Positions 1 to 64,000 of a DNA stretch of 64,000 nucleotides are shown one piece after another. The DNA lies in contig LAPX01000008.1 of assembly GCA_001858525.1 (NCBI GenBank), forward strand, positions 78,138 through 142,137, read 5' to 3'. Under the pieces are notes generated by a model, which saw only the letters and a program-made list of their open reading frames with translations, had not been told where the DNA came from and made no database searches. A program made the translations under genes and the position numbers. The DNA comes from Vampirovibrio chlorellavorus. Its GTDB lineage: Bacteria > Cyanobacteriota > Vampirovibrionia > Vampirovibrionales > Vampirovibrionaceae. How positions within the stretch are numbered: the first letter of the stretch is position 1; each line of letters starts with the position of its first letter.

Positions 1-350
1 CCTTGCGGAGGGCCGTAGCCACCGCCTTGCGGGCGTTGTTGATAACCACCACCTTGGGGAGGGCCGTAGCCACCGCCTTGCGGGCGTTGCTGATAACCGC
101 CACCTTGCGAGGGCCCATATCCACCACCGCCTTGCGGACTATATCCACCATGTTGTCCGTAGCCACCTTGTGGGGCGTATCCACCACCTTGCGGTTGGTA
201 AGGACGCTGAGGCTGCTGGTACTGGGGAGGACCACTGGGACGCCCACCGGGTGCCGCACCTTCCGGGTATAGGCAGTTGGGACAAATCACCCGTTTGGGA
301 TTCTTGGTCTCAAAGACCTCTCCACATTTAGAGCATTGGTTTGTGAACAT
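1..350 (-). CDS. zinc-ribbon protein with Gly/Tyr/Gln/Pro-rich tandem-repeat C-terminal region (3' end runs off the window)
   Basis: Own translation of the minus strand from ATG (complement of 348-350): MFTNQCSKCGEVFETKNPKRVICPNC (CxxC...CxxC), then ...PQGGGYAPQGGYGQHGGYSPQGGGGYGPSQGGGYQQRPQGGGYGPPQGGGYQQRPQGGGYGPPQ. It is open to the window edge, so it is absent from the ORF track. No strong SD seen. Confidence 0.55.
   Translation of the reverse strand, partial: MFTNQCSKCGEVFETKNPKRVICPNCLYPEGAAPGGRPSGPPQYQQPQRPYQPQGGGYAPQGGYGQHGGYSPQGGGGYGPSQGGGYQQRPQGGGYGPPQGGGYQQRPQGGGYGPPQ
2..215. repeat. 51-bp (17-codon) coding tandem repeat
   Basis: Units 2-52 and 53-103 are near-identical (cttgcggagggccgtagccaccgccttgcgggcgttgttgataaccaccac vs cttggggagggccgtagccaccgccttgcgggcgttgctgataaccgccac). 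Degenerate ccacc/cttgcgg units follow, to about 215. Confidence 0.8.
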
Positions 351-797
351 AATGAATTTCTATCCGCTTGACTTAATCGAATCCAGACTCGTATTGATAC
401 CCAAAGAACACTGTGACAGGGCGGATTCGTATAACCCTTCAACTCTATTCAAGTTCCAAAACGACGACTTTTTAACTGGCTTACCTAGGCTTTCTCACTC
501 GGCGCTTGCTTTAGATTGGAAGCTTAGCGAATCAACTACTACTACAATAAATTTGCTATGACTATCCTGAAGCCGCTCGGCAGTGAATCTCTTCGATGAT
601 TATACTTGTGCCGTACCCGTGGACTTGCCCTGAAACATTGGTCAACAACTTAAAATGCCAGGGGAAAAAATCTACTATTCAAACTAAAAAGTCACTCCTA
701 TAATTAATACCACACGTTCTAAAAAATGAGTAGCCTTTTTGCAAAAATTCTGTGTCAAAATTGAAATATCCTTCACAAAGATGAAAGTACGTTTGGC

Positions 798-1475
798 ATG
801 AGTGGTGGCTCTCTGTTCGATATTGTCGGCCCAATTATGGTGGGTCCCTCCAGTTCCCATACCGCTGGGGCGGTTCGCTTGGCCAATTTGGCAAGACTGG
901 TGGCCGATCAGCCTATTCAGGAAGTAGAGTTTGTACTTTACAATTCCTTCGCCCAGACCTATCAGGGTCACGGCACCGATCGCGGCCTCATCGCCGGGAT
1001 ACTGGGCTACGGGGTCAACGATGAGCGCATTCGGGATGCCTTTGCACTGGCGGAAGCCCAAGGCCTTCAGTATACAATCACCCCCTTTTTAGGGGCCAAT
1101 AACTATTCTCCCAACACGGTGGTATTTAACTTGCGGCTACAAAACGGCCAAACCCTCACAGTGGTGGGCCATTCCATTGGCGGCGGCAAAGTCTACGTGT
1201 CCAAAATTGATGGGCACAACGTCAACATCCGGGGAGAAATGCCCACTCTCATTCTGTTTTACAAGGATCAACCGGGCATGATTTGGCAAGTGACCAAAAT
1301 ACTAGCCGAGCAGCAAATCAACATCGCCACCCTGACCTGCAACCGCAACCAACGGGGAGTAGAAGCGTTTATGATTATCACACTGGATTCCATGCCGCCT
1401 TCAGAGGCTGTAGCGGCCATTCAGAGCATTCCCGACATTTACACAGCACGATGCATCGATAAACTACCCGCCTAG
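798..1475 (+). CDS. sdaAB: L-serine dehydratase, iron-sulfur dependent, beta subunit
   Basis: 225-aa ORF. FDIVGPIMVGPSSSHTAGAVRLA matches the beta-chain N-terminal signature. It has an ACT-like C-terminal part and is followed directly by the alpha chain. Confidence 0.9.
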   Translation: MSGGSLFDIVGPIMVGPSSSHTAGAVRLANLARLVADQPIQEVEFVLYNSFAQTYQGHGTDRGLIAGILGYGVNDERIRDAFALAEAQGLQYTITPFLGANNYSPNTVVFNLRLQNGQTLTVVGHSIGGGKVYVSKIDGHNVNIRGEMPTLILFYKDQPGMIWQVTKILAEQQINIATLTCNRNQRGVEAFMIITLDSMPPSEAVAAIQSIPDIYTARCIDKLPA

Positions 1476-1539
1476 AGCCAGCACAGCATTTCCCTTTCTG
1501 GATAGTTCATTTCGATAGAAAGTTCAGGTTCCCCACACC

Positions 1540-2427
1540 ATGCCCAATTTCAATTCCTTTCAAGAACTCTTGACCTACTGCCAGGACAATCACTGCGGTG
1601 TAGCCGAAGCGGCGTTGCATTATGAGGAGGCCTACTCCGGCAAACAGCGGGATGAAATCCTTGCAGGCATGCGGGTCATTCTGCAACAAATGCGAGACAC
1701 CGTGGCCAGCGGCATCGATTCCACCGAAAAATCGATGAGCGGGCTAACCGGCGGGGATGCCAAGCGGATTATGGATTTTATGAATCAACCCCAATGCTTT
1801 CTATCGCCCATTGAAATGAAAATGATCGCCTTTGGGCTGGCCACCCTGGAAGAAAACAGCCGCATGAAACGGATTGTAGCCTGCCCCACCGCTGGCGGCA
1901 GCGGCTCGGTGCCCGCAGCCCTCATTGCCGTGGAGCAAGACAAAAACGTGGATCCCGAGCAAACCCTGAAAGGGCTGATCACCGCTGGGGTCATTGGGGA
2001 AATCACCGCCCGCCGAATGTTTTTATCCGGTTCTGCTGCCGGTTGTCAGGCGGAAGTGGGCGTGGCCTCCGGTATGGCCGCCGGTGGACTGGTCGAGATG
2101 ATGAACGGCAGCCCCGAGCAAGTCATCCATGCCGCGGCTATTTCCATGCAAAACCTGATGGGATTGGTTTGTGACCCCGTGGCAGGTTTGGTAGAAGTGC
2201 CCTGTGTGGTTCGCAACGGCTTGTCTGGCGTGCAAGCAGCCGCCTCGGCCACTATGGCCCTGGCCGGGGTGAAAAGCTTTATCCCCATGGATCAGGTGGT
2301 GGAAGCCATGGCAGCGGTGGGCAAGCTGATGCACCCCAGCCTGAAAGAAACCGCAGAAGGCGGCTTGGCTCAAACCCCAGTGGCTAAAGATTTTACTGAG
2401 CGTTTTAAAAACAGACAGCAGCCCTAA
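1540..2427 (+). CDS. sdaAA: L-serine dehydratase, iron-sulfur dependent, alpha subunit
   Basis: 295-aa ORF with GLTGGDA and CPTAGGSGSVPAAL motifs typical of SdaAA. Adjacent to sdaAB. Confidence 0.9.
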   Translation: MPNFNSFQELLTYCQDNHCGVAEAALHYEEAYSGKQRDEILAGMRVILQQMRDTVASGIDSTEKSMSGLTGGDAKRIMDFMNQPQCFLSPIEMKMIAFGLATLEENSRMKRIVACPTAGGSGSVPAALIAVEQDKNVDPEQTLKGLITAGVIGEITARRMFLSGSAAGCQAEVGVASGMAAGGLVEMMNGSPEQVIHAAAISMQNLMGLVCDPVAGLVEVPCVVRNGLSGVQAAASATMALAGVKSFIPMDQVVEAMAAVGKLMHPSLKETAEGGLAQTPVAKDFTERFKNRQQP

Positions 2428-3083
2428 ATCCCTTCGCCCGGCTTGTCCTTTATTTGCCATCCCGCTGTTTGAAGTATTTTCTGGATTTGCGTCCAGTGGA
2501 TACGATGGTGAAGCGCATTGAGACAAAGCCATTGGTGATCCGTAATCTCCCCGAACCAAGGATGATGGTGACTCTTCCCTGCCTTCCTCATCAATTGTAG
2601 CGATTCCATGCGCTGCCGATAGCCAGAAAGAAACGTTTCATAAGCGGAAAATACAGGTTCGGCCAAAAGATGATGCCCAGGCTTAACCGCTTCAATTCGC
2701 ACCACCTCTTCAATGGGTTCCTGCCGAACCAATTGTTCGACAATTCGGGCCATAGATTCACCCGTAATCCGTAAATGTTCAAGCGTCATCAATACGGACC
2801 AGTGGCGAGAACTATCCTCAATGCCTGGAAACCGTTGAATCAATACAGGTGTTGTCAACTGTTTCAACGGTAAAGCCCTGCCCACGGCCAAAGCACGTTG
2901 GCCATACTCGCACACCATGTCAATGGCTTTGGTCTGACTAAGGCGACTGGTTGTATAGGGGAAAAGCACATAACGGGCGACCAGACTCTCCACCAGAGGA
3001 AGCCCTTTACCGGGCGCAGCCAGGGTTGGCGATGAACTCAATTGGGTCAAGAAAAACTCCTTAACAGATTCTTTTTGAAACAT
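2424..3083 (-). CDS. DinB-superfamily-like hypothetical protein
   Basis: 219-aa ORF. Its spaced His residues (SRHWSVLMTLEH..., HHHPWFGEITDHQW, HHRIHW) resemble the DinB/YfiT four-helix-bundle His triad. Assignment is by motif only. Confidence 0.45.
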   Translation of the reverse strand: MFQKESVKEFFLTQLSSSPTLAAPGKGLPLVESLVARYVLFPYTTSRLSQTKAIDMVCEYGQRALAVGRALPLKQLTTPVLIQRFPGIEDSSRHWSVLMTLEHLRITGESMARIVEQLVRQEPIEEVVRIEAVKPGHHLLAEPVFSAYETFLSGYRQRMESLQLMRKAGKSHHHPWFGEITDHQWLCLNALHHRIHWTQIQKILQTAGWQIKDKPGEGI

Positions 3084-3309
3084 AGTATATTATAGATTAT
3101 TAGTTTCATAAAGTAACCACAAAACCAGTTCTAAAGCCAACCATTACAACAGCCCTCGCTGATGATTGCCCTTCGAAAAATCAACACAAAATAACCAGAC
3201 GACCGGAGAAAGAAGCTCTGTAAGCAGTCCTATTAAGGAAAATTAGTCAAGCACTACGACTCATCTATTTCCTGGGTCAAAATTAATCAGAGTTACTGAG
3301 AGAAGACAT

Positions 3310-4131
3310 CTACAAAATGTGCTCCAACCCGTAAACCAAGCCAGTTAAGTCCATACTTTTCTTCACGGCCAGGGCTACACCGGGCATAAAGCAATTCCTA
3401 TCCATACTGTCGTGCCGAATGGTTAAAATCTGTCCGGGGCTACCCAAAATCACTTCCTGATGGGCGATAAAACCGGGCAAACGCACGCTGTGAATATGAA
3501 TGTCCGCTGGCCCTTCAGCACCCCGAGCGCCGGCAATAATTTCAGTTTCCGGAGCGTTGGTGCGTCCAAAGCGAGCTTGGCTTTCCCGCATCAGTTCAGC
3601 GGTTTTTAAAGCGGTCCCGCTAGGAGCATCCGCTTTTTTGTTGTGGTGCAACTCAATAATCTCGGCATGATCAAAGTACTTGGCCGCCTCTTGGGCAAAT
3701 TTCATCATCAACACAGCCCCGATGGCAAAGTTGGGCACCACCAGCCCCCCCAGAGATTTGGCTCGCAAAGCGGCATCAATGGTTTCCAGTTGTTGAGCCG
3801 TTAAGCCAGTGGTTCCGATGACCGGACGACAGCCCGCCTCAATCATGGCCATGGTATTGGCGAACACCACCTCGGGGTTGGTGAAGTCCACGCACACATC
3901 CGGCTTTTCCCGAGCCAGCATGTCCTGTAAACTGCAATCAAACAGTAGCTCAGGGGCCGCATCAACCCCAAAAAACGCGTTGACCGTCTCATCAGAGGCA
4001 CTGGGATCGACAACACCCGCCAAATCAAGGGCCGGGTCCTGAGCCACAGTTTTGACCACTTCACGGCCCATTTTGCCTTTGCCCCCGCAAACAGCCACCC
4101 GAATCTGCTTTGCTTGCACCTGTGATTCCAT
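3310..4131 (-). CDS. dapB: 4-hydroxy-tetrahydrodipicolinate reductase
   Basis: Signature ELHHNKKADAPSGTA and N-terminal dinucleotide fold IRVAVCGGKGKMGREV. Start placed at internal ATG 4131 (MESQVQAK...); the ORF itself extends to 4224. Confidence 0.9.
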   Translation of the reverse strand: MESQVQAKQIRVAVCGGKGKMGREVVKTVAQDPALDLAGVVDPSASDETVNAFFGVDAAPELLFDCSLQDMLAREKPDVCVDFTNPEVVFANTMAMIEAGCRPVIGTTGLTAQQLETIDAALRAKSLGGLVVPNFAIGAVLMMKFAQEAAKYFDHAEIIELHHNKKADAPSGTALKTAELMRESQARFGRTNAPETEIIAGARGAEGPADIHIHSVRLPGFIAHQEVILGSPGQILTIRHDSMDRNCFMPGVALAVKKSMDLTGLVYGLEHIL

Positions 4132-4290
4132 AATCGAACCTGCCCCGCCAATCAACGACAATAGCTTGGTTTTAACCGAAAGACAACCGACACGCAAGGC
4201 GATTCGGGCAATCCATCTCCCCACTGAACGGCATGCAAAAGCAAGACGCCCGAAATGTCCTCTTTTCGGGGCATCTTTTCAGGGCAACGC

Positions 4291-5583
4291 TTAGCCCTGC
4301 ACCTGAGGATCTTTAATCTCTTTAAAGTGGGCGTTGGGTCGCTTGTGGAGGGTCACTTGCTCTTCCCACTTCAAGTCCACGGATTCAATCACATCACGAT
4401 ACTCAGCCAGTTTTGGAATCAACGGAATCAGGCGGGCCAAACGCTGGGAGGCACTGCCGTTGAGCTGTCCCAAAATCACCGGAATTTCCTGATAGCGCAG
4501 AATGACCTGATCCGGATTACGAATATCCACCGCCTCCAGGTGTAAGCCCTTGATTTGCCGGGCCTGCCAGGCCACCTCCCGCAATTGCCGCCAGTAAGCG
4601 CGCTTAAAAGTGGCGTGCGGCTGAACCAGAACTTTCTCAGCCGGAGCAAACAAAGCGGGCTTGATGGCATATCCGGACAGCCCAATCAGTTCTTCCCCGG
4701 CGGCCATGCCAAAGGGCGTTTCCCACCAGCGCTGGGCTACCTTCACAGCATTAGGTTTTCCAGCATCCGGGTTTTGCTTCACAGCATTAGGTTTAGTGGG
4801 ATGAGCTTTATCGTAGCTGGACGGCAAATACAAGCCAGCCCAAGGCTGCTTCTCAATAATCTGGATGCGCAAGCTGGCCGGAAACAAGACCCGCCGCACC
4901 ACCGCCCGATCCACCACCGCATACCGCTTTTCAATCTGCTGGGCCAGTTTGCCCGTATTAATGGCGTACAACGGCTTGCCCACCCAGGGGTGCACCAAGG
5001 GAGCCAGTTGCGTGGGCTGCAACAGTTGCTGCTGACTGACCTGATAGCGGGGGGCATTCATCACCCACAAGGGACTTTGAAACATTTCCCATAGCAAAAA
5101 GGCCCACAAAAAGGCACAACACAGCTTGAGAATGGAACGAATGCGACCATAAAAAACCCTGAGTTTTTTCTCCTTACGCCGCTTCTGCAGGTAATTTTCC
5201 TGCCGACGACGGGCGCGATCCTGCTGTCGTTTGGACTTAACCGCAGGAGTCTCCGGGCGAGTGGCGTGATTGCTCTTGGGAAGCTTATTTTTTCCCTTGC
5301 CCTTGGACTTCTTGCCCCGCTTGACAGGCTGTTCGCTCAAGGGACAATATGCCGCTTCCTCATCAGGCGTCAAAGGCTCACCTTCGGTCAGCGGCGTTTT
5401 AATCAGGGGATCCTGAATGCCACTGCGGTTAGAAAAAACACTTTGCCCACTGGCCTGCTCCGGTTCAACGTCCGGCGTCGCTTCAGGGCCCCGAGCCAGT
5501 TGTCGGGTCAAATCCCGCATGGAACCAGCGGGCTGTTCAGAGGCCCGGCTGGCTGCATCTTCCGGCTGTTCGAATGAGGGCAT
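4291..5583 (-). CDS. ftsQ: cell division protein FtsQ/DivIB-like with long basic N-terminal extension
   Basis: 430-aa ORF immediately downstream of ddl (classical ddl-ftsQ order). It has a roughly 160-aa Lys/Arg/Pro-rich tail, one TM segment (LKLCCAFLWAFLLWEMF), then a POTRA/FtsQ-like domain (RVLFPASLRIQIIEKQPWAG). Confidence 0.7.
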   Translation of the reverse strand: MPSFEQPEDAASRASEQPAGSMRDLTRQLARGPEATPDVEPEQASGQSVFSNRSGIQDPLIKTPLTEGEPLTPDEEAAYCPLSEQPVKRGKKSKGKGKNKLPKSNHATRPETPAVKSKRQQDRARRRQENYLQKRRKEKKLRVFYGRIRSILKLCCAFLWAFLLWEMFQSPLWVMNAPRYQVSQQQLLQPTQLAPLVHPWVGKPLYAINTGKLAQQIEKRYAVVDRAVVRRVLFPASLRIQIIEKQPWAGLYLPSSYDKAHPTKPNAVKQNPDAGKPNAVKVAQRWWETPFGMAAGEELIGLSGYAIKPALFAPAEKVLVQPHATFKRAYWRQLREVAWQARQIKGLHLEAVDIRNPDQVILRYQEIPVILGQLNGSASQRLARLIPLIPKLAEYRDVIESVDLKWEEQVTLHKRPNAHFKEIKDPQVQG

Positions 5584-5604
5584 AAAACGCTCTTGGACTT
5601 CTCT

Positions 5605-6561
5605 CTAGCTGACGGCCGTTTTCAGGATACATTCTACCAGCTGATCGTACTCAATTCCCATGGCTTTGACCTGAGCGGGCAAGTCGCTGAGGTCGGTCAT
5701 GCCCGGAATGGTGTTGATTTCCAGAATATAAAACTGGTTATCAGCTGCCACCACAAAATCAATGCGGGAAACGCCCCGGCATCCGGCGGCCCGATGGGCC
5801 TGCAAGGTGACCTCTTGAATGGCGGCGGTCACTTCCGGGGATAATTCGGCGGGCAGGATAAACTCGGTGCCGCCTTCGGTGTACTTGGCTTCCAGGTCGT
5901 ACCATTCCGACTGGGTGGGGCGTAACTCCAAAATGGGGGTCACTTTGGGCTGACCATTCACTTCCACCACGCCCACGGTAATGGATTTTCCGTACACATA
6001 ACGCTCTACCATGACTTCATCACAGTAGCTCAAGGCGGTTTTCAAGGCCGGTTTCAAGTCCTCGGGGGCATCCACCTTGCTCATGCCGATGCTAGAGCCC
6101 TCGTTCAGGGGCTTGACCATGACCGGGTAAGGGATATTCATCTCGATGGGCTTGCCATTGACCGCGGCTGATTTAAACACCACCGAATCGATGACCGGCA
6201 ACCCGGCATCCTTGAGCACACTCTTGGTCAGGGCCTTATTCATGGTCAGGGCGCTGGCCGCTACCCGACATCCGGTGTAAGGAATGCCCATCAACTCGAG
6301 TACGCCTTGAATACAGCCATCTTCGCCGTATTTACCATGCAGGGCAATGTAGGCCACTTCAATTTTCTGCTCAGACAACGTGCGGGCAATGTGCTGATCC
6401 ACGTCAATCAGCGTGGCATTTTCATAGCCCAATCGCCGCAACGCCTCGTAACAGTTCTTACCGGAACGCAGGGACACTTCCCGCTCCGAGGACAAGCCGC
6501 CGTACAACACCCCAATGCGGGTGTGATAGTTCAAAATCTGGGTTTGCTGGGTACTGGTCAT
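5605..6561 (-). CDS. ddl: D-alanine--D-alanine ligase
   Basis: 318 aa; ALHGKYGEDGCIQGVLELMGIPYTG and ATP-grasp motifs (EINTIPGMT). Confidence 0.95.
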   Translation of the reverse strand: MTSTQQTQILNYHTRIGVLYGGLSSEREVSLRSGKNCYEALRRLGYENATLIDVDQHIARTLSEQKIEVAYIALHGKYGEDGCIQGVLELMGIPYTGCRVAASALTMNKALTKSVLKDAGLPVIDSVVFKSAAVNGKPIEMNIPYPVMVKPLNEGSSIGMSKVDAPEDLKPALKTALSYCDEVMVERYVYGKSITVGVVEVNGQPKVTPILELRPTQSEWYDLEAKYTEGGTEFILPAELSPEVTAAIQEVTLQAHRAAGCRGVSRIDFVVAADNQFYILEINTIPGMTDLSDLPAQVKAMGIEYDQLVECILKTAVS

Positions 6562-6604
6562 TCAAAACGTCCTTGTGGATACAGATTGAAACAAATTTCG
6601 AGAT

Positions 6605-7540
6605 CTAATGCCCGGCGGTCAACGCCTGCCATAATTCAAGCTCTTCAGGGGTTGCATCGCCCAATAGCAAGTTCTCCGGGTGGGCTTCCAGCCCGTAACG
6701 GTCCTTAATGGCCTGCTGCATGCGCCGCATCAGGCGCAACACATCGGTGGAAGTGGCGTTATCCACGTTCACGATAAAATTGCCGTGCAAGGGACTGACC
6801 ATGGCCCCGCCTTCTCGCCACTGGCCCTTGGCCCCCAGTTCTTCCATCAGCTTACCAGCAGGCATTTCCTTGGAAGGGTTCTTGAAAACGCTGCCCCCGT
6901 TGGGCTCCTTGGGATGATGGCTTTTGCGAAACTGTACGCTCTTGGTCATGGTGGCATTAATTTCAGCGGGATTGCCGGGCTGAAATTCCAGCTCCGCACT
7001 CAGTACCACGTGCTTATTGGGGTCAATCAGGCTTTTTCGGTACTGAAACCCCAGTTGCTCCGGCAGCCAGGTCTCCACCTGAGCGGTTTCCAGATTATAA
7101 AGATTGACGCTGCGCACCAAATCGGCGGTCTCCTGGCCTAACGCCCCGGCATTCATGCGCACGGCCCCACCAATGGTGCCCGGAATGCCAATCATGAACT
7201 CTCCACCGGTCAGACCATACTTCAGGCCCGTACTGGCCGACTTGGCCAAATGCACCCCGGCGCCAAAGGCAATGCGAGTGTCGGTAATGGGCTCCACCCA
7301 GTCCAGCTTGCGGGTGATAATGGTCACCCCCCGAATCCCGGCGCTGGCGATAATGCTGTTGCCACCCCAACCCAACACGGTCAGCGATTTTCCGGCGGCC
7401 TGAGTTTGCCGCAAAATGGCCACCATCTCCGCTTCTGTGGTCGGTTGATAGGCTTCATCCAGCGGACCACCAATACGATAGGTGGTAAACTGGGCGCCCA
7501 TTAGCACTTGGGGCAGGCAGGCACTCATGGGGAGGTCCAA
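6605..7540 (-). CDS. murB: UDP-N-acetylenolpyruvoylglucosamine reductase
   Basis: 311 aa; FAD-binding N-terminus (TYRIGGP, GWGGNSI) and MurB C-terminal domain (GGSVFKNP). Overlaps the murC end by 16 nt. Confidence 0.9.
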   Translation of the reverse strand: MDLPMSACLPQVLMGAQFTTYRIGGPLDEAYQPTTEAEMVAILRQTQAAGKSLTVLGWGGNSIIASAGIRGVTIITRKLDWVEPITDTRIAFGAGVHLAKSASTGLKYGLTGGEFMIGIPGTIGGAVRMNAGALGQETADLVRSVNLYNLETAQVETWLPEQLGFQYRKSLIDPNKHVVLSAELEFQPGNPAEINATMTKSVQFRKSHHPKEPNGGSVFKNPSKEMPAGKLMEELGAKGQWREGGAMVSPLHGNFIVNVDNATSTDVLRLMRRMQQAIKDRYGLEAHPENLLLGDATPEELELWQALTAGH

Positions 7541-8982
7541 TTTCGCAGCAGTTTGGTAATGTTGCCAGCCCCCATAGATAGCACGATGTCACACGGCTGA
7601 ATGACCGCTTTCAAAGCCTCCCGCACGGGTTCAAAATCCGGGGCCAACGGAACATACTGAGCCTTGGGGTGTTTCACCTTCTGGGCAAAGGCATCTGCGG
7701 TCATCCCGGGAATCACCGGCTCGTGAGCGGCGTAAACATCGGTCAGAAACAGCAAGTCGGCATCGTCAAAGCAGGTTAAAAACTCTTCCCAAAGGGCTTG
7801 CAGACGAGAGTAACGATGCGGCTGAAACACGGCGATCACCCGCCCCTTGGTGCCTTGCAGAGATTCTCGGGCTGCTTTCAAAGTCACCAGAACCTCGCTG
7901 GGGTGATGGGCGTAATCATCCACCAACAGGGCGTGATTCCAGTCACCGACTTTCTCAAAACGCCGTCCCATCCCGGTAAATGCTTCCAGGGCCTGGGCCA
8001 GCTGATCAAAGTCCGCCCCCAACTGATCGCCCACAGCCACGGCACACAGGCCATTAAACAGGTTATGTTTGCCGGGAACCGACATATTCAGCTCGCCCAG
8101 CATTTTTGAATTACGGTACACATAGGCCTGATAACAGCCTTTGGCGTAAGGACGGGCATTTTTCAGCCAATAGGTGGTTTCTGATTCCTGACCGGTAAAC
8201 ACATCCCCTGGGGCCAGTAGAATACGCTCCACCCCGACCGGGCAGTCCTGCATCAAGGCCTTGGTATTGGGACAAGTCACGTTAAAAAAGACTTTGCTGT
8301 TAGGCTTTAAGGCGTTCAAGTAGGTTCTAAACGTGTCCAAAACCCCTTCCAGCCCGTTGGTATAGTGATCCGCATGATCCAACTCCAGGTTAGCCACCAC
8401 AGACAACGTGGGCTGATACTGCAAAATGGTGCCATCACTCTCATCCAGCTCGGCCACTGCGTATTTGCCATCCGGGCTGAGAATGGCGTTGGTGTCCAAC
8501 TGGGGCATTTTACCGCCCACCACCACAGTCGGTTCCAGCCCGGCCAGCTTGAGGGCTAACCCGGTCATCCCGGTGATGGTGGTTTTACCGTGGGTTCCCG
8601 TAATCCCGATGGTGGTTTCATGGCCCAGCAAGGCACCCTGCATTACTTCTCGCAGCAGGCTGGAACGATGGTGGATTTCCAGCCCCTTCTCCAACGCTAG
8701 GGCAATTTCCGGATTCTGTCGATCGATAGAGGAAGAGACAATCAGCAAGGCCTTGTCCGGCACCTGATGGGCGGCATGCCCAATGAAAATAGAGCCGCCC
8801 AAGTCCCGCAAGGCTTTGGTATAGGCGCTTTCAGCAGCATCGGAGCCACTGACCTGAAAGCCGGATTGAATCAGCACCTTGGCCAGACCACTCATGCCCA
8901 CGCCGCCCACGCCCACAAAGTGCACGGGACGAGCTTTGTCCAAGGTCAACGGCTGGTTAAGGGTTTCGGTCGCAATACTCAC
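7525..8982 (-). CDS. murC: UDP-N-acetylmuramate--L-alanine ligase
   Basis: 485 aa; HFVGVGGVGMSGLA Rossmann motif, GITGTHGKTTIT P-loop and DDYAHHPSEV. Confidence 0.95.
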   Translation of the reverse strand: MSIATETLNQPLTLDKARPVHFVGVGGVGMSGLAKVLIQSGFQVSGSDAAESAYTKALRDLGGSIFIGHAAHQVPDKALLIVSSSIDRQNPEIALALEKGLEIHHRSSLLREVMQGALLGHETTIGITGTHGKTTITGMTGLALKLAGLEPTVVVGGKMPQLDTNAILSPDGKYAVAELDESDGTILQYQPTLSVVANLELDHADHYTNGLEGVLDTFRTYLNALKPNSKVFFNVTCPNTKALMQDCPVGVERILLAPGDVFTGQESETTYWLKNARPYAKGCYQAYVYRNSKMLGELNMSVPGKHNLFNGLCAVAVGDQLGADFDQLAQALEAFTGMGRRFEKVGDWNHALLVDDYAHHPSEVLVTLKAARESLQGTKGRVIAVFQPHRYSRLQALWEEFLTCFDDADLLFLTDVYAAHEPVIPGMTADAFAQKVKHPKAQYVPLAPDFEPVREALKAVIQPCDIVLSMGAGNITKLLRNWTSP

Positions 8983-8993
8983 AACAGGCCCCC

Positions 8994-10526
8994 TTAAACC
9001 GACGACAGTTCGCGTTTTTGTTTCACGTAGTCCTGAACCACTTCCCGATCATCGAAGTGAATGGTGCGATCGCCCAGTATTTGATAATCTTCGTGCCCTT
9101 TGCCCGCCACCACAATAATGTCGTTGGGCTGGGCCAAATCAATGGCCTGATGAATGGCCGCCTGACGGTCGGCGTCCACAATCATGCGGGCGGAATCAAA
9201 GCGCTGAATGCCGGAAATGACATCGGTAATAATCTGCTGCGGGTCTTCGGTTCTGGGGTTATCCGAGGTAATCACCAGCAAATCGGCCAAGCGTTCGGCG
9301 ATGCCACCCATTTTGGGGCGCTTGGTGGCGTCCCGGTCCCCGCCGCAACCAAACACGGTAATCAAGCGGGCATCCTTGGGGGTGACCACTCTGGCGGCGT
9401 TCAGCACGTTCTCCAAACCATCCGGGGTGTGTGCGTAATCCACGATAACATAAGGCTTTTCAGAAACCACTTCAAAGCGGCCCCGAATGCCGGGCACCCG
9501 TTCCAGCGATTTCACGCAGGCATCCAGCGGAATGCCCAGAGCCAAGCCACTGGCCAGGGCGGCCAAGGCATTGTAAACGCTAAATTGACCGCCCAGCTTG
9601 AGCTTGACCTCAGCCTTACCCACCGGCGTGACCACGGTGAAGGACGATCCGGAAATGCTGTAGTTGGCATTCTCAATGCGCACGTTGGCATCCGGGCTTT
9701 GAATGCCATAAGTATACAAGGTCACTCCCTGAGGGCAGGCAGCGATAAACTCACGGGCATAATCAGAATCCAGATTGATGACCGCAGAGCGTTTTTGGCC
9801 TGAGGACACATCCAACCGACTGAACAACAGGGCTTTGGCCTGCCAATACTGCTCCATGGTTTTATGGTAATCCAGGTGATCCTGGGTCAGGTTGGTCAAC
9901 ACGGCCACTTCAAAGTCGCAACCGTGGACCCGGTATTGATCCAAAGCATGAGAGCTGACCTCCATCACCACGTAACAGTTGCCTTCTTCCTGCATCTCAT
10001 GCAGAATCTCCTGCAATTCAGTGGCCATGGGGGTGGTGTGCCCGGTGGAGTCATAGGCTGTGCGTTTGCTGGTTTTTTGGCCCAAGGTACCAATCAGGCC
10101 CACTTTCTCCCCCTGATCAGCCAGCATTTGTTCAATCAGGTGAGTTACGGTGGTTTTGCCATTGGTGCCCGTCACCCCCACCAAGCGCATTTTACGTCCG
10201 GGGAAGTTGTACAAAGCGGCGCTGATTTCAGCCAAGGCCTTGTAGGTATTGGGAACGGCAATCACGGGGATGTTCGCAGGCAAGGACACGCTGGATTGAC
10301 GCTCCTGCTCGATAATCAAAGCCACAGCGCCTTGTGTGGCAGCGTTTTGCAAAAACTGGTGCCCATCGGTGCGGCTACCACTGAGGGCCACAAACACGGT
10401 GCCCGCCTTCACATGACGAGAATCACTGGTCACCCCGCCAACCGCTTGCTGGGTGTGTTGCGCAAACAAATCCGGGGTCACCATGACGGACTCGGACAGG
10501 TACTGGGGAAGATCGGCCAATTTCAT
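8994..10526 (-). CDS. murE: UDP-N-acetylmuramoyl-L-alanyl-D-glutamate--2,6-diaminopimelate ligase
   Basis: 510 aa; GVTGTNGKTTVT P-loop and VDYAHTPDGL. The DNPR motif (TSDNPRTEDP) indicates meso-DAP specificity. Confidence 0.95.
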   Translation of the reverse strand: MKLADLPQYLSESVMVTPDLFAQHTQQAVGGVTSDSRHVKAGTVFVALSGSRTDGHQFLQNAATQGAVALIIEQERQSSVSLPANIPVIAVPNTYKALAEISAALYNFPGRKMRLVGVTGTNGKTTVTHLIEQMLADQGEKVGLIGTLGQKTSKRTAYDSTGHTTPMATELQEILHEMQEEGNCYVVMEVSSHALDQYRVHGCDFEVAVLTNLTQDHLDYHKTMEQYWQAKALLFSRLDVSSGQKRSAVINLDSDYAREFIAACPQGVTLYTYGIQSPDANVRIENANYSISGSSFTVVTPVGKAEVKLKLGGQFSVYNALAALASGLALGIPLDACVKSLERVPGIRGRFEVVSEKPYVIVDYAHTPDGLENVLNAARVVTPKDARLITVFGCGGDRDATKRPKMGGIAERLADLLVITSDNPRTEDPQQIITDVISGIQRFDSARMIVDADRQAAIHQAIDLAQPNDIIVVAGKGHEDYQILGDRTIHFDDREVVQDYVKQKRELSSV

Positions 10527-10593
10527 CGCGTTATGTCTCTCAGTGCATTAACCGTAACTCTGGTGGCATCCCAACGCGGATGCCGAATGAACG

Positions 10594-12540
10594 CTAGTGG
10601 GTGTGCGTCGATGCGGGCACAGGAACCCCAACCATCGAGTGAACACTGCCCAACCCGGTGGCGGACGCAACTCTTCTACGTGCTATTTTAGCAGCATTCA
10701 GGCCCAAATAGCTGACCGTTTCCTGAGCAATGTTGCGGAAAATAGGACCGGCCACCGTACTGCCCCAGGACTCAGCCATTTGTGGGCTGTCTACCACCAC
10801 CATAATCAGCACTTTGGGGCTTTTTGCCGGAAAAAAGCCCACAAAAGACGTATAAACATCCGGGCTATAGCCAATGCCTTCGGCTCTGGGCTTACGAGAG
10901 GTTCCGGTTTTCCCAGCCACTTCCACGCCATCCACCCGAACGGTGGAGGTTTTGGCTTCCTGAATGCTGCGGGTAAGCAAGTAGCGCATATCGGCGCAGG
11001 TTTTTTCGCTAAAAATACGCCGATGGGTCACCGGAGAGCCCTTCATCACGTGGGGAGAGTTCCAAATGCCACCGTTGGCAATGGCCGCCACCGCAGAGGC
11101 CATTTGCATGGGCGTGGCTGCCATCCCGTAACCGTAGCCGATGGAGGCATGGGTGGATTCATCCCAGGACTTGGGGGGTAAAATAATTCCCGCTGACTCG
11201 CCGGGGATATCAATGCCCGTTCTGGAGCCAATGCCCATCAGTTTGAGCATTTCATAGTGCTGTTGAATGGGCAGCATCAGTGAGATTTTGGCGCTAGCAA
11301 TGTTGCTGGAGTGCATCAACAGGTAAATCAGGTCGATCATACCGGGTGCGCCATGCTTGCCGTAATCGTAGTTCTGAATGGTCCAGCCGCCCACTTTCAT
11401 CTTACCCGTATCTAGAATACGACTGTCTCGGCTGATTTTACCCAACTCCAAACCGGAAGCCACCGTCAAAATCTTGAAAGTGGAGCCCGGCGGGTACACA
11501 TCGGTAATGGCCCAGTTTTTCAACGCCTCGGCGGAAGCCTTATAGAAATGATCCGGGGAATAGGTGGGTAACACGGCAAAGGCCAAAATCTCCCCAGTGC
11601 GGGGATCCATCATCAGTACCGTGCCCCGCTTGGCGTGACTGCGGGCCAAGCCAGCGGCCAGTTCCCGTTCGGCCACATATTGCAAGCGGGCATCAATGGT
11701 CAATCGCACGTCCTGAGCCTTGGGTAGGGTCACCAGATTCTTGGGATCCAGCTTACCCAGATCCACCACATTTCCCCGACCATCCAGATAAGTATTGTTC
11801 AGGTCTGTGGGCTTTTTCTTGAGGATTTTTGCGGCAGAAGCCTCCACCCCGGAACTGACCTGGGCCTCATCGTTGACGTAACCCAGCACATGGGCAGCCA
11901 AATTGCCCTGAGGATAGTTCCGCACGTTCTTTTTCACAAAATCCAGACCGGGCAAGCGCACCTGCCGCACCACGGGGCGGCCATTGTCATCCAGAATCAA
12001 CTTCTTGGTCTTGGGATCATGGGCCACCACGGGCGTCCGTACGGCCAAAATGGCTTCCATTTGTGGCTTGGTCAGGTTCTTTTTCAATCCAATGGTGCTA
12101 TAAGGCTCTGACAGCTTTTCCAGCAGCTTTTTTTCATCCATATCCAGTACTGGGGCCAATGCCGTGGCGATTTGTTCCACCGACATCTTGAAAAAATACT
12201 TGGGATGAACAAACAAGTCGTATAAAACCGTATCCTGAGCCAGGACCATGCCCCCCCGATCCACAATGCGCCCTCGGTTGAACAAAGTGAGGGCCTGATT
12301 GCGGGACAGCTGCGCTTTCTTTTTCAAGTGATTGGCGTCAATCAGCTGGATATAAAACAATTTACCGATCATGGCCGTCAAAAGACAGGCCAGAATCAGC
12401 AATAAAATGCGGAATCGCTTGGGGGAAAAGGTGTCCCGGGACTTGGGTTCACGGGGAGGTCGCGGCGGCGGTTGCATGCGTCGCTGCTGTAAATGCTGTC
12501 GCTGGCGTTGACGGTAGCCGTCCCTAGTACCCGTAGACAC
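10594..12540 (-). CDS. ftsI: penicillin-binding protein 2/3 class transpeptidase (FtsI-like)
   Basis: 648 aa; N-terminal TM, SxxK (GSTFK), SxN (HSSN) and KTG (AGKTGTS) boxes. Sits between ftsL and murE. Confidence 0.9.
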   Translation of the reverse strand: MSTGTRDGYRQRQRQHLQQRRMQPPPRPPREPKSRDTFSPKRFRILLLILACLLTAMIGKLFYIQLIDANHLKKKAQLSRNQALTLFNRGRIVDRGGMVLAQDTVLYDLFVHPKYFFKMSVEQIATALAPVLDMDEKKLLEKLSEPYSTIGLKKNLTKPQMEAILAVRTPVVAHDPKTKKLILDDNGRPVVRQVRLPGLDFVKKNVRNYPQGNLAAHVLGYVNDEAQVSSGVEASAAKILKKKPTDLNNTYLDGRGNVVDLGKLDPKNLVTLPKAQDVRLTIDARLQYVAERELAAGLARSHAKRGTVLMMDPRTGEILAFAVLPTYSPDHFYKASAEALKNWAITDVYPPGSTFKILTVASGLELGKISRDSRILDTGKMKVGGWTIQNYDYGKHGAPGMIDLIYLLMHSSNIASAKISLMLPIQQHYEMLKLMGIGSRTGIDIPGESAGIILPPKSWDESTHASIGYGYGMAATPMQMASAVAAIANGGIWNSPHVMKGSPVTHRRIFSEKTCADMRYLLTRSIQEAKTSTVRVDGVEVAGKTGTSRKPRAEGIGYSPDVYTSFVGFFPAKSPKVLIMVVVDSPQMAESWGSTVAGPIFRNIAQETVSYLGLNAAKIARRRVASATGLGSVHSMVGVPVPASTHTH

Positions 12541-12913
12541 TCGGAAACTCCTGTTTAACGGGGGGCAGCGCGGGCAACTGAATCACGGTTGCGGAAGGGG
12601 GTACGTCTATGACCGTTTCCGGCATATGCAAATGGGGCACCTTGGCCGCTGCCGCTTCTACATTTTTATAGGAACGAATGTGGTTCAGCTTGACCTGCAA
12701 TTCCTTGTTCTGCTCGTTCATATCCCGGGTATGCTTGGCCAGCTTATTGATAGAGTCTTCAAACTGCACCTTGACCCCATAGGCACCCAGGGCACCAATC
12801 ACCAACACCCCCAGAAACAGGGACAATACACGGCTGGATATCCTGAGCAGCCAGCCACTTCTGGCCGGTTTAAAGTTTCCCTGAATGATCATGGGCTTGG
12901 ATTGCTCTCTCAT
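12524..12913 (-). CDS. ftsL: small bitopic division protein, FtsL-like
   Basis: 129 aa; single TM (VLSLFLGVLVIGALGAYGV) followed by a coiled-coil-like segment. Immediately upstream of ftsI and overlapping it by 17 nt. Call is based on position and architecture. Confidence 0.6.
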   Translation of the reverse strand: MREQSKPMIIQGNFKPARSGWLLRISSRVLSLFLGVLVIGALGAYGVKVQFEDSINKLAKHTRDMNEQNKELQVKLNHIRSYKNVEAAAAKVPHLHMPETVIDVPPSATVIQLPALPPVKQEFPSVYGY

Positions 12914-13119
12914 GCGGATGTTGCCCCAAATAGCGTTTGGTTTCAGCCTTGCGGCTTCTGGCTAATGCTGAATCAGTACGAAGACCACGCGAGCCTTTGA
13001 CAGACCCAACTTTATTATATTAGCCCTGTGGCCCTGCCGTCACGCGAAAGTTGAAGCACAACGTTACACAGCCTAGAAAAAAAGTCAGCCCATTTTCAGG
13101 AAGACCAAAGCGTGCGGCT

Positions 13120-14487
13120 CTATTCGGCAGCCACAATGCCCTTCAAATCGTAGGGGGTAACGTGGGTGATTTTGACCTTCACAATCTCCCCGGGCACGGC
13201 CTGCCCTTTGACCTGAACGGTGTTGTCCACTTCCGGAGCATCCCACTGGGTGCGCCCAATCAGGGTGCCGTACTGGTTGACCATATCGATCAACACGTCC
13301 ACGGTTTGCCCAATCATCTCCTGATTTTGGGCAAAGGCGATTTGCTGCTGCAAGGCCATCAGCTCATTGCGACGCTGCTTGATCACGCTTTTTTTGACTT
13401 TACCGTCCAGGGTCTTGCTGTGAGCGGTATCCACATCGGAGTACTCAAACACACCCAGACGATCCCATTTCACCTGCTCGATAATGGTTTTGAGGTGCTG
13501 ATAATGCTCTTCCGTTTCACCGGGGAAGCCCACAATAAAGGAGGTGCGCAGCTTGACGTTCTTGATTTTGGCCCGAGCCCGCGCGGCAAATTCCACCAAA
13601 TCGGTCACCGGCCGACGCATGCGTTTCAGCACTTCCGGATGGCTATGCTGCAAGGGGCAATCCAGATACTTCACCACTTTATCGCAGTCGTTAATGGCTT
13701 CCAGCAGTTCATCAGATACCAGGTTGGGATACGCATACATAAAACGAATCCACTCGATTTCCTCAACCTCGTTCAGGGCCCGCAGCAAGGCAGGCAGGCT
13801 GGAACCAATGTCTTTGCCGTAGCTGGTGGTATCCTGACCCACTAGAATAATCTCGGTGACCCCACGCTGAGCCATTTCCCGGGCGTTTTCCACAATATTT
13901 TCCACACTGCGGCTGCGGAAGGTGCCCCGCATGCTGGGAATAATACAGAAAGAGCATTTGTAATCGCAGCCCTCGGCGATTTTAAGATAGGTATAGGAAC
14001 CCACCGTGATATGACGACGCACGGTGTCTTCTTCCAATATGTAGGTGGGGTCCTGCTGCATGGCCAGCACCCGCTCGCCACTTTCCACCCGCTTCATGAC
14101 CTCGCCGATTTCGGCCACGTTGTTAATACCCACCACGGCCTTGGCTTCCGGGAACAAATCCAGCAGCTCACCCTGAAACTTTTGGGCCAGACAGCCGGTG
14201 ATCAATAGCTCTTTACCCTGCTCGGCCAAACTGGCCAAAACGCCTACGGACTCCTTCTGAGCGGAATCGATGAAGGCACATGTGTTGACCAATACAATGT
14301 CAGCCTCTTCCTCACTGGCCACAATCTGATGGTGCTCTTTATCCAGAATGCCCAGCATGGTTTCGGTATCCACCAGGTTTTTGGGGCAGCCCAAATGGAC
14401 AAAGCCTACTTTTTTCTTGCCGCAACTATCGGCCTGAGGGGTGTCGGTCATTGGGGCGTCCGTGGTGAGGGAAGGAGGAGGGGTCAT
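13120..14487 (-). CDS. rimO: ribosomal protein S12 methylthiotransferase RimO (radical SAM, MiaB family)
   Basis: 455 aa; HLGCPKNLVDTE N-terminal UPF0004 motif, CDYKCSFCIIP radical-SAM cluster, C-terminal TRAM domain. Confidence 0.85.
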   Translation of the reverse strand: MTPPPSLTTDAPMTDTPQADSCGKKKVGFVHLGCPKNLVDTETMLGILDKEHHQIVASEEEADIVLVNTCAFIDSAQKESVGVLASLAEQGKELLITGCLAQKFQGELLDLFPEAKAVVGINNVAEIGEVMKRVESGERVLAMQQDPTYILEEDTVRRHITVGSYTYLKIAEGCDYKCSFCIIPSMRGTFRSRSVENIVENAREMAQRGVTEIILVGQDTTSYGKDIGSSLPALLRALNEVEEIEWIRFMYAYPNLVSDELLEAINDCDKVVKYLDCPLQHSHPEVLKRMRRPVTDLVEFAARARAKIKNVKLRTSFIVGFPGETEEHYQHLKTIIEQVKWDRLGVFEYSDVDTAHSKTLDGKVKKSVIKQRRNELMALQQQIAFAQNQEMIGQTVDVLIDMVNQYGTLIGRTQWDAPEVDNTVQVKGQAVPGEIVKVKITHVTPYDLKGIVAAE

Positions 14488-14901
14488 GCAATATCCACCA
14501 TATTTGTGTATTGAACATTAAATTTTTTAGCAGTGCGCGTCACTACTTATAAATAACAGAGTACTAAAAACAAAAGGTTCACACGAGTTGACCCGCGACA
14601 TTACAGATAAGGAAGCACCACACAGCCACTCATTTGAAACGAGCAGTTACAAAATTATTTAGCGGACTTGGGAACAAAGACAAACCTGACCGTCATTAAT
14701 CAACAAGAAAGTCACAATCGGGGTGCTGGAAAAGTACGGCGTTTGTTGAGAATCCCCTCTAGCGCCAAGCTATAAAAGCCAACCCAGCCACAAGCTGACC
14801 GTTCGGAACGAGATCATCCGCACAGGCCAAGTCCCACAGTTCAACACAATTCTATTTATGCCACCCTAGCGGGACACAACCATCCACGGGGAGTTTTCAT
14901 T

Positions 14902-15045
14902 ATGCTGCAATTTAAAACCCTGCCAAATACACAGCCCATCGGTACGCTACATGCCTGGCAGGATTTGGCCTTGAACTTGGGCAAACTCTCTTTGGCCGGA
15001 TTATTCGTGACCGGCACTGTATGGTTTATGGGCGTTTACGCCTAA
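14902..15045 (+). CDS. possible 47-aa small membrane protein
   Basis: Not in the ORF track because it is under 60 aa. Own translation: MLQFKTLPNTQPIGTLHAWQDLALNLGKLSLAGLFVTGTVWFMGVYA. GGGGAG lies 8 nt upstream of the ATG, codon usage resembles neighbouring genes, and there is a hydrophobic C-terminal helix. Confidence 0.35.
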   Translation: MLQFKTLPNTQPIGTLHAWQDLALNLGKLSLAGLFVTGTVWFMGVYA

Positions 15046-15191
15046 AAGCGCTGCCCTAAAGCTTTACTTTAAAAGTCATTTAGCAAAGCTTATTTAGCGC
15101 TCAAATTCCGCAAAGCCCCTGTGACTCAATAAAAAATTTACACACAACACTCTCTCCTGTCTTTATTCCTTCCTACCAATTCCGTACTACC

Positions 15192-15235
15192 CCGCTGTCC
15201 AGTTTAGCCAAACGGCTGGACGGCTTTTCTTTTTG
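15192..15235 (+). terminator. putative rho-independent terminator (plus orientation)
   Basis: Stem gtccag/ctggac with flanking G:C pairs, followed by ttttctttttgg. There is no T-tract in the opposite orientation, so it does not serve yajQ. Confidence 0.4.
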
Positions 15236-15269
15236 GAAGAGGAAACTTCAGACAGAACGAAGATTTGCA

Positions 15270-15770
15270 CTAGCGGTAGTTGGTGAACTGCAAGGGCATG
15301 CTCTGGCGATCGCCAAATTCACGAACGTGCTTGATCACATCCTGCAAGTCATCCCGGCTTTTGCCAGTGACCCGCACCTGATCACCCTGAATGCTGGCCT
15401 GCACTTTCAACTTGGCATCTTTAATATGGGCCACAATTTTCTTGGCCATCTCGGTCTCAATGCCTTGCTTCAGGTTAATGACCTGTCGCACTTTACCGCC
15501 CAAGGCGGATTCCGCATCCTGACGATCCAGAATCAAGGGACTCAGGCCCCGCTTGACCACCTTGGCTTCCAGAATATCGAAAATATTTTGTGCCCGGAAT
15601 TCATCGGTGGTGGTCACCACAATTTTCTTGCCCTCTTCCAATTCCAGCTCACTGCCGGAATCTTTCAGGTCAAAGCGAGAGGCGATCTCCCGGCGGGTTT
15701 GATCCAGAGCGTTCACCAATTCCTGCTGGTCAAACTCGGAAACGATATCAAAACTGGCATCCTTAGCCAT
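15270..15770 (-). CDS. yajQ: YajQ family nucleotide (cyclic-di-GMP)-binding protein (UPF0234)
   Basis: MAKDASFDIVSEFDQQELVNALDQTRREIASRFDLKDS is the typical YajQ N-terminus. Start placed at internal ATG 15770; the ORF extends to 15791. Confidence 0.85.
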   Translation of the reverse strand: MAKDASFDIVSEFDQQELVNALDQTRREIASRFDLKDSGSELELEEGKKIVVTTTDEFRAQNIFDILEAKVVKRGLSPLILDRQDAESALGGKVRQVINLKQGIETEMAKKIVAHIKDAKLKVQASIQGDQVRVTGKSRDDLQDVIKHVREFGDRQSMPLQFTNYR

Positions 15771-16000
15771 AATGGCAGGCTCCTTTGTCACTCAAAACAA
15801 AAAATAGAAATCAATCAAAGCTCGGTGCTGGACTACTTTAGAGTGCAATTCAGATTGCAATCAGTCCAATATCCGCATTGACTTCGGTAACAAGCCAAAG
15901 CGGCGAGCATTTTTACAAGCCAAACGGTTTGTATTACATTAAGCGATTGTAGACCAAAAACATCAGCCATAAAACGTCCCACCCCCTGAAAAAGCCAGCG

Positions 16001-16477
16001 ATGGGGAAAAACGTCGGAAAGCAGGGCAACCCCATGGAATACGCCATCCAACTCATCCTGCCCATTATTGGTGGCCTCATGCTGGGGGATTGGCTGAGTA
16101 AAACCTACGGCATTTCACCACTCTGGACGGTCTTACTAAGTATCCTGGGTATGGTCATGGGCATTTATGCTTTTTACAAGCGGGGCATGGCCGCACAAAC
16201 GCTCCATAAGAAACAACATTCGTCCCTCAAAAAAGGCCCAAAGGACAAATCGCCTCAAAAGGACGCCAAAACCAAACCACCCACCAATCATCCAGACACA
16301 CCCAACCCGCCATCCAGCCGACCTTCCAAGGCAAGCACCACCCTAGATGCCCTACATGATCTGTATCAGCAGATAGAGCAGCACCCACCAAAAGAAGCCA
16401 ATGATTTCCCGCCTAATCTGGACAAAGAACTAAACCATGACAACACTAGAACCGAACCTCCAAAAGCAGGGGACTGA
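16001..16477 (+). CDS. AtpZ/AtpI-type small membrane protein with Pro/Lys-rich C-terminal extension
   Basis: The N-terminal roughly 65 aa hold two TM helices (YAIQLILPIIGGLMLGDWL..., LWTVLLSILGMVMGIYAFY), typical of the putative F0F1-ATPase subunit found upstream of atp operons. A roughly 90-aa low-complexity tail follows. Confidence 0.6.
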   Translation: MGKNVGKQGNPMEYAIQLILPIIGGLMLGDWLSKTYGISPLWTVLLSILGMVMGIYAFYKRGMAAQTLHKKQHSSLKKGPKDKSPQKDAKTKPPTNHPDTPNPPSSRPSKASTTLDALHDLYQQIEQHPPKEANDFPPNLDKELNHDNTRTEPPKAGD

Positions 16478-16502
16478 GCCTGTCATAACACCGTTTCTGG
16501 CA

Positions 16503-16871
16503 ATGAAAAGAAGACTGTGGCTGGGAACTCTGGCGCTGGATGCCCTCCTGCTGTGTGGATTCGCCCTGTTTTACCCGCAACTCCTCAAGCTGTGCGTGGC
16601 CGGCATACTCCTGGGCCTAGGCTACCTGTGGAGCCTTATGTTTAACGCAGAAAACCCCAAACAAGGCGTGCAAATGGCATTTTCAAGCATTCGGGCCTGT
16701 TTATTTGCCTACGCACTGGTTCAGGTGTCCCAAGGCAGGGCCAACGATCTTGCTATTGTCATCGGCGGATTTTTAAGTTACAAAGTGATTCTTACCGTGG
16801 ATTGCGCAATTCAGGCACTATCGGCATTATTTGGCAAGGCATCGGTAAAGGCAGACCGGCCTACTGTTTAA
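16503..16871 (+). CDS. atpI: ATP synthase protein I-like membrane protein
   Basis: Hydrophobic 122-aa protein directly upstream of subunit a. The ORF opens at 16437, overlapping the previous gene; ATG 16503 (MKRRLWLG...) is preferred. Confidence 0.55.
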   Translation: MKRRLWLGTLALDALLLCGFALFYPQLLKLCVAGILLGLGYLWSLMFNAENPKQGVQMAFSSIRACLFAYALVQVSQGRANDLAIVIGGFLSYKVILTVDCAIQALSALFGKASVKADRPTV

Positions 16872-17023
16872 GCACCTTTTGTTGCCGCAACGGAACGCTC
16901 GTCACTGTGATTTGTGCCCACTCAAGCAATAACGCCTAGCCTGTCTCTGCCTCCGGGACGCGCAAACCACCCAATTTTCAAACCGGTTTTTGAATCAGTT
17001 TTTTAAGTTACAAAAGGATCGTC

Positions 17024-17716
17024 ATGGAACACGAATGGGTCGTTCAACTCGCTGGTCAAACAGTAAACCTCAACACCCTGATCATGGTGTGGATGGGTAT
17101 GGCGCTTATTTTATCGGCGGCCTGGCTGGCCACTCGCAATTTAAGCGTTGCTCCCACTAGGCTACAGGTTGTGAGCGAAGGCTTCTACGACCTCTGCCGA
17201 AGCATTACTATGTCCACTGCTGGCAAGCGAGGTGATGGCTTCCTGTACTTCGTGGGCTCTTTGTTTCTGTTTATCCTAACCTCCAACGTCATGGGGCAAC
17301 TTCCCCTACGCTTGATTCACATACCAAGCGGTGAATTGAAGGCAGCAACCGCCGATATCAACACCACTGCAGCCTTGGCTTTTTGCACAGTACTAATGTA
17401 CTTTGGCTATGGCATATATAAAAAAGGTTTTCGTTACTTCAAACACTACATCTCTCCAGACCCCTGGTACATTGGCATTTTCTTTTTACCCATCAATTTG
17501 CTTGAAGACATTACGCGCCCCGGTTCTTTGCTAATCCGGCTTTATTTCAACATATTAGTGGGTGAAATCCTCTCCAGCATCGCTATGAGCGTGACCCCCT
17601 ATGTTCTTCCATCGCTGGTCATTTTTCTTGAGTTATTCGTCGCTGTGATACAAGCTTACATCTTTGCCATCTTGAGTTCTGTATACATTAGCCTCTTGTC
17701 GGAGGATCATCACTAA
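17024..17716 (+). CDS. atpB: F0F1 ATP synthase subunit a
   Basis: 230 aa, polytopic; conserved Arg motif RLYFNILVGE. Confidence 0.9.
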   Translation: MEHEWVVQLAGQTVNLNTLIMVWMGMALILSAAWLATRNLSVAPTRLQVVSEGFYDLCRSITMSTAGKRGDGFLYFVGSLFLFILTSNVMGQLPLRLIHIPSGELKAATADINTTAALAFCTVLMYFGYGIYKKGFRYFKHYISPDPWYIGIFFLPINLLEDITRPGSLLIRLYFNILVGEILSSIAMSVTPYVLPSLVIFLELFVAVIQAYIFAILSSVYISLLSEDHH

Positions 17717-17801
17717 GCTACTTTTTGATTTCACACTTACCACCATTTGATAAATTAATCTGTATTATTCCCCCAAATAGATAAAAAGGAGATTCTACAT
17801 A

Positions 17802-18041
17802 ATGGATACAGCTGCCGTCGCATTATTAGCAGGCGCCTTGGCCGTAGGGATCGCTGGTATCGGTCCTGCAATTGGTATCAGCTTGATGACTTCCGCGTTT
17901 TTCAACAGCGTTGCTCGCCAACCTGAAATTCAAGGCAATGTTGAAAAACAATACTTTATTACCCTAGGTCTTGTAGAATTGCTGGGTCTGTTCGGATTCG
18001 TAACCTTCTTCTTGCTGTACCTGAAGTATGCGCCTAACTAA
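17802..18041 (+). CDS. atpE: F0F1 ATP synthase subunit c
   Basis: 79-aa hairpin protein; ARQPE loop and carboxylate in GLVELLGLFG. AAGGAG SD upstream. Confidence 0.95.
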   Translation: MDTAAVALLAGALAVGIAGIGPAIGISLMTSAFFNSVARQPEIQGNVEKQYFITLGLVELLGLFGFVTFFLLYLKYAPN

Positions 18042-18176
18042 ATAGAGCGATTCTGACTTGTAGCCGCTTGTCAACCCGCTTGTTACATCAAGCCAGACAG
18101 GCGGCTACAACGAAAACCCCAAGCTCTTAACCGAAAGTTTCAAGTTCAGCTTTGCGCCACAGGAACCCTTTCCCTT

Positions 18177-18623
18177 ATGCCCACTTTTAACGCCACATTT
18201 CTTTTCGTCCTGCTTAGTTTTGCGATTTTTGTTGCCTTAATGAAGGCCATTTACTTCGACCCAATTATGGCCATTAAAAATGAGCGTGAGCGTAAACTGA
18301 CCCAGGATGAACAGTCCGCTAAAGATTTTTTAAAGCAGTTTGAGAAGCTCCATACCGAGTACCAAGCAGGCACCAAGAAGGCCCGTCTGGAAGCCCATCA
18401 ACTGATTCAGCAAATTCGGCAACAGGCCAAAACATCGGCCCAGCAACTGGTCATTACCGCCCGCAATGACGCCCAGCGGGAAACCGATCGTCAAATAGCA
18501 GACCTGTCCGTCTGGCGGGAAAAGACTTATGGGGAGCTGGAATCCGAACGGGCAGCACTGACCCAGGTCGTCATCGCTAAAGTCAAAACCGGTGGAAAAG
18601 TCGGTTCCGCCACGGGTAGTTAG
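18177..18623 (+). CDS. F0F1 ATP synthase subunit b' (second b-type stalk subunit)
   Basis: 148 aa; N-terminal TM then a long charged helix. First of two consecutive b-type genes, as in cyanobacteria and chloroplasts. Confidence 0.75.
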   Translation: MPTFNATFLFVLLSFAIFVALMKAIYFDPIMAIKNERERKLTQDEQSAKDFLKQFEKLHTEYQAGTKKARLEAHQLIQQIRQQAKTSAQQLVITARNDAQRETDRQIADLSVWREKTYGELESERAALTQVVIAKVKTGGKVGSATGS

Positions 18624-18739
18624 TAGTCCACACAGGAGCGAGTACAGCAGGAATGTTACCTCTTCACACAATTTCTCCCTTCTTGCAGCAAGCCTCCGTG
18701 TTTTGGCTGCAGGCACACCACGAAAGCGGTGAGCACCCC

Positions 18740-19240
18740 ATGAGCTTTCTTCAGCAATTAGAGCAATCCAATGTGTTCAACGTATTGCTGGTGGCCTTAA
18801 TTTTAGGGTTTGTGGCCAAAAAATTGAATCTCTTTGGCAGCATCGATGTGCAGCGTCAAAAGCTGGCCGCCGAAATTGAAGCCGTTGAATTGCAAAAGAA
18901 AAAGGCACTGGAACAACTGGAAGAAACCCAGCGCAAAACCAGCAATTTGAATGACGAAATCAACGAAATTTTGAGCACCGCCCGCGCCTCGGCAGAATCC
19001 ATGTCCAACCAGATTTTGAGTGATGCTCGCAATGAATCGACCAAAATCGTGGAAAACGCCAAAAAGCGGGTAGAACTGGAACAACGGGCAGCCATCAAGG
19101 ATCTGGAGCGCCGTTTGTTAAACGATGCGCTGGCCGATGCCCGCACAGAGTTGGCCTCACAATTGAGCGCCGCTGACCAAAAACGCTCCGTGGAAACCTT
19201 TTTGGATGAACTGTCGCAAATCAAGGGAGGCCAGCGCTGA
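18740..19240 (+). CDS. atpF: F0F1 ATP synthase subunit b
   Basis: Start placed at ATG 18740 (MSFLQQLEQSNVFNVLLVALILGFV...); the ORF opens at 18653. TM plus a long helix. The stop overlaps the atpH start (ATGA at 19240). Confidence 0.8.
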   Translation: MSFLQQLEQSNVFNVLLVALILGFVAKKLNLFGSIDVQRQKLAAEIEAVELQKKKALEQLEETQRKTSNLNDEINEILSTARASAESMSNQILSDARNESTKIVENAKKRVELEQRAAIKDLERRLLNDALADARTELASQLSAADQKRSVETFLDELSQIKGGQR

Positions 19241-19794
19241 TGAGCAATCGATTGGAAAACAACAAGGTTGCCTCCCGCTACGCCAAGGCTTTGTTTGAAA
19301 GCGTGCAGGAAACTGGTGAAATTGAAAAGATCCACGAGGAACTCAAGACCGTCGCGGACTTGATCACCCAAGTGCCCCAGCTGGGGCCGTTCCTGGAAAA
19401 TCCGGGCGTTCCCCAAGTCGATAAACAGCAATTTATCGATGAGCAGTTCGGCAAAAAAGTCAGCCCGTGGGTTCACCGGTTACTGAAGCTTCTGGTGGAG
19501 AATCAGCGAGCAGGGGTGATCCCGCAATTGCTCAGCCAATTTACCGAGTTTCGCAATCAGTATGAAAACAGCACGACGGCCGAAATCATCACGGCCGTGG
19601 AACTGGAAGAGGAACTGCGCACCCGCATTCGCAAAACCTTGGAATCCACCATGGGGTTCACCCGGGTCGATTTACAAAACCGCGTGGATCCGGGCTTATT
19701 GGGCGGCGCCATTATCAAAATTCAGGATCAGGTCATCGACGGCAGCTATGTAGGCCGCCTGGAAGCCTTACGCAAGCAGGTGGAAACCCTGTAG
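19240..19794 (+). CDS. atpH: F0F1 ATP synthase subunit delta (OSCP)
   Basis: 184 aa; VASRYAKALFE N-terminus and DPGLLGGAIIKIQDQVIDGS C-terminal motif. Confidence 0.85.
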   Translation: MSNRLENNKVASRYAKALFESVQETGEIEKIHEELKTVADLITQVPQLGPFLENPGVPQVDKQQFIDEQFGKKVSPWVHRLLKLLVENQRAGVIPQLLSQFTEFRNQYENSTTAEIITAVELEEELRTRIRKTLESTMGFTRVDLQNRVDPGLLGGAIIKIQDQVIDGSYVGRLEALRKQVETL

Positions 19795-21384
<1,590 letters not shown>

Positions 21385-21408
21385 GAAGGTCAGCGAAGGA
21401 AGCAAACC

Positions 21409-22347
21409 ATGCCCAACCTGAAAGACATCCGACGCCGGATTAAAAGCGTCAAAAGTACCCAGAAAATAACCCAGGCCATGCGCATGGTGGCCGCAGCCAA
21501 GGTAAAACGCGCTGAAAACCGCGTCAGAGCGGCGCGTCCTTATGCGTCCGAGTTTCGCAAGATATTCAGTGATGTCTTCAATGCGCTTAAAAACCACAAC
21601 GAGGACATCAGCGGCTCTCGTTACGCAGATCTGCTGCAATCCCGACAAATCCACAATGTGGGTATCGTGGTCATCAGCTCCGACCGTGGCTTGTGCGGAA
21701 ACTACAACTCTGCGGTCATTCGTCAGGCTTTCCGCCTGGAGAAGGAGATCAAGGCTCGCGGATTAACCCCCAAATTCTACCTGGTGGGTAACAAGGCCAT
21801 TCAGGCGTTTGCCCGATATTCCAATTCGGAGATTCTGGGCCGTAGCGCTGGTATCTCCGCAGCCCCCACCGTAGAAGACGCCAATTTGATTGCCCAGACG
21901 ATGACCCAGGCTTTCCTGGACGGAAAGATTGACACCATTGATGTGTTATCCACGCACTTTGTGTCCATGATTTCTTACAAGGTGCAGATTAGCCCAGTGA
22001 TTCCGGTTCGTTCGTTCATTGACTGGGAGCCAGAACTGATTCCCACCCTGAATGACAGCCACTACAGCGTGTCTCCCAGCGATTTAAAACCCGAATTGCT
22101 GCTGGAGCCCAACGCGGTGAACATTCTGGACAAGATGGTGCCCATGTTTGTCAGCAATCTGCTCTACACCTTGTTACTGGAAGGTTCTGCCAGTGAGTTG
22201 GCCGCCCGGATGACCGCCATGTCCAACGCCACCAGCAACGCTGGGGATATGATCACCCGCCTGACCATTCAGTACAACAAGGTTCGCCAAGCCGCCATCA
22301 CCCAGGAAATTCTGGAAATTGTGGGCGGCGCCGAAGCGCTGAAATAA
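21409..22347 (+). CDS. atpG: F0F1 ATP synthase subunit gamma
   Basis: 312 aa; IKSVKSTQKITQAMRMVAAAK N-terminus and ITQEILEIVGGAEAL C-terminus. Confidence 0.93.
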   Translation: MPNLKDIRRRIKSVKSTQKITQAMRMVAAAKVKRAENRVRAARPYASEFRKIFSDVFNALKNHNEDISGSRYADLLQSRQIHNVGIVVISSDRGLCGNYNSAVIRQAFRLEKEIKARGLTPKFYLVGNKAIQAFARYSNSEILGRSAGISAAPTVEDANLIAQTMTQAFLDGKIDTIDVLSTHFVSMISYKVQISPVIPVRSFIDWEPELIPTLNDSHYSVSPSDLKPELLLEPNAVNILDKMVPMFVSNLLYTLLLEGSASELAARMTAMSNATSNAGDMITRLTIQYNKVRQAAITQEILEIVGGAEALK

Positions 22348-22360
22348 ATAACTTCAAAAG

Positions 22361-22396
22361 AAAAGCCGGCTGGGCATAAAGCTCGGCCGGTTTTTT
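22361..22396 (+). terminator. rho-independent terminator after atpG
   Basis: aaaaGCCGGCtgggcataaagctcgGCCGGtttttt: GC stem flanked by an A-tract and a T-tract, so possibly bidirectional. Confidence 0.65.
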
Positions 22397-22480
22397 GATG
22401 GGTAAAAAATAAATTGTGTTTTCAGGGCTTTTAAATCAAGTCAAAAACAATGAAACCACCGTGATTTGAAGCATCTGGTA

Positions 22481-22693
22481 CTAGGCGAAAGTATCCAGGT
22501 GACCCAAACTGTGGGTTTCATATTGACCCAAAGAACTGGAACCCGTGAACAAGGGGGTACCATTAAAGGTATCCACGCACAGGTTGGCGCTGCCGCTGGC
22601 GGTAGCCCCTTTGAAGGTCGGTAACGCAGCACGAATGGGTTGGTTTGCCACTGGGGTCAACAGGGTTTTAAGTGCGGCTCCAAAAGCATTCAT
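22481..22693 (-). CDS. hypothetical 70-aa protein
   Basis: MNAFGAALKTLLTPVANQPIRAALPTFKGATASGSANLCVDTFNGTPLFTGSSSLGQYETHSLGHLDTFA. Codon usage looks genic (acc/ctg/gcc rich). The ORF extends to a TTG at 22768. No recognisable family. Confidence 0.4.
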   Translation of the reverse strand: MNAFGAALKTLLTPVANQPIRAALPTFKGATASGSANLCVDTFNGTPLFTGSSSLGQYETHSLGHLDTFA

Positions 22694-22991
22694 ACGAAAA
22701 CACTCACTTTCTGAATTAGCTTCCTTAAAGAAAAAGGTTGGTAGACGAGTTAGGTTTTTGTCTTTCAAACACTTAGGTTAGTGTCATTAAAACACCCTAA
22801 TAGAATTTTGTAAACACCAGTATGAAAATTTTTATGAAGCCCCATGCCTGGCTGATATTGAAGGGGTTTTGGCAGAGCGATGACAATCCGGCCGGATTTT
22901 GCGTATACTATAAAGAGTTTTCAGCAAAGCCCGCCTGAATTTGAGCGGTCAACGCCCGTCACAGCATGCCCAAAGTCAGAGAGACCCCTTC

Positions 22992-25900
22992 ATGTTCGAC
23001 TTAATCCGCAAGATCCTGCCCGATCCCAACGAGCGTAAAATCAAAGCCCGTGAGCCTATCGTGGATCACATCAACGATCTGGAAGCGGAAATGCAAGCCC
23101 TCAGCGACGATGAACTGCGGGGCAAGACAGACTACTTCCGGCAAATGCTGGCTGGACGGGAACGTGGCGAAAACGAAAAGCGGGACCGTCAACTGGAAAA
23201 AGAAATGCTGGACATGATGTTGCCAGAAGCTTTTGCCGTGGTCCGGGAAGCCAGCCGTCGGGTGCTGAACATGCGCCACTTTGACGTGCAATTGCTAGGC
23301 GGCATGGTGCTGCATGACGGTGGAATTGCCGAAATGCGCACCGGGGAAGGAAAAACACTGGTAGCCACCCTGCCCGCCTACCTGAACGCCCTGACCGGCA
23401 AAGGGGTCCATGTCATTACCGTAAACGACTACTTGGCACGTCGAGACGCTGAGTGGATGGGCAAAGTCTACAACTTTTTAGGCCTGAGCACCGGTATGGT
23501 GCTGTCTCAGCAGCGCAGTTTCAATGCGTTTGCTGATAAAAAAGCCGCTTATGCCGCAGACATCACCTACGGCACCAACAACGAGTTTGGTTTCGACTAC
23601 CTGCGGGACAATATGGCAGGCTCCAAGAGCCAATTGGTCCAACGCCCCTTCAACTTTGCAATTATTGACGAAGTGGACAGCATCCTGATTGATGAAGCCC
23701 GAACCCCGCTCATCATCAGCGGACGACTGGAGCAATCGGCCGACATGTACCGCACCATGGCCCGTATTGCCCCCTTATTGCAGCCCGAACGCGATTACAC
23801 CGTGGATGAAAAGGGCCGCAACGTGGTGTTGACCGAAGAGGGGATCGATCGCGCTCAGGAAATCCTGGGTGTGGAAGACCTGTTTGATATTCAGCACAAC
23901 ATGGCCCACCACATGCTACAGGCCCTGAAAGCCAAGGAACTGTTCCGCCTGGATGTGGACTATGTGGTCAAAAACAACGAAGTGGTTATTGTAGATGAGT
24001 TCACGGGCCGCTTAATGGACGGACGTCGCTGGAGCGATGGCCTGCACCAGGCCGTAGAAGCCAAAGAGGGTGTCGCCATTCAGGATGAAACCCAGACCTT
24101 GGCCAGCATCACCTTCCAGAACCTGTTTCGTCTGTACCCCAAACTCTCCGGGATGACCGGAACGGCCCAAACCGAAGAAGCCGAATTCGGCAAGATTTAC
24201 AACCTCAGTGTAACCACCATCCCCACCAACCGTTCGGATAAACGTAACAACCTGCCCGACACCATTTACAAGAACGAGCGCATCAAAATGCTCAAGGTGG
24301 TGGAAGAGATTGTGGAATACCACCAACTGGGTCGCCCGGTGCTGGTGGGAACGGTTTCCATCGAAAAGTCCGAAGAGATTTCCCACCTACTGTCCAAGCC
24401 AATCACCCTGACCCAGCACCTGCGGGAAAAGGCCGCCCGCCTGCTGAACAGTCTGGATGCCACAAAGGACGCCGAATTGTACAACAAGATGGCTGGCAAA
24501 TTGCGCAATCCGGAAGCGGCACGCCCGGAAGATTTCACGGAACTGGCCAAAGATCAGTCTGAAGATCTGGCCGTCTTTCTGGAAGGGCTGGCCAAAACGC
24601 TAAAAACAGTAATTGCCATTCAAAACGGCCTGCCTCACCAAGTGCTGAACGCCAAACATCACGAGCAAGAGGCCATGATCGTGGCTCAGGCCGGACGCAA
24701 AGGGGCCATCACCATCGCCACCAACATGGCTGGTCGAGGGACTGACATTTTGCTGGGTGGTAACGCCGATGCCATGGCCAAGAGCGAGTTTGAACTAATG
24801 GGGATGGACTGGCGCACCGTGGATCCGCAGGATCTGGACGCAGCCATTGCCCGCAAGAAACTGCTGACCGATATCGAAAAAGAAGAAGTGCAGTCCCAGG
24901 GCGGTTTACACATCATCGGAACTGAGCGTCACGAATCCCGGCGGATTGACAACCAATTGCGGGGTCGGGCCGCCCGTCAAGGCGATCCGGGTTCCACCCA
25001 CTTCTTCCTGTCGCTGGAAGACGGACTGATGCGCAAATTCGGCGGCGATCGCATCGCAGGAATGATGGACATGCTGGGCGTGGATGAAACCATGCCCATT
25101 TCCGCCAAAATGGTCAGCCGGGCCATTGAAGGGGCCCAGCGCAAGGTGGAAGCCTACTATTTTGATATTCGTAAGAACATTTTGCAGTACGACGATGTAC
25201 TGACCGAGCAGCGCCAACTGATTTACGAGCAACGTAAAAAAGTGCTGAACGGGGAAAACCTGCGGGATTCCGTTCGCCACATGGTGGAGCAAGCCATGGA
25301 GCGCATTGTGACCACCCACTTGCCTCCCAACACCACCCCGGAAGACTGGGCCGAAGACGTACTGGCCGAAATGCTGAACACCATTCACGGCATTTGCCCG
25401 CAACTGGGGCCGGTCATTACCGTGGAAAGTCTGAGCGGCAAAAGTCAGGCGCAGGTGCTGGACTTCGTGAAAACCGAAGGCGTCAAAGTCTATGAAACGC
25501 TGGAAAGCGAACTCAGCCGAATTTCCAAAGAACTGGAAGCCTCTCACGGGGTGAATTTAGCCGGTCTGGATGAAGATGATGAGCAAGCGGCCAGTGAGCT
25601 GGAAAAACTGTCGCCCGAGAAAGTGGCTGAAATCAAGCATCCACTGCGCCGCATTGAGCGGGATATTTTGCTCTCGGTCATCGACAACCGCTGGATTGAC
25701 TACCTGCACAACCTGGATGGGCTGCGGGACGGCATTGGCCTGCGAGCTTACGGCCAGAAGGATCCGCTGATTGAATACAAGCGGGAAGCCTTTGAAATGT
25801 TCCAGAACCTCACCTACGAAATTCAGCGGGATACGGTGATGATTCTGTTCAACACCCGCATTGAAATCCAGATGCAGCGCCAGATGGAAGAACCTGTGCT

Positions 25901-26099
25901 GAGTGTGGAAGAGGAAATGCACCACACCCCACTGACCGAGGCGTTGGAGCATATTCAGGAACTCCCGGAGATGAGTACGGCTACCACGTTCATTGATGCT
26001 GAACTCCCCTCAGGTATTGCCGATTCCGGCTTGGAGCCGGGCGATGGTCCTGATGAAAATCGCTCCAGAAAAAAGCCCAGCAAGATTAACCCCTTCTAG
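22992..26099 (+). CDS. secA: preprotein translocase ATPase SecA
   Basis: MRTGEGKTLV Walker A, DEVDSILIDEARTPLIIS DEAD-like box, and TNMAGRGTDI. Start placed at ATG 22992 (MFDLIRKILP...); the ORF opens at TTG 22941. The C-terminus has no Cys-rich zinc-finger tail. Confidence 0.97.
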   Translation: MFDLIRKILPDPNERKIKAREPIVDHINDLEAEMQALSDDELRGKTDYFRQMLAGRERGENEKRDRQLEKEMLDMMLPEAFAVVREASRRVLNMRHFDVQLLGGMVLHDGGIAEMRTGEGKTLVATLPAYLNALTGKGVHVITVNDYLARRDAEWMGKVYNFLGLSTGMVLSQQRSFNAFADKKAAYAADITYGTNNEFGFDYLRDNMAGSKSQLVQRPFNFAIIDEVDSILIDEARTPLIISGRLEQSADMYRTMARIAPLLQPERDYTVDEKGRNVVLTEEGIDRAQEILGVEDLFDIQHNMAHHMLQALKAKELFRLDVDYVVKNNEVVIVDEFTGRLMDGRRWSDGLHQAVEAKEGVAIQDETQTLASITFQNLFRLYPKLSGMTGTAQTEEAEFGKIYNLSVTTIPTNRSDKRNNLPDTIYKNERIKMLKVVEEIVEYHQLGRPVLVGTVSIEKSEEISHLLSKPITLTQHLREKAARLLNSLDATKDAELYNKMAGKLRNPEAARPEDFTELAKDQSEDLAVFLEGLAKTLKTVIAIQNGLPHQVLNAKHHEQEAMIVAQAGRKGAITIATNMAGRGTDILLGGNADAMAKSEFELMGMDWRTVDPQDLDAAIARKKLLTDIEKEEVQSQGGLHIIGTERHESRRIDNQLRGRAARQGDPGSTHFFLSLEDGLMRKFGGDRIAGMMDMLGVDETMPISAKMVSRAIEGAQRKVEAYYFDIRKNILQYDDVLTEQRQLIYEQRKKVLNGENLRDSVRHMVEQAMERIVTTHLPPNTTPEDWAEDVLAEMLNTIHGICPQLGPVITVESLSGKSQAQVLDFVKTEGVKVYETLESELSRISKELEASHGVNLAGLDEDDEQAASELEKLSPEKVAEIKHPLRRIERDILLSVIDNRWIDYLHNLDGLRDGIGLRAYGQKDPLIEYKREAFEMFQNLTYEIQRDTVMILFNTRIEIQMQRQMEEPVLSVEEEMHHTPLTEALEHIQELPEMSTATTFIDAELPSGIADSGLEPGDGPDENRSRKKPSKINPF

Positions 26100-26148
26100 G
26101 CCTGCTTCTCAATAATTAATCTTTCTACGCACAAAATAAACAAAAGAA

Positions 26149-27672
26149 GTGTTTATGCATGCAAGTGACAGGGCGTGGAAGATTTATTCTGTGAAAAGCA
26201 AGCTGGGCACACTGTGGCCTTCAAAATGGCCTTTTAAAAAGGGCGGTAAAATGCTCAAGCGTTCGGACGGCTTCCTGCCCGCAGAGCGCAAATTAAAGCG
26301 CCAACTGAGCCAGGATGTATTTCAGGCCGAAAAACAGCAGGTCAAAGCTCACAACCAACTCAGCGATGCCCTCCAGAAACGCAATGAGGCCCAAGGCACG
26401 CTCACCGAAAAACTGGTCGATGCGGGCAGCAAAAGCTCTATCCAACGGGTGGGCGTAGGCATGGCCGAACGCGGACTACAAATGCCCGCCGTGGCCAAAG
26501 CGGTCGATCAACAACTTCAACCCCTGGGATTGAGCAGCGAACTGGGCAAAGGGTTTCTGGATGGCTTCGCCGCCCAGAAGGGACTGAAAAAAGGGTTGAA
26601 CCCCTCACAATACAGCAACCCGAACCCCATCGATTACACCAAGACCGGAACCGAAGTCTTATCCGCCACCCCGCAAGTAGCCAAGCTCACCCAACGTCAG
26701 GCCAAAGTGGCCCGCAAGGCAGAGCGTTATACTCAAAAAACTGAACAACTCAAAGAGGTCAAGCTGGCCAATTTAGCCCAAAAACAGGGTGAACTGCGAA
26801 GCTATAGCAGAGGGCATCTCAAATCCGGTTCCGTTCAGGCGGAGTCTCCGGAGGCGTTAGCCCAAATGCTCAATGGCACCAATCCAAGCAGCCTGATTGG
26901 TAAAAAGGCCGTTCAGGTTCTAGATGTAACTGGTGCCAGATTGACGCCGGAACCGGCTCCCGGCAAGCTGACCAAGCCCACCAAAGAACCACTTTTTGGA
27001 GGTGAGCTGTCCCCAAAGGAAAAAGCACACAAACAGCTGGAAGCCAGAGATCAACGGCTCCGCCAACTGGACGCCGAATTGCGCCAGCAAGACCCGTCGG
27101 CTTTAAATCAAGCCATTCGGGAGCGAGATTTTTACCAAACCAGCACGGTAGGCGATGTCCTGCGGGGCGCGGCGAATCAGCCTAAGGAAGCTGGCATTGT
27201 GCTGAGTCACGTGGCCCATCAACACATCCCCAAGGGGCCAGGGGCCCAAGCATTGTACAGCCCGAAAACAGTCAAAAACGCGGAATATCAGCTTTCTCAT
27301 TCTGTAGGCCAGGAGCTGGGCAAGGGAAACGCCGAAAAAATGTTGCAGGCCCAGGTCAAAGTGGAAACCTTGCACAATCAGGGCAAAAGCACCGCTCAGG
27401 AACTACGGGATCTGCACAGGCAAAAGGCGCTGGAATCTGATCGTCAGATGATGATTGACGCAGATGGCGACACCTTCTTCGATGCCTTTGAGTCCGCAAG
27501 GAACCTTCGTAAAGCGGAAAAGCGCTACGATGCGACCGCCCTTCAACAACTACCCCGACCGGAAGACGCTTTATACCTGGATGATACCGTCAGCCAGTTC
27601 ATCCCGAAAAGTCTGGGCGAAGGGCTTCGTCGTCCGCTGCGGGCCTGGCTTGATCCGCCCGCGCAACCCTAG
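26149..27672 (+). CDS. hypothetical Gln/Lys-rich protein, no recognisable domain
   Basis: 507-aa ORF starting 50 nt after secA. No signal peptide or TM. Coiled-coil-like stretches ([21 protein letters not shown]). Start uncertain (GTG 26149, ATG 26155 or ATG 26251). Confidence 0.6.
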
Positions 27673-27786
27673 ACTCCCGCCTCAAGGCTGGGTCTCATCT
27701 ACATATAACTTTACACTTCCGCCCGAATCCTAAAGTTGTCTTTGAAAATACCGATACCTTCCTCAGTCATCAACTGAGGCCACGGC

Positions 27787-28605
27787 ATGGATTTCTACAA
27801 CAGCGCGTTTGGACAGAACACCCAAAAAATGCTTGGCGATTACGCGCGCTATGCCAAAAGCATCCAGAAAGGCGACGGCGTCAACGCCTCTAAAAATGAT
27901 GGATCCGCTGGGGCCATGCAAAATCAGATGATGATGCTCATGATGATGATGATGAGCCAAATGACCGGGCAATCTATGCCAATAGACTTACTGAACCAGC
28001 TTCCCTTACCCTTTGTACCAGGCCTGCCGGGCACAAAACCGACCAACCCGGCCATGATTTCTCTGGAGAGTCGCTTCGCCCAAAAAGCGACCGAACAAAA
28101 TCCAGAGGCCCCCACGATCGAATTCACCAATAAGGATATTGATGCGGTCAAAGCGGATCTCAAGGCGGGTGTTTTTACTCGGGAAGAATTGGGCCAAGCC
28201 CTCATGTATCAACTGGCGGCGGGCCCGGACAAGTTCCAGCCCGCCATCAAAAAACTCATTCAGGCCTTTACCGATTCCGGCGACCTGAATGCAACTTCTT
28301 TTTTAAAGGGAGATTACCTGAAGCAACTCCCGGAAGCCCGCAAGGATACCCTGTTGTCAGCCCTCAGTGGCGCAGGCCTGACCTACGATAATAACAAGCC
28401 CAATACCCGATTGATTGGATTTACCCTGGAAGCTCTGGGCCAACCGGAAAGCAGTGATAGCAAAGCATTTGTACAAAAGCTCCTGCAAAAAATACAAAAC
28501 GACCTTGGAACATCAACCGACAGTGCTCGCCGAAAAACACTGAGCCAACTGTTAGATCTGGCCGACATTTCGATCGATACCCAAGGAAAACTGACCTTCC
28601 CCTAG
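27787..28605 (+). CDS. hypothetical protein with poly-Met tract
   Basis: 272-aa ORF containing AMQNQMMMLMMMMMSQMTGQSMP. No family recognised. Confidence 0.6.
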   Translation: MDFYNSAFGQNTQKMLGDYARYAKSIQKGDGVNASKNDGSAGAMQNQMMMLMMMMMSQMTGQSMPIDLLNQLPLPFVPGLPGTKPTNPAMISLESRFAQKATEQNPEAPTIEFTNKDIDAVKADLKAGVFTREELGQALMYQLAAGPDKFQPAIKKLIQAFTDSGDLNATSFLKGDYLKQLPEARKDTLLSALSGAGLTYDNNKPNTRLIGFTLEALGQPESSDSKAFVQKLLQKIQNDLGTSTDSARRKTLSQLLDLADISIDTQGKLTFP

Positions 28606-29822
28606 GGGCGTTTCAAAGACGAATTAACCTCTGACGGCACCAATGACTGTTCCGTGGACGCAAACCGACCGCCCTCTCCCCGTTTACGAAAAAAAGGATT
28701 ATTGGGGTTTGGAGGATTTTGGAATGCCAACCGCTTCCGGGACTTTTTTGGAACCGGTTTTAACTCCGGCACATACTCACTGTCCAAAGTCGCTTCCGAG
28801 GTCTCTGCGTTTCGTTTGAGGCTGCTTTCAGTGTGTTTCTGGCGAGGCCATTCCAGCATTGGGAAATGAAGCCCCAAGGCTTCCTGTTCCCGACGAAACG
28901 CTAAAACCCAGGTGCGCAATTGCTTGGGAGTCAGCTGATAATTAGTCAGCAACGTTGGCCCGTCGGTTTGCCCACTGGCATACTCCTGAAGCATCAACGC
29001 CTTTTTGACTTTGAGCTCGGCACGCTTATTACCCAATTCGGCAGGCGTCTGCTCGGATGGGGGAGGGCTGGACTCTAACAGGGCAATCACATCCGCACGA
29101 ATCGCATCACTGGTCAGCGAGGACAGGCTCGAAACCGGACGGACTGACGACAAGTCCGGCTCCTGCGTTATTGTTAATCTGGATTGCTGCCGAGTCTTGT
29201 AACCAGCCTTGGTGTCGGCAGCGCGTGGCGATAAGGGTTCCTGAACCGATCCCCAAAGCTGCTGTACTTGAGAGGACAAATCCAAATCAGGACTTAAGGC
29301 GATTGCCTGCAAGAGATGCTCATCCTTGGCCTGTCGGCGAGGTTGAGTCCGGCCAGTGCTCAAATCCTGAACGGCAGATCGGCGCGATTGTTTTGACTTT
29401 TTGGGCACGATTCCAGAGGCGACCGCCAAGGAGGCAGTGTCTTCTTCGGCAAGCTGTGGTTTCGCTTTTGGGAGGCCAAAAACATCCGACAGAAAGGGTT
29501 GGATAGATGGCCCTGCTGGTTCAATTTCCGGGCCTGCGTCCAGGTCTGAGTCTGCTGGTAAGAAATCCGCAGTGGTATTAGGCACAAAATAGCTGCCAAC
29601 CTCCAGCGGTTCCAGGGAAAATTCCGGCTCAAACAAAGGCAACGGCGCAAGAGAAAAGGTATCTCCCTGAGCGGTGTGAAAAACGGGCGTGGTCGGCTCC
29701 ATTACAGGAAATTCAGGGCGGGTTAGTTCCTCACGAAGCCGATTTTCCCAATAGCTAGGCTTTAAAGCCCCAGCATGTTTTAAAAACGGGTTATATTGCT
29801 CCAAAGGCTTCATGCAAATCAC
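28602..29822 (-). CDS. hypothetical Pro/Ser/Glu-rich protein with a transposase-type HTH-like segment
   Basis: 406-aa ORF, mostly low complexity. The segment GPTLLTNYQLTPKQLRTWVLAFRREQEA resembles Tnp_1/psq-type helix-turn-helix motifs. It has a basic C-terminal tail (KKSRKRLAF..FFRKRGEGGRF). Possible later start at MKPLEQ. Confidence 0.55.
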   Translation of the reverse strand: MICMKPLEQYNPFLKHAGALKPSYWENRLREELTRPEFPVMEPTTPVFHTAQGDTFSLAPLPLFEPEFSLEPLEVGSYFVPNTTADFLPADSDLDAGPEIEPAGPSIQPFLSDVFGLPKAKPQLAEEDTASLAVASGIVPKKSKQSRRSAVQDLSTGRTQPRRQAKDEHLLQAIALSPDLDLSSQVQQLWGSVQEPLSPRAADTKAGYKTRQQSRLTITQEPDLSSVRPVSSLSSLTSDAIRADVIALLESSPPPSEQTPAELGNKRAELKVKKALMLQEYASGQTDGPTLLTNYQLTPKQLRTWVLAFRREQEALGLHFPMLEWPRQKHTESSLKRNAETSEATLDSEYVPELKPVPKKSRKRLAFQNPPNPNNPFFRKRGEGGRFASTEQSLVPSEVNSSLKRP

Positions 29823-29981
29823 TCCAAAGGTCGGGAAAACGAGTTACAAAAACAAAAAATGCGGCCAAAGGCCGAAGGTACAAACACAAAAAGAAAACCG
29901 TAACTTGAATTGCTATTTACTTACTACAAAATTAGTTTTCAATCAAGCCATTTCACTGAATTACGCCATTCCCATGGGCAG

Positions 29982-31289
29982 TTACCCCCACGATGCAGTG
30001 GTTAGCTGCACCCGACGTACAATCTCCGCTTCAGGCACCGTCAAAAGCTGGCCCGCTTCCAGCACTTTTTTTCCAGCCACAAACACCGCCCGAATAGCCG
30101 AGGGCTGACTGGCGTACACCAGGTTTTTCAGGGCGTTTTGGCGGGGCTGCATGGAAAGGTCGTTGAGATCCAAGACCGTAAAGTCGGCAGCGTACCCGGC
30201 AGCCAATTCCCCAATGGGCAAGCCCAGATTTTTCCCTCCGTTCAGGGTTCCCATGGCGAACATGTCCTCAGCCGTGGTCACCGTGGAATCGTGGAACTTC
30301 ACCTTTTGCAGCAGGCTGGTCATGCGCATTTCCTCAATAATGGAGGCCCGATTATTGCTGCACCCTCCATCGGTGCCCAGGGAGATACACACCCCGGCGG
30401 CCAGCATTTCCCGAATGCGGGTGATGCCATCCCCCAGAAACATATTGCTGGAGGGGTTATAGGACAACCCCGTGCCCCGCTGGGCCATTAATTCAATCTC
30501 GGCATCATCCAGCCACACGCAGTGAATACCCACCAATCGATCGTTCAACACGCCCAGCGACTCCAGAAAAGCCACCGGCGGCTTGCCGTGTTGTTGCTCG
30601 ATCATCTGCCGTTCATACTGGCCTTCGGCAATGTGCATGTGAAACTGGGTGTCCAACTCCTCGGCCAGTTCAGCCCCGGCCAGAATCATGGCGGTGCTGG
30701 CCCCGTGCAGGCTATGGGGGGCGGGCAGCACGTGCACCATCGGATGCGCCTTGAACTCGGCGTGCAACTGCCGGGTATGGTCGCAGGCTTGGGGTAGGGT
30801 CTCCCGGAAGCGGGTGGGCGCCCCCTCCCAGTCGTAGAGGGTACGGGCCATCACAATGCGAATACCCACGGCCAAGGCCGCTTCGATCACCGCCCGGGCG
30901 TTCTCATTGGCCTGATCGTTAATGTAGAAAAAATCGCACACCGTGGTGATGCCACACTTCAGCATTTCCCCAAAGGCAAACAGCGCCCCGGTATAAATAT
31001 CGTCCCGACTCAGGATTTTGGAATACTTATAAAGGGCCTGATCTCGCCAGGTGAAAAAATCCTGATCATCGCAAAACCCTTTCAGCAGGGATTGAAAAGA
31101 GTGGTTGTGCGAATTCACCAAACCGGGGATCAAAAAACCGTTCTCAAAATGAATGACCTGCGCTTTTTGCTCAGCCGTCAAGGTGTCCACCGGCAGCACC
31201 TGAGCAATCTGATCACCTTCCACCCAAAGTGCCCAACCCGTTTGTACCTGCCCCTGAACGTACATAGAATCCGCAGTATAAATGGGCAT
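29982..31289 (-). CDS. amidohydrolase-family deaminase/chlorohydrolase (MTA/SAH-deaminase or SsnA-like)
   Basis: 435 aa; metal-binding HxH (LVNSHNHSFQ), downstream H, H and D positions (HMHIAEG, CVWLDD, SLGTDGG) typical of the subtype-III amidohydrolase fold. Confidence 0.8.
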   Translation of the reverse strand: MPIYTADSMYVQGQVQTGWALWVEGDQIAQVLPVDTLTAEQKAQVIHFENGFLIPGLVNSHNHSFQSLLKGFCDDQDFFTWRDQALYKYSKILSRDDIYTGALFAFGEMLKCGITTVCDFFYINDQANENARAVIEAALAVGIRIVMARTLYDWEGAPTRFRETLPQACDHTRQLHAEFKAHPMVHVLPAPHSLHGASTAMILAGAELAEELDTQFHMHIAEGQYERQMIEQQHGKPPVAFLESLGVLNDRLVGIHCVWLDDAEIELMAQRGTGLSYNPSSNMFLGDGITRIREMLAAGVCISLGTDGGCSNNRASIIEEMRMTSLLQKVKFHDSTVTTAEDMFAMGTLNGGKNLGLPIGELAAGYAADFTVLDLNDLSMQPRQNALKNLVYASQPSAIRAVFVAGKKVLEAGQLLTVPEAEIVRRVQLTTASWG

Positions 31290-31390
31290 GGCAAAACGAT
31301 CCTCTCAACGCTGATACGGGATGGTTTTATTATGCACCAAATTCCACCGCATCAGACATACGTCCGCAGCAAGCAAGCAGGATTTTGGCG

Positions 31391-32479
31391 TTACTGGGTC
31401 AGTTGGGCAGTACCAAATCCTGAAGCGTCGGCATGGGTACTTTGGGGGACGGCTTTTTTCTCAAACAGATAGTGAGAAACCATCCACTCGTTGCCGTTTT
31501 TGTACCCCCACAATTCCGCACAGGCCAGGAAGAATACTTTCCAGTACACCCACCATTTGGTCAGGTTTTCCGCCCCATAGGTTTGGGCCAGAATTTTTTC
31601 CACGGCCGGGCGATGTTGGTACATATTCTCTGCCCAGGCATTGGCGGTTTTTTCATAATGGGTGCCGTTCACAATCCATTGGTTGGCAATGGCCAAATCT
31701 TTCTGGAAGTACAGCAACAGATCGTTAGAGGGCATGGTACCGCCGGTGAAGAAGTAGCGGGTCAGCCAGTCGGTGCCGTCTTTATCTTCGTAGTGGTAGG
31801 TAAAAATGGGATGGGTAAAAATATGCACAAACAGCTTGCCTTCCGGCTTCAGCCAACGGTTGATTTTGGCCAGCAGTTTTTCATAGTTTTTCATGTGCTC
31901 AAACATTTCAACGGAAACCACCCGATCAAACTGACGATCGGTTTCAAAATGCACAATGTTGGCCGTCAAAATTTCCAGATTATTCAAGCCACGGGCTTTG
32001 GCCTGAGCATCGATGAAGGCCTTTTGGCTGCGGGAATTGGACACACCCACAATGGTGGCATTGGGATATTGCTCAGCCATCCACAGAGACAAAGAGCCCC
32101 AGCCGCAGCCCAATTCCAGAATGGTTTGCCCGTCCTGTAAATCGGCCCGCTGACAGCTCAGAGCCAACATGGTTTCCTCGGCCTCTCCCAAAGTACGGGT
32201 GGATTCGGTCCAGTAGGCGCTGCTGTATTTTTTACGCGGCCCCAGCACCAAATCGAAAAACTCGCTGGGGACTTCGTAATGCTGCTCGTTGGCGGCTTCG
32301 GTTTCAATGGCGATGGGACTGCTTTTTAATTCAGCCACAAAATCCATAACAGCTTGCTGACGTGCTTCCCAGGAGGACTTGCTTTCTTCCTTCACTTTTT
32401 GGGCCAGCATATTGCGAATGCCCCAGCGAATGACCGCATCGGGCAGCAGATTGGTTTCCAGTAGTTTGTAAATCCACAT
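31391..32479 (-). CDS. cyclopropane-fatty-acyl-phospholipid synthase-family SAM methyltransferase (short form)
   Basis: 362 aa; SAM motif I ILELGCGWGSL, plus HYEVPSEFF and YSSAYW motifs typical of the CMAS family. Confidence 0.8.
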   Translation of the reverse strand: MWIYKLLETNLLPDAVIRWGIRNMLAQKVKEESKSSWEARQQAVMDFVAELKSSPIAIETEAANEQHYEVPSEFFDLVLGPRKKYSSAYWTESTRTLGEAEETMLALSCQRADLQDGQTILELGCGWGSLSLWMAEQYPNATIVGVSNSRSQKAFIDAQAKARGLNNLEILTANIVHFETDRQFDRVVSVEMFEHMKNYEKLLAKINRWLKPEGKLFVHIFTHPIFTYHYEDKDGTDWLTRYFFTGGTMPSNDLLLYFQKDLAIANQWIVNGTHYEKTANAWAENMYQHRPAVEKILAQTYGAENLTKWWVYWKVFFLACAELWGYKNGNEWMVSHYLFEKKAVPQSTHADASGFGTAQLTQ

Positions 32480-32524
32480 CGGGCAAAATCCTTATGAAGT
32501 GCTTAAAAATTTTAAAGATGGAAA

Positions 32525-33343
32525 TTATGAGGGCTTCCGCTTGGGAAACCAGGGAATAAACGGGCTGGTGCTTTCCTGATATTGCCGGTAAGCCTCTCCC
32601 TTGGTTTTGATGGCTTGGGCCTCCGTGGCGGCCACCCCGCTGAATTTGGTCAGGAACAACAGCATAATCAAGGGGCTGTAAAAGGTGGTCCATCCACCGG
32701 GGGCGCCCAAGGCCAGAAGGTAATAGCCCATCCACTGCAACCATTCACAAAAGTAATTGGGATGACGGGAATAGGCCCACAAGCCGCTTTGGCAGACTTT
32801 ACCCTTGTTTTCGGGTTGATCTTTAAAGTGCTTGAGTTGCTGATCGGCCACCGCTTCAAAAATCAGGCCCACCGCCCAAACCAGAATCGCCACCCATTGA
32901 ATGGGGCTGAAGGTGGGGCTGGCGTTTTGGGCCGCAAACAAAAACGGACTGGACACAATCAACATCAGCACACCCTGAAACAGGTACACTCCGAAAAACA
33001 GCCACGGCGATTTTTCAGGGCCCCACAGTTCCCGCAGGGCATGGTAGCGGCCATCCTCTTCCGGGTGGGTGGCAATGACCCGCTTCAGTAAGTACCATGC
33101 CAGGCGCCAACTGCTGGCGGTGGCTATCAGCAGCATCACTGTTTTTTGTAGAGAAGCTCCCTGCCCCAGCCAGAAATAAGTGCCCGCAATCAGGCTAAAC
33201 CCAAAGGCCCAGGCCACATCCACAATACCCGCGTTTTTCAGCGGATTGGCAATGGCCGTCACCACCAGCATCAGCCCCAGAATGACCAGAGCCGCACTAC
33301 TGAGTAAGGGCCAGACTTGAGATACGCTCAAAAGCTCAAACAT
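32525..33343 (-). CDS. DUF1295 / steroid-5-alpha-reductase-like membrane protein
   Basis: 272 aa, polytopic; SGLWAYSRHPNYFCEWLQWMGYY matches the conserved C-terminal motif of DUF1295/ICMT-like proteins. Confidence 0.75.
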   Translation of the reverse strand: MFELLSVSQVWPLLSSAALVILGLMLVVTAIANPLKNAGIVDVAWAFGFSLIAGTYFWLGQGASLQKTVMLLIATASSWRLAWYLLKRVIATHPEEDGRYHALRELWGPEKSPWLFFGVYLFQGVLMLIVSSPFLFAAQNASPTFSPIQWVAILVWAVGLIFEAVADQQLKHFKDQPENKGKVCQSGLWAYSRHPNYFCEWLQWMGYYLLALGAPGGWTTFYSPLIMLLFLTKFSGVAATEAQAIKTKGEAYRQYQESTSPFIPWFPKRKPS

Positions 33344-33683
33344 GGCGCTCTACCCGTTTTAAAAAAACATCTTCGGCGGTAGCGGTGGTGGGCAGGCGGA
33401 ATAATAGAATCAGCATGTACAGGGCCATGGTCACGTTGCCCCAGGCCACAATCAGCAGGAACCACACAATGCGGCTAACCCAGGTACGCTCACGGGCACA
33501 CACCCACAGACCAAAGGCGATGATGGCCAGGTACGCATCGGAAACCGTGGCGATAAACCACACGTCACTGCTGACCACCGGCGGAATCTGAAACAGGGAC
33601 TCATTCAGCATGGCCCAGCTGACCAGGGTGGTTTGCACCACAAACACCAGCAAGAACCAGATGCGCAAACTCCAAATTAGCAT
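33336..33683 (-). CDS. small polytopic membrane protein (possibly DUF1475-like)
   Basis: Start placed at ATG 33683, which has an AAGGAG SD. 115 aa with 3-4 TM helices. The stop overlaps the downstream gene start by 8 nt. The ORF opens at 33767. Confidence 0.5.
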   Translation of the reverse strand: MLIWSLRIWFLLVFVVQTTLVSWAMLNESLFQIPPVVSSDVWFIATVSDAYLAIIAFGLWVCARERTWVSRIVWFLLIVAWGNVTMALYMLILLFRLPTTATAEDVFLKRVERHV

Positions 33684-33708
33684 AGCGAGAGGCTCCTTTC
33701 CGGTTGAC

Positions 33709-35013
33709 CTACAAAGCCTGCCAAAGAGACAGGTTGTTGGGATTGGTATAAATGGCCTGCACCACACTAATGTTGCGCATGCGGAAGGCCGCTTTGCAGT
33801 ACATCAGGTAGTAATTCCACTTGCGAATAAAACGCTCATCAAAGCCTTGTCTGCGCACTTCGCTCAAGTTTGCGTTGAAAGCGTCGTACCAAAGTTGCAG
33901 GGTTTTGGCGTAGCTGTTGCCCAGATCTTCCAGATCGTGGAGAAACAGATTACCGGTGCGGTTGATGGCCTGATTGACCCGCCCCACGGACGGCAACAGG
34001 GAACCGGGAAAAATATGCTTCTGGATAAAATCCACGTTGTTTTTCAGCAATTCATAGCGGCTATCCGGGCAGGTAATGTACTGAATGCTCAACAGACCAT
34101 GCGGTTTGAGTAGCCTTGAACACTGGGCGAAATAGGTATCCATATAGGCATCGCCCACTGCTTCCAGCATTTCAATGGACACAATTTTATCGTACTGCCC
34201 ACTCAATTTGCGGTAATCCTGCAAGTGGACAGTAATTTGGTCACTCAATCCGGCTTGAGCAATACGGGCTGTGGCCAGTTTGAATTGCTCCTCAGAGATG
34301 GTAGTGGTATCGATGGTGCAACCGTAATTGCGGGCGGCGTGCATGGCAAAGCCCCCCCAGCCGGTGCCGATTTCCAGCACTCGATCGTGAGGCTTCAATT
34401 GCAGTTTTTGGCATAGGGCATCGTATTTGCTGATTTGAGCCTGCTCCAGCGATTGCTCCGGGTGGGTGAAGCGGGCCGAGGAATAGGTCATGGTGGGGTC
34501 CAAAAAGATCTGGAAAAATTCGTTCCCCAAGTCATAATGCTCGTGGATATTTTTCTTGCTGTTATCCACGTTGTTAGCGCGCAGCAGGTGATAGACCCGG
34601 TTCAGCTTGCCCAGCAGGTTCACCCAAAACACTTTGTTTTTGGAGCCTTCCAGCACCGTGGAATCTTCAATATTCAGGATGAACCAGGCAATGACCGCTT
34701 CCAGATCGGGGGTTTCCCATTCGCCGTCCAGAAAGGCTTCGGCAAAGCCAATGTGGCCGTACTGAATAATGCGGCTGAAGCAACGATCATCGGTGACCTG
34801 AATGGCTGCCTGAAAAGGACTGTCGGGTTCTTGCCCGATGGGGTAAACACTGCCGTCCTCAAAATACAGGGTCAGTTGCCCTTTGCGCATCGACGATAAT
34901 AGTTTGATCACCGTTTTGGCCGACCAGGACAAGTTTTTGGGCAAGCCAGGAATCGCATGCAGATGGACGTTTTCCTGAGTTTGCGGGGTGCTTTGGCGTT
35001 CCAGGGTCTTCAA
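33709..35013 (-). CDS. cfa: cyclopropane-fatty-acyl-phospholipid synthase family protein (long form)
   Basis: 434 aa; HYDLGNEFF, YSSARF and VLEIGTGWGGFAMHAA motifs of the CMAS family. Confidence 0.85.
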   Translation of the reverse strand: MKTLERQSTPQTQENVHLHAIPGLPKNLSWSAKTVIKLLSSMRKGQLTLYFEDGSVYPIGQEPDSPFQAAIQVTDDRCFSRIIQYGHIGFAEAFLDGEWETPDLEAVIAWFILNIEDSTVLEGSKNKVFWVNLLGKLNRVYHLLRANNVDNSKKNIHEHYDLGNEFFQIFLDPTMTYSSARFTHPEQSLEQAQISKYDALCQKLQLKPHDRVLEIGTGWGGFAMHAARNYGCTIDTTTISEEQFKLATARIAQAGLSDQITVHLQDYRKLSGQYDKIVSIEMLEAVGDAYMDTYFAQCSRLLKPHGLLSIQYITCPDSRYELLKNNVDFIQKHIFPGSLLPSVGRVNQAINRTGNLFLHDLEDLGNSYAKTLQLWYDAFNANLSEVRRQGFDERFIRKWNYYLMYCKAAFRMRNISVVQAIYTNPNNLSLWQAL

Positions 35014-35861
35014 GGCCGGGCCTCCTGTTGTGCGTAAAATTGTTGTAAATCGTGTCTGGGTCGCAGGACTTGCCGCTGATTAAACAACTGGGCGTCCTTT
35101 AAATGGAGTGGCAAGCGCTTGATCCAGAGAATAAAAGCGTGCCAGTGAATCAGCGTAATCACCTGCCAGGTCATCAACGGGTAACGCAGACTGAGTCGCA
35201 GTAATTGGCTGTCGGTCAACGGGTGTTTTTCTCCCCGAAAGCCACTGTCCAGAAGTGTTTGTTCACCGGCCAAACTGGACACCTGACAATGAATGCTATC
35301 ACCCGGCGGGCTCACCTGAAAGCGAAACCGCTGATCCAGTTGAGAATAGGGAGAGACGTAAAAATACTTGATGAGTTCACTGGAAAAAGCATGAATTTGA
35401 TTATCGGTAGGATTGAGAATCGGAAACACTTTCATTTCCCGAAAGGTATTCTCCACCTGGGCGAGACTGCCCAGGCAACGCCCCGCGTCATCAAAGGCAA
35501 AGTACAGGCTAATGGGATTAAACACATAGCCCAGGGTACGCATATTGGTGAGCAAGCCAATTTTAGCAATGGATTTTTGAAGCTCGTCCTGAAGCCCGTG
35601 TGCCTCAAACGCCTCTTGAAACGCCTGAATCGCCCGATCTTTTAGCGATGCGCCAACCGATGTGGGCAGATGATCCGATTCCCGAAATTCATAAAAAGCC
35701 CGTCGCCCAATCTTGAAACACTTGAACCGATCGATCAGTTGGGGCAGCTCATCCAAATCCAGATAAAAGAAAAAAGTGCGATTCTGAAAATCATGCTTCT
35801 TGGGGGCCAGGCGCCGGTGATAAACCTGGCACTCATACAGGCAAGAGTTTAACGCCGCCAT
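35010..35861 (-). CDS. DUF1365 family protein
   Basis: 283 aa; N-terminal YECQVYHRRLAPKKHDFQNRTFFFYLDLDEL is typical of DUF1365. Sits in the canonical position between the FAD oxidoreductase and the CFA synthase, with 4-nt overlaps. Confidence 0.75.
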   Translation of the reverse strand: MAALNSCLYECQVYHRRLAPKKHDFQNRTFFFYLDLDELPQLIDRFKCFKIGRRAFYEFRESDHLPTSVGASLKDRAIQAFQEAFEAHGLQDELQKSIAKIGLLTNMRTLGYVFNPISLYFAFDDAGRCLGSLAQVENTFREMKVFPILNPTDNQIHAFSSELIKYFYVSPYSQLDQRFRFQVSPPGDSIHCQVSSLAGEQTLLDSGFRGEKHPLTDSQLLRLSLRYPLMTWQVITLIHWHAFILWIKRLPLHLKDAQLFNQRQVLRPRHDLQQFYAQQEARP

Positions 35862-37159
35862 GCCAGTGTCTCCACCAGTTGGCTGCTCAGGTTGAGCGCA
35901 GCGGTAAAGGCATCTTCATGAAAGCCGTATTTAAAATAACTGCCACAAAAATAAATGTGGGTTTGCTGCCCTTCCGCATTGAGCTGAGACAGTTGATCCT
36001 GAGCGGCCACAGCGGGTTCATCGAAAATTGGATGCTCATAGGGAATGGTTTGCCGAATGCTATCCGGACGCATCCAGTTTTGCCCGTTGATAGACACAAT
36101 GTAATCCTGCTTTTGGGACACCCCTTGCAGACTATTCATCCAGTAGTGGGTAGCGGCGTCATATAAAATATCGGGATTCTGGGGATCGGGCTTGGCAGAT
36201 TTAATTTGATAATTCCAGGAGGCCCGGCAGCGTTTAGTGGTGGGAAGCACTGAGGCATCGGTGTGAAGGGTGGCCAGATTGCTTTCATAGCGAAACGGGG
36301 TCAGCAAGCGCTGTTGCAATTCGGTAGGTTGGCTCAGGGTGGCCAGCGATTGATCGGCATGGCAGGCCAAAATAACCGCATCAAACTCGCGCGTCTCAGT
36401 CTGCCCATCGGGGCCTTGGGCTTGCACGCGCACCGTTCCACCCGCGTTGGCAGTCACGGCCTGCACCGTGCGATTCAACAAGATCTCTGGCTGACACAGG
36501 GCCAGAAGTTTGCGCACATAGGTGCGGGCTCCGCCATCCACGGTATACCACTGAAAGTGGGTATCCAGCCCCAAAAAGCCATGGTTGTGAAAAAAGCGAA
36601 TGAGGGTGCGGGCCGGAAATTTGAGCATTTTGTGCGGGGCCGTGGACCAAATGGCGGAACTCATGGGCACCATAAACAACTCCAGAAAATCCTGCCCGTA
36701 GCCTCGCTCAGTAATCAGTTCCGCCACGGTCAGGGTGTTGTAGCGGGGATTATCCAGATTATCCAGGGCTTCTTTGGTAAAGCGATCCATTTGTTGAACC
36801 ATGCGCCAAAAGCGGGGATTGAAGATATTTTTGCGCTGGCCGAACAGCTTGTTCAGCCCGGCCCCGTTCCACTCCAGCCCATGGGTATCATGGCGAACGC
36901 TAAAGGACATATCGGTGGGCTTGATGGGAATGTCCAGCGTTTCAAACAGCTTCAGCAGGTTAGGGTAAGTGACTTTGTTGAAGACCATAAAGCCCGTATC
37001 CACAGGCAGCCGCTTGCCGTCCTCTTCCACGTCCACCGTATTGGTGTGCCCGCCCACATAGTCGTTTTTTTCGTAGAGGGTAATTTGATACTGCTGGTGC
37101 AAAAAATACATGCAACCCAGCCCGGAAATCCCACTGCCGATAATGGCCAAGCGCTTCAT
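35849..37159 (-). CDS. NAD(P)/FAD-dependent oxidoreductase (amine-oxidase/phytoene-desaturase-like)
   Basis: 436 aa; MKRLAIIGSGISGLGCMYFL...YEKNDYVGGHTNT dinucleotide-binding fold. Confidence 0.85.
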   Translation of the reverse strand: MKRLAIIGSGISGLGCMYFLHQQYQITLYEKNDYVGGHTNTVDVEEDGKRLPVDTGFMVFNKVTYPNLLKLFETLDIPIKPTDMSFSVRHDTHGLEWNGAGLNKLFGQRKNIFNPRFWRMVQQMDRFTKEALDNLDNPRYNTLTVAELITERGYGQDFLELFMVPMSSAIWSTAPHKMLKFPARTLIRFFHNHGFLGLDTHFQWYTVDGGARTYVRKLLALCQPEILLNRTVQAVTANAGGTVRVQAQGPDGQTETREFDAVILACHADQSLATLSQPTELQQRLLTPFRYESNLATLHTDASVLPTTKRCRASWNYQIKSAKPDPQNPDILYDAATHYWMNSLQGVSQKQDYIVSINGQNWMRPDSIRQTIPYEHPIFDEPAVAAQDQLSQLNAEGQQTHIYFCGSYFKYGFHEDAFTAALNLSSQLVETLAWRR

Positions 37160-38106
37160 CGATTTTGGCTTTCCTGCTGCTGATGACTGACAACATACGC
37201 TTCCGCTGGCACCGGATTGAGGCTATGCACCAGGCCCACCCAGGACATTAGCTTGAGGATGTAAAAGGTCACATCATACTCCCACCAGAAGAAGCCCTGA
37301 CGCACCGAGTTCTGGTAGAAATGATGGTTGTTGTGCCAGCCTTCCCCCAAGGTCAAAATGGCCAGCCAGGGGTTGTTGCGACTGTCATCCGGGGTGTTGT
37401 AGCGCCGGGAACCAAACTTGTGAGACAACGAATTAATGGTGCAAGTCCCGTGAAACAGGATCACGGTGCTGACGAAGAAGCCCCAAATCAGGCATTGAAG
37501 GCCATTGGTGCCCAGGCCGGGAAAGGCGGATTCCAGCCAAGCGCCCAGCGCATACAAGGCAATGGCGTAAAGGGCAGGCACCACCCAATCAAAGCGATTC
37601 AACCAAACCAGCTCCGGAAAGCGAGTCCAGTCCTTAATGAGAGTGTAATCCGTTTGCAGATTGGCGGGCACCGTCATCCAGCCAATGTGCGATTGCAGCA
37701 GGCTTTCCCGCACCGGGGAATGGGGATCACCGGGCTGATCGGAGTAACGGTGATGACGCCGGTGGTGAGAGGCCCACCACAGGGGGCCGCGCTGCACTGA
37801 TGTCATGGCCCACACGGCAAAAATAAACTGCTGAAGCCGCCCGGTTTGAAAGGTTCGATGGGAAAAATAGCGGTGATAAAAGGCGGTAATGGCAAACATG
37901 CGCACCCAGTACAAGGCCAAGGTCAACCCCACCACAAAGGGGGACCATCCGCAGACGAACACACCCAACATACCCCCATGTAAAAAGGCAAAGGGAATCC
38001 AGCGAGACCACTCCTGGGACCACTCGGACGGGTTGGACGGTGAAGCGACTGTAGAAGGGTCTTTAACGCTGTAATCACTGTCCAGGATTTTTAAAATCGT
38101 GCTCAT
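37156..38106 (-). CDS. membrane fatty-acid (acyl-CoA/acyl-lipid delta-9-type) desaturase
   Basis: 316 aa; three His boxes (HRYFSHR, HRRHHRYSD, HNNHHFY) and four TM helices. Confidence 0.85.
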   Translation of the reverse strand: MSTILKILDSDYSVKDPSTVASPSNPSEWSQEWSRWIPFAFLHGGMLGVFVCGWSPFVVGLTLALYWVRMFAITAFYHRYFSHRTFQTGRLQQFIFAVWAMTSVQRGPLWWASHHRRHHRYSDQPGDPHSPVRESLLQSHIGWMTVPANLQTDYTLIKDWTRFPELVWLNRFDWVVPALYAIALYALGAWLESAFPGLGTNGLQCLIWGFFVSTVILFHGTCTINSLSHKFGSRRYNTPDDSRNNPWLAILTLGEGWHNNHHFYQNSVRQGFFWWEYDVTFYILKLMSWVGLVHSLNPVPAEAYVVSHQQQESQNR

Positions 38107-38291
38107 ATCATATACCGAATGGTAGACTACTCAAGTTTAACGGAACCGAATTCACTGTCAAATGAAACTTCAATGTATCCCTCTTGCTTCCATTTTGAAG
38201 GTTTAGAGATTTATACCCCCTGGTATACAGCAGGTATACAGGATAGTGTAGAATAGGCGAAAGTTGCATTAATGGAGGTGTCGACATCATC

Positions 38292-38831
38292 ATGGTCAAA
38301 TTTGTGCGTACGCCTCGAAACACTGCCTTCGTTCTTCTTTATATTGCTTGCTTTTGGCTTTATACGCAAGCGTCAAGTTTGGCTTCGCCCTTGCCGCGGG
38401 AGGAATTAGTCAGTTTGAACGGGGCCAGCCGTTTGCAGCTACCAGACGCGTTTCGGGGTAAGAAGGTGTTGTTGGCCATTGGTTTTCATCCCCGTCACCA
38501 GTCCACGTTGGAAAAAGGGGTTCTGCTCTTTGATGGCTTGCGTTCAACTGGGGCCAATGTTCAAGTGCTGGAGGTGGCGGTTCTAGATCCCAAGTACAAG
38601 AGCTTCAAGCCTTCTGTGGAAGCGTTTATGCGCAAGGCGGTCAATGAAAAGCGCCTGATGGGTCGTATTTACCCCATGTACACCAATTCGCAGGCTTTCA
38701 AGAAATCGCTGGGTCTACAGAAGGAAGAATTCGCCTTCATCCTGCTGGGGCAGGAGGGGCAGATTTTGTGGAAGAAAAGCGAAGCGCCCACGCCCACGAT
38801 GGTGGAGTCTGTGAAGCGATTGATTCCTTAA
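38292..38831 (+). CDS. hypothetical secreted protein
   Basis: 179 aa; N-terminal hydrophobic signal-like segment (AFVLLYIACFWLYTQASSLA). Remainder unassigned. Confidence 0.5.
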   Translation: MVKFVRTPRNTAFVLLYIACFWLYTQASSLASPLPREELVSLNGASRLQLPDAFRGKKVLLAIGFHPRHQSTLEKGVLLFDGLRSTGANVQVLEVAVLDPKYKSFKPSVEAFMRKAVNEKRLMGRIYPMYTNSQAFKKSLGLQKEEFAFILLGQEGQILWKKSEAPTPTMVESVKRLIP

Positions 38832-38908
38832 GCCTGTAAAAACGATGATTTACCGTAAAAAAGCTTTGCCAGGCGAACGAAAGGTGTGCTATATATTATA
38901 AACGCCTT

Positions 38909-38981
38909 GGGGGCGTAGCTCAGTTGGTAGAGCGCCTGCTTTGCACGCAGGATGTCGCGGGTTCAATTCCTGTCGCCTCCA
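38909..38981 (+). tRNA. tRNA-Ala (anticodon UGC)
   Basis: Hand-folded 73-nt cloverleaf: acceptor GGGGGCG/CGCCUCC with the G3:U70 Ala identity pair, D-arm GCUC-AGUUGGUA-GAGC, anticodon arm CCUGC-UUUGCAC-GCAGG, T-arm GCGGG-UUCAAUU-CCUGU, discriminator A. CCA is not encoded. Confidence 0.95.
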
Positions 38982-38994
38982 CTTTAGACTTGAT

Positions 38995-39026
38995 AGCCTT
39001 TCTATGTAAACCATAGAAAGGCTTTT
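38995..39026. terminator. perfect 12-bp hairpin terminator between tRNA-Ala and the convergent hydrolase gene
   Basis: agcctttctatg-taaac-catagaaaggct followed by tttt. It lies between convergent transcription units, so it is probably bidirectional. Confidence 0.75.
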
Positions 39027-39044
39027 GATTTCTTGGACATATGT

Positions 39045-40076
39045 CTAGTCGGTGATTCCCAAAGCCCGAATGGCTATTTCCTCGACCAGAGCAACATTTT
39101 CGTCATTCGAAAAAACGACAACCGTAAGTGGTAAGTCGCCCCGATAGACCGTGCAAGCGCAAGCCGATGAGCCTGGGCCTCCACCGGTATGGCCATAAAT
39201 ATTTCCTATTGGATAACCGCTATCGACTTGTAATCCTAAGCCATAACCCGGCTTTCGCCAAGGGCGATTTGGCATTGGCGCAACCATAATTGGCCTCATC
39301 ATCTCCTGCAAAAGTAGCTCAGGCAGCAAGATACCTGTAAACAAGGCCTGGTAGAAACGGATAATCTCATTTGCTGAAGCCGCTATGACACCTGTGGCAA
39401 CCCAACGCGGATCGTAATGTTCATACGTATTCAATGGTTGTTCCTTACTACCCAGGTAAGGGCTTGGGCCTAGTAGAACACTCCCTAAATCTGCACGACT
39501 GCCGACGAGGAAGACCTGTTCCAGTCTGAGGGGTTCAAAAATTTCATTTTTTAAAATCTCAGCCAGAGAGCAGGCCCTCACAGATTCCATAAGATGGCCT
39601 AACAGCATATAGCCGACATTGGAGTAGGAAAACTGTTGACCGGGTTCAGAACGGAGCTGGTTAACCTTTGTCTTGCACAGAAATTCTTCAGGCGTCCAGG
39701 GCGTATCTCCTCGACGAACAGCCTCATGATACTCTTGCAAAGGACCATAATCAGGCAAACCACTGGTGTGTTGAAGGAGTTGCCGTAAGGTTATACGGTC
39801 TGCATTTGGAAAACGAGGCAACCAGCGCATAATAGGAGCATCCAGCGCCAGTTCTCCAGCAGTGACTAAACGAAGCGCTACTGCTGCGATGAAAGATTTT
39901 GTCAAGCTATAGATCAGAAACTTTGCACCTGGAATAGACTTCTCGTTTTCAGAAGTCTGTCCTGCAGCCAATACCTCTGTCATGCCTGCAAAATAACGAG
40001 CAACAACAATCTGGGCAGGATAAGTATCATAGCAATCACCCAGAGCATCTCTTACCGCTTGTTCTAACGTATCCAT
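39045..40076 (-). CDS. serine hydrolase, beta-lactamase (class C / PBP4*-like) family
   Basis: SxxK (YSLTKSF), YxN (YSNVGY) and H/KTG (GHTGGG) boxes. Start placed at ATG 40076 (MDTLEQAV...); the ORF opens at 40157. No signal peptide from this start. Confidence 0.8.
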   Translation of the reverse strand: MDTLEQAVRDALGDCYDTYPAQIVVARYFAGMTEVLAAGQTSENEKSIPGAKFLIYSLTKSFIAAVALRLVTAGELALDAPIMRWLPRFPNADRITLRQLLQHTSGLPDYGPLQEYHEAVRRGDTPWTPEEFLCKTKVNQLRSEPGQQFSYSNVGYMLLGHLMESVRACSLAEILKNEIFEPLRLEQVFLVGSRADLGSVLLGPSPYLGSKEQPLNTYEHYDPRWVATGVIAASANEIIRFYQALFTGILLPELLLQEMMRPIMVAPMPNRPWRKPGYGLGLQVDSGYPIGNIYGHTGGGPGSSACACTVYRGDLPLTVVVFSNDENVALVEEIAIRALGITD

Positions 40077-40475
40077 CAAAATAGTTTGGCATATTTTAGA
40101 AAAGTGATGTATGAGCTTACCCGCACAGCAGTGCCCCCAACGGCTCGGTAAGCACAAGAGAATGTTCTACTAGCTTCGAGAGCCATCCTGCCAACCTCAC
40201 CATTCAGATTTGAAAAAACGCTTCCTGTGAAGATTTTTTTATTGTTGATCAAAAAGCCCTCCAGAGAGTTAGCCTTAACGTACGGCTCTCTTTTGTATGA
40301 AACGCATAGGGAAGAATCTATAATCCAGCGAGTCTCGGGAGTATTCAGAGACGGAAAACTCTAGGACGGACGGCCTGAAAAACGACTTGAAAACGGTACT
40401 AATTAAGAAATGTAAACATCCAGTACCATAAGCTAAAGTTCCAGTAACAACAGACGAAGTTATGAATAGAGCATA

Positions 40476-41129
40476 ATGTTGGGAGTGTTGTTCTCTGTGT
40501 CCTCTTCCCCAAAAAATCTGCGAAAATCTGCAACCCAACTGCGCAAAGGCTTTACCCTGGCCGAGTTGCTGATTTCTCTGGCCATACTGGGGGTGATTGC
40601 CACCTTTACCATCCCCAAAATATTGATCAGCCAGCAAAATAGCCAGAACGTGGCCAAGGCCAAAGAAGCGGTTGCCATGGTTTCAGAAGCCTATATCAAG
40701 TTCAAGGCGGAGAATACGGTCACTACAAGCTTCAATATAAGCTCTTTAACGCCCTATATGAATTATGTAAGGGAGGACACTACCTCCAGTATTGATTATA
40801 CTCCCGGCTTCGCCTCGTTTAGCTGTAGTGCTTTCATTCCCTGTCTGAAGTTGCATGATGGTGCTATGTTTGCCTATGGTGCCACTGATCGATTTTGCGG
40901 CCTGGATAACACAGGTGCTGTATTTTTTTATGTTGATCCGGATGGCGTTTACGGGAATGGGGGAACCGCAGACGGACCCAGCAAGAGCGTGGTTTTCTGG
41001 CTCTATCCTGATGGGCGCATTACCACTTTCGGCACCCTGCTCCCAGGAACTTTATCAGGGCCTTCTGGTTGTGTATCGACCTGGTTCTTCACTCCATCCT
41101 ACGATCCTTCCTGGTTTAACTGGAACTGA
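40476..41129 (+). CDS. type IV pilin / pseudopilin-like protein, paralog 1
   Basis: Prepilin cleavage/methylation motif KG|FTLAELLISLAILGVIATFTIPKIL with Glu+5. C-terminus YDPSWFNWN. The leader is long from the ATG; GTG 40497 is a possible start. Confidence 0.8.
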   Translation: MLGVLFSVSSSPKNLRKSATQLRKGFTLAELLISLAILGVIATFTIPKILISQQNSQNVAKAKEAVAMVSEAYIKFKAENTVTTSFNISSLTPYMNYVREDTTSSIDYTPGFASFSCSAFIPCLKLHDGAMFAYGATDRFCGLDNTGAVFFYVDPDGVYGNGGTADGPSKSVVFWLYPDGRITTFGTLLPGTLSGPSGCVSTWFFTPSYDPSWFNWN

Positions 41130-41144
41130 GGGTGTTTTGGAAAT

Positions 41145-41232
41145 CCGAAAAATGCCCCTCAAGTTTTTTCGCTGCTGGTCGATAGAGTCATAAAGTAGAT
41201 AACAATCCTCAGGAGTTCGGAGAATGTTCGCA
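41145..41232 (+). repeat. 88-bp direct repeat copy A (pilin 5' region, SD and first three codons)
   Basis: ccgaaaaatgcccctcaagttttttcgctgctggtcgatagagtcataaagtagataacaatcctcaggagttcggagaatgttcgca is identical to 41853-41940. Confidence 0.95.
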
Positions 41233-41835
41233 AGTTCCCGCACCCGCAAGGTTCTAACCCGTCGCCGGGGCTTTACCCTGGCCGAACTGTTAATCTCTCT
41301 AGCCATTCTGGGGGTGATTGCCACGTTTACCATCCCTAAAATTCTCTCCGCCCAACAAAATAGCCAGTACAACGCAATGAGTAAAGAAGTAATCGCCTCC
41401 ATTGCTGAGGCCTACCAGCAGCATAAGCTGGCGGGTTTACTCACCACCAGCACTAAACCGTCTGACTTTTCACAATACATGAACTATCTTTCTCTGGATA
41501 CGACAACCACCATTGATGATGGCATTGGCGCCGGTGCACAAACCTGCAACGCGACCAACAGCAAATGTGTGCGGCTGGCCAATGGGGGACTTTTGTATTT
41601 TGCCGATTGGGCCTCATTTTCGGGCTCTAGTAATTTGAGTGCGGCCCAGTTCTCCTTTGATCCCAATGGCAAGCTGGATCCCATCGGCTCTCCTCAAAAA
41701 GGAAACCTCTGGATTTTCGTTTACTACAACGGTAAAGTGACAATTTATGGCAATCTTGATCCTGGCACCTTATCCACGGACGCGATTCGAAATCCAGAGC
41801 CCTCTAGAACGCCCCCCTGGTTTAGCTGGAACTAA
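41224..41835 (+). CDS. type IV pilin / pseudopilin-like protein, paralog 2
   Basis: MFASSRTRKVLTRRRG|FTLAELLISLAILGVIATFTIPKIL. AGGAG SD. C-terminus PPWFSWN. Confidence 0.85.
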   Translation: MFASSRTRKVLTRRRGFTLAELLISLAILGVIATFTIPKILSAQQNSQYNAMSKEVIASIAEAYQQHKLAGLLTTSTKPSDFSQYMNYLSLDTTTTIDDGIGAGAQTCNATNSKCVRLANGGLLYFADWASFSGSSNLSAAQFSFDPNGKLDPIGSPQKGNLWIFVYYNGKVTIYGNLDPGTLSTDAIRNPEPSRTPPWFSWN

Positions 41836-41852
41836 CCTTGCCTTTTTAAAAA

Positions 41853-41940
41853 CCGAAAAATGCCCCTCAAGTTTTTTCGCTGCTGGTCGATAGAGTCATA
41901 AAGTAGATAACAATCCTCAGGAGTTCGGAGAATGTTCGCA
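41853..41940 (+). repeat. 88-bp direct repeat copy B
   Basis: Perfect copy of 41145-41232, placed upstream of pilin paralog 3. Confidence 0.95.
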
Positions 41941-42526
41941 GGTACCCCCCCCCCACCCCCGCAAAGTTCTAACCCGTCGCCGGGGCTTTACCCTGGCCGA
42001 GTTGCTCATTTCTCTGGCCATACTAGGGGTGATTGCCACCTTTACCATCCCTAAAATACTGGTGGCTCAACAGAATCAACAAAAAAATGCACAGGCAAAA
42101 GAAGCAGCCGCCATGATTGCAGCGGCATATGACGCTTATAAAACCCAAAACCCTGTGCCGGTTGGCTTTAAGCCTTCTGATCTGCTTCCTTACATGAATT
42201 ATGTGGCTTTAGTCACTGATGGCCGTACTGTTGACTGGACACCGTTTTATGCTGCCTTAAGTTGCACCAGTGGAGCCCCTTGCGTTATATTGCATGGTGG
42301 TGCAATCCTGAGAATGCGTGACGGCTTGCCTTTTGATGCTGTAAATTCTACAACCCCTTTAGAGTTCATTTATGACCCAGACGGGGTGTATAGCGGTTCC
42401 ACGGCTGATAGCCCCGGGAAATCCGTCCAATTTGAACTTTACTATAATGGCAAACTCACTTCCCGCGCTTTTTCCGAGCGGTATGGTACCGGGCCGTATG
42501 ATCCTTCCTGGTTTAACTGGAACTAA
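41932..42526 (+). pseudogene. type IV pilin-like paralog 3, frameshifted in the leader at a C10 tract (phase-OFF as sequenced)
   Basis: ATG 41932 (same SD and first codons as paralog 2) is out of frame by 1 nt with RRRGFTLAELLISLAILGVIATFTIPKIL (GGC TTT at 41984). Deleting one C gives MFAGTPPHPRKVLTRRRGFTLAELL. The track ORF only starts at TTG 42002, after the cleavage site. Confidence 0.7.
41945..41960 (+). repeat. homopolymeric tract C10-A-C5
   Basis: ggtaCCCCCCCCCCaCCCCCg read directly from the sequence. Confidence 0.95.
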
Positions 42527-42568
42527 CCCTAACTGGACGCAACCCTACTTGCTAGGGCCTTGTTAGCC

Positions 42569-42757
42569 TTACGCTCGTTGTTGCCCCTGTTGCTGCTTGG
42601 CTTCTTCTTCCTCTTTGGCTTTCAGCACCGCTTTCCACGGATTGCCATCCGGCAGCTCCTCTGACTTCTTTTTGGCCAAACCGGGCGGAATTTTATCACC
42701 GGGCTTGGGCTTTGCCCCTTGAGCACCTTGTGCAGGACCACCTGGACTCACTCTCAT
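42569..42757 (-). CDS. hypothetical small charged protein (62 aa)
   Basis: MRVSPGGPAQGAQGAKPKPGDKIPPGLAKKKSEELPDGNPWKAVLKAKEEEEAKQQQGQQRA. GAGAGG precedes the ATG at 42757. Low complexity, so coding status is uncertain. Confidence 0.35.
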   Translation of the reverse strand: MRVSPGGPAQGAQGAKPKPGDKIPPGLAKKKSEELPDGNPWKAVLKAKEEEEAKQQQGQQRA

Positions 42758-42846
42758 ACAACACCTCTCAACACACTTTGCTTCAAACAGTTTAATCAAC
42801 TCAATATTAAAAATAAAAACAACCCAAAGGCAGGAAATGATCCCCT

Positions 42847-42887
42847 ATAAAAAATCACCCCCTTCCGCCCGAAGACGAAAGGAGGTG
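42847..42887 (-). terminator. rho-independent terminator after the exoprotein gene
   Basis: On the minus strand: cacctcctttcg-tcttcggg-cggaagggggtg, followed by a T-run (tgatttttta). Confidence 0.6.
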
Positions 42888-42925
42888 TTGTTTTGGAGCA
42901 ACAGTTTTCAGTGCAGCTGTGCTGA

Positions 42926-44656
42926 TTACCAGTAGCCACGCACCGGAACTTTTTTCTGCGGCGGCTTCGGCTTGGGCTTCACCAGCATAATTTTAGCGGG
43001 TGGTGCTGGCGGAGGCGCCGGAGGTGTCTTTTTCTGGATGATGGGCAGCGGCGAACGGGCCAGGAAGATGGAACGGTTGTAGTTCAGCACGTTGCCCGCA
43101 TTGGGAGGCAGGGTATCGCCCAGACTGCCATACTCTTTGGGGTACAAGGGGAATAAAGGAGTTTCAGGCGGCTTGGGCGGAGGCGAGCAAGTGCCACCAC
43201 CGGCGCAAAGCGGTTTTGGGGTCACATGAATTTCACCGGGGGCCCCACAAGCACCACCGGCACCGGGCGTAGCACAACCGCAGGCGCTGCTGGTAGAGGC
43301 GTTTCCGCCTTGACCCCCACTGCCACCGTTGACGTTCACGTTGTTCAATACATCTTGTCCGGGCTCGCCGTGGAAAAAGACCTTGCCGCCGTTGCCAGCG
43401 TCGCCGCCATTACCGGCCACCGCAATTTGGTGAACCGGCTGACCTTGATAGTCGGTCTCGTTGGCCTGGGCCTCCTGGCCGTTACCGCCATTGCCACCGA
43501 CCACTTCAATGGTGCCGTTGTTGCTGATACTGGTGTTGAAAGCCACCCGGACTTCCCCACCGTTGCCACCCCGGCCGCCATTTTGACCGAGAGATACTTG
43601 CTGGTAGCTGACATTCCCGTGCTCATCCACGGTGTCGCTCACGGGGCCTTCTTCCACATTGGGATTGGTGCCGCCATTACCGCCATTGGCCGTCAACTGG
43701 CCATCGTTACTCACAGCGCTGGTATCGGAACCAAAGTTCACTACACCGCCGTTACCCCCGTTGCTGGGGCTATAACCGTTGAATCCGTTGCCACCATCGG
43801 CACTGATGCGACCGGCGTTGCTGACGCTGGTGGTTGCCACGACAGCCACAGAACCGCCATTACCGGCATCGACACCGCTGTCGCCATCGGCCCCGTTGGC
43901 CGTGACTTTTGCGTTGCTGCCCACAGCAATTTCAGAACCATAAATGCCAACCGTGCCGCCATTGCTACCGGCGCTCAGACCGTTGGCCATGACCACGCCA
44001 TCCAGATTGACAATACTGCCGGAAATCTGGATCACGTTGGCGTTGTAACCGCCCACATAATTCCCGGAAGCGTCAATGACCGCCCCGTTGGGAATGGTCA
44101 CCTGACCAGTGGCATTCAAATTAATTTGTCCGGGCAAGGCATTCACCCCGGTGGCCAAGGCCTCAATGCGAGAACCGGGGTCCACAGTCAGCTGCCCCAC
44201 GTTGATAACAATGGTTCCGCCATTTAAACCATTGGCAAAAATGTTACCGCTTTGAACCAGAGCGCCAGCGTCAATGGTGACTTTACCACCATTGCCCAAA
44301 TAAGCGCCATTGGCTCCCAGAGCCGCACTGGCATCAATGGTGCCATCAACCCGCATAACGCCACCTTGAGCGTCAAAGTGCAGGTGGCCGCCGTTTCCGG
44401 TTAAATCGCCGTTGTTGTTCACTTCCAGACCACGCACGGTGGTTCCGGCGCCCACAATAATATCGCCGTTGTTGGTGAATGTGGTTTTGTTGCCCTGGGT
44501 GTTGAAATAGGTTCCACCAGCCACGTTTTCACCGTAGTTGGTACTATTGGTATCGCCGGGAGCGGCAGTAGAAAGGGGAAGATTGGCAAGCAGCATACTG
44601 GCAGCTAGCGAAATCGCTACCGTCAGGCGGCCAGTGGGGCGGTTAAACAAAGCCAT
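42926..44656 (-). CDS. secreted Gly/Asn-rich parallel beta-helix repeat exoprotein (putative TpsA-like cargo)
   Basis: Start placed at ATG 44656 with an AAGGAG SD. Signal peptide MALFNRPTGRLTVAISLAASMLLANLPLSTAAP. Many turns end in GGNGG/NGGNGG. Cys cluster (SSACGCATPGAGGACGAPG...CAGGGTC) and a Pro/Lys-rich tail ending RGYW. Divergent from the ShlB-type gene. Confidence 0.7.
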   Translation of the reverse strand: MALFNRPTGRLTVAISLAASMLLANLPLSTAAPGDTNSTNYGENVAGGTYFNTQGNKTTFTNNGDIIVGAGTTVRGLEVNNNGDLTGNGGHLHFDAQGGVMRVDGTIDASAALGANGAYLGNGGKVTIDAGALVQSGNIFANGLNGGTIVINVGQLTVDPGSRIEALATGVNALPGQINLNATGQVTIPNGAVIDASGNYVGGYNANVIQISGSIVNLDGVVMANGLSAGSNGGTVGIYGSEIAVGSNAKVTANGADGDSGVDAGNGGSVAVVATTSVSNAGRISADGGNGFNGYSPSNGGNGGVVNFGSDTSAVSNDGQLTANGGNGGTNPNVEEGPVSDTVDEHGNVSYQQVSLGQNGGRGGNGGEVRVAFNTSISNNGTIEVVGGNGGNGQEAQANETDYQGQPVHQIAVAGNGGDAGNGGKVFFHGEPGQDVLNNVNVNGGSGGQGGNASTSSACGCATPGAGGACGAPGEIHVTPKPLCAGGGTCSPPPKPPETPLFPLYPKEYGSLGDTLPPNAGNVLNYNRSIFLARSPLPIIQKKTPPAPPPAPPAKIMLVKPKPKPPQKKVPVRGYW

Positions 44657-45080
44657 GGAAACGCATACTCCTTGAAAGTGGGTGGCCAAAAGCAGGGTGA
44701 GGATCAAAATGGAAGCTTCGAATTATTTTTAATAAGAATATTCAAGTGTGAATCATACATTAAAAATTTTGGAAGGCAACCAGTCCATGCCAAATGGCTT
44801 TGAGGCGCGCATGAGAGGGGTCTTTTTTCATTCCGAAAGATATGACTTTTGTAATGTTTCTTTGTCAAGCTATTTTTTTAATTTACTTTTAGTTTTGATT
44901 TCCTATAATACGCTAGACCTAAAAAAGTCTTTTGTTTTTTGACTCACTCATTTATCCACAGCCTCGCTTGAGTCACGCACCTTATATAGAGAAGGGTCTC
45001 CCTTTCTCAAAATCCCCTCTTTATATTTAGCCCCTTCAGTCACCAAGCTCACTCCCCCATTCAACACCCAATCCAAAAGG

Positions 45081-46946
45081 ATGCCTTCCCTTATGAGATC
45101 CGATTTACACCGCTCGGTTGTTATTCTTTCCAGTCTGCTAACCCTGCTGCCCGCTTCAGCCATGGCCCAGGTTTATCCCTCCCAAGCCAATCCGGGCTCC
45201 CTTATCGGCCCTCAAGGCGGATCGTTTTACTTTCCGGCCACCCCTTCAACCGGCGCCTCTCAGACCGCCCCGGTGCAAGAGCAGGATCCAGACGGCATTC
45301 GGGTGGAAGCACAGCCCCCCATCGTGCAAGTCACCAGCGATTTGTTTCAGGTGGACCGGGTGGATGTGGAAGGCAACACCATTGTTTCCAACGAGGAAAT
45401 GCGCCGCTTGGTGGTGGGTTACGAAGGCCGTAAACTAAGCCCCGAAGATTTGGCCCAGTTGGTACAAGGCATTAACGAGGAATACCGCAAACGGGGTTAC
45501 CTGACCTCGCTGGCCTTCATTCCCCCGCAAAATCTGGAACGGGGAGCCATCACCGTCAAGGTGCTGGAAGGCATCGTAGGCGATATGGAAGTGAGCGGTA
45601 ACAAGTACTTTAAGGCCAAGGTCATTGAAAAACGCATCAGCGAAACTCCCGGCCAACCGCTGAACATTCCCGCATTAGAGCAGGAGTTGCTGCGCATTAA
45701 CCGCCAGGAACCCTACCGGGTCAAGGCCACCCTGCTGCCGGGCGAACGCACCGGGGAAACCAAAATCCGTCTGGATGTCAAAGAGCAACAGCCCTTTCAG
45801 CTGGCTCTGACTTCCGATAACGCCGGTCGTCCCTTTATTGGGCTGTATCGCTGGGGCGCCGAATTCACCGACCGTAACGTCAGTGGCCGTGGCGATCGCT
45901 TTAACCTCCGCTACATCGGCTCCACCGGTTCCACCATTGCCTCGACCTCCTACACCTTGCCGGTGGGCAGCAAAGGCACCGAAATCAGCGGTTTGTTTGG
46001 CTTTAGCCACGTGAACGTGGATTTACGCTTGCCCAACCAGCCCGAGTTGATTGGGAATGCCTACAACTACGGCCTGTTAGTCACCCAGCCTTTGGGTAAA
46101 GAGCGGGTCTGGAGCACCGACCTGGGCCTGAACGCCCGCCGGGTCAGCAGCTTTTTTGATGGCGACAAGACCAGCACCGATGATATTCGCTCCCTGGCCC
46201 TGGGTTTAAACTTCGACAAATATGACCGCTACGGTCGTTCCTTCTCTCGCGCGCAGGTGACCCTGGCCCCCCAGTGGCTGGGTGCCAACACCAGCTTCTT
46301 CAAGCTGGAAAACTACCTGACCCGAGTGACCCGTCTGCCCAAAAACAACCTCCTGATCCTGCGGGGATACTCCCAGTGGAGTCCTGACGCTCTGCCCGCT
46401 ATCGAACAATTCCAGCTGGGCGGCATTAACAGCGTGCGTGGTTACACCCAAGGGGCCATGATTGGCGATAAAGGTTACAACATCGGTGCGGAATGGCGTT
46501 ACCCGCTACCGTTCCTCTCCAACGTCAGCCCCTGGCTGAGCGAGCGTGTGCAAGGCGCCCTGTTTGCCGATTACGGTCAGGTCTGGCGCGACAAGAGCAG
46601 CCCCTTCTACAGCAGCAGCGCCGCCACCTCCATGCTCAGCGCCGGTTTCGGATTGCGGGCCCACATCACCGATTACGCCCAGGGCTACCTGGATGTGGCC
46701 TTTGGCTTGCTGAATCGCAAGAACGAAGAACCGTTCCGCAACCAGCCCACCGCCCGGATTCACTTCGGGGTGCGTAGTGAACTGTTGCCCAACGATTACA
46801 AGAGCCGCACCGACAAGGTGACCCCCATCAAGGCCAACGCCCCTCGGGTCCGCAGTGTGGGCAATATTCAGGCTGGCGACTTGCAGACGGACATTGCTGA
46901 CCCCACGCTTGAATCCATCGATATGTTGAAACCCCGGATTCGATAG
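45081..46946 (+). CDS. ShlB/FhaC/HecB-family two-partner-secretion outer-membrane transporter (TpsB)
   Basis: 621 aa; signal peptide (SVVILSSLLTLLPASAMAQ), POTRA region (FQVDRVDVEGNTIVSNEEM...YRKRGYLTSLAFIPPQNLERGAITVKVLEGIVGDMEVSGN), then a beta-barrel. Confidence 0.85.
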   Translation: MPSLMRSDLHRSVVILSSLLTLLPASAMAQVYPSQANPGSLIGPQGGSFYFPATPSTGASQTAPVQEQDPDGIRVEAQPPIVQVTSDLFQVDRVDVEGNTIVSNEEMRRLVVGYEGRKLSPEDLAQLVQGINEEYRKRGYLTSLAFIPPQNLERGAITVKVLEGIVGDMEVSGNKYFKAKVIEKRISETPGQPLNIPALEQELLRINRQEPYRVKATLLPGERTGETKIRLDVKEQQPFQLALTSDNAGRPFIGLYRWGAEFTDRNVSGRGDRFNLRYIGSTGSTIASTSYTLPVGSKGTEISGLFGFSHVNVDLRLPNQPELIGNAYNYGLLVTQPLGKERVWSTDLGLNARRVSSFFDGDKTSTDDIRSLALGLNFDKYDRYGRSFSRAQVTLAPQWLGANTSFFKLENYLTRVTRLPKNNLLILRGYSQWSPDALPAIEQFQLGGINSVRGYTQGAMIGDKGYNIGAEWRYPLPFLSNVSPWLSERVQGALFADYGQVWRDKSSPFYSSSAATSMLSAGFGLRAHITDYAQGYLDVAFGLLNRKNEEPFRNQPTARIHFGVRSELLPNDYKSRTDKVTPIKANAPRVRSVGNIQAGDLQTDIADPTLESIDMLKPRIR

Positions 46947-46976
46947 TCAGGCTTTCCAGCCGTTTCAATCCATTTG

Positions 46977-47008
46977 CGAACCCCTGGCGCACTGTTGCCG
47001 GGGGTTTT
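46977..47008 (+). terminator. putative terminator after tpsB
   Basis: gaacccc-tggcgcactgttgcc-gggggtttt. Confidence 0.45.
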
Positions 47009-47084
47009 GCCATGGTCTGCAGTTTTTAGCTGGCTGGGCATACCCGGAATTTAAAAAGCTGATACACTGAATAAAGCGTATTTT

Positions 47085-47112
47085 TGTTTATTAATTCATA
47101 AATTAATAAACA
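47085..47112. promoter_or_regulatory. perfect 12-bp AT-rich inverted repeat (candidate operator)
   Basis: tgtttattaatt-cata-aattaataaaca, about 130 nt upstream of the aspartic protease gene. Confidence 0.35.
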
Positions 47113-47239
47113 GGCTCTCCTGAATTTGTAGGATGTACCGCTCGGCTTAAAACGAGACACTGGAAACGGGACAATAGATGCAACTGCGCATCGATTCGCC
47201 TGACATTGGGGACTAAAAAAGGGAAGTGAGGGAATTGGC

Positions 47240-47857
47240 ATGAACAGAAATCGGCTTCTGGTGATTCTGATGGCTGCCCTGATGGGCTGGGCCGTTCCTG
47301 AAATATGCGCCGCCATTGATGTAAACCCCGTGCGTGGCAAAGAACTGCGAGAGGCCAAGGCCTTTTTTACCCATCTGGCCTCCACCTCCAAAAATCCCCT
47401 CATTGTTAGCATGGCCGAAGAGAGCCTTAAAAAAATTGACGACAACAACAACGCCAACCGCCAAAGCACGCCCAAGGACCGGGCAGAAGTGACCCTGTTG
47501 CCACAAAGCGATAACACCTTTGTGGTGCCCGCTTTGGTGAATCGTCGGCACATGGCCACCTTCCTGGTGGATACCGGGGCCAGCTATACCGTCATTACCC
47601 CACAAATGGCCAAGGAACTGGGCATTCAAATCCCGGCGGATCATCCCACCTTACCAGTGACCACAGCCAACGGCACCCTGAATGCCCCGGTGGTCACCCT
47701 CAAGCAGGTTACCCTGGGTGGCATGCAGGTGAACAACGTGGAAGCGGTCATTACCGATTTGGGAGACACTCCACAGCTGTCCGGCCTACTGGGCATGAGC
47801 TTTTTCCGGGGTATGGATCTTTCCTTCAAGCAGGACAAGCTGGTCATCAGCCGATAA
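47240..47857 (+). CDS. retropepsin-like (clan AA) aspartic protease, secreted or membrane-anchored
   Basis: 205 aa; signal-like N-terminus (LLVILMAALMGWAVPEICAA), catalytic FLVDTGASYTVIT, and C-terminal GLLGMSFF typical of bacterial retropepsin-like proteases. Confidence 0.8.
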   Translation: MNRNRLLVILMAALMGWAVPEICAAIDVNPVRGKELREAKAFFTHLASTSKNPLIVSMAEESLKKIDDNNNANRQSTPKDRAEVTLLPQSDNTFVVPALVNRRHMATFLVDTGASYTVITPQMAKELGIQIPADHPTLPVTTANGTLNAPVVTLKQVTLGGMQVNNVEAVITDLGDTPQLSGLLGMSFFRGMDLSFKQDKLVISR

Positions 47858-47864
47858 GGGCTGA

Positions 47865-48359
47865 CTAACGCTCCGCGTTATCCGACTCAGGCTCCTCCGC
47901 ATCGGGCGATTGCTCGCTCATGCGGTTGAAGCTGTGATCCACGTCCAAGTCCAGGGTGCGTAGATTGATGGTGGTCTCGTAGGCCTCAATAATCACCGCG
48001 ATCAGCATGAGCACCAATCCGCTTAAAAAAGACCACACCGGCACCATCTCCCAGTGCACAAAATGCAACTTGGCCAGAGCAATGGAAACCGCCGTAAACA
48101 CCAGCATGCCCAAGGCCCCAAACAGAATAAACATGGCATTGCGAATCAGGTAAACCCGCTCCATGAAAAAGGGAATCTGCCGCTGGATGTTGGCAATGCG
48201 CTGGGCATCGCTGGTGTTTAACAATTCCCGGTTTAATTCCCGCACCCGGGTGGAGGCGGTGGAAAAGCGGGCGCTGATACCGTTGAGTAACAGGGCAATC
48301 CCGGTAATGGCCACGGCGGGCCCCAGGGACTCCGTGATAATGTCATTGGGGGGAATCAT
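47865..48359 (-). CDS. DUF2721 family membrane protein
   Basis: 164 aa; SLGPAVAITGIALLLNGISARFSTASTRVRELNRE matches the conserved DUF2721 N-terminus. Three TM helices. Confidence 0.7.
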   Translation of the reverse strand: MIPPNDIITESLGPAVAITGIALLLNGISARFSTASTRVRELNRELLNTSDAQRIANIQRQIPFFMERVYLIRNAMFILFGALGMLVFTAVSIALAKLHFVHWEMVPVWSFLSGLVLMLIAVIIEAYETTINLRTLDLDVDHSFNRMSEQSPDAEEPESDNAER

Positions 48360-48541
48360 GAAAAGGACCTTTCAACTATCAGGCGATGCGGGTGACTAGC
48401 TTTTAAAGAGGCTGAATTTTAAACGTAACTGAATTTCAGGGTGACTGTTTGAAACGGGATCACAAAACTGGGGATAAATCGGGGATAAGAGCATAAAAAA
48501 TGGAAACACGGATAAAGAAAAAGAAACAGGAGTACCCAAGA

Positions 48542-49627
48542 TTACGGGGACGGATGACTACCGGGTGGCAAAACCAGATTGGTGCTCCGCTGCTCGGGGT
48601 CCATAAACCATTCTTCCAGAATGATATTGAGACATGCAACCACCGGAATGGCCAGCACCAGACCCACCAGTCCAAACACCAGACCGCCCACCATCAGGGC
48701 CACCAAAATGGCCAGGGGATGCAGCCCCACGGCCCGACCCATGATCAAGGGACCAATAATATTGTTGGCCAGGGCCTGCACCACCACAAACAGTGTCAGC
48801 ACCCAGAAAGCCCCCCACCAGCCGATGGGACTAAATATGGCGATGACCAGCGCCACCACCATGGCGATATTTGGCCCCAAAATGGGAATGAGGGTCAACA
48901 GGCCACTAAGGGCACCCAGCAAAACCGCAAAGGGTGGAAATGGGCCGCCAATGGCAGACAACCCCATAGTAATCAGCCCCCCGAAGGTGGCCATAAATAG
49001 CAATTGCCCGGAAACAAAACCGCCGGTGCTGCGAATGAGATGATCGATCAAAGCCCGCAGCCGATCGTGATGACGGGCCGAGTGAAAGTGCAGGAAATAC
49101 CCTTCAATTTTTTCCCGATCCAACAGCAACAGCATGCTGATAATCAAAGCGCTGATTAAATCCAGACCAATCTGTGAAACCAACAGTGTTACGCCGGTAA
49201 ACCCGGATAAAACCAACCCGTTTTGCGCAGACAAATGCCGCATTAGCAATTCCGGGCTAAAGCTGGTCAGCAGGGGATAGCGTCGGCTGATAAAACTCCA
49301 CTGCCCGGCCCAGTTTTTAATGGCGTCCAGATAATGGGGCAAATCGCTGAGAAACAGGTTCAGCTGATTCCAGGTGATACTGGCCACCGGAATAATAATG
49401 CCCACAAACAAGGCAAACAGCACCACATACGGAATGAGCACCGACAACCAGCGGGGCAACTTCTGATCCAGAAACTCCACCACTGGCAACAGGGCACTGG
49501 CGAAAATAAAGGCCACAAAAACCACCACCAGTGCTTCCCGGGCCACAAACAACAAACAACCCAGCAAAACGAGTCCGACTGTCCAAAGCACGTTCTGACG
49601 AAATTGACTCACGGGCTCACCATCCAA
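48542..49627 (-). CDS. AI-2E family transporter (PerM/UPF0118)
   Basis: 361 aa, about 8 TM helices; typical ...LIPILGPNIAMVVALVIA... and VGLHPLAILVALMVGG segments. Confidence 0.85.
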   Translation of the reverse strand: MDGEPVSQFRQNVLWTVGLVLLGCLLFVAREALVVVFVAFIFASALLPVVEFLDQKLPRWLSVLIPYVVLFALFVGIIIPVASITWNQLNLFLSDLPHYLDAIKNWAGQWSFISRRYPLLTSFSPELLMRHLSAQNGLVLSGFTGVTLLVSQIGLDLISALIISMLLLLDREKIEGYFLHFHSARHHDRLRALIDHLIRSTGGFVSGQLLFMATFGGLITMGLSAIGGPFPPFAVLLGALSGLLTLIPILGPNIAMVVALVIAIFSPIGWWGAFWVLTLFVVVQALANNIIGPLIMGRAVGLHPLAILVALMVGGLVFGLVGLVLAIPVVACLNIILEEWFMDPEQRSTNLVLPPGSHPSP

Positions 49628-49809
49628 CTGAACGGGTATATGCTTCCCATTTTAATACAGTCCGGCCTGTTTTAGGGAGACTAAAAAGCGCCAATGGTCA
49701 GTTCGCTGGAAACTCAAAACTTTAAAAACACCCAGGGCAACGCCTTTGATCGCGCGCACCGGGTGAACGGATTCACCGAAACCCGAACGCCTGCATTGCC
49801 CAAACGCGC

Positions 49810-50196
49810 TTAGCTTTCCTTGGCAGCAGCCGGTTTGCGGCCTCGTTTGGCCGTCCCAATGGCTTTTACCTTATTCACGGAACCCGGCTTGCGTCCCCGT
49901 TTTTTAGCGGAACTGGACACTTTTGCCAACAAGCTAGTACCCGGTTTACGTCCCCGTTTTTTGGGGGCGTGGGGGGTTAAGGTTTCTACCGTTGCTTTCA
50001 GCTTGGGTTTACGCCCCCGCTTTTTAGGCGATTGAATCGTATCGTCAGTCGTTACCAGCAAAATAGCTTTGTTTTTACTGCCGGGTTTGCGTCCACGCTT
50101 TTTGGGCGCTTCGACAGCATCATCGGATTTACCGGTTAACTGGAAGTTCACGCAAAATGCCTTTAACTCTTCCAAAGTATCAAATTTAATGGCCAT
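49810..50196 (-). CDS. small basic protein with five KKRGRKP (AT-hook-like) repeats
   Basis: Start placed at ATG 50196 with an AAGGAG SD: MAIKFDTLEELKAFCVNFQL..., then PKKRGRKPGSKNK, PKKRGRKPKLK, PKKRGRKPGTS, AKKRGRKPGSV and AKRGRKPAAA. The ORF opens at TTG 50256. Confidence 0.75.
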   Translation of the reverse strand: MAIKFDTLEELKAFCVNFQLTGKSDDAVEAPKKRGRKPGSKNKAILLVTTDDTIQSPKKRGRKPKLKATVETLTPHAPKKRGRKPGTSLLAKVSSSAKKRGRKPGSVNKVKAIGTAKRGRKPAAAKES

Positions 50197-50658
50197 AACC
50201 GACTGAACTCCTTTTTTCCTTGATTCTAAAAAGCGGAGGCTATCAATAGCCAACAATTCTGGATGCTTCCTTGGCTAGAGGGTTCCCTGTTTGTGCATGA
50301 GCCGGGGCCAAAGAAACTGTGTGCCGGAGAAACGAGCAAGTCTGAGGCTGTATCCCAATACTGTAACCCTATACTCGATTGCGGGGCTCTCTCTAAATTT
50401 GCACCGGATTATAATTAACAGAATTGCCTGAATCGAATTAGACCGGCTGCTTGAAATGGTGTTGGTTTGAATTGAGGGCAATTATAATTTATAACCGTTA
50501 GATTCTAACTGAAAAAAATTGAAACAGGCAATATAAATCAGAAATAAATATTTAGTCCTTCAAAATCGCTTTACCTTGAAGTCTTGTGGGAAGCTGTTTT
50601 ACAATTTTCCCTGGTATAAAAAATCAAAAAATCAGGTAACGCTGAAAGTAGGACGCAC

Positions 50659-51423
50659 ATGGGGCTTGTCAAAAATCAGTCGGATTTACGAGCGCTCCGA
50701 CAGGCCGGAAAAATCACCCAGACCGTATTAGCCACCCTGCAAGCAAGCTGCCAGCCGGGAATCCAGATTTCGGCACTGGAGCAATTAGCGAATCAGCTTC
50801 TAGCCCAGCATCGTTCCACGGCCCCGTTTAAAAGTTTTAACGGCTTTAACCATGCCATTTGTGTGTCGGTAAATGATGAAATCGTGAACGGGCCGCCGTC
50901 TCGCCATCGGGAATTACAACCGGGCGATTTGGTCAGCATTGCCACCGCCGCCGAGCATCGTAATATTCACGCCAAAGCGGCCCGCAGCTTTTGGATCGGG
51001 GAGCCCCCTCAGCCAGAATGTCACAATCTGGTGAACGGCACTGCGGCGGTCATTCAGCGCGTGGTGGAAGCAGGACCTTCCCTGAAAACCCTGAACGAAT
51101 TACTCGCCCTCATTCCACAAACCGCCCAGGAATTTGGGCTGAGCGTCATCGCCGGTCTGGGCGGATCAGGCATTGGCAAGCAATTGCATGAGGCCCCCGA
51201 TGTGCCCAACGATCCGGCCGATTTGGACACAGTGGTGCCACTGACCCCAGGCCTCTGTTTTACCCTGATGCCCATGTTCTCGGTGGGCAGCAAGCAGTTT
51301 AAAGTGGCCGATGATGGCTGGACGTTTTTGACCGAAGACGGCAGCTTGGCCGCCCATGTGGCCGACACCCTGCTGGTCACAGAACACGGGCTGGTAAATA
51401 TCACCGGGGCCTGCGATTCCTGA
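50659..51423 (+). CDS. type I methionine aminopeptidase-fold protein lacking the metal ligands (probable pseudoenzyme)
   Basis: 254 aa, colinear with the MetAP pita-bread fold. Hand alignment to E. coli MetAP replaces H79, D97, D108, H171, E204 and E235 (see finding). Confidence 0.8.
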   Translation: MGLVKNQSDLRALRQAGKITQTVLATLQASCQPGIQISALEQLANQLLAQHRSTAPFKSFNGFNHAICVSVNDEIVNGPPSRHRELQPGDLVSIATAAEHRNIHAKAARSFWIGEPPQPECHNLVNGTAAVIQRVVEAGPSLKTLNELLALIPQTAQEFGLSVIAGLGGSGIGKQLHEAPDVPNDPADLDTVVPLTPGLCFTLMPMFSVGSKQFKVADDGWTFLTEDGSLAAHVADTLLVTEHGLVNITGACDS

Positions 51424-51521
51424 TCGCGGCAGCCTGATGACGACAAGATACTGAATTGAAGTCCTCCTTGACCCTGCTTGCTTCGGGGAGTAAGGTAAGG
51501 GCGTCCACGTATTGATATTAG

Positions 51522-52115
51522 ATGGAGAGCGTCTTGCCCATGATTAGTGAAACCCTGAAGGTAGAAACCTCAGCCTGCCACGATGCCATTGAAAACGCAA
51601 AGCGCTTTACCCGCCTGGGAAGCGAGGATTTTAGCCGAGACGAATACGTGGAAATGCTGAGCCGGTTTTACGGATTTTACAAACCGTTGGAAGAGGCATT
51701 TCGTGGCCACCCGGCTTTGATGGAAGCGTTAAATTACCAGCAGCGCTTTAAATTGCCTTTGCTTATTCAGGATTTAACCGATTTAGGCGTCAGCCCACAA
51801 GCCCTGGACGCCTTTCCGGTTTGCACGGACTTGCCCCCCACGGATTCCCTGCCACAGGCCCTTGGTTGTATTTACGTGATGGAAGGCTCCACCCACGGGG
51901 CCCAATTTATCGCCAAGCGGCTTCAGGCCCAACTCCAATTAGGAGATCAGGGACTCAGCTATTACCGGGGCTACGGGTCCCAGACCATGAGCCAGTGGAA
52001 AGCGTTCAAAGAATACCTCGATACCACCGTGCATACAGCGGAAGAGCCGACCGTGGTGCAAGCAGCCACCCAGGCGTTTCAATGTCTGCAACGCTGGATG
52101 GATAGTGACAATTAA
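51522..52115 (+). CDS. heme oxygenase (BphO-like)
   Basis: 197 aa; LKVETSACHDAIEN (proximal His helix) and YVMEGSTHGAQFIAKRL motifs of the Heme_oxygenase family. Alternative start ATG 51540. Confidence 0.7.
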   Translation: MESVLPMISETLKVETSACHDAIENAKRFTRLGSEDFSRDEYVEMLSRFYGFYKPLEEAFRGHPALMEALNYQQRFKLPLLIQDLTDLGVSPQALDAFPVCTDLPPTDSLPQALGCIYVMEGSTHGAQFIAKRLQAQLQLGDQGLSYYRGYGSQTMSQWKAFKEYLDTTVHTAEEPTVVQAATQAFQCLQRWMDSDN

Positions 52116-52142
52116 ACACAATTAAGAAGGACTACTGACTTT

Positions 52143-52439
52143 ATGTTTGCCGTGATTTTGACGTACAAACAACCCATGCCCTTGGTGGAAGCCCACACGG
52201 TAGCGCATCGGGCCTTTCTGGATCGCTATTATCAGCAAGGCGTCTTTTTGCTGTCCGGACGGCAAAATCCCCCACAAGGCGGGGTTATTCTGGCCAAAAC
52301 CGACACCAAAGAACACTTGCAAAAAATTCTGGCAGAAGACCCCTTTCATACCGAAGGCGTGGCCGATTACACCATTTACGAATTCACCCCCACCAAGTTT
52401 CAACCCTGCTTGGCAGAATGGCTGGGTGAAAAAGCTTAA
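52143..52439 (+). CDS. YciI family protein
   Basis: 98 aa; MFAVILTYKQP...HRAFLDRYYQQGVFLLSG...DPFHTEGVADYTIYEF is typical of YciI-like proteins. Confidence 0.75.
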   Translation: MFAVILTYKQPMPLVEAHTVAHRAFLDRYYQQGVFLLSGRQNPPQGGVILAKTDTKEHLQKILAEDPFHTEGVADYTIYEFTPTKFQPCLAEWLGEKA

Positions 52440-52614
52440 GCTTAAATCCGCCTGCATGCTTGATTCATCACGCTGTAAATTAGACCAATGAGCAACAAAG
52501 AACTAGCATAAACTCAGGAGATTCTAGACCAGCGAGCAATGGTTGCTTAGGCTGGGCTGTTTTTTAATGATGGGCACAAACACAGTCGTCTATTGTTAGA
52601 ATGAGGTTGCGACC

Positions 52615-52950
52615 ATGGTTGCCACATTGGTACAGCTCAGCGTTTTTCGTCGTCGAAAAGTGCGCGAACGCGTTTTGGATGCTCTGGAACAGTTTTATCA
52701 AAATGTGACCCTGCCGCTGGAGGATCACAACCGGGAGATCGATTCCGAGGCGCTGGAAGGCTTGCTGGTTCAAGTCCTGGGCGAACACTGGGTGGATGGG
52801 CTGGATTCCAGCCGCCAGCGAGAATTGCTGGAAGAACGCTACGAGCGCTTCTCCCGCCGCTTAAAAGCAGGCTTGAAACTCAAGTTAAAAACCCTGGGTC
52901 GTTTTGAAAGTTTGCAACTCAAACCCAGGCAGCCCAAACCAAAGCCTTAA
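52615..52950 (+). CDS. hypothetical protein
   Basis: 111-aa ORF, charged and helical. No family recognised. Confidence 0.4.
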   Translation: MVATLVQLSVFRRRKVRERVLDALEQFYQNVTLPLEDHNREIDSEALEGLLVQVLGEHWVDGLDSSRQRELLEERYERFSRRLKAGLKLKLKTLGRFESLQLKPRQPKPKP

Positions 52951-53645
52951 TGCGAATCTGATCCATTCTCCATCACAGATCTGGCGCCATCCAGCAAAGC
53001 TTCCTGAATCAGGGCCGCGCCGTGTTGTACAACCGGATCCCCATGGCCGGGCAGAATCATTTCAATATCCAGCCCGCGCAGCACTTGCAAGCCCTGTAAA
53101 GCATCTCGCTTACTGGCGTAGAATTCAGCAGGTAACATAGAGACCCGCTGGAACGGCTGACCAATCAGGGCATCGCCCACAATCAACATGCGGCTTTGGG
53201 GATGATACAGGGCACATTCGCCGGGTGTTTTCTGATCCTGAAGGGCAATACTCTGCCAGCCATTGGGAAACACCGTGCCGGCCCGGTATGTATGATCCGG
53301 CGGGTTGTCCAGCAAGGGCGTATCTACTTCCGGGGCGAACACCGGAATTCCAAAGGACTCCTGAAAGGCCCGACTGGCCCGCTGATGATCAACGTTGGTT
53401 AAAATAACGCTATGCGGCTTGGGCAGGGCTAAAAAAGCATCCAGCACTTCTGGCCCGGCACACGGCGGATCCACAATGAAGGCCTGCTGCCCCTGAGTCT
53501 GAATCAGGTAGCCGTTGCAGTCCATTTCCAAGGCATCGACATAGGTGGACCACAGCCAAACCCCTTCCGTGATGCGATGGGGAAAAGCCCTATCGGGTAG
53601 GCTCATGCCAGCGTGTTCGTAATGTTGATAAGGAATTTTTTTCAT
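52947..53645 (-). CDS. MBL-fold hydrolase-like protein with degenerate HxHxDH motif
   Basis: 232 aa; the beta-lactamase-fold order of motifs is kept (ILTNVDHQRA in place of HxHxDH, later GDALIG and LPGHG). Confidence 0.6.
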   Translation of the reverse strand: MKKIPYQHYEHAGMSLPDRAFPHRITEGVWLWSTYVDALEMDCNGYLIQTQGQQAFIVDPPCAGPEVLDAFLALPKPHSVILTNVDHQRASRAFQESFGIPVFAPEVDTPLLDNPPDHTYRAGTVFPNGWQSIALQDQKTPGECALYHPQSRMLIVGDALIGQPFQRVSMLPAEFYASKRDALQGLQVLRGLDIEMILPGHGDPVVQHGAALIQEALLDGARSVMENGSDSH

Positions 53646-53758
53646 GCCACTTTTCCTCCCGATTCCAGATCCGGTCAGCCAAGCATGGTGAGGTTTAATG
53701 ATGGGTTGGTTGTTTAGTTACCTTGGAGTTGCCTTGCGCCATTAAAATCCCGGCAAGC

Positions 53759-53977
53759 TTACCCCGCACTGGGAATTTGATCCTCAATCATCTGCTCCAT
53801 GTCATTATTGCCGGATCGTTGATTATTTTGGCGAGCCGCAACCCCCATGCGATCCCGCTCCTGACGCAAGAGACGGTTGATCAGGGCATTGGGATCGTCA
53901 TACCCAAGCTGGGTCCGCACTTGTTCTATAAACAGGGCGGTATCCTCATCCAGAGACAAAACAAAGGTGGTTTTCAT
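53759..53977 (-). CDS. ribbon-helix-helix (CopG-like) small protein
   Basis: Start placed at ATG 53977 with an AAGGAG SD. MKTTFVLSLDEDTALFIEQVRTQLGYDDPNALINRLLRQE fits a beta-strand plus two-helix RHH pattern. The ORF opens at 54082. Confidence 0.55.
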   Translation of the reverse strand: MKTTFVLSLDEDTALFIEQVRTQLGYDDPNALINRLLRQERDRMGVAARQNNQRSGNNDMEQMIEDQIPSAG

Positions 53978-54334
53978 CAGTAGGCTCCTTCTTGTATCGA
54001 CCACTTTTTTTCCTACAGTCAATGTATCGGGCTTGCCATTAGTCGGACAATTGCCCGTGCGTTTAGGCTGCTTAAAACTCAAAAAGTTAGCGGATCAGCT
54101 AGCCGAGTGTAGACGATCGGTGAATTGCTGTGTGCCGGTTGACTTGCCACAATAAGCATCTGTTTGCACAGATTTATTTAAATCTTTTTGAATCAATTTT
54201 AAATCTTGAATCCAATGGGATTCGAGAGCCTTTACCAGCGACCTGAGAGTATCCAGAAAATGTCCAAGGCCTTACTGGCAAAGGCGCTCCAAGTATCAAC
54301 CGGGAAATCTTACAAAACCAAAGGAGAAGCAATC

Positions 54335-54778
54335 ATGAGCGATCAAGATTATTCTGAAGAGTATGGCAGCGATAATAGCTATGTGAGTGACACAGCGGAA
54401 AAAGCCAAAGGTGGATTAACCGCCGTTAAAGAGCGGGTCAACGAACAGGCCAGCGAACTCAAGGGCAAACTGCGGGAACAGGCCTCCAGCCTGACCAATC
54501 AACTGGGCCAGAAAATTGATAATGCCCGTGGCAAAACCTCGGCCCAACTGCGCAACACGTCCAAACATATTGGAAATTTGGCCACCTATGTGGAAACCAA
54601 AGATGCCAAGGGCATGTCCGATGATTTGCTGCGCTCTTCCCGTGAATTGGTTCGCAAAAATCCCGGCAAAAGCCTAATCATCGGGCTGGTGGCTGGGGTC
54701 TTTCTGGGCCGATTATTCTTTGGTGAGCGGGCTTATCGCTATCCACTGTTCAGGCCGTTTCAAAATACGGACACTTAA
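54335..54778 (+). CDS. DUF883 (YqjD/ElaB-like) membrane-anchored stress protein
   Basis: Start placed at ATG 54335 with an AAGGAG SD. Long charged helix region, then C-terminal NPGKSLIIGLVAGVFLGRLF anchor, typical of the ElaB/YqjD/YgaM family. Confidence 0.7.
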   Translation: MSDQDYSEEYGSDNSYVSDTAEKAKGGLTAVKERVNEQASELKGKLREQASSLTNQLGQKIDNARGKTSAQLRNTSKHIGNLATYVETKDAKGMSDDLLRSSRELVRKNPGKSLIIGLVAGVFLGRLFFGERAYRYPLFRPFQNTDT

Positions 54779-54861
54779 CGAAAAATGTTCAGCCTGACTT
54801 TGCTCAGAAACTTCAGCACAGGCTTCCTGTGGCCAAATTCAGACGGAGGTAAATTTCAGGC

Positions 54862-55239
54862 ATGAGTGCATCATTGTTATCAGGGTCATCGGGTCGCCCA
54901 GACTCACTGACCTTCAGCCAATTGATTCGCGATTTAATCACCAAGGTGGGTGAACTCATGGTGACCCAAATTGCCCTGACCAAAGCGGAACTAAAGGCTG
55001 AAAGTCAAAAGTTAATGATTGCGGTGGTCTTGGGACTGGTTGCCCTCCTGGCAGGATTTACCAGCCTCTTGCTGGGTGGCATCAGCATCGTGCTATTGCT
55101 GTCTCAGTGGCTGCATGTGGTCTGGGCATCCCTGATTACCACGGGCTTGTATCTGCTCATGACCGGCCTGCTGGTTATGGGAATGGTCCTGGAGTTGCGT
55201 AAAAATAGCGAGCGCATGCAAGTGGATACCAAGCCCTAA
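54862..55239 (+). CDS. YqjE-like / phage-holin-family (DUF1469) membrane protein
   Basis: 125 aa; amphipathic N-terminus and two long TM helices. Sits directly after the DUF883 gene, as in the enterobacterial yqjD-yqjE-yqjK arrangement. Confidence 0.6.
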   Translation: MSASLLSGSSGRPDSLTFSQLIRDLITKVGELMVTQIALTKAELKAESQKLMIAVVLGLVALLAGFTSLLLGGISIVLLLSQWLHVVWASLITTGLYLLMTGLLVMGMVLELRKNSERMQVDTKP

Positions 55240-55271
55240 CGGCCAAATTGTTTTTAATAAAGGAGTCCGGT

Positions 55272-55544
55272 ATGACCACAATGGGCGAATTGCGTTCAAA
55301 GCGCCATATCAAGGAACAGGAAATTACAGAGATTGCCCACAAAATTGAAGACCGCCTGGATTTTTATCGAGACTGGCAGGAGCGGGTGAAAGACGCGCCC
55401 CTACGCAGTATTGGCTATGCCCTAGGCGCAGGCTTTTTGGTGGGAAGCGGGCTGTCTGGCGGGTGGTTTCGCCCGGTGACAAACCTGGCCAAACTGGCCA
55501 CATTGGGCTATGTAATAAACTGGCTGCGCACCCCCAAATCGTAG
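55272..55544 (+). CDS. small membrane protein, YqjK-position homolog
   Basis: Start placed at ATG 55272 with an AAAGGAG SD. 90 aa, one hydrophobic segment (IGYALGAGFLVGSGL). Confidence 0.5.
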   Translation: MTTMGELRSKRHIKEQEITEIAHKIEDRLDFYRDWQERVKDAPLRSIGYALGAGFLVGSGLSGGWFRPVTNLAKLATLGYVINWLRTPKS

Positions 55545-56080
55545 TCCCAAAATCATAGTAGAGAAGAATAGCGAAAACCGGAACCATGCGGTCCCGGCTC
55601 TCAGAGTTCCACTTACCCCAGCCCATCAGTCTACCCTACTCTACTCAAAGCCAATCCATCGTTTCACTGAAGGCGACGTGCGGTATGACCGCGTTAAATA
55701 AACGCCGGATTCAATGAATCTTGGGATATTGCTTATAAGCGTGGGGTTCAGCCCATCGCTTGGGGAAACCACACAAGGGGAATTCACACAACGTGAAATC
55801 AGGATGAATTTTTCAAGCGGTCCTGCCTCTCTGCCCAATAACCAATATCTCTCACCACAATAAATGCCAGGCCAAAGCCTATAAACTGTCCTTGCAATTG
55901 CATAAAAACAATCATTTAAGATCTGATGTTAGTCTTTTCACAATTAGTTACAAACGGACGCACAACGGGGCTCTGCTATTGGATTTGCTTAACTGCGGTT
56001 CCGGATGGTATTTCCCGCATACCCGATCGATGCTGAATGGGCGATAATATCGGCAAGAACTGTTGCTGAGGATGTGAAGT

Positions 56081-57382
56081 ATGAAGGCTGAAATTATCGC
56101 CGTGGGCAGCGAGTTGTTAATGGGCGATGTGATCAACTCCAACGCCGCCTGGATTTCCCGTGAACTGGCCGCTTTGGGGGTGGATGTGCATTACCACGTC
56201 ACGGTGGGAGACAACCCGGCCCGCATTCAGGGCATTATGGCCCAGGCCTGTGAGCGCTCCGAGTTGCTGATTTTTACGGGCGGTTTAGGCCCCACCGATG
56301 ATGATTTGACCATTGGCACCATTGCTGATTTTTTCAAGACGCCGGTGGTGGTCGATCCAGAATCGGCAGAGACCATTCGCAACCGCTTTATCGCCCGGGG
56401 CATGCCCATGTCGCCCAGTAATCTCAAGCAGGCTCAAAAACCACAGGGAGCAGAAACAGTCAAAAACCCGCTGGGCACCGCTCCCGGCATCGCATGGCAA
56501 GTGGCTGCCCACACTGGCAAACCCATCCAATTGCTGACCTTTCCCGGCGTACCCAAGGAGCTTTACGCCATGTGGCCCCAAGGGGCGGACTGGATTCGTC
56601 GCTGGCAGGCTGAGGCCGGGGAGGCATCGCCGGTGTTGGTGGCCCGGTATCTGCACTTTTTTGGCATTGGAGAATCCAAGCTGGGAGAATTACTCAGCGA
56701 TTTGATGCAATCGAGCAACCCCACGGTGGCCCCCTATGTGGGCCGGGCGGAGGTGAAGATCCGGGTGGCGGCCAAGGCCGAAAATGCCCAAGGCGCCGAG
56801 GCACTCATTGACGCTATGAGCGCTGAAATTGTAAGACGCTGCCCCGATTATTACTTTGGGGCGGACGAGACCACTTTGGAGACTTACGTAGCTGGTTTGC
56901 TGCTGCAAAAACAGTACCGGGTAGCCGTGGCGGAATCCTGCACCGGGGGACTGCTTAGCAGTCGCTTGACCGATGTGCCGGGCAGCAGTGCCTACACCCA
57001 TCTGAATGTGGTGACCTATAGCAATGCGGAAAAGACGCGCTTACTGGGGGTGCCTGAGGAGACGCTGGAAGCACACGGGGCGGTCAGTCCCCAGGTGGCC
57101 CAGGCCATGGCTCAGGGGCTGCTCTCGTTCAGCGGGGCCGATGTGGCGTTGTCTATCACGGGCATTGCCGGACCCGATGGCGGCAGCGAAGAAAAGCCGG
57201 TGGGCTTGGCCTATATTGGCATCGCCCAGAGGGAATCCGTCCAAGGGAAAAATGTGTGGATTAAAAAGGTGCTGGTGAACGGTCGAAATAATCGACAGGA
57301 CATTAAGCACTGGTTCACCCAGTATGCCCTCAATTACCTGGCCCAAGCTTTGCAAGGCAAACTGGAATCCGATTTCCCTTAG
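56081..57382 (+). CDS. cinA: competence/damage-inducible protein CinA (MoCF-like domain plus nicotinamide-nucleotide amidohydrolase PncC domain)
   Basis: 433 aa; MKAEIIAVGSELLMGDVINSNAAWIS N-terminus and AVAESCTGGLLSSRLTDVPGSS in the C-terminal CinA domain. Confidence 0.9.
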   Translation: MKAEIIAVGSELLMGDVINSNAAWISRELAALGVDVHYHVTVGDNPARIQGIMAQACERSELLIFTGGLGPTDDDLTIGTIADFFKTPVVVDPESAETIRNRFIARGMPMSPSNLKQAQKPQGAETVKNPLGTAPGIAWQVAAHTGKPIQLLTFPGVPKELYAMWPQGADWIRRWQAEAGEASPVLVARYLHFFGIGESKLGELLSDLMQSSNPTVAPYVGRAEVKIRVAAKAENAQGAEALIDAMSAEIVRRCPDYYFGADETTLETYVAGLLLQKQYRVAVAESCTGGLLSSRLTDVPGSSAYTHLNVVTYSNAEKTRLLGVPEETLEAHGAVSPQVAQAMAQGLLSFSGADVALSITGIAGPDGGSEEKPVGLAYIGIAQRESVQGKNVWIKKVLVNGRNNRQDIKHWFTQYALNYLAQALQGKLESDFP

Positions 57383-57431
57383 ATAGCCTCACCACTATTT
57401 TAGCGGGAGCATCTTTACAATCTTTCTCTGA

Positions 57432-57454
57432 ATTCCCGCCTGCGCGGGAATGAC
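57432..57454. repeat. palindromic repeat ATTCCCGC-CTGC-GCGGGAAT(GAC), copy 1
   Basis: 8-bp stem and 4-nt loop read directly. Same element at 59948-59970 (inverted) and 60070-60092. Confidence 0.9.
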
Positions 57455-57532
57455 AGAATGCGACAGCACGGGCGGAAATATGACACCCAGGCTTTGCCGC
57501 TTCAACATTTTGAATCGAAGGCGTGGGGAGGC

Positions 57533-57603
57533 CTGGAGGGGGACAGCGCTGGCGCTGGACTCTGTGCCCCCTCCAGTGGGGGTTACAGGGGGCAAAGCCC
57601 CCT
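57533..57603. repeat. GC-rich nested hairpins in the cinA-htpG spacer
   Basis: ctggaggggg (57533-57542) pairs with ccccctccag (57567-57576) around an inner cagcgc/gcgctg palindrome. A gggggc-aaa-gccccc hairpin follows at 57588-57602. Confidence 0.7.
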
Positions 57604-57788
57604 TGAAGTACTAAGAGCAAAAAGGGCAGAGCCCCTTAAAAGGAAAGAGAAGGCTATAAAAGGGCAGCGCCCTTGAGATCTAAAAATGCAATTCTTAAAA
57701 AAGACTTAAGTTCAGCCAGAATGAGGGGCAACTCATCTTATAATACTCGCAGCAAATTCCGTGTTGAATTGAAGGAGTTTATTCACCC

Positions 57789-59741
57789 ATGACCACTGCC
57801 TCCGTGGAACGTCACACATTTCAGGCTGAAACCAAGGAACTGCTGGATTTAATGATCCACGCCATTTACTCCAACAAAGATATTTTCCTGCGGGAGCTGA
57901 TTTCCAACGCGTCAGACGCCATCGACAAGCTAAAGTTTGAATCCCTGACCAACCCGGATTTGCCCAAGGTGGATGAGCCCCGCATTTTGCTGATTCCCAA
58001 CGCGGACGCCAAAACCCTGACCATTGAGGACAACGGCATTGGCATGTCCCGTGAGGATGTAGTGAACCTGATTGGCACCATCGCCAAATCTGGGACACGG
58101 GAATTTATGGGAGCCTTGAAGGAACGCAAGCAACAGCACGGAGAAGTCTCTCCGGAGTTGATTGGCCAGTTTGGGGTGGGTTTTTATTCCACGTTTATGG
58201 TGGCCGATAAAGTAACTCTGGAAACCCGCAAGGCCGGTGAAGAACACGGCACCCGGTGGGAATCCTCCGGCGATGGCACTTACACCATTGAGCCGGTGGA
58301 GCGGGCCAGCCACGGCACCAGTATTACCCTGCACCTGAAGGCCGAAGACGTGGAAGACGGCCTGAACAACTACACCAGCGAATGGCCCATTAAATCCATC
58401 GTCAAAAAATATTCGGATTTTGTGAACTACCCCATTCAAATGGATGTCACCCACACCGAGTATGACCGGGACGCCGAGGGCAAGGTCATTGAGGGTTCAG
58501 CCAAAACCAGCGTGAAGCGGGAAACCCTGAACTCCATGAAGGCCATCTGGATTCGCCCGGAAAGCGAAGTGAGCGAGGACGAGTACAAAGAGTTCTACAA
58601 GCACATTTCCCACGATTGGCATGAGCCGCTGCGTTGGTTCCGCATGTCCATGGAAGGCACGTTTGAGGCCCGCGCTTTGCTGTACATTCCCGAAAAGGCG
58701 CCGCAAGATCTGTTCTACCGGGAAGGCAAGCGGGGCGTGCAGTTGTACGTCAAGCGGGTTTTCATCATGGATGACTGCAAGGAGCTGATGCCCGATTATC
58801 TGCGCTTTATCAAGGGCGTGGTGGATTCCGAGGATCTCAGCCTGAATATTTCCCGGGAAATTTTGCAGCAAAACCGCCAGATTCGGGCCATTCGTAACCG
58901 TTTGGTCAAAAAAGTACTGGGCACCCTGGAAGACATGGCCACCAGCAACACTGAGCAATATCTGCAATTCTGGGGCGAGTTTGGCCGGGTAATCAAGGAA
59001 GGTCTGTACGAGGATCGGGAAAATCAGGAGACCTTATTGGGCTTGCTGAAGCTGGGTTCCACCCAGTCTGCTTCTGAGCTGACCACCTTGAAGGATTACG
59101 TTTCCCGCATGAAACCGGGTCAGGATAAAATTTATTTTGCCGCCGGTGAAGATCGCAAAACCATCGAAAACTCTCCACACCTGGAAGCCTTCCGGGACAA
59201 GGGTTACGAGGTCCTGTTACTGACCGATCCGGTGGATGAAATCTGGACCCAATCGGTTTATAAATTTGGTGAGTTTGAACTGCAGTCCGTGGGCAAAGGT
59301 ACCGTGGAACTGGGCACAGAGGAAGAGAAAAAACAGGCCGAGCAGGCACTGGAAGAAAAAGGCAAAACCTTCGGCGATTTGCTGGGCGCTATGAAATCCC
59401 AATTGGGTGAGTACGTGAAAGAGGTACGCCTATCCAGCCGGTTGACCTCTTCCCCGTCTTGTCTGGTGGGCAATGCCTCGGATTTATCCCCGCAGATGGA
59501 GCAACTGCTGAAATCGATGAATCAGCCGGTGCCCGAGAGCAAGCGCATTTTGGAGATCAATCCCAACCACCCCTTCAACCAGAAGTTGCAGGCCCTCTTT
59601 GCCGCCAATCAACAGGATGCCGCCTTGGCCGACTACAGTTATTTGCTGTATGGGCAAGCCCTGTTGGCGGAAGGCAGCCCCCTGCCAGAGCCCGCCAAAT
59701 TCAGCAAGCTGATGACCGATTTACTGGTGAAAGCCCTTTAA
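57789..59741 (+). CDS. htpG: molecular chaperone HtpG (Hsp90)
   Basis: 650 aa; FQAETKELLDLMIHAIYSNKDIFLRELISNASDAIDK and GQFGVGFYS signatures. Confidence 0.97.
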   Translation: MTTASVERHTFQAETKELLDLMIHAIYSNKDIFLRELISNASDAIDKLKFESLTNPDLPKVDEPRILLIPNADAKTLTIEDNGIGMSREDVVNLIGTIAKSGTREFMGALKERKQQHGEVSPELIGQFGVGFYSTFMVADKVTLETRKAGEEHGTRWESSGDGTYTIEPVERASHGTSITLHLKAEDVEDGLNNYTSEWPIKSIVKKYSDFVNYPIQMDVTHTEYDRDAEGKVIEGSAKTSVKRETLNSMKAIWIRPESEVSEDEYKEFYKHISHDWHEPLRWFRMSMEGTFEARALLYIPEKAPQDLFYREGKRGVQLYVKRVFIMDDCKELMPDYLRFIKGVVDSEDLSLNISREILQQNRQIRAIRNRLVKKVLGTLEDMATSNTEQYLQFWGEFGRVIKEGLYEDRENQETLLGLLKLGSTQSASELTTLKDYVSRMKPGQDKIYFAAGEDRKTIENSPHLEAFRDKGYEVLLLTDPVDEIWTQSVYKFGEFELQSVGKGTVELGTEEEKKQAEQALEEKGKTFGDLLGAMKSQLGEYVKEVRLSSRLTSSPSCLVGNASDLSPQMEQLLKSMNQPVPESKRILEINPNHPFNQKLQALFAANQQDAALADYSYLLYGQALLAEGSPLPEPAKFSKLMTDLLVKAL

Positions 59742-59789
59742 GGAAAGGCGCTTTCCTTCATTGCCGGTCAACGGTATTTAACCCTTCCC

Positions 59790-59827
59790 AAAACGCCGAT
59801 TCCAGTCCCGGGATCGGCGTTTTTTTC
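59790..59827 (+). terminator. rho-independent terminator after htpG
   Basis: aaaacgccgat-tccagtcccggg-atcggcgttttttt. Confidence 0.75.
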
Positions 59828-59947
59828 ATTCCTTCGTTTTCTCACGTAAATTAAAAAGGAGTGATTAACCAGAGAAGGCCGTGGATTCTTGTCTGGATGA
59901 AACAGTACTGCTATTTTTTAACGGAATCATCCCCGAATGCGATATTT

Positions 59948-59970
59948 GTCATTCCCGCGCAGGCGGGAAT
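59948..59970. repeat. palindromic repeat (GTC)ATTCCCGC-GCAG-GCGGGAAT, copy 2 (opposite orientation)
   Basis: Reverse complement of the copy 1 and copy 3 sequence. Confidence 0.9.
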
Positions 59971-60069
59971 CCAATGTTCACAACTGCGTTTGATGGTTTG
60001 ATGCCTTCATTGTTTCTGTATGAATCCCTGGACAGCACTTTTAAGATTTGTAGTGCCAAGGCGAAGTGG

Positions 60070-60092
60070 ATTCCCGCCTGCGCGGGAATGAC
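60070..60092. repeat. palindromic repeat ATTCCCGC-CTGC-GCGGGAAT(GAC), copy 3
   Basis: Identical to copy 1. With copy 2 it forms an inverted pair separated by about 100 bp. Confidence 0.9.
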
Positions 60093-60235
60093 AGGGCGTT
60101 TTATTGTGAGCGTGACAGGGAATTTTCCAGAGGAATGGCAGGGCATTTTATTGTGGTAAAAGCACACGCTGTCATTCGTTTTTCACATTCAGCGTTGTAT
60201 AGTGAAGCCAAGCAATTCAAGTGGTTTTTAATTAA

Positions 60236-61555
60236 TTGATTCAGCCCCACCGGGAATCCGGCAGGCTGAAGCATAACGCGGCAAGTCAATATTGCTCAAA
60301 ATTGGACATGGCCAAAATTGGAAGTGACCAAAAAATGTACGTGAAAGGTTTGCAGATGGACGTGTTGAATTTACAGGGATCAGGGCTCAAAAAATCAGTT
60401 TGGAGAACAGGCAAACAACCCGTCCAGAGCGCGCATCCCCCCATCCGATTAACCCCTCATCGATTTCAAAGCGGAATCCGCAGCGAGTCGGGCAGCGGTG
60501 AGTTTGTCAGCGGAGATCGCTTTCAAAAAAACAGTTCAACCAAACCCGTGTTGCTCTCGCTGGATATTGACGGCACGCTGATTCCCTGGCGCAAGGAGCC
60601 CGCGTTGGATGAACTGGCCTTGGCTCGCTATCAAAAAGCCCTGCAAAATCCAGAATGGCGACAAAATAGCTTTGTCATTCTCAATACCGGACGCAGCCTG
60701 ATGGCTATCCGTGCCTTGGCCCCGTTGCTCAATCAGTTTCCCGTGGATGCCTTGGGGTTGAATGACGGTCAGCAATTGTTTATCCGCCCGCATGAAAAAA
60801 AGTCCAACGCCATGCAAGCACCAAACAGTCAGCAGTGGCTGAGCAACTTGCGCGGCAAGGACAAGGATGCCGACTGGAAAGTGAACCTGAAGGGCTGGTC
60901 CACGGTGAAGGTGTTAAAAGCCGTGCGAGACACTTTGCAAGATCTGGGTTTTCAGCAAGTCAGCGGACCGGGTCAAAAAAATCCTTTTGCCCAGCATCAA
61001 AATTTTTATGTGTTCACCCAGCCGGTCAACCCACGTCAGCCAGAAGCCGGTCAATGGGTGGTGCAAGTGCGCCCGGAGCAGGCCTTTTTTGAAATCAGCC
61101 GATCCGATGAGCAAGCCACCCGAGAGGAGATTGCCGAATTTGCCAGCACCTTGAGTGAACAATTACGAAACGCTTTGCAACCCCAGTGGCCGCAACTGCA
61201 CTTGTACGCCAACAATTCCCCCAAGTGGAGCAATGTACATCTGGGGCCCCAGGGCATCCACAAAGCTGCCTTGCTGGATTATCTGCTAAAAACCCGCATG
61301 CCGGAAAAACCGGTGGCCATCATTTCTGCGGGCGATAGCACCAACGATATTGAATTACTGTCGGCCCATCAACTCCAAGGAGTTCCCAATTATCCGGTGC
61401 TGGTCGGTAAAAATCCACGGGCCGAATCCGCCATCCGAAAAAATGCGCCGCCTCAACTGGAACAAGTGCCCTGGAATCATCTGGATGAAGGTTTGAGCAG
61501 ACAGTTCGCCAAACTGAAACCGTGGCTGAAGCAGGAGAAGACATCCGTAGAGTAA
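60236..61555 (+). CDS. HAD-superfamily subfamily IIB phosphatase with N-terminal extension
   Basis: Motif I LSLDIDGTLIPW, motif II ILNTGRS, motif IV SAGDSTNDIELL. The roughly 110-aa N-terminal region has no match. Start uncertain (TTG 60236; ATG 60308 is possible). Confidence 0.7.
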   Translation: MIQPHRESGRLKHNAASQYCSKLDMAKIGSDQKMYVKGLQMDVLNLQGSGLKKSVWRTGKQPVQSAHPPIRLTPHRFQSGIRSESGSGEFVSGDRFQKNSSTKPVLLSLDIDGTLIPWRKEPALDELALARYQKALQNPEWRQNSFVILNTGRSLMAIRALAPLLNQFPVDALGLNDGQQLFIRPHEKKSNAMQAPNSQQWLSNLRGKDKDADWKVNLKGWSTVKVLKAVRDTLQDLGFQQVSGPGQKNPFAQHQNFYVFTQPVNPRQPEAGQWVVQVRPEQAFFEISRSDEQATREEIAEFASTLSEQLRNALQPQWPQLHLYANNSPKWSNVHLGPQGIHKAALLDYLLKTRMPEKPVAIISAGDSTNDIELLSAHQLQGVPNYPVLVGKNPRAESAIRKNAPPQLEQVPWNHLDEGLSRQFAKLKPWLKQEKTSVE

Positions 61556-61699
61556 GAGCGGAATCAAAGCTTTTTGATGAGTGGGTTGTAAGGGCGAAGG
61601 CACTGGGCAACCAGCACGAGCCCATTAATACCAGAGATAGTAGCGTTCGAGAGGCTCGACTGATTCTAAAAATTTGAAACGAGAGGGGAAAATGAGCGA

Positions 61700-61739
61700 C
61701 CGACCGCCTGTGAATCCGGGCTGTCGGTTTTTCTTTTTC
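61700..61739 (+). terminator. rho-independent terminator between the convergent HAD and response-regulator genes
   Basis: ccgaccgcc-tgtgaatccg-ggctgtcgg (one C-T mismatch), followed by tttttcttttt. Confidence 0.55.
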
Positions 61740-61754
61740 CGCTGATAATACTGA

Positions 61755-62435
61755 TTATAAATTGGCTTCCAGCGCCCAGACAATGGCTTCCGCCCGGCTG
61801 CTCACCCCAATTTTATGATAAATACTGTACAGGTGATTCTGCACCGTTTTGGGGCTGACCACCAATAAATCGGCCAGTTTTTGATTGGTGTACCCTTTGC
61901 TCAGGGCCCGCAACACTTCCTGTTCCCGCTCGGTCAGTGCCTCCAGACTTTGCCCGGTGGGACTGCGATGATGCTGATTCAGCTTGCCTGCCAACTCCTC
62001 GGACAAGCTCAGGAACTCGCCGGCCTGCACTTTGCGCAAGGCTTCCACCAGCGCTTCAATCTGAATATCCTTCAGCAGAAAGCCCTTCACCGGCAGATCC
62101 AGGCATTTTTTCATAACATGCGGATCGTCCTGATTGCTGAGGATGATGATTTTGGCTTGCGGCCACGTGGTCAAAATGGCTCGGCTGGATTCGTACCCAC
62201 TCACTTTGGGTAAGTTAATATCCATCAGAATAATATCAGGCTTGTGGGCCAGGGCCTGAACCACAGCCGCTTCCCCGTCTCCCGCTTCTCCGCACACATG
62301 CAAGCCCCCGTGTAATTCCAGCAACTGGCGCATGCCTTGTCGCAAAATAGGGTGATCATCGACCAGCAAAATGCGGATGGGGGTCGGATCGAGTCGCTGC
62401 AGGTTGATTTCGTATGACATGGATGTAGTGCTCAT
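61755..62435 (-). CDS. NarL/FixJ-family response regulator (REC plus LuxR-type HTH)
   Basis: 226 aa; ILLVDDHPILRQG, DIILMDINLP, and LTEREQEVLRALSKGYTNQKLADLLVVSPKTVQNHLYSIYHKIGV. Confidence 0.92.
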   Translation of the reverse strand: MSTTSMSYEINLQRLDPTPIRILLVDDHPILRQGMRQLLELHGGLHVCGEAGDGEAAVVQALAHKPDIILMDINLPKVSGYESSRAILTTWPQAKIIILSNQDDPHVMKKCLDLPVKGFLLKDIQIEALVEALRKVQAGEFLSLSEELAGKLNQHHRSPTGQSLEALTEREQEVLRALSKGYTNQKLADLLVVSPKTVQNHLYSIYHKIGVSSRAEAIVWALEANL

Positions 62436-63745
62436 GATTGAATCTGAATCTCCAGAATGGCCCCAGGGGCATTGGCCCGATTGCGTAAACTGAACGTGCC
62501 ACCCAAAACCTTGACCCGCTCCTTCAAGCCCACAATACCCAAGTGCCCTTCCTGAATCAAGCGATCATCGGAAGGAATCTCCGGCCAGGGCAGCCCTTGT
62601 CCGTTGTCCTCAATTTGAATTTGCAATTGCACCCCGCTGATCGCCGTGACGGTTTCCGTTACAGTTACCGAAATAGTGCTGGCCTGAGCGTGCTTGAGGG
62701 CGTTCCGGGTGCCCTCCTGAATGACCCGAAACAGGTGCAGCAATTGCTGATCGCTGAGTAGTTTCTCCATGCGCGTGTTGTTTTCAAACCCGGGCAAGGA
62801 CACAAACTGAAATCGAAGTTTGGTGTCCTGAGTTTGGGTTTGCAGCTTTTCCATAAAATGTTCCAGCGCGGGAATCAGCCCCAGGGCAAACAACGATTCC
62901 GGGCGCAAATTGCCGCTGATTTGACGCACACTTTTCAACGCCTCAGAAACACTGCCGCTCATGGCGATCAATTGAGACTGGGCCTGTTGCAGGCCCGCAG
63001 GGTCATCAGGATGACTCGCTTCCAACGCCTTGCGGCACAGTTGCACCTGAATATTCAAAAAGCTCAATTGCTGGGCCACGTCATCGTGCAGCTCCCGCGA
63101 AATATTGACCCGTTCTGATTCCACATGCTCATCCAGACTCATCAGGGCCTGATTCAGATTTTTATTGGTACTACTGAGGCGCTGGTTCAGCGATTGAATA
63201 CTGCCCCGCGTTTTCACCATCCAGGGAATCCACTGGAAAAAACCGTAAGCAAACAGGCCAATGCCCGTGGTGTAGCCAATGGTTTTTTTGATAAAAGCCC
63301 GTTGCCAACTCGGCCCAAAGGGAAAACTAACTTGGCCCAGGGCGCACACCTGCGGCGGATCATCCAGAATGTCCATCCAAGTGCCAAACATCAGGAGGCC
63401 CATGCCCCACAAAATGCTATTCCAACCAAAGTGGCGAATGTGCGGATACTTTTTGCCGTAATACAGGCAAAAAATAAAAATGGTGGTCACCACACCCGCG
63501 TGAACGCCTTCCAGCAGCAGGGTGTTCAGGCCCAATTCACTGTCGATGTAGGCCAGTAACCCGCCTATGAGAAAAAACAGGAACACGGGCAACATCACAT
63601 GTTTCTCAGGTAAAGGAACGGAGGGGGCGCTCATGCGAAAACCGCTTTCCTTTAGGGTTTGCCAATTCATGATAGAAAGTAATGTATTCATGCTTACTCT
63701 AAAACGGAAGGGTTTGGTTTTTAAATAGGCAAATTTTCCTATCAC
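62432..63745 (-). CDS. membrane sensor histidine kinase (HisKA_3 / NarX-LiaS type)
   Basis: 437 aa; N-terminal polytopic region, H-box ISRELHDDVAQQLSFL, and HATPase motifs (RNALKHA, EDNGQGL, GHLGIVGLKERV). 4-nt overlap with the response-regulator gene. Confidence 0.9.
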   Translation of the reverse strand: MIGKFAYLKTKPFRFRVSMNTLLSIMNWQTLKESGFRMSAPSVPLPEKHVMLPVFLFFLIGGLLAYIDSELGLNTLLLEGVHAGVVTTIFIFCLYYGKKYPHIRHFGWNSILWGMGLLMFGTWMDILDDPPQVCALGQVSFPFGPSWQRAFIKKTIGYTTGIGLFAYGFFQWIPWMVKTRGSIQSLNQRLSSTNKNLNQALMSLDEHVESERVNISRELHDDVAQQLSFLNIQVQLCRKALEASHPDDPAGLQQAQSQLIAMSGSVSEALKSVRQISGNLRPESLFALGLIPALEHFMEKLQTQTQDTKLRFQFVSLPGFENNTRMEKLLSDQQLLHLFRVIQEGTRNALKHAQASTISVTVTETVTAISGVQLQIQIEDNGQGLPWPEIPSDDRLIQEGHLGIVGLKERVKVLGGTFSLRNRANAPGAILEIQIQS

Positions 63746-63850
63746 GCCAGTAGCACAAAAAACGATGTTCCTCTTTTATATAGGCAACTTCACCAAATCC
63801 CACCTTTCAAGTCACCTTTATACAGGCAAATCAGCGAGGCGTTTTGGGTC

Positions 63851-64000
63851 ATGGGTTACGCTTACAATTTCAACCCAAACTATCCCTACCAGCGGCCACA
63901 AACCATGGCTGCTGCCAGCGTGTCTCCGTATGGTCGACCGGCTGCGCCTGCGCCTTACGGTCAGCCCTTCGCACCAGTAGCTTCTTCGTACGGTCGGCCG
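63851..64000 (+). CDS. partial ORF, Pro/Tyr/Gly/Ala-rich low-complexity N-terminus (continues beyond window)
   Basis: Own translation: MGYAYNFNPNYPYQRPQTMAAASVSPYGRPAAPAPYGQPFAPVASSYGRP. Open to the window end. Weak SD. Confidence 0.35.
   Translation, partial: MGYAYNFNPNYPYQRPQTMAAASVSPYGRPAAPAPYGQPFAPVASSYGRP

Follow-up and report, generated by a model that had tools for sequence, protein, structure and literature searches.

A poly-C tract in the leader-coding part of a Vampirovibrio chlorellavorus type IV pilin gene, a candidate slipped-strand switch

In a 64,000-base stretch of Vampirovibrio chlorellavorus DNA, referred to as the window throughout, the third of three tandem pilin genes (paralog 3) has ten consecutive cytosines between its only usable start codon and its prepilin cleavage site, and with this number of cytosines the gene is out of frame. 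The reading that we lean towards, with moderate confidence, is that expression of paralog 3 is gated by this slippage-prone poly-C tract in the leader-coding part of the gene, in other words by slipped-strand phase variation. If so, the gene as sequenced is best read as sitting in the off configuration. What the tract represents is most likely a familiar type of on/off switch in an unfamiliar lineage.

The pilin genes and the broken frame

Three genes lying in tandem on the + strand of the window encode prepilin-type proteins (Table 1). The class III signal is present (RRRG|FTLAELLISLAILGVIATF), with G-1, F+1, E+5 and a hydrophobic N-terminal helix, and the C9 form of paralog 3 scores 30.9 bits against TIGR02532, whose cut-off is 16.3. 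A profile of the family aligns by its N-terminal region with type IV pilins of solved structure, for example PilE1 (8pfb, E 4e-8), while the globular domain of these pilins matched no named family. These matches make paralog 3 a gene for a type IV pilin, and its product a surface or interaction determinant. Genomes carry several copies of this large family. The repaired protein of paralog 3 has 1,198 homologues, the best non-self match being 58% identical; among the matches listed, a single name bears an organism, ‘pilus assembly FimT family protein [Vampirovibrio chlorellavorus]’. The GTDB loci with a full-length match belong mostly to Vampirovibrionales or Melainabacteria MAGs, which places the window in a Vampirovibrionales-like organism. 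V. chlorellavorus itself has a complete type IV pilus gene set, and pili are visible near its flagellum (PMC4451040).

Table 1. Positions in the window of the three pilin genes and of the sequence elements of paralogs 2 and 3
Feature	Positions	Strand	Remarks
Paralog 1, intact prepilin gene	40476-41129	+	Pfam N_methyl (PF07963); different upstream region, no tract
Paralog 2, intact prepilin gene	41224-41835	+	Pfam N_methyl (PF07963); same cassette as paralog 3, degenerate tract
Sigma-28-type promoter-like motif, paralog 2	41159-41185	+	from motif search
5' cassette of paralog 3 (promoter motif, 5'UTR, Shine-Dalgarno sequence, ATG TTC GCA)	41853-41940	+	88 nt, 100% identity to 41145-41232
Sigma-28 (FliA)-type promoter-like motif TCAAGTTT-N11-GTCGATAG, paralog 3	41867-41893	+	7/8 and 6/8 consensus positions
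Shine-Dalgarno sequence AGGAG	41919-41923	+	8 nt 5' of ATG; AGGAG kept in the cassettes of relatives
Sole start codon usable by paralog 3	41932-41934	+	from sequence inspection
Out-of-frame 40-codon ORF MFAGTPPPPPQSSNPSPGLYPGRVAHFSGHTRGDCHLYHP*, from ATG in the C10 state	41932-42054	+	TAA within the coding region of the pilin N-terminal helix
C10 homopolymer, candidate slipped-strand tract	41945-41954	+	C9 or C12 regains the pilin frame
A (41955) and C5 (41956-41960)	41955-41960	+	compare C6TC5 in L001 gene 2
Gly-1 and mature pilin coding region, FTLAELLISLAILGVIATFTIPK... to DPSWFNWN and stop (42524-42526)	41984-42526	+	intact

The ATG of paralog 3 is followed by TTC GCA GGT A and then by the tract. 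The Gly-1 codon of RRRG|FTLAELL, GGC at 41984-41986, begins 52 nt after the ATG, and as 52 mod 3 is 1, the two are not in the same frame. The pilin frame is open from the TAG at 41891-41893 and reads SHKVDNNPQEFGECSQVPPPHPRKVLTRRRG|FTL, yet it holds neither ATG, GTG nor TTG between that TAG and the TTG at 42002, which lies beyond the cleavage site; ATT, ATC, ATA and CTG were likewise not seen in this interval. The preliminary description of this DNA had made these same points, namely that C10 puts the gene out of frame, that nothing in the pilin frame could start it before TTG 42002, that paralog 3 shares its Shine-Dalgarno sequence and ATG TTC GCA with paralog 2, and that taking one C away makes the two genes colinear; each of them proved correct on rereading the sequence, and the sharing extends to 88 nt of identity.

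Variants of the tract were built in silico, in frame and out of frame, and their products were then looked up as exact sequences in a protein collection. The C9 variant gives a 197-aa prepilin, MFAGTPPHPRKVLTRRRG|FTLAELL..., and the C12 variant one of 198 aa. The C8 and C11 variants run into a stop after 12-13 codons, and C13 is truncated as well, like C8, C10 and C11. Two of the three frames are thus dead ends for paralog 3, because a downstream start is absent. The repaired C9 and C12 proteins found no exact match in the protein collection, and the proteins of paralog 2 and of a TTG-started paralog 3 were without a record in the same kind of look-up. The public gene call at the locus is P0001, a protein of 165 aa starting at GTG 42029; since it starts there, the deposited assembly must have the same frame break. 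Apart from this break, paralog 3 appears to be in good order. The 543 nt of its mature coding sequence have no second lesion, the sole lesion being the one in the tract, and the protein retains all the invariant columns of a 48-sequence alignment of the family.

The A and the five cytosines that follow C10 look like a break in a C tract that was once longer. In paralog 2 the corresponding stretch, AGTTCCCGCACCCG at 41233-41246 (also given as TCCCGCACCCG), is degenerate and in frame, and because of this degeneracy paralog 2 is stably in frame.

It is worth pointing out how unusual the tract is in its surroundings. It is the only homopolymer of more than 7 in the 64,000 bases, where about 0.09 C runs of at least 10 would be expected by chance under an independent-base model, and there are no other notable simple-sequence repeats in the window. 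Codon usage does not explain it either, because proline runs in the 21 trusted ORFs of the window go no further than PP, and 45% of the proline codons are CCC. PhasomeIt counts G/C homopolymers in Neisseria as phase-variable from a length of at least 9 (PMC5953494), and the ten cytosines of paralog 3 exceed this length. The placement of the tract, between the sole start codon and the cleavage site, is such that a change by one unit alters the product.

The tract in related pilin genes

The tract is shared with related pilin genes. In the relatives a homologous module is found, AGGAG-N7-ATG-(G)TA-poly-C-GAAATCG.CAAACCCCGG, and several of the homologues have Pro-rich leaders. The length of the tract and its relation to the pilin frame differ from gene to gene. 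The upstream ATG is in frame with the pilin in L001 gene 1 (C11), in L001 gene 2 (C6TC5) and in L163, which has a short leader (C8). It is out of the pilin frame in L164 (C12), in both genes 1 and 2 of L165 (C8), in L167 gene 1, the closest homologue of paralog 3 (C8), and in L167 gene 2, which is the same as L168 and L169 (C7). The leader most similar to that of the window gene is MFLCPPPPRKRLKITRG of P0009, whose tract is known from the protein, as PPPP. L164, L165 and L167 had been fetched by way of proteins without poly-Pro, and because the query proteins lacked it, these loci were not chosen for their tracts. The mature pilins of the tract-bearing genes are 41-70% identical, and the homologues closest to paralog 3 share 46-58% of their mature residues with it; the persistence of the same module across pilins so divergent makes the tract an inherited feature of a subclade. 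On the evidence of these comparisons the poly-C is an inherited, length-varying feature and not a one-off lesion. The preliminary description had proposed a comparison of the tract in related genomes and MAGs, and the outcome, with the same ATG-(G)TA-poly-C module recurring, favours a hypervariable tract.

The tract is by no means a general property of these pilins. In an unbiased draw of some 60 family genes from GTDB and JGI, a tract of at least 8 was present in one, L011, so universality of the tract within the pilin family was rejected in favour of a subclade trait. In 367 kb of family loci, a sample partly picked with the tract already known, there are 11 G/C runs of at least 8; eight of these 11, including all those of at least 9, are runs of C on the sense strand that precede a pilin cleavage site by no more than 220 nt, and this zone makes up 2.2% of the strand-specific sequence. 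A search of metagenome_contigs with the pattern C8-N15-45-GGNTTYACN... gave no match; the handling of degenerate patterns is suspected to be poor in that search, and absence was not concluded from it.

These findings bear on the simplest alternative, plain pseudogenisation, in which a one-base expansion silenced a redundant paralog for good and no switching was ever selected. There are reasons to take it seriously: the loss of paralog 3 would be tolerable because two intact paralogs adjoin it, the death of some genes is to be expected where a genome has several copies of the family, and one state of the tract is what was observed in the window organism. A gene silenced for good, however, would not be expected to keep 543 nt of mature sequence free of a second lesion with its invariant residues in place, nor an 88-nt cassette of promoter, Shine-Dalgarno sequence and ATG that is 100% identical to that of its working neighbour. 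Moreover, an unbroken tract has been retained at the homologous site across lineages with mature pilins of just 41-58% identity, where without selection point mutations should interrupt it, as they have in L001 gene 2 (C6TC5) and in paralog 2. For these reasons we regard pseudogenisation as unlikely.

Length variation and the question of assembly error

Two of the related loci differ in their tracts within what is one population. The site GROS21-1 yielded both, L164 in one sample and L166 in another, and over 3,696 bp they are distinguished by C12 in L164 versus C11 in L166 and by one T/G SNP, and by nothing else. The 245-aa in-frame product predicted for L164 with a C11 tract has an exact match on 1 contig, that of L166, and the out-of-frame protein call of L164 is found on 4 contigs. 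At the shorter end, C7 is unchanged in three samples of 99.93% identity, and C8 is seemingly constant on 8 contigs of the L165 lineage, as judged from protein calls. Long tracts vary and short ones stay as they are, which agrees with the prediction for slippage. It should be added that the C11/C12 difference was read from two Illumina assemblies and could be a consensus error; the SNP sits 3 nt before the ATG in a GGT-to-GGG context, and a T-to-G change at this place resembles what we take to be a known Illumina error pattern. The protein calls for L001 gene 1 are of two lengths, 243 aa on 5 contigs and 227 aa on 3. This 5:3 split was considered as population evidence and then downgraded, because gene callers may differ, the identical DNA of L167 and L168 having been given two different starts.

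The same doubt can be raised about paralog 3 itself. The true tract could be C9 or C12, or the reads could be mixed, and paralog 3 would then be an expressed pilin with a Pro-rich leader, its frame broken by an error of consensus or assembly. G/C homopolymers of 10 or more are difficult on every sequencing platform, the lesion amounts to a single base within the tract of an otherwise intact gene, and in-frame tracts do occur among the relatives, in L001 gene 1, L166, L163 and P0009 with its leader. Yet the assembly does not seem to be generally prone to frameshifts, because the other long genes of the window (SecA, HtpG, the CFA synthases and others) match their Pfam profiles from end to end. 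Out-of-frame tracts also recur in independent assemblies: in the L164 call on its four contigs, with C7 in three samples, and with C8 in three genes (L165 genes 1 and 2, and L167 gene 1). The P0001 call, as described above, shows the break in the deposited assembly too. An error of this kind thus carries little probability in our estimate, and slipped-strand phase variation remains the account we prefer. Of the switch put forward in the preliminary description, one part has gained ground, with homologous tracts of C7-C12 in and out of frame among relatives and C11 versus C12 in one population; the other part, reversible switching in the window organism, is a proposal, and tract length there is one state from a single assembly.

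Recoding and effects at the RNA or peptide level

A frame break in a run of cytosines need not be resolved at the level of DNA. The ribosome could slip by +1 on CCC-C, or RNA polymerase could slip on the tract, and either event would supply pilin at a low, constitutive level that might be regulated. The arrangement in paralog 3 is suitable for this, for a shift of +1 leads from the ATG frame to that of the pilin, and the codons through the tract are ACC CCC CCC CCA CCC CCG. Consecutive prolines are known to stall ribosomes. In E. coli, CCC-C beside the start codon gives about 1% of +1 frameshifting, and more when m1G37 is missing (PMC4519876). Ribosomal slippage could thus yield some pilin at a low level, as the pilin frame is +1 and CCC-C is prone to +1 shifts. 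A programmed frameshift is another matter. Programmed sites keep one out-of-frame layout together with their slippery or stimulatory elements, whereas the homologues here show in-frame, +1 and -1 layouts, and the region 41900-42010 has no stimulatory RNA structure (fold z-score +0.85). A programmed frameshift is disfavoured on these two grounds, that all three frame relations occur and that the stimulatory fold is absent, despite the CCC-C site. Transcriptional slippage, for its part, is documented mainly on A/T runs. Taken together, recoding as the explanation of the tract is in our view quite improbable.

The poly-C could also act at the level of RNA or peptide, as a binding site or as part of a regulatory uORF that encodes a Pro-rich arrest peptide or is coupled to a downstream start. 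Some features of the relatives fit such a role. Among the long-leader relatives, in the -1 state, the short ORF begun at the upstream ATG terminates in a TGA, and this stop shares bases with an ATG or GTG in the pilin frame (ATGA/GTGA); this applies to L165 genes 1 and 2 and to L167 gene 1, and also to L001 gene 1 and L164 when their tracts are given as C10 or C13. C8 seems to be fixed in the L165 lineage. Coupling of this kind cannot rescue paralog 3, however, which has no start between the tract and the cleavage site, and the peptide encoded in the tract region differs with tract length. As an account of paralog 3 we hold it to be highly improbable.

Three more specific ideas were tried and rejected. 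An RNA structure that sequesters the Shine-Dalgarno sequence or stimulates frameshifting is not supported by the same z-score of +0.85. A G-quadruplex on the template strand (G5TG10), which was suggested by analogy with the G4 of Neisseria pilE, falls because C10 is too short to provide four runs of G3 and because the relatives have one run only. A functional poly-Pro leader does not agree with a tract that is kept in all three frames and a peptide that varies with tract length.

The upstream cassette

The identity between paralogs 2 and 3 over their 88-nt cassettes stands against mature proteins that are only 46% identical. The consensus for FliA is TAAAGTTT-N11-GCCGATAA (PMC7286023), and both cassettes have a motif resembling it. 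A scan of 374 kb of family loci for A[AG]GTTT[TC]-N11-[TC]CGATA gave 23 occurrences, and in 20 of them a pilin cleavage motif follows within 300 nt on the sense strand. From this we infer that the cassette carries a FliA-type promoter and a 5'UTR of about 30 nt, followed by the Shine-Dalgarno sequence and the ATG; with this promoter, the C tract would lie at about +43 to +52 of the mRNA of paralog 3. The FliA-type motif points to membership of these pilins in the motility regulon.

The proposed switch

In the mechanism that we propose, paralog 3 would be transcribed, probably from the sigma-28-type promoter that lies some 30 nt 5' of the ATG, and its translation would begin at ATG 41932 with AGGAG as the Shine-Dalgarno sequence. 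With nine or twelve cytosines, translation would continue across MFAGTPP(P)HPRKVLTRRRG|FTLAELL, and the product would be a prepilin that can be processed. Ten cytosines, as sequenced, or thirteen would give a nonsense peptide of 40-41 residues, and with eight or eleven the ribosome would terminate at 12-13 codons. Slipped-strand mispairing during replication would add or drop a C from time to time, and paralog 3 would be turned on or off stochastically. Paralogs 1 and 2, being tract-free, would remain on, so to speak as a constant background, and the cells of one population would differ in their pilin repertoire. Benefits may be expected in attachment to prey or surfaces, or in the evasion of phages specific for the pilus.

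The on/off model is not simply transferable to the relatives with long leaders. In most copies of these the upstream ATG is out of frame, and a second Shine-Dalgarno sequence and start follow the tract, with GGAG 5 nt before a GTG or ATG; because of this second start, the tract in the long-leader relatives may be a modulator, a regulatory uORF for example, and not an on/off switch.

A more general picture can be drawn for the Vampirovibrionales, although we offer it as a tentative and rather doubtful one. A portable pilin cassette, made up of the sigma-28-type promoter, the Shine-Dalgarno sequence, the ATG and the poly-C, would be kept identical among tandem paralogs by gene conversion, and single genes would switch stochastically, giving these predatory, non-photosynthetic relatives of cyanobacteria a combinatorial pilus repertoire coupled to motility. 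In the long-leader subclade the tract would select among three outcomes: the leader at its full length of 57 residues, a short uORF coupled in translation to the second start, which its stop overlaps, and the off state. In L011 the tract would have moved into the promoter spacer.

Relation to known phase-variable systems

The preliminary description had not known of such a switch in this kind of organism, and the literature agrees with it as far as it was searched. Full-text searches returned no report of phase variation by simple-sequence repeats in Vampirovibrio or Melainabacteria, nor one for cyanobacterial pilins, and a 2025 review of phase variation leaves cyanobacteria unmentioned. Contingency loci that work by homopolymer slippage are typical of pathogens restricted to their hosts, among them Neisseria, Haemophilus, Campylobacter, Helicobacter and Bordetella. 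The lineage that bears the candidate switch here is an environmental and probably predatory one, the Vampirovibrionales. If the proposal is true, bet-hedging by localised hypermutation would extend to predator-prey or phage-host interactions in the sister group of Cyanobacteria. Pilin genes that are truncated or “missing” in MAGs of Vampirovibrionales can then be phase-off alleles and not pseudogenes, and tract length in metagenomic reads could serve as a marker of pilus state at the level of the population.

The pilC genes of Neisseria offer one comparison. Like pilC1 and pilC2, paralog 3 has a G/C homopolymer within the reading frame of a type IV pilus gene, a one-base slip would turn the gene on or off, and there are multiple copies per genome. 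Unlike PilC, which is a pilus-associated adhesin and biogenesis protein, the product of paralog 3 is the pilin subunit, and the tract lies in the leader-coding part of the gene. The hosts are different as well, an environmental member of the Vampirovibrionales here and a host-restricted pathogen there, and switching has been measured in Neisseria while in our case it is a proposal drawn from sequence. The tracts of pilC1 and pilC2 in N. gonorrhoeae and N. meningitidis are poly-G/C of 9-20 units within the reading frame (PMC5953494).

With regard to the position of the repeat, the opa family of Neisseria is a good parallel. The opa repeat sits in the coding region of the leader peptide. In both cases the repeat is in a part that is cleaved off, so a change of frame leaves the mature protein unchanged, and in both cases the gene belongs to a family of paralogs. 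The opa genes have pentamer repeats, CTCTT/CTTCT, and their paralogs, each with its own tract, are expressed in combination (PMC5953494). The opa products are adhesins of the outer membrane and the unit is a pentamer, whereas the unit here is a single base and the products are pilins; an intact tract is present in just one of the three paralogs in the window.

Frameshifting on and off in a short G/C homopolymer is also what paralog 3 would have in common with bvgS of B. pertussis and with the poly-G/C genes of Campylobacter and Helicobacter. The frameshift in a C run of bvg goes back to Stibitz 1989, as that work is listed in PMC11868660. The genes themselves have other functions, bvgS being a regulator and those of Campylobacter and Helicobacter being concerned with glycosylation or flagella, and all of these organisms are host-adapted pathogens.

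Finally, there are poly-C tracts that act on transcription. Those of fim2/fim3 in Bordetella pertussis and of porA in Neisseria are poly-C/G tracts in promoters. PMC3960869 likewise cites a poly-C tract in the promoter of Neisseria opc. The likeness to paralog 3 is that poly-C governs a gene for a surface filament or an adhesin; the difference is that these tracts alter promoter spacing and with it transcription, whereas the tract in the window lies 3' of the start codon and alters the frame. It is L011 that resembles them in placement: its C9 lies inside the spacer of a sigma-28-like promoter of a family pilin gene, where the spacing is N12 in place of the usual N11.

A promoter-like motif upstream of the pilin genes

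Of the 23 copies of the bipartite motif A[AG]GTTT[TC]-N11-[TC]CGATA in 374 kb of loci of the window's pilin family, 20 stand 5' of a pilin gene of that family. The motif agrees with the sigma-28 (FliA) consensus, TAAAGTTT-N11-GCCGATAA. The pilin genes that carry the motif may belong to a flagellar or motility late regulon.

One family pilin gene, in the Vampirovibrionales MAG locus L011, has a C9 run inside the spacer of its FliA-like motif. This spacer is N12 instead of the usual N11; that of the sister gene at 2960 is N11, with a C5. The ATG of the C9-bearing gene lies nearly directly 3' of the -10-like element, which suggests that its mRNA is leaderless, and the C9 is a candidate transcriptional SSR switch.

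Long prepilin leaders

In one subclade of the family the prepilin leaders are conserved and, at about 57 residues, unusually long; their pattern is ..WLACCSSLCLKPSPWL.EKA.R.LGWLP..CH.RA..G|FTL. In these genes, an upstream ATG that the poly-C tract puts into the -1 frame opens an ORF of 14-16 codons, whose TGA overlaps a pilin-frame ATG or GTG (ATGA/GTGA); a GGAG stands 5 nt 5' of the GTG in the GTGA overlap.

Besides their C12 and C11 tracts, L164 and L166, assembled from two samples of one site, differ only in a T (L164 1455) versus a G (L166 1498), located 3 nt 5' of the ATG (GGTTTAATG vs GGTGTAATG). This could be a linked SNP or, given the GGT context, an Illumina error.

Features in the window and in related loci (L, loci of relatives with the same pilin family, in locus coordinates)
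Feature	Sequence	Position	Strand	Remark
Bipartite motif	window	41159-41185
Bipartite motif	window	41867-41893
Bipartite motif	L003, L008, L011, L013, L027, L033, L088, L091, L092
Bipartite motif	L162, L165, L167-L169
FliA-like motif	L011	2388-2412		C9 in spacer, 2396-2404
Long prepilin leader	L001	3178-3348
Long prepilin leader	L001	4001-4171
Long prepilin leader	L164	1458-1629
Long prepilin leader	L165	635-801
Long prepilin leader	L165	1457-1623
Long prepilin leader	L167	1457-1622
Long prepilin leader	L167	2258-2420
Repeat protein, 593 residues	window	42926-44707	-	Gly/Asn/Thr-rich, Pro-rich C-terminus
ShlB/FhaC-type outer-membrane transporter	window	45081-46946	+	POTRA_2 + ShlB
tRNA-Ala(TGC), single	window	38909-38982		~1.5 kb upstream of pilin array
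Gene cluster with two cyclopropane-fatty-acyl-phospholipid synthases	window	31391-38106	-
Tandem repeat	window	1-115		51-bp unit, 2.3 copies, 92% matches
Pilin family loci	GTDB genome DATNPJ01	L005, L008, L014, L027
Pilin family loci	GTDB genome DATNQC01	L018, L022-L024, L030

Genomic surroundings

This Vampirovibrionales-type pilin family is present in many copies in GTDB genomes titled Coleofasciculaceae or Oculatellaceae cyanobacterium, which suggests that DATNPJ01 and DATNQC01 are mislabelled or mixed bins, or that a predator was co-binned with filamentous cyanobacteria.

Adjoining the pilin array, the gene of a repeat protein without a match in Pfam or NCBIfam is adjacent and divergent to that of the ShlB/FhaC-type transporter, and the two may form a two-partner-secretion-like pair. 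The tRNA-Ala gene has no rRNA genes beside it in the window. The gene cluster at 31391-38106, with every gene intact and tight overlaps, holds genes for two cyclopropane-fatty-acyl-phospholipid synthases, for DUF1295 and DUF1365 proteins and for an amine-oxidase-type flavoprotein, as well as a 316-aa ORF that we take to be a putative fatty-acid desaturase. The tandem repeat sits in GC-rich, coding-like sequence at the extreme edge of the window.
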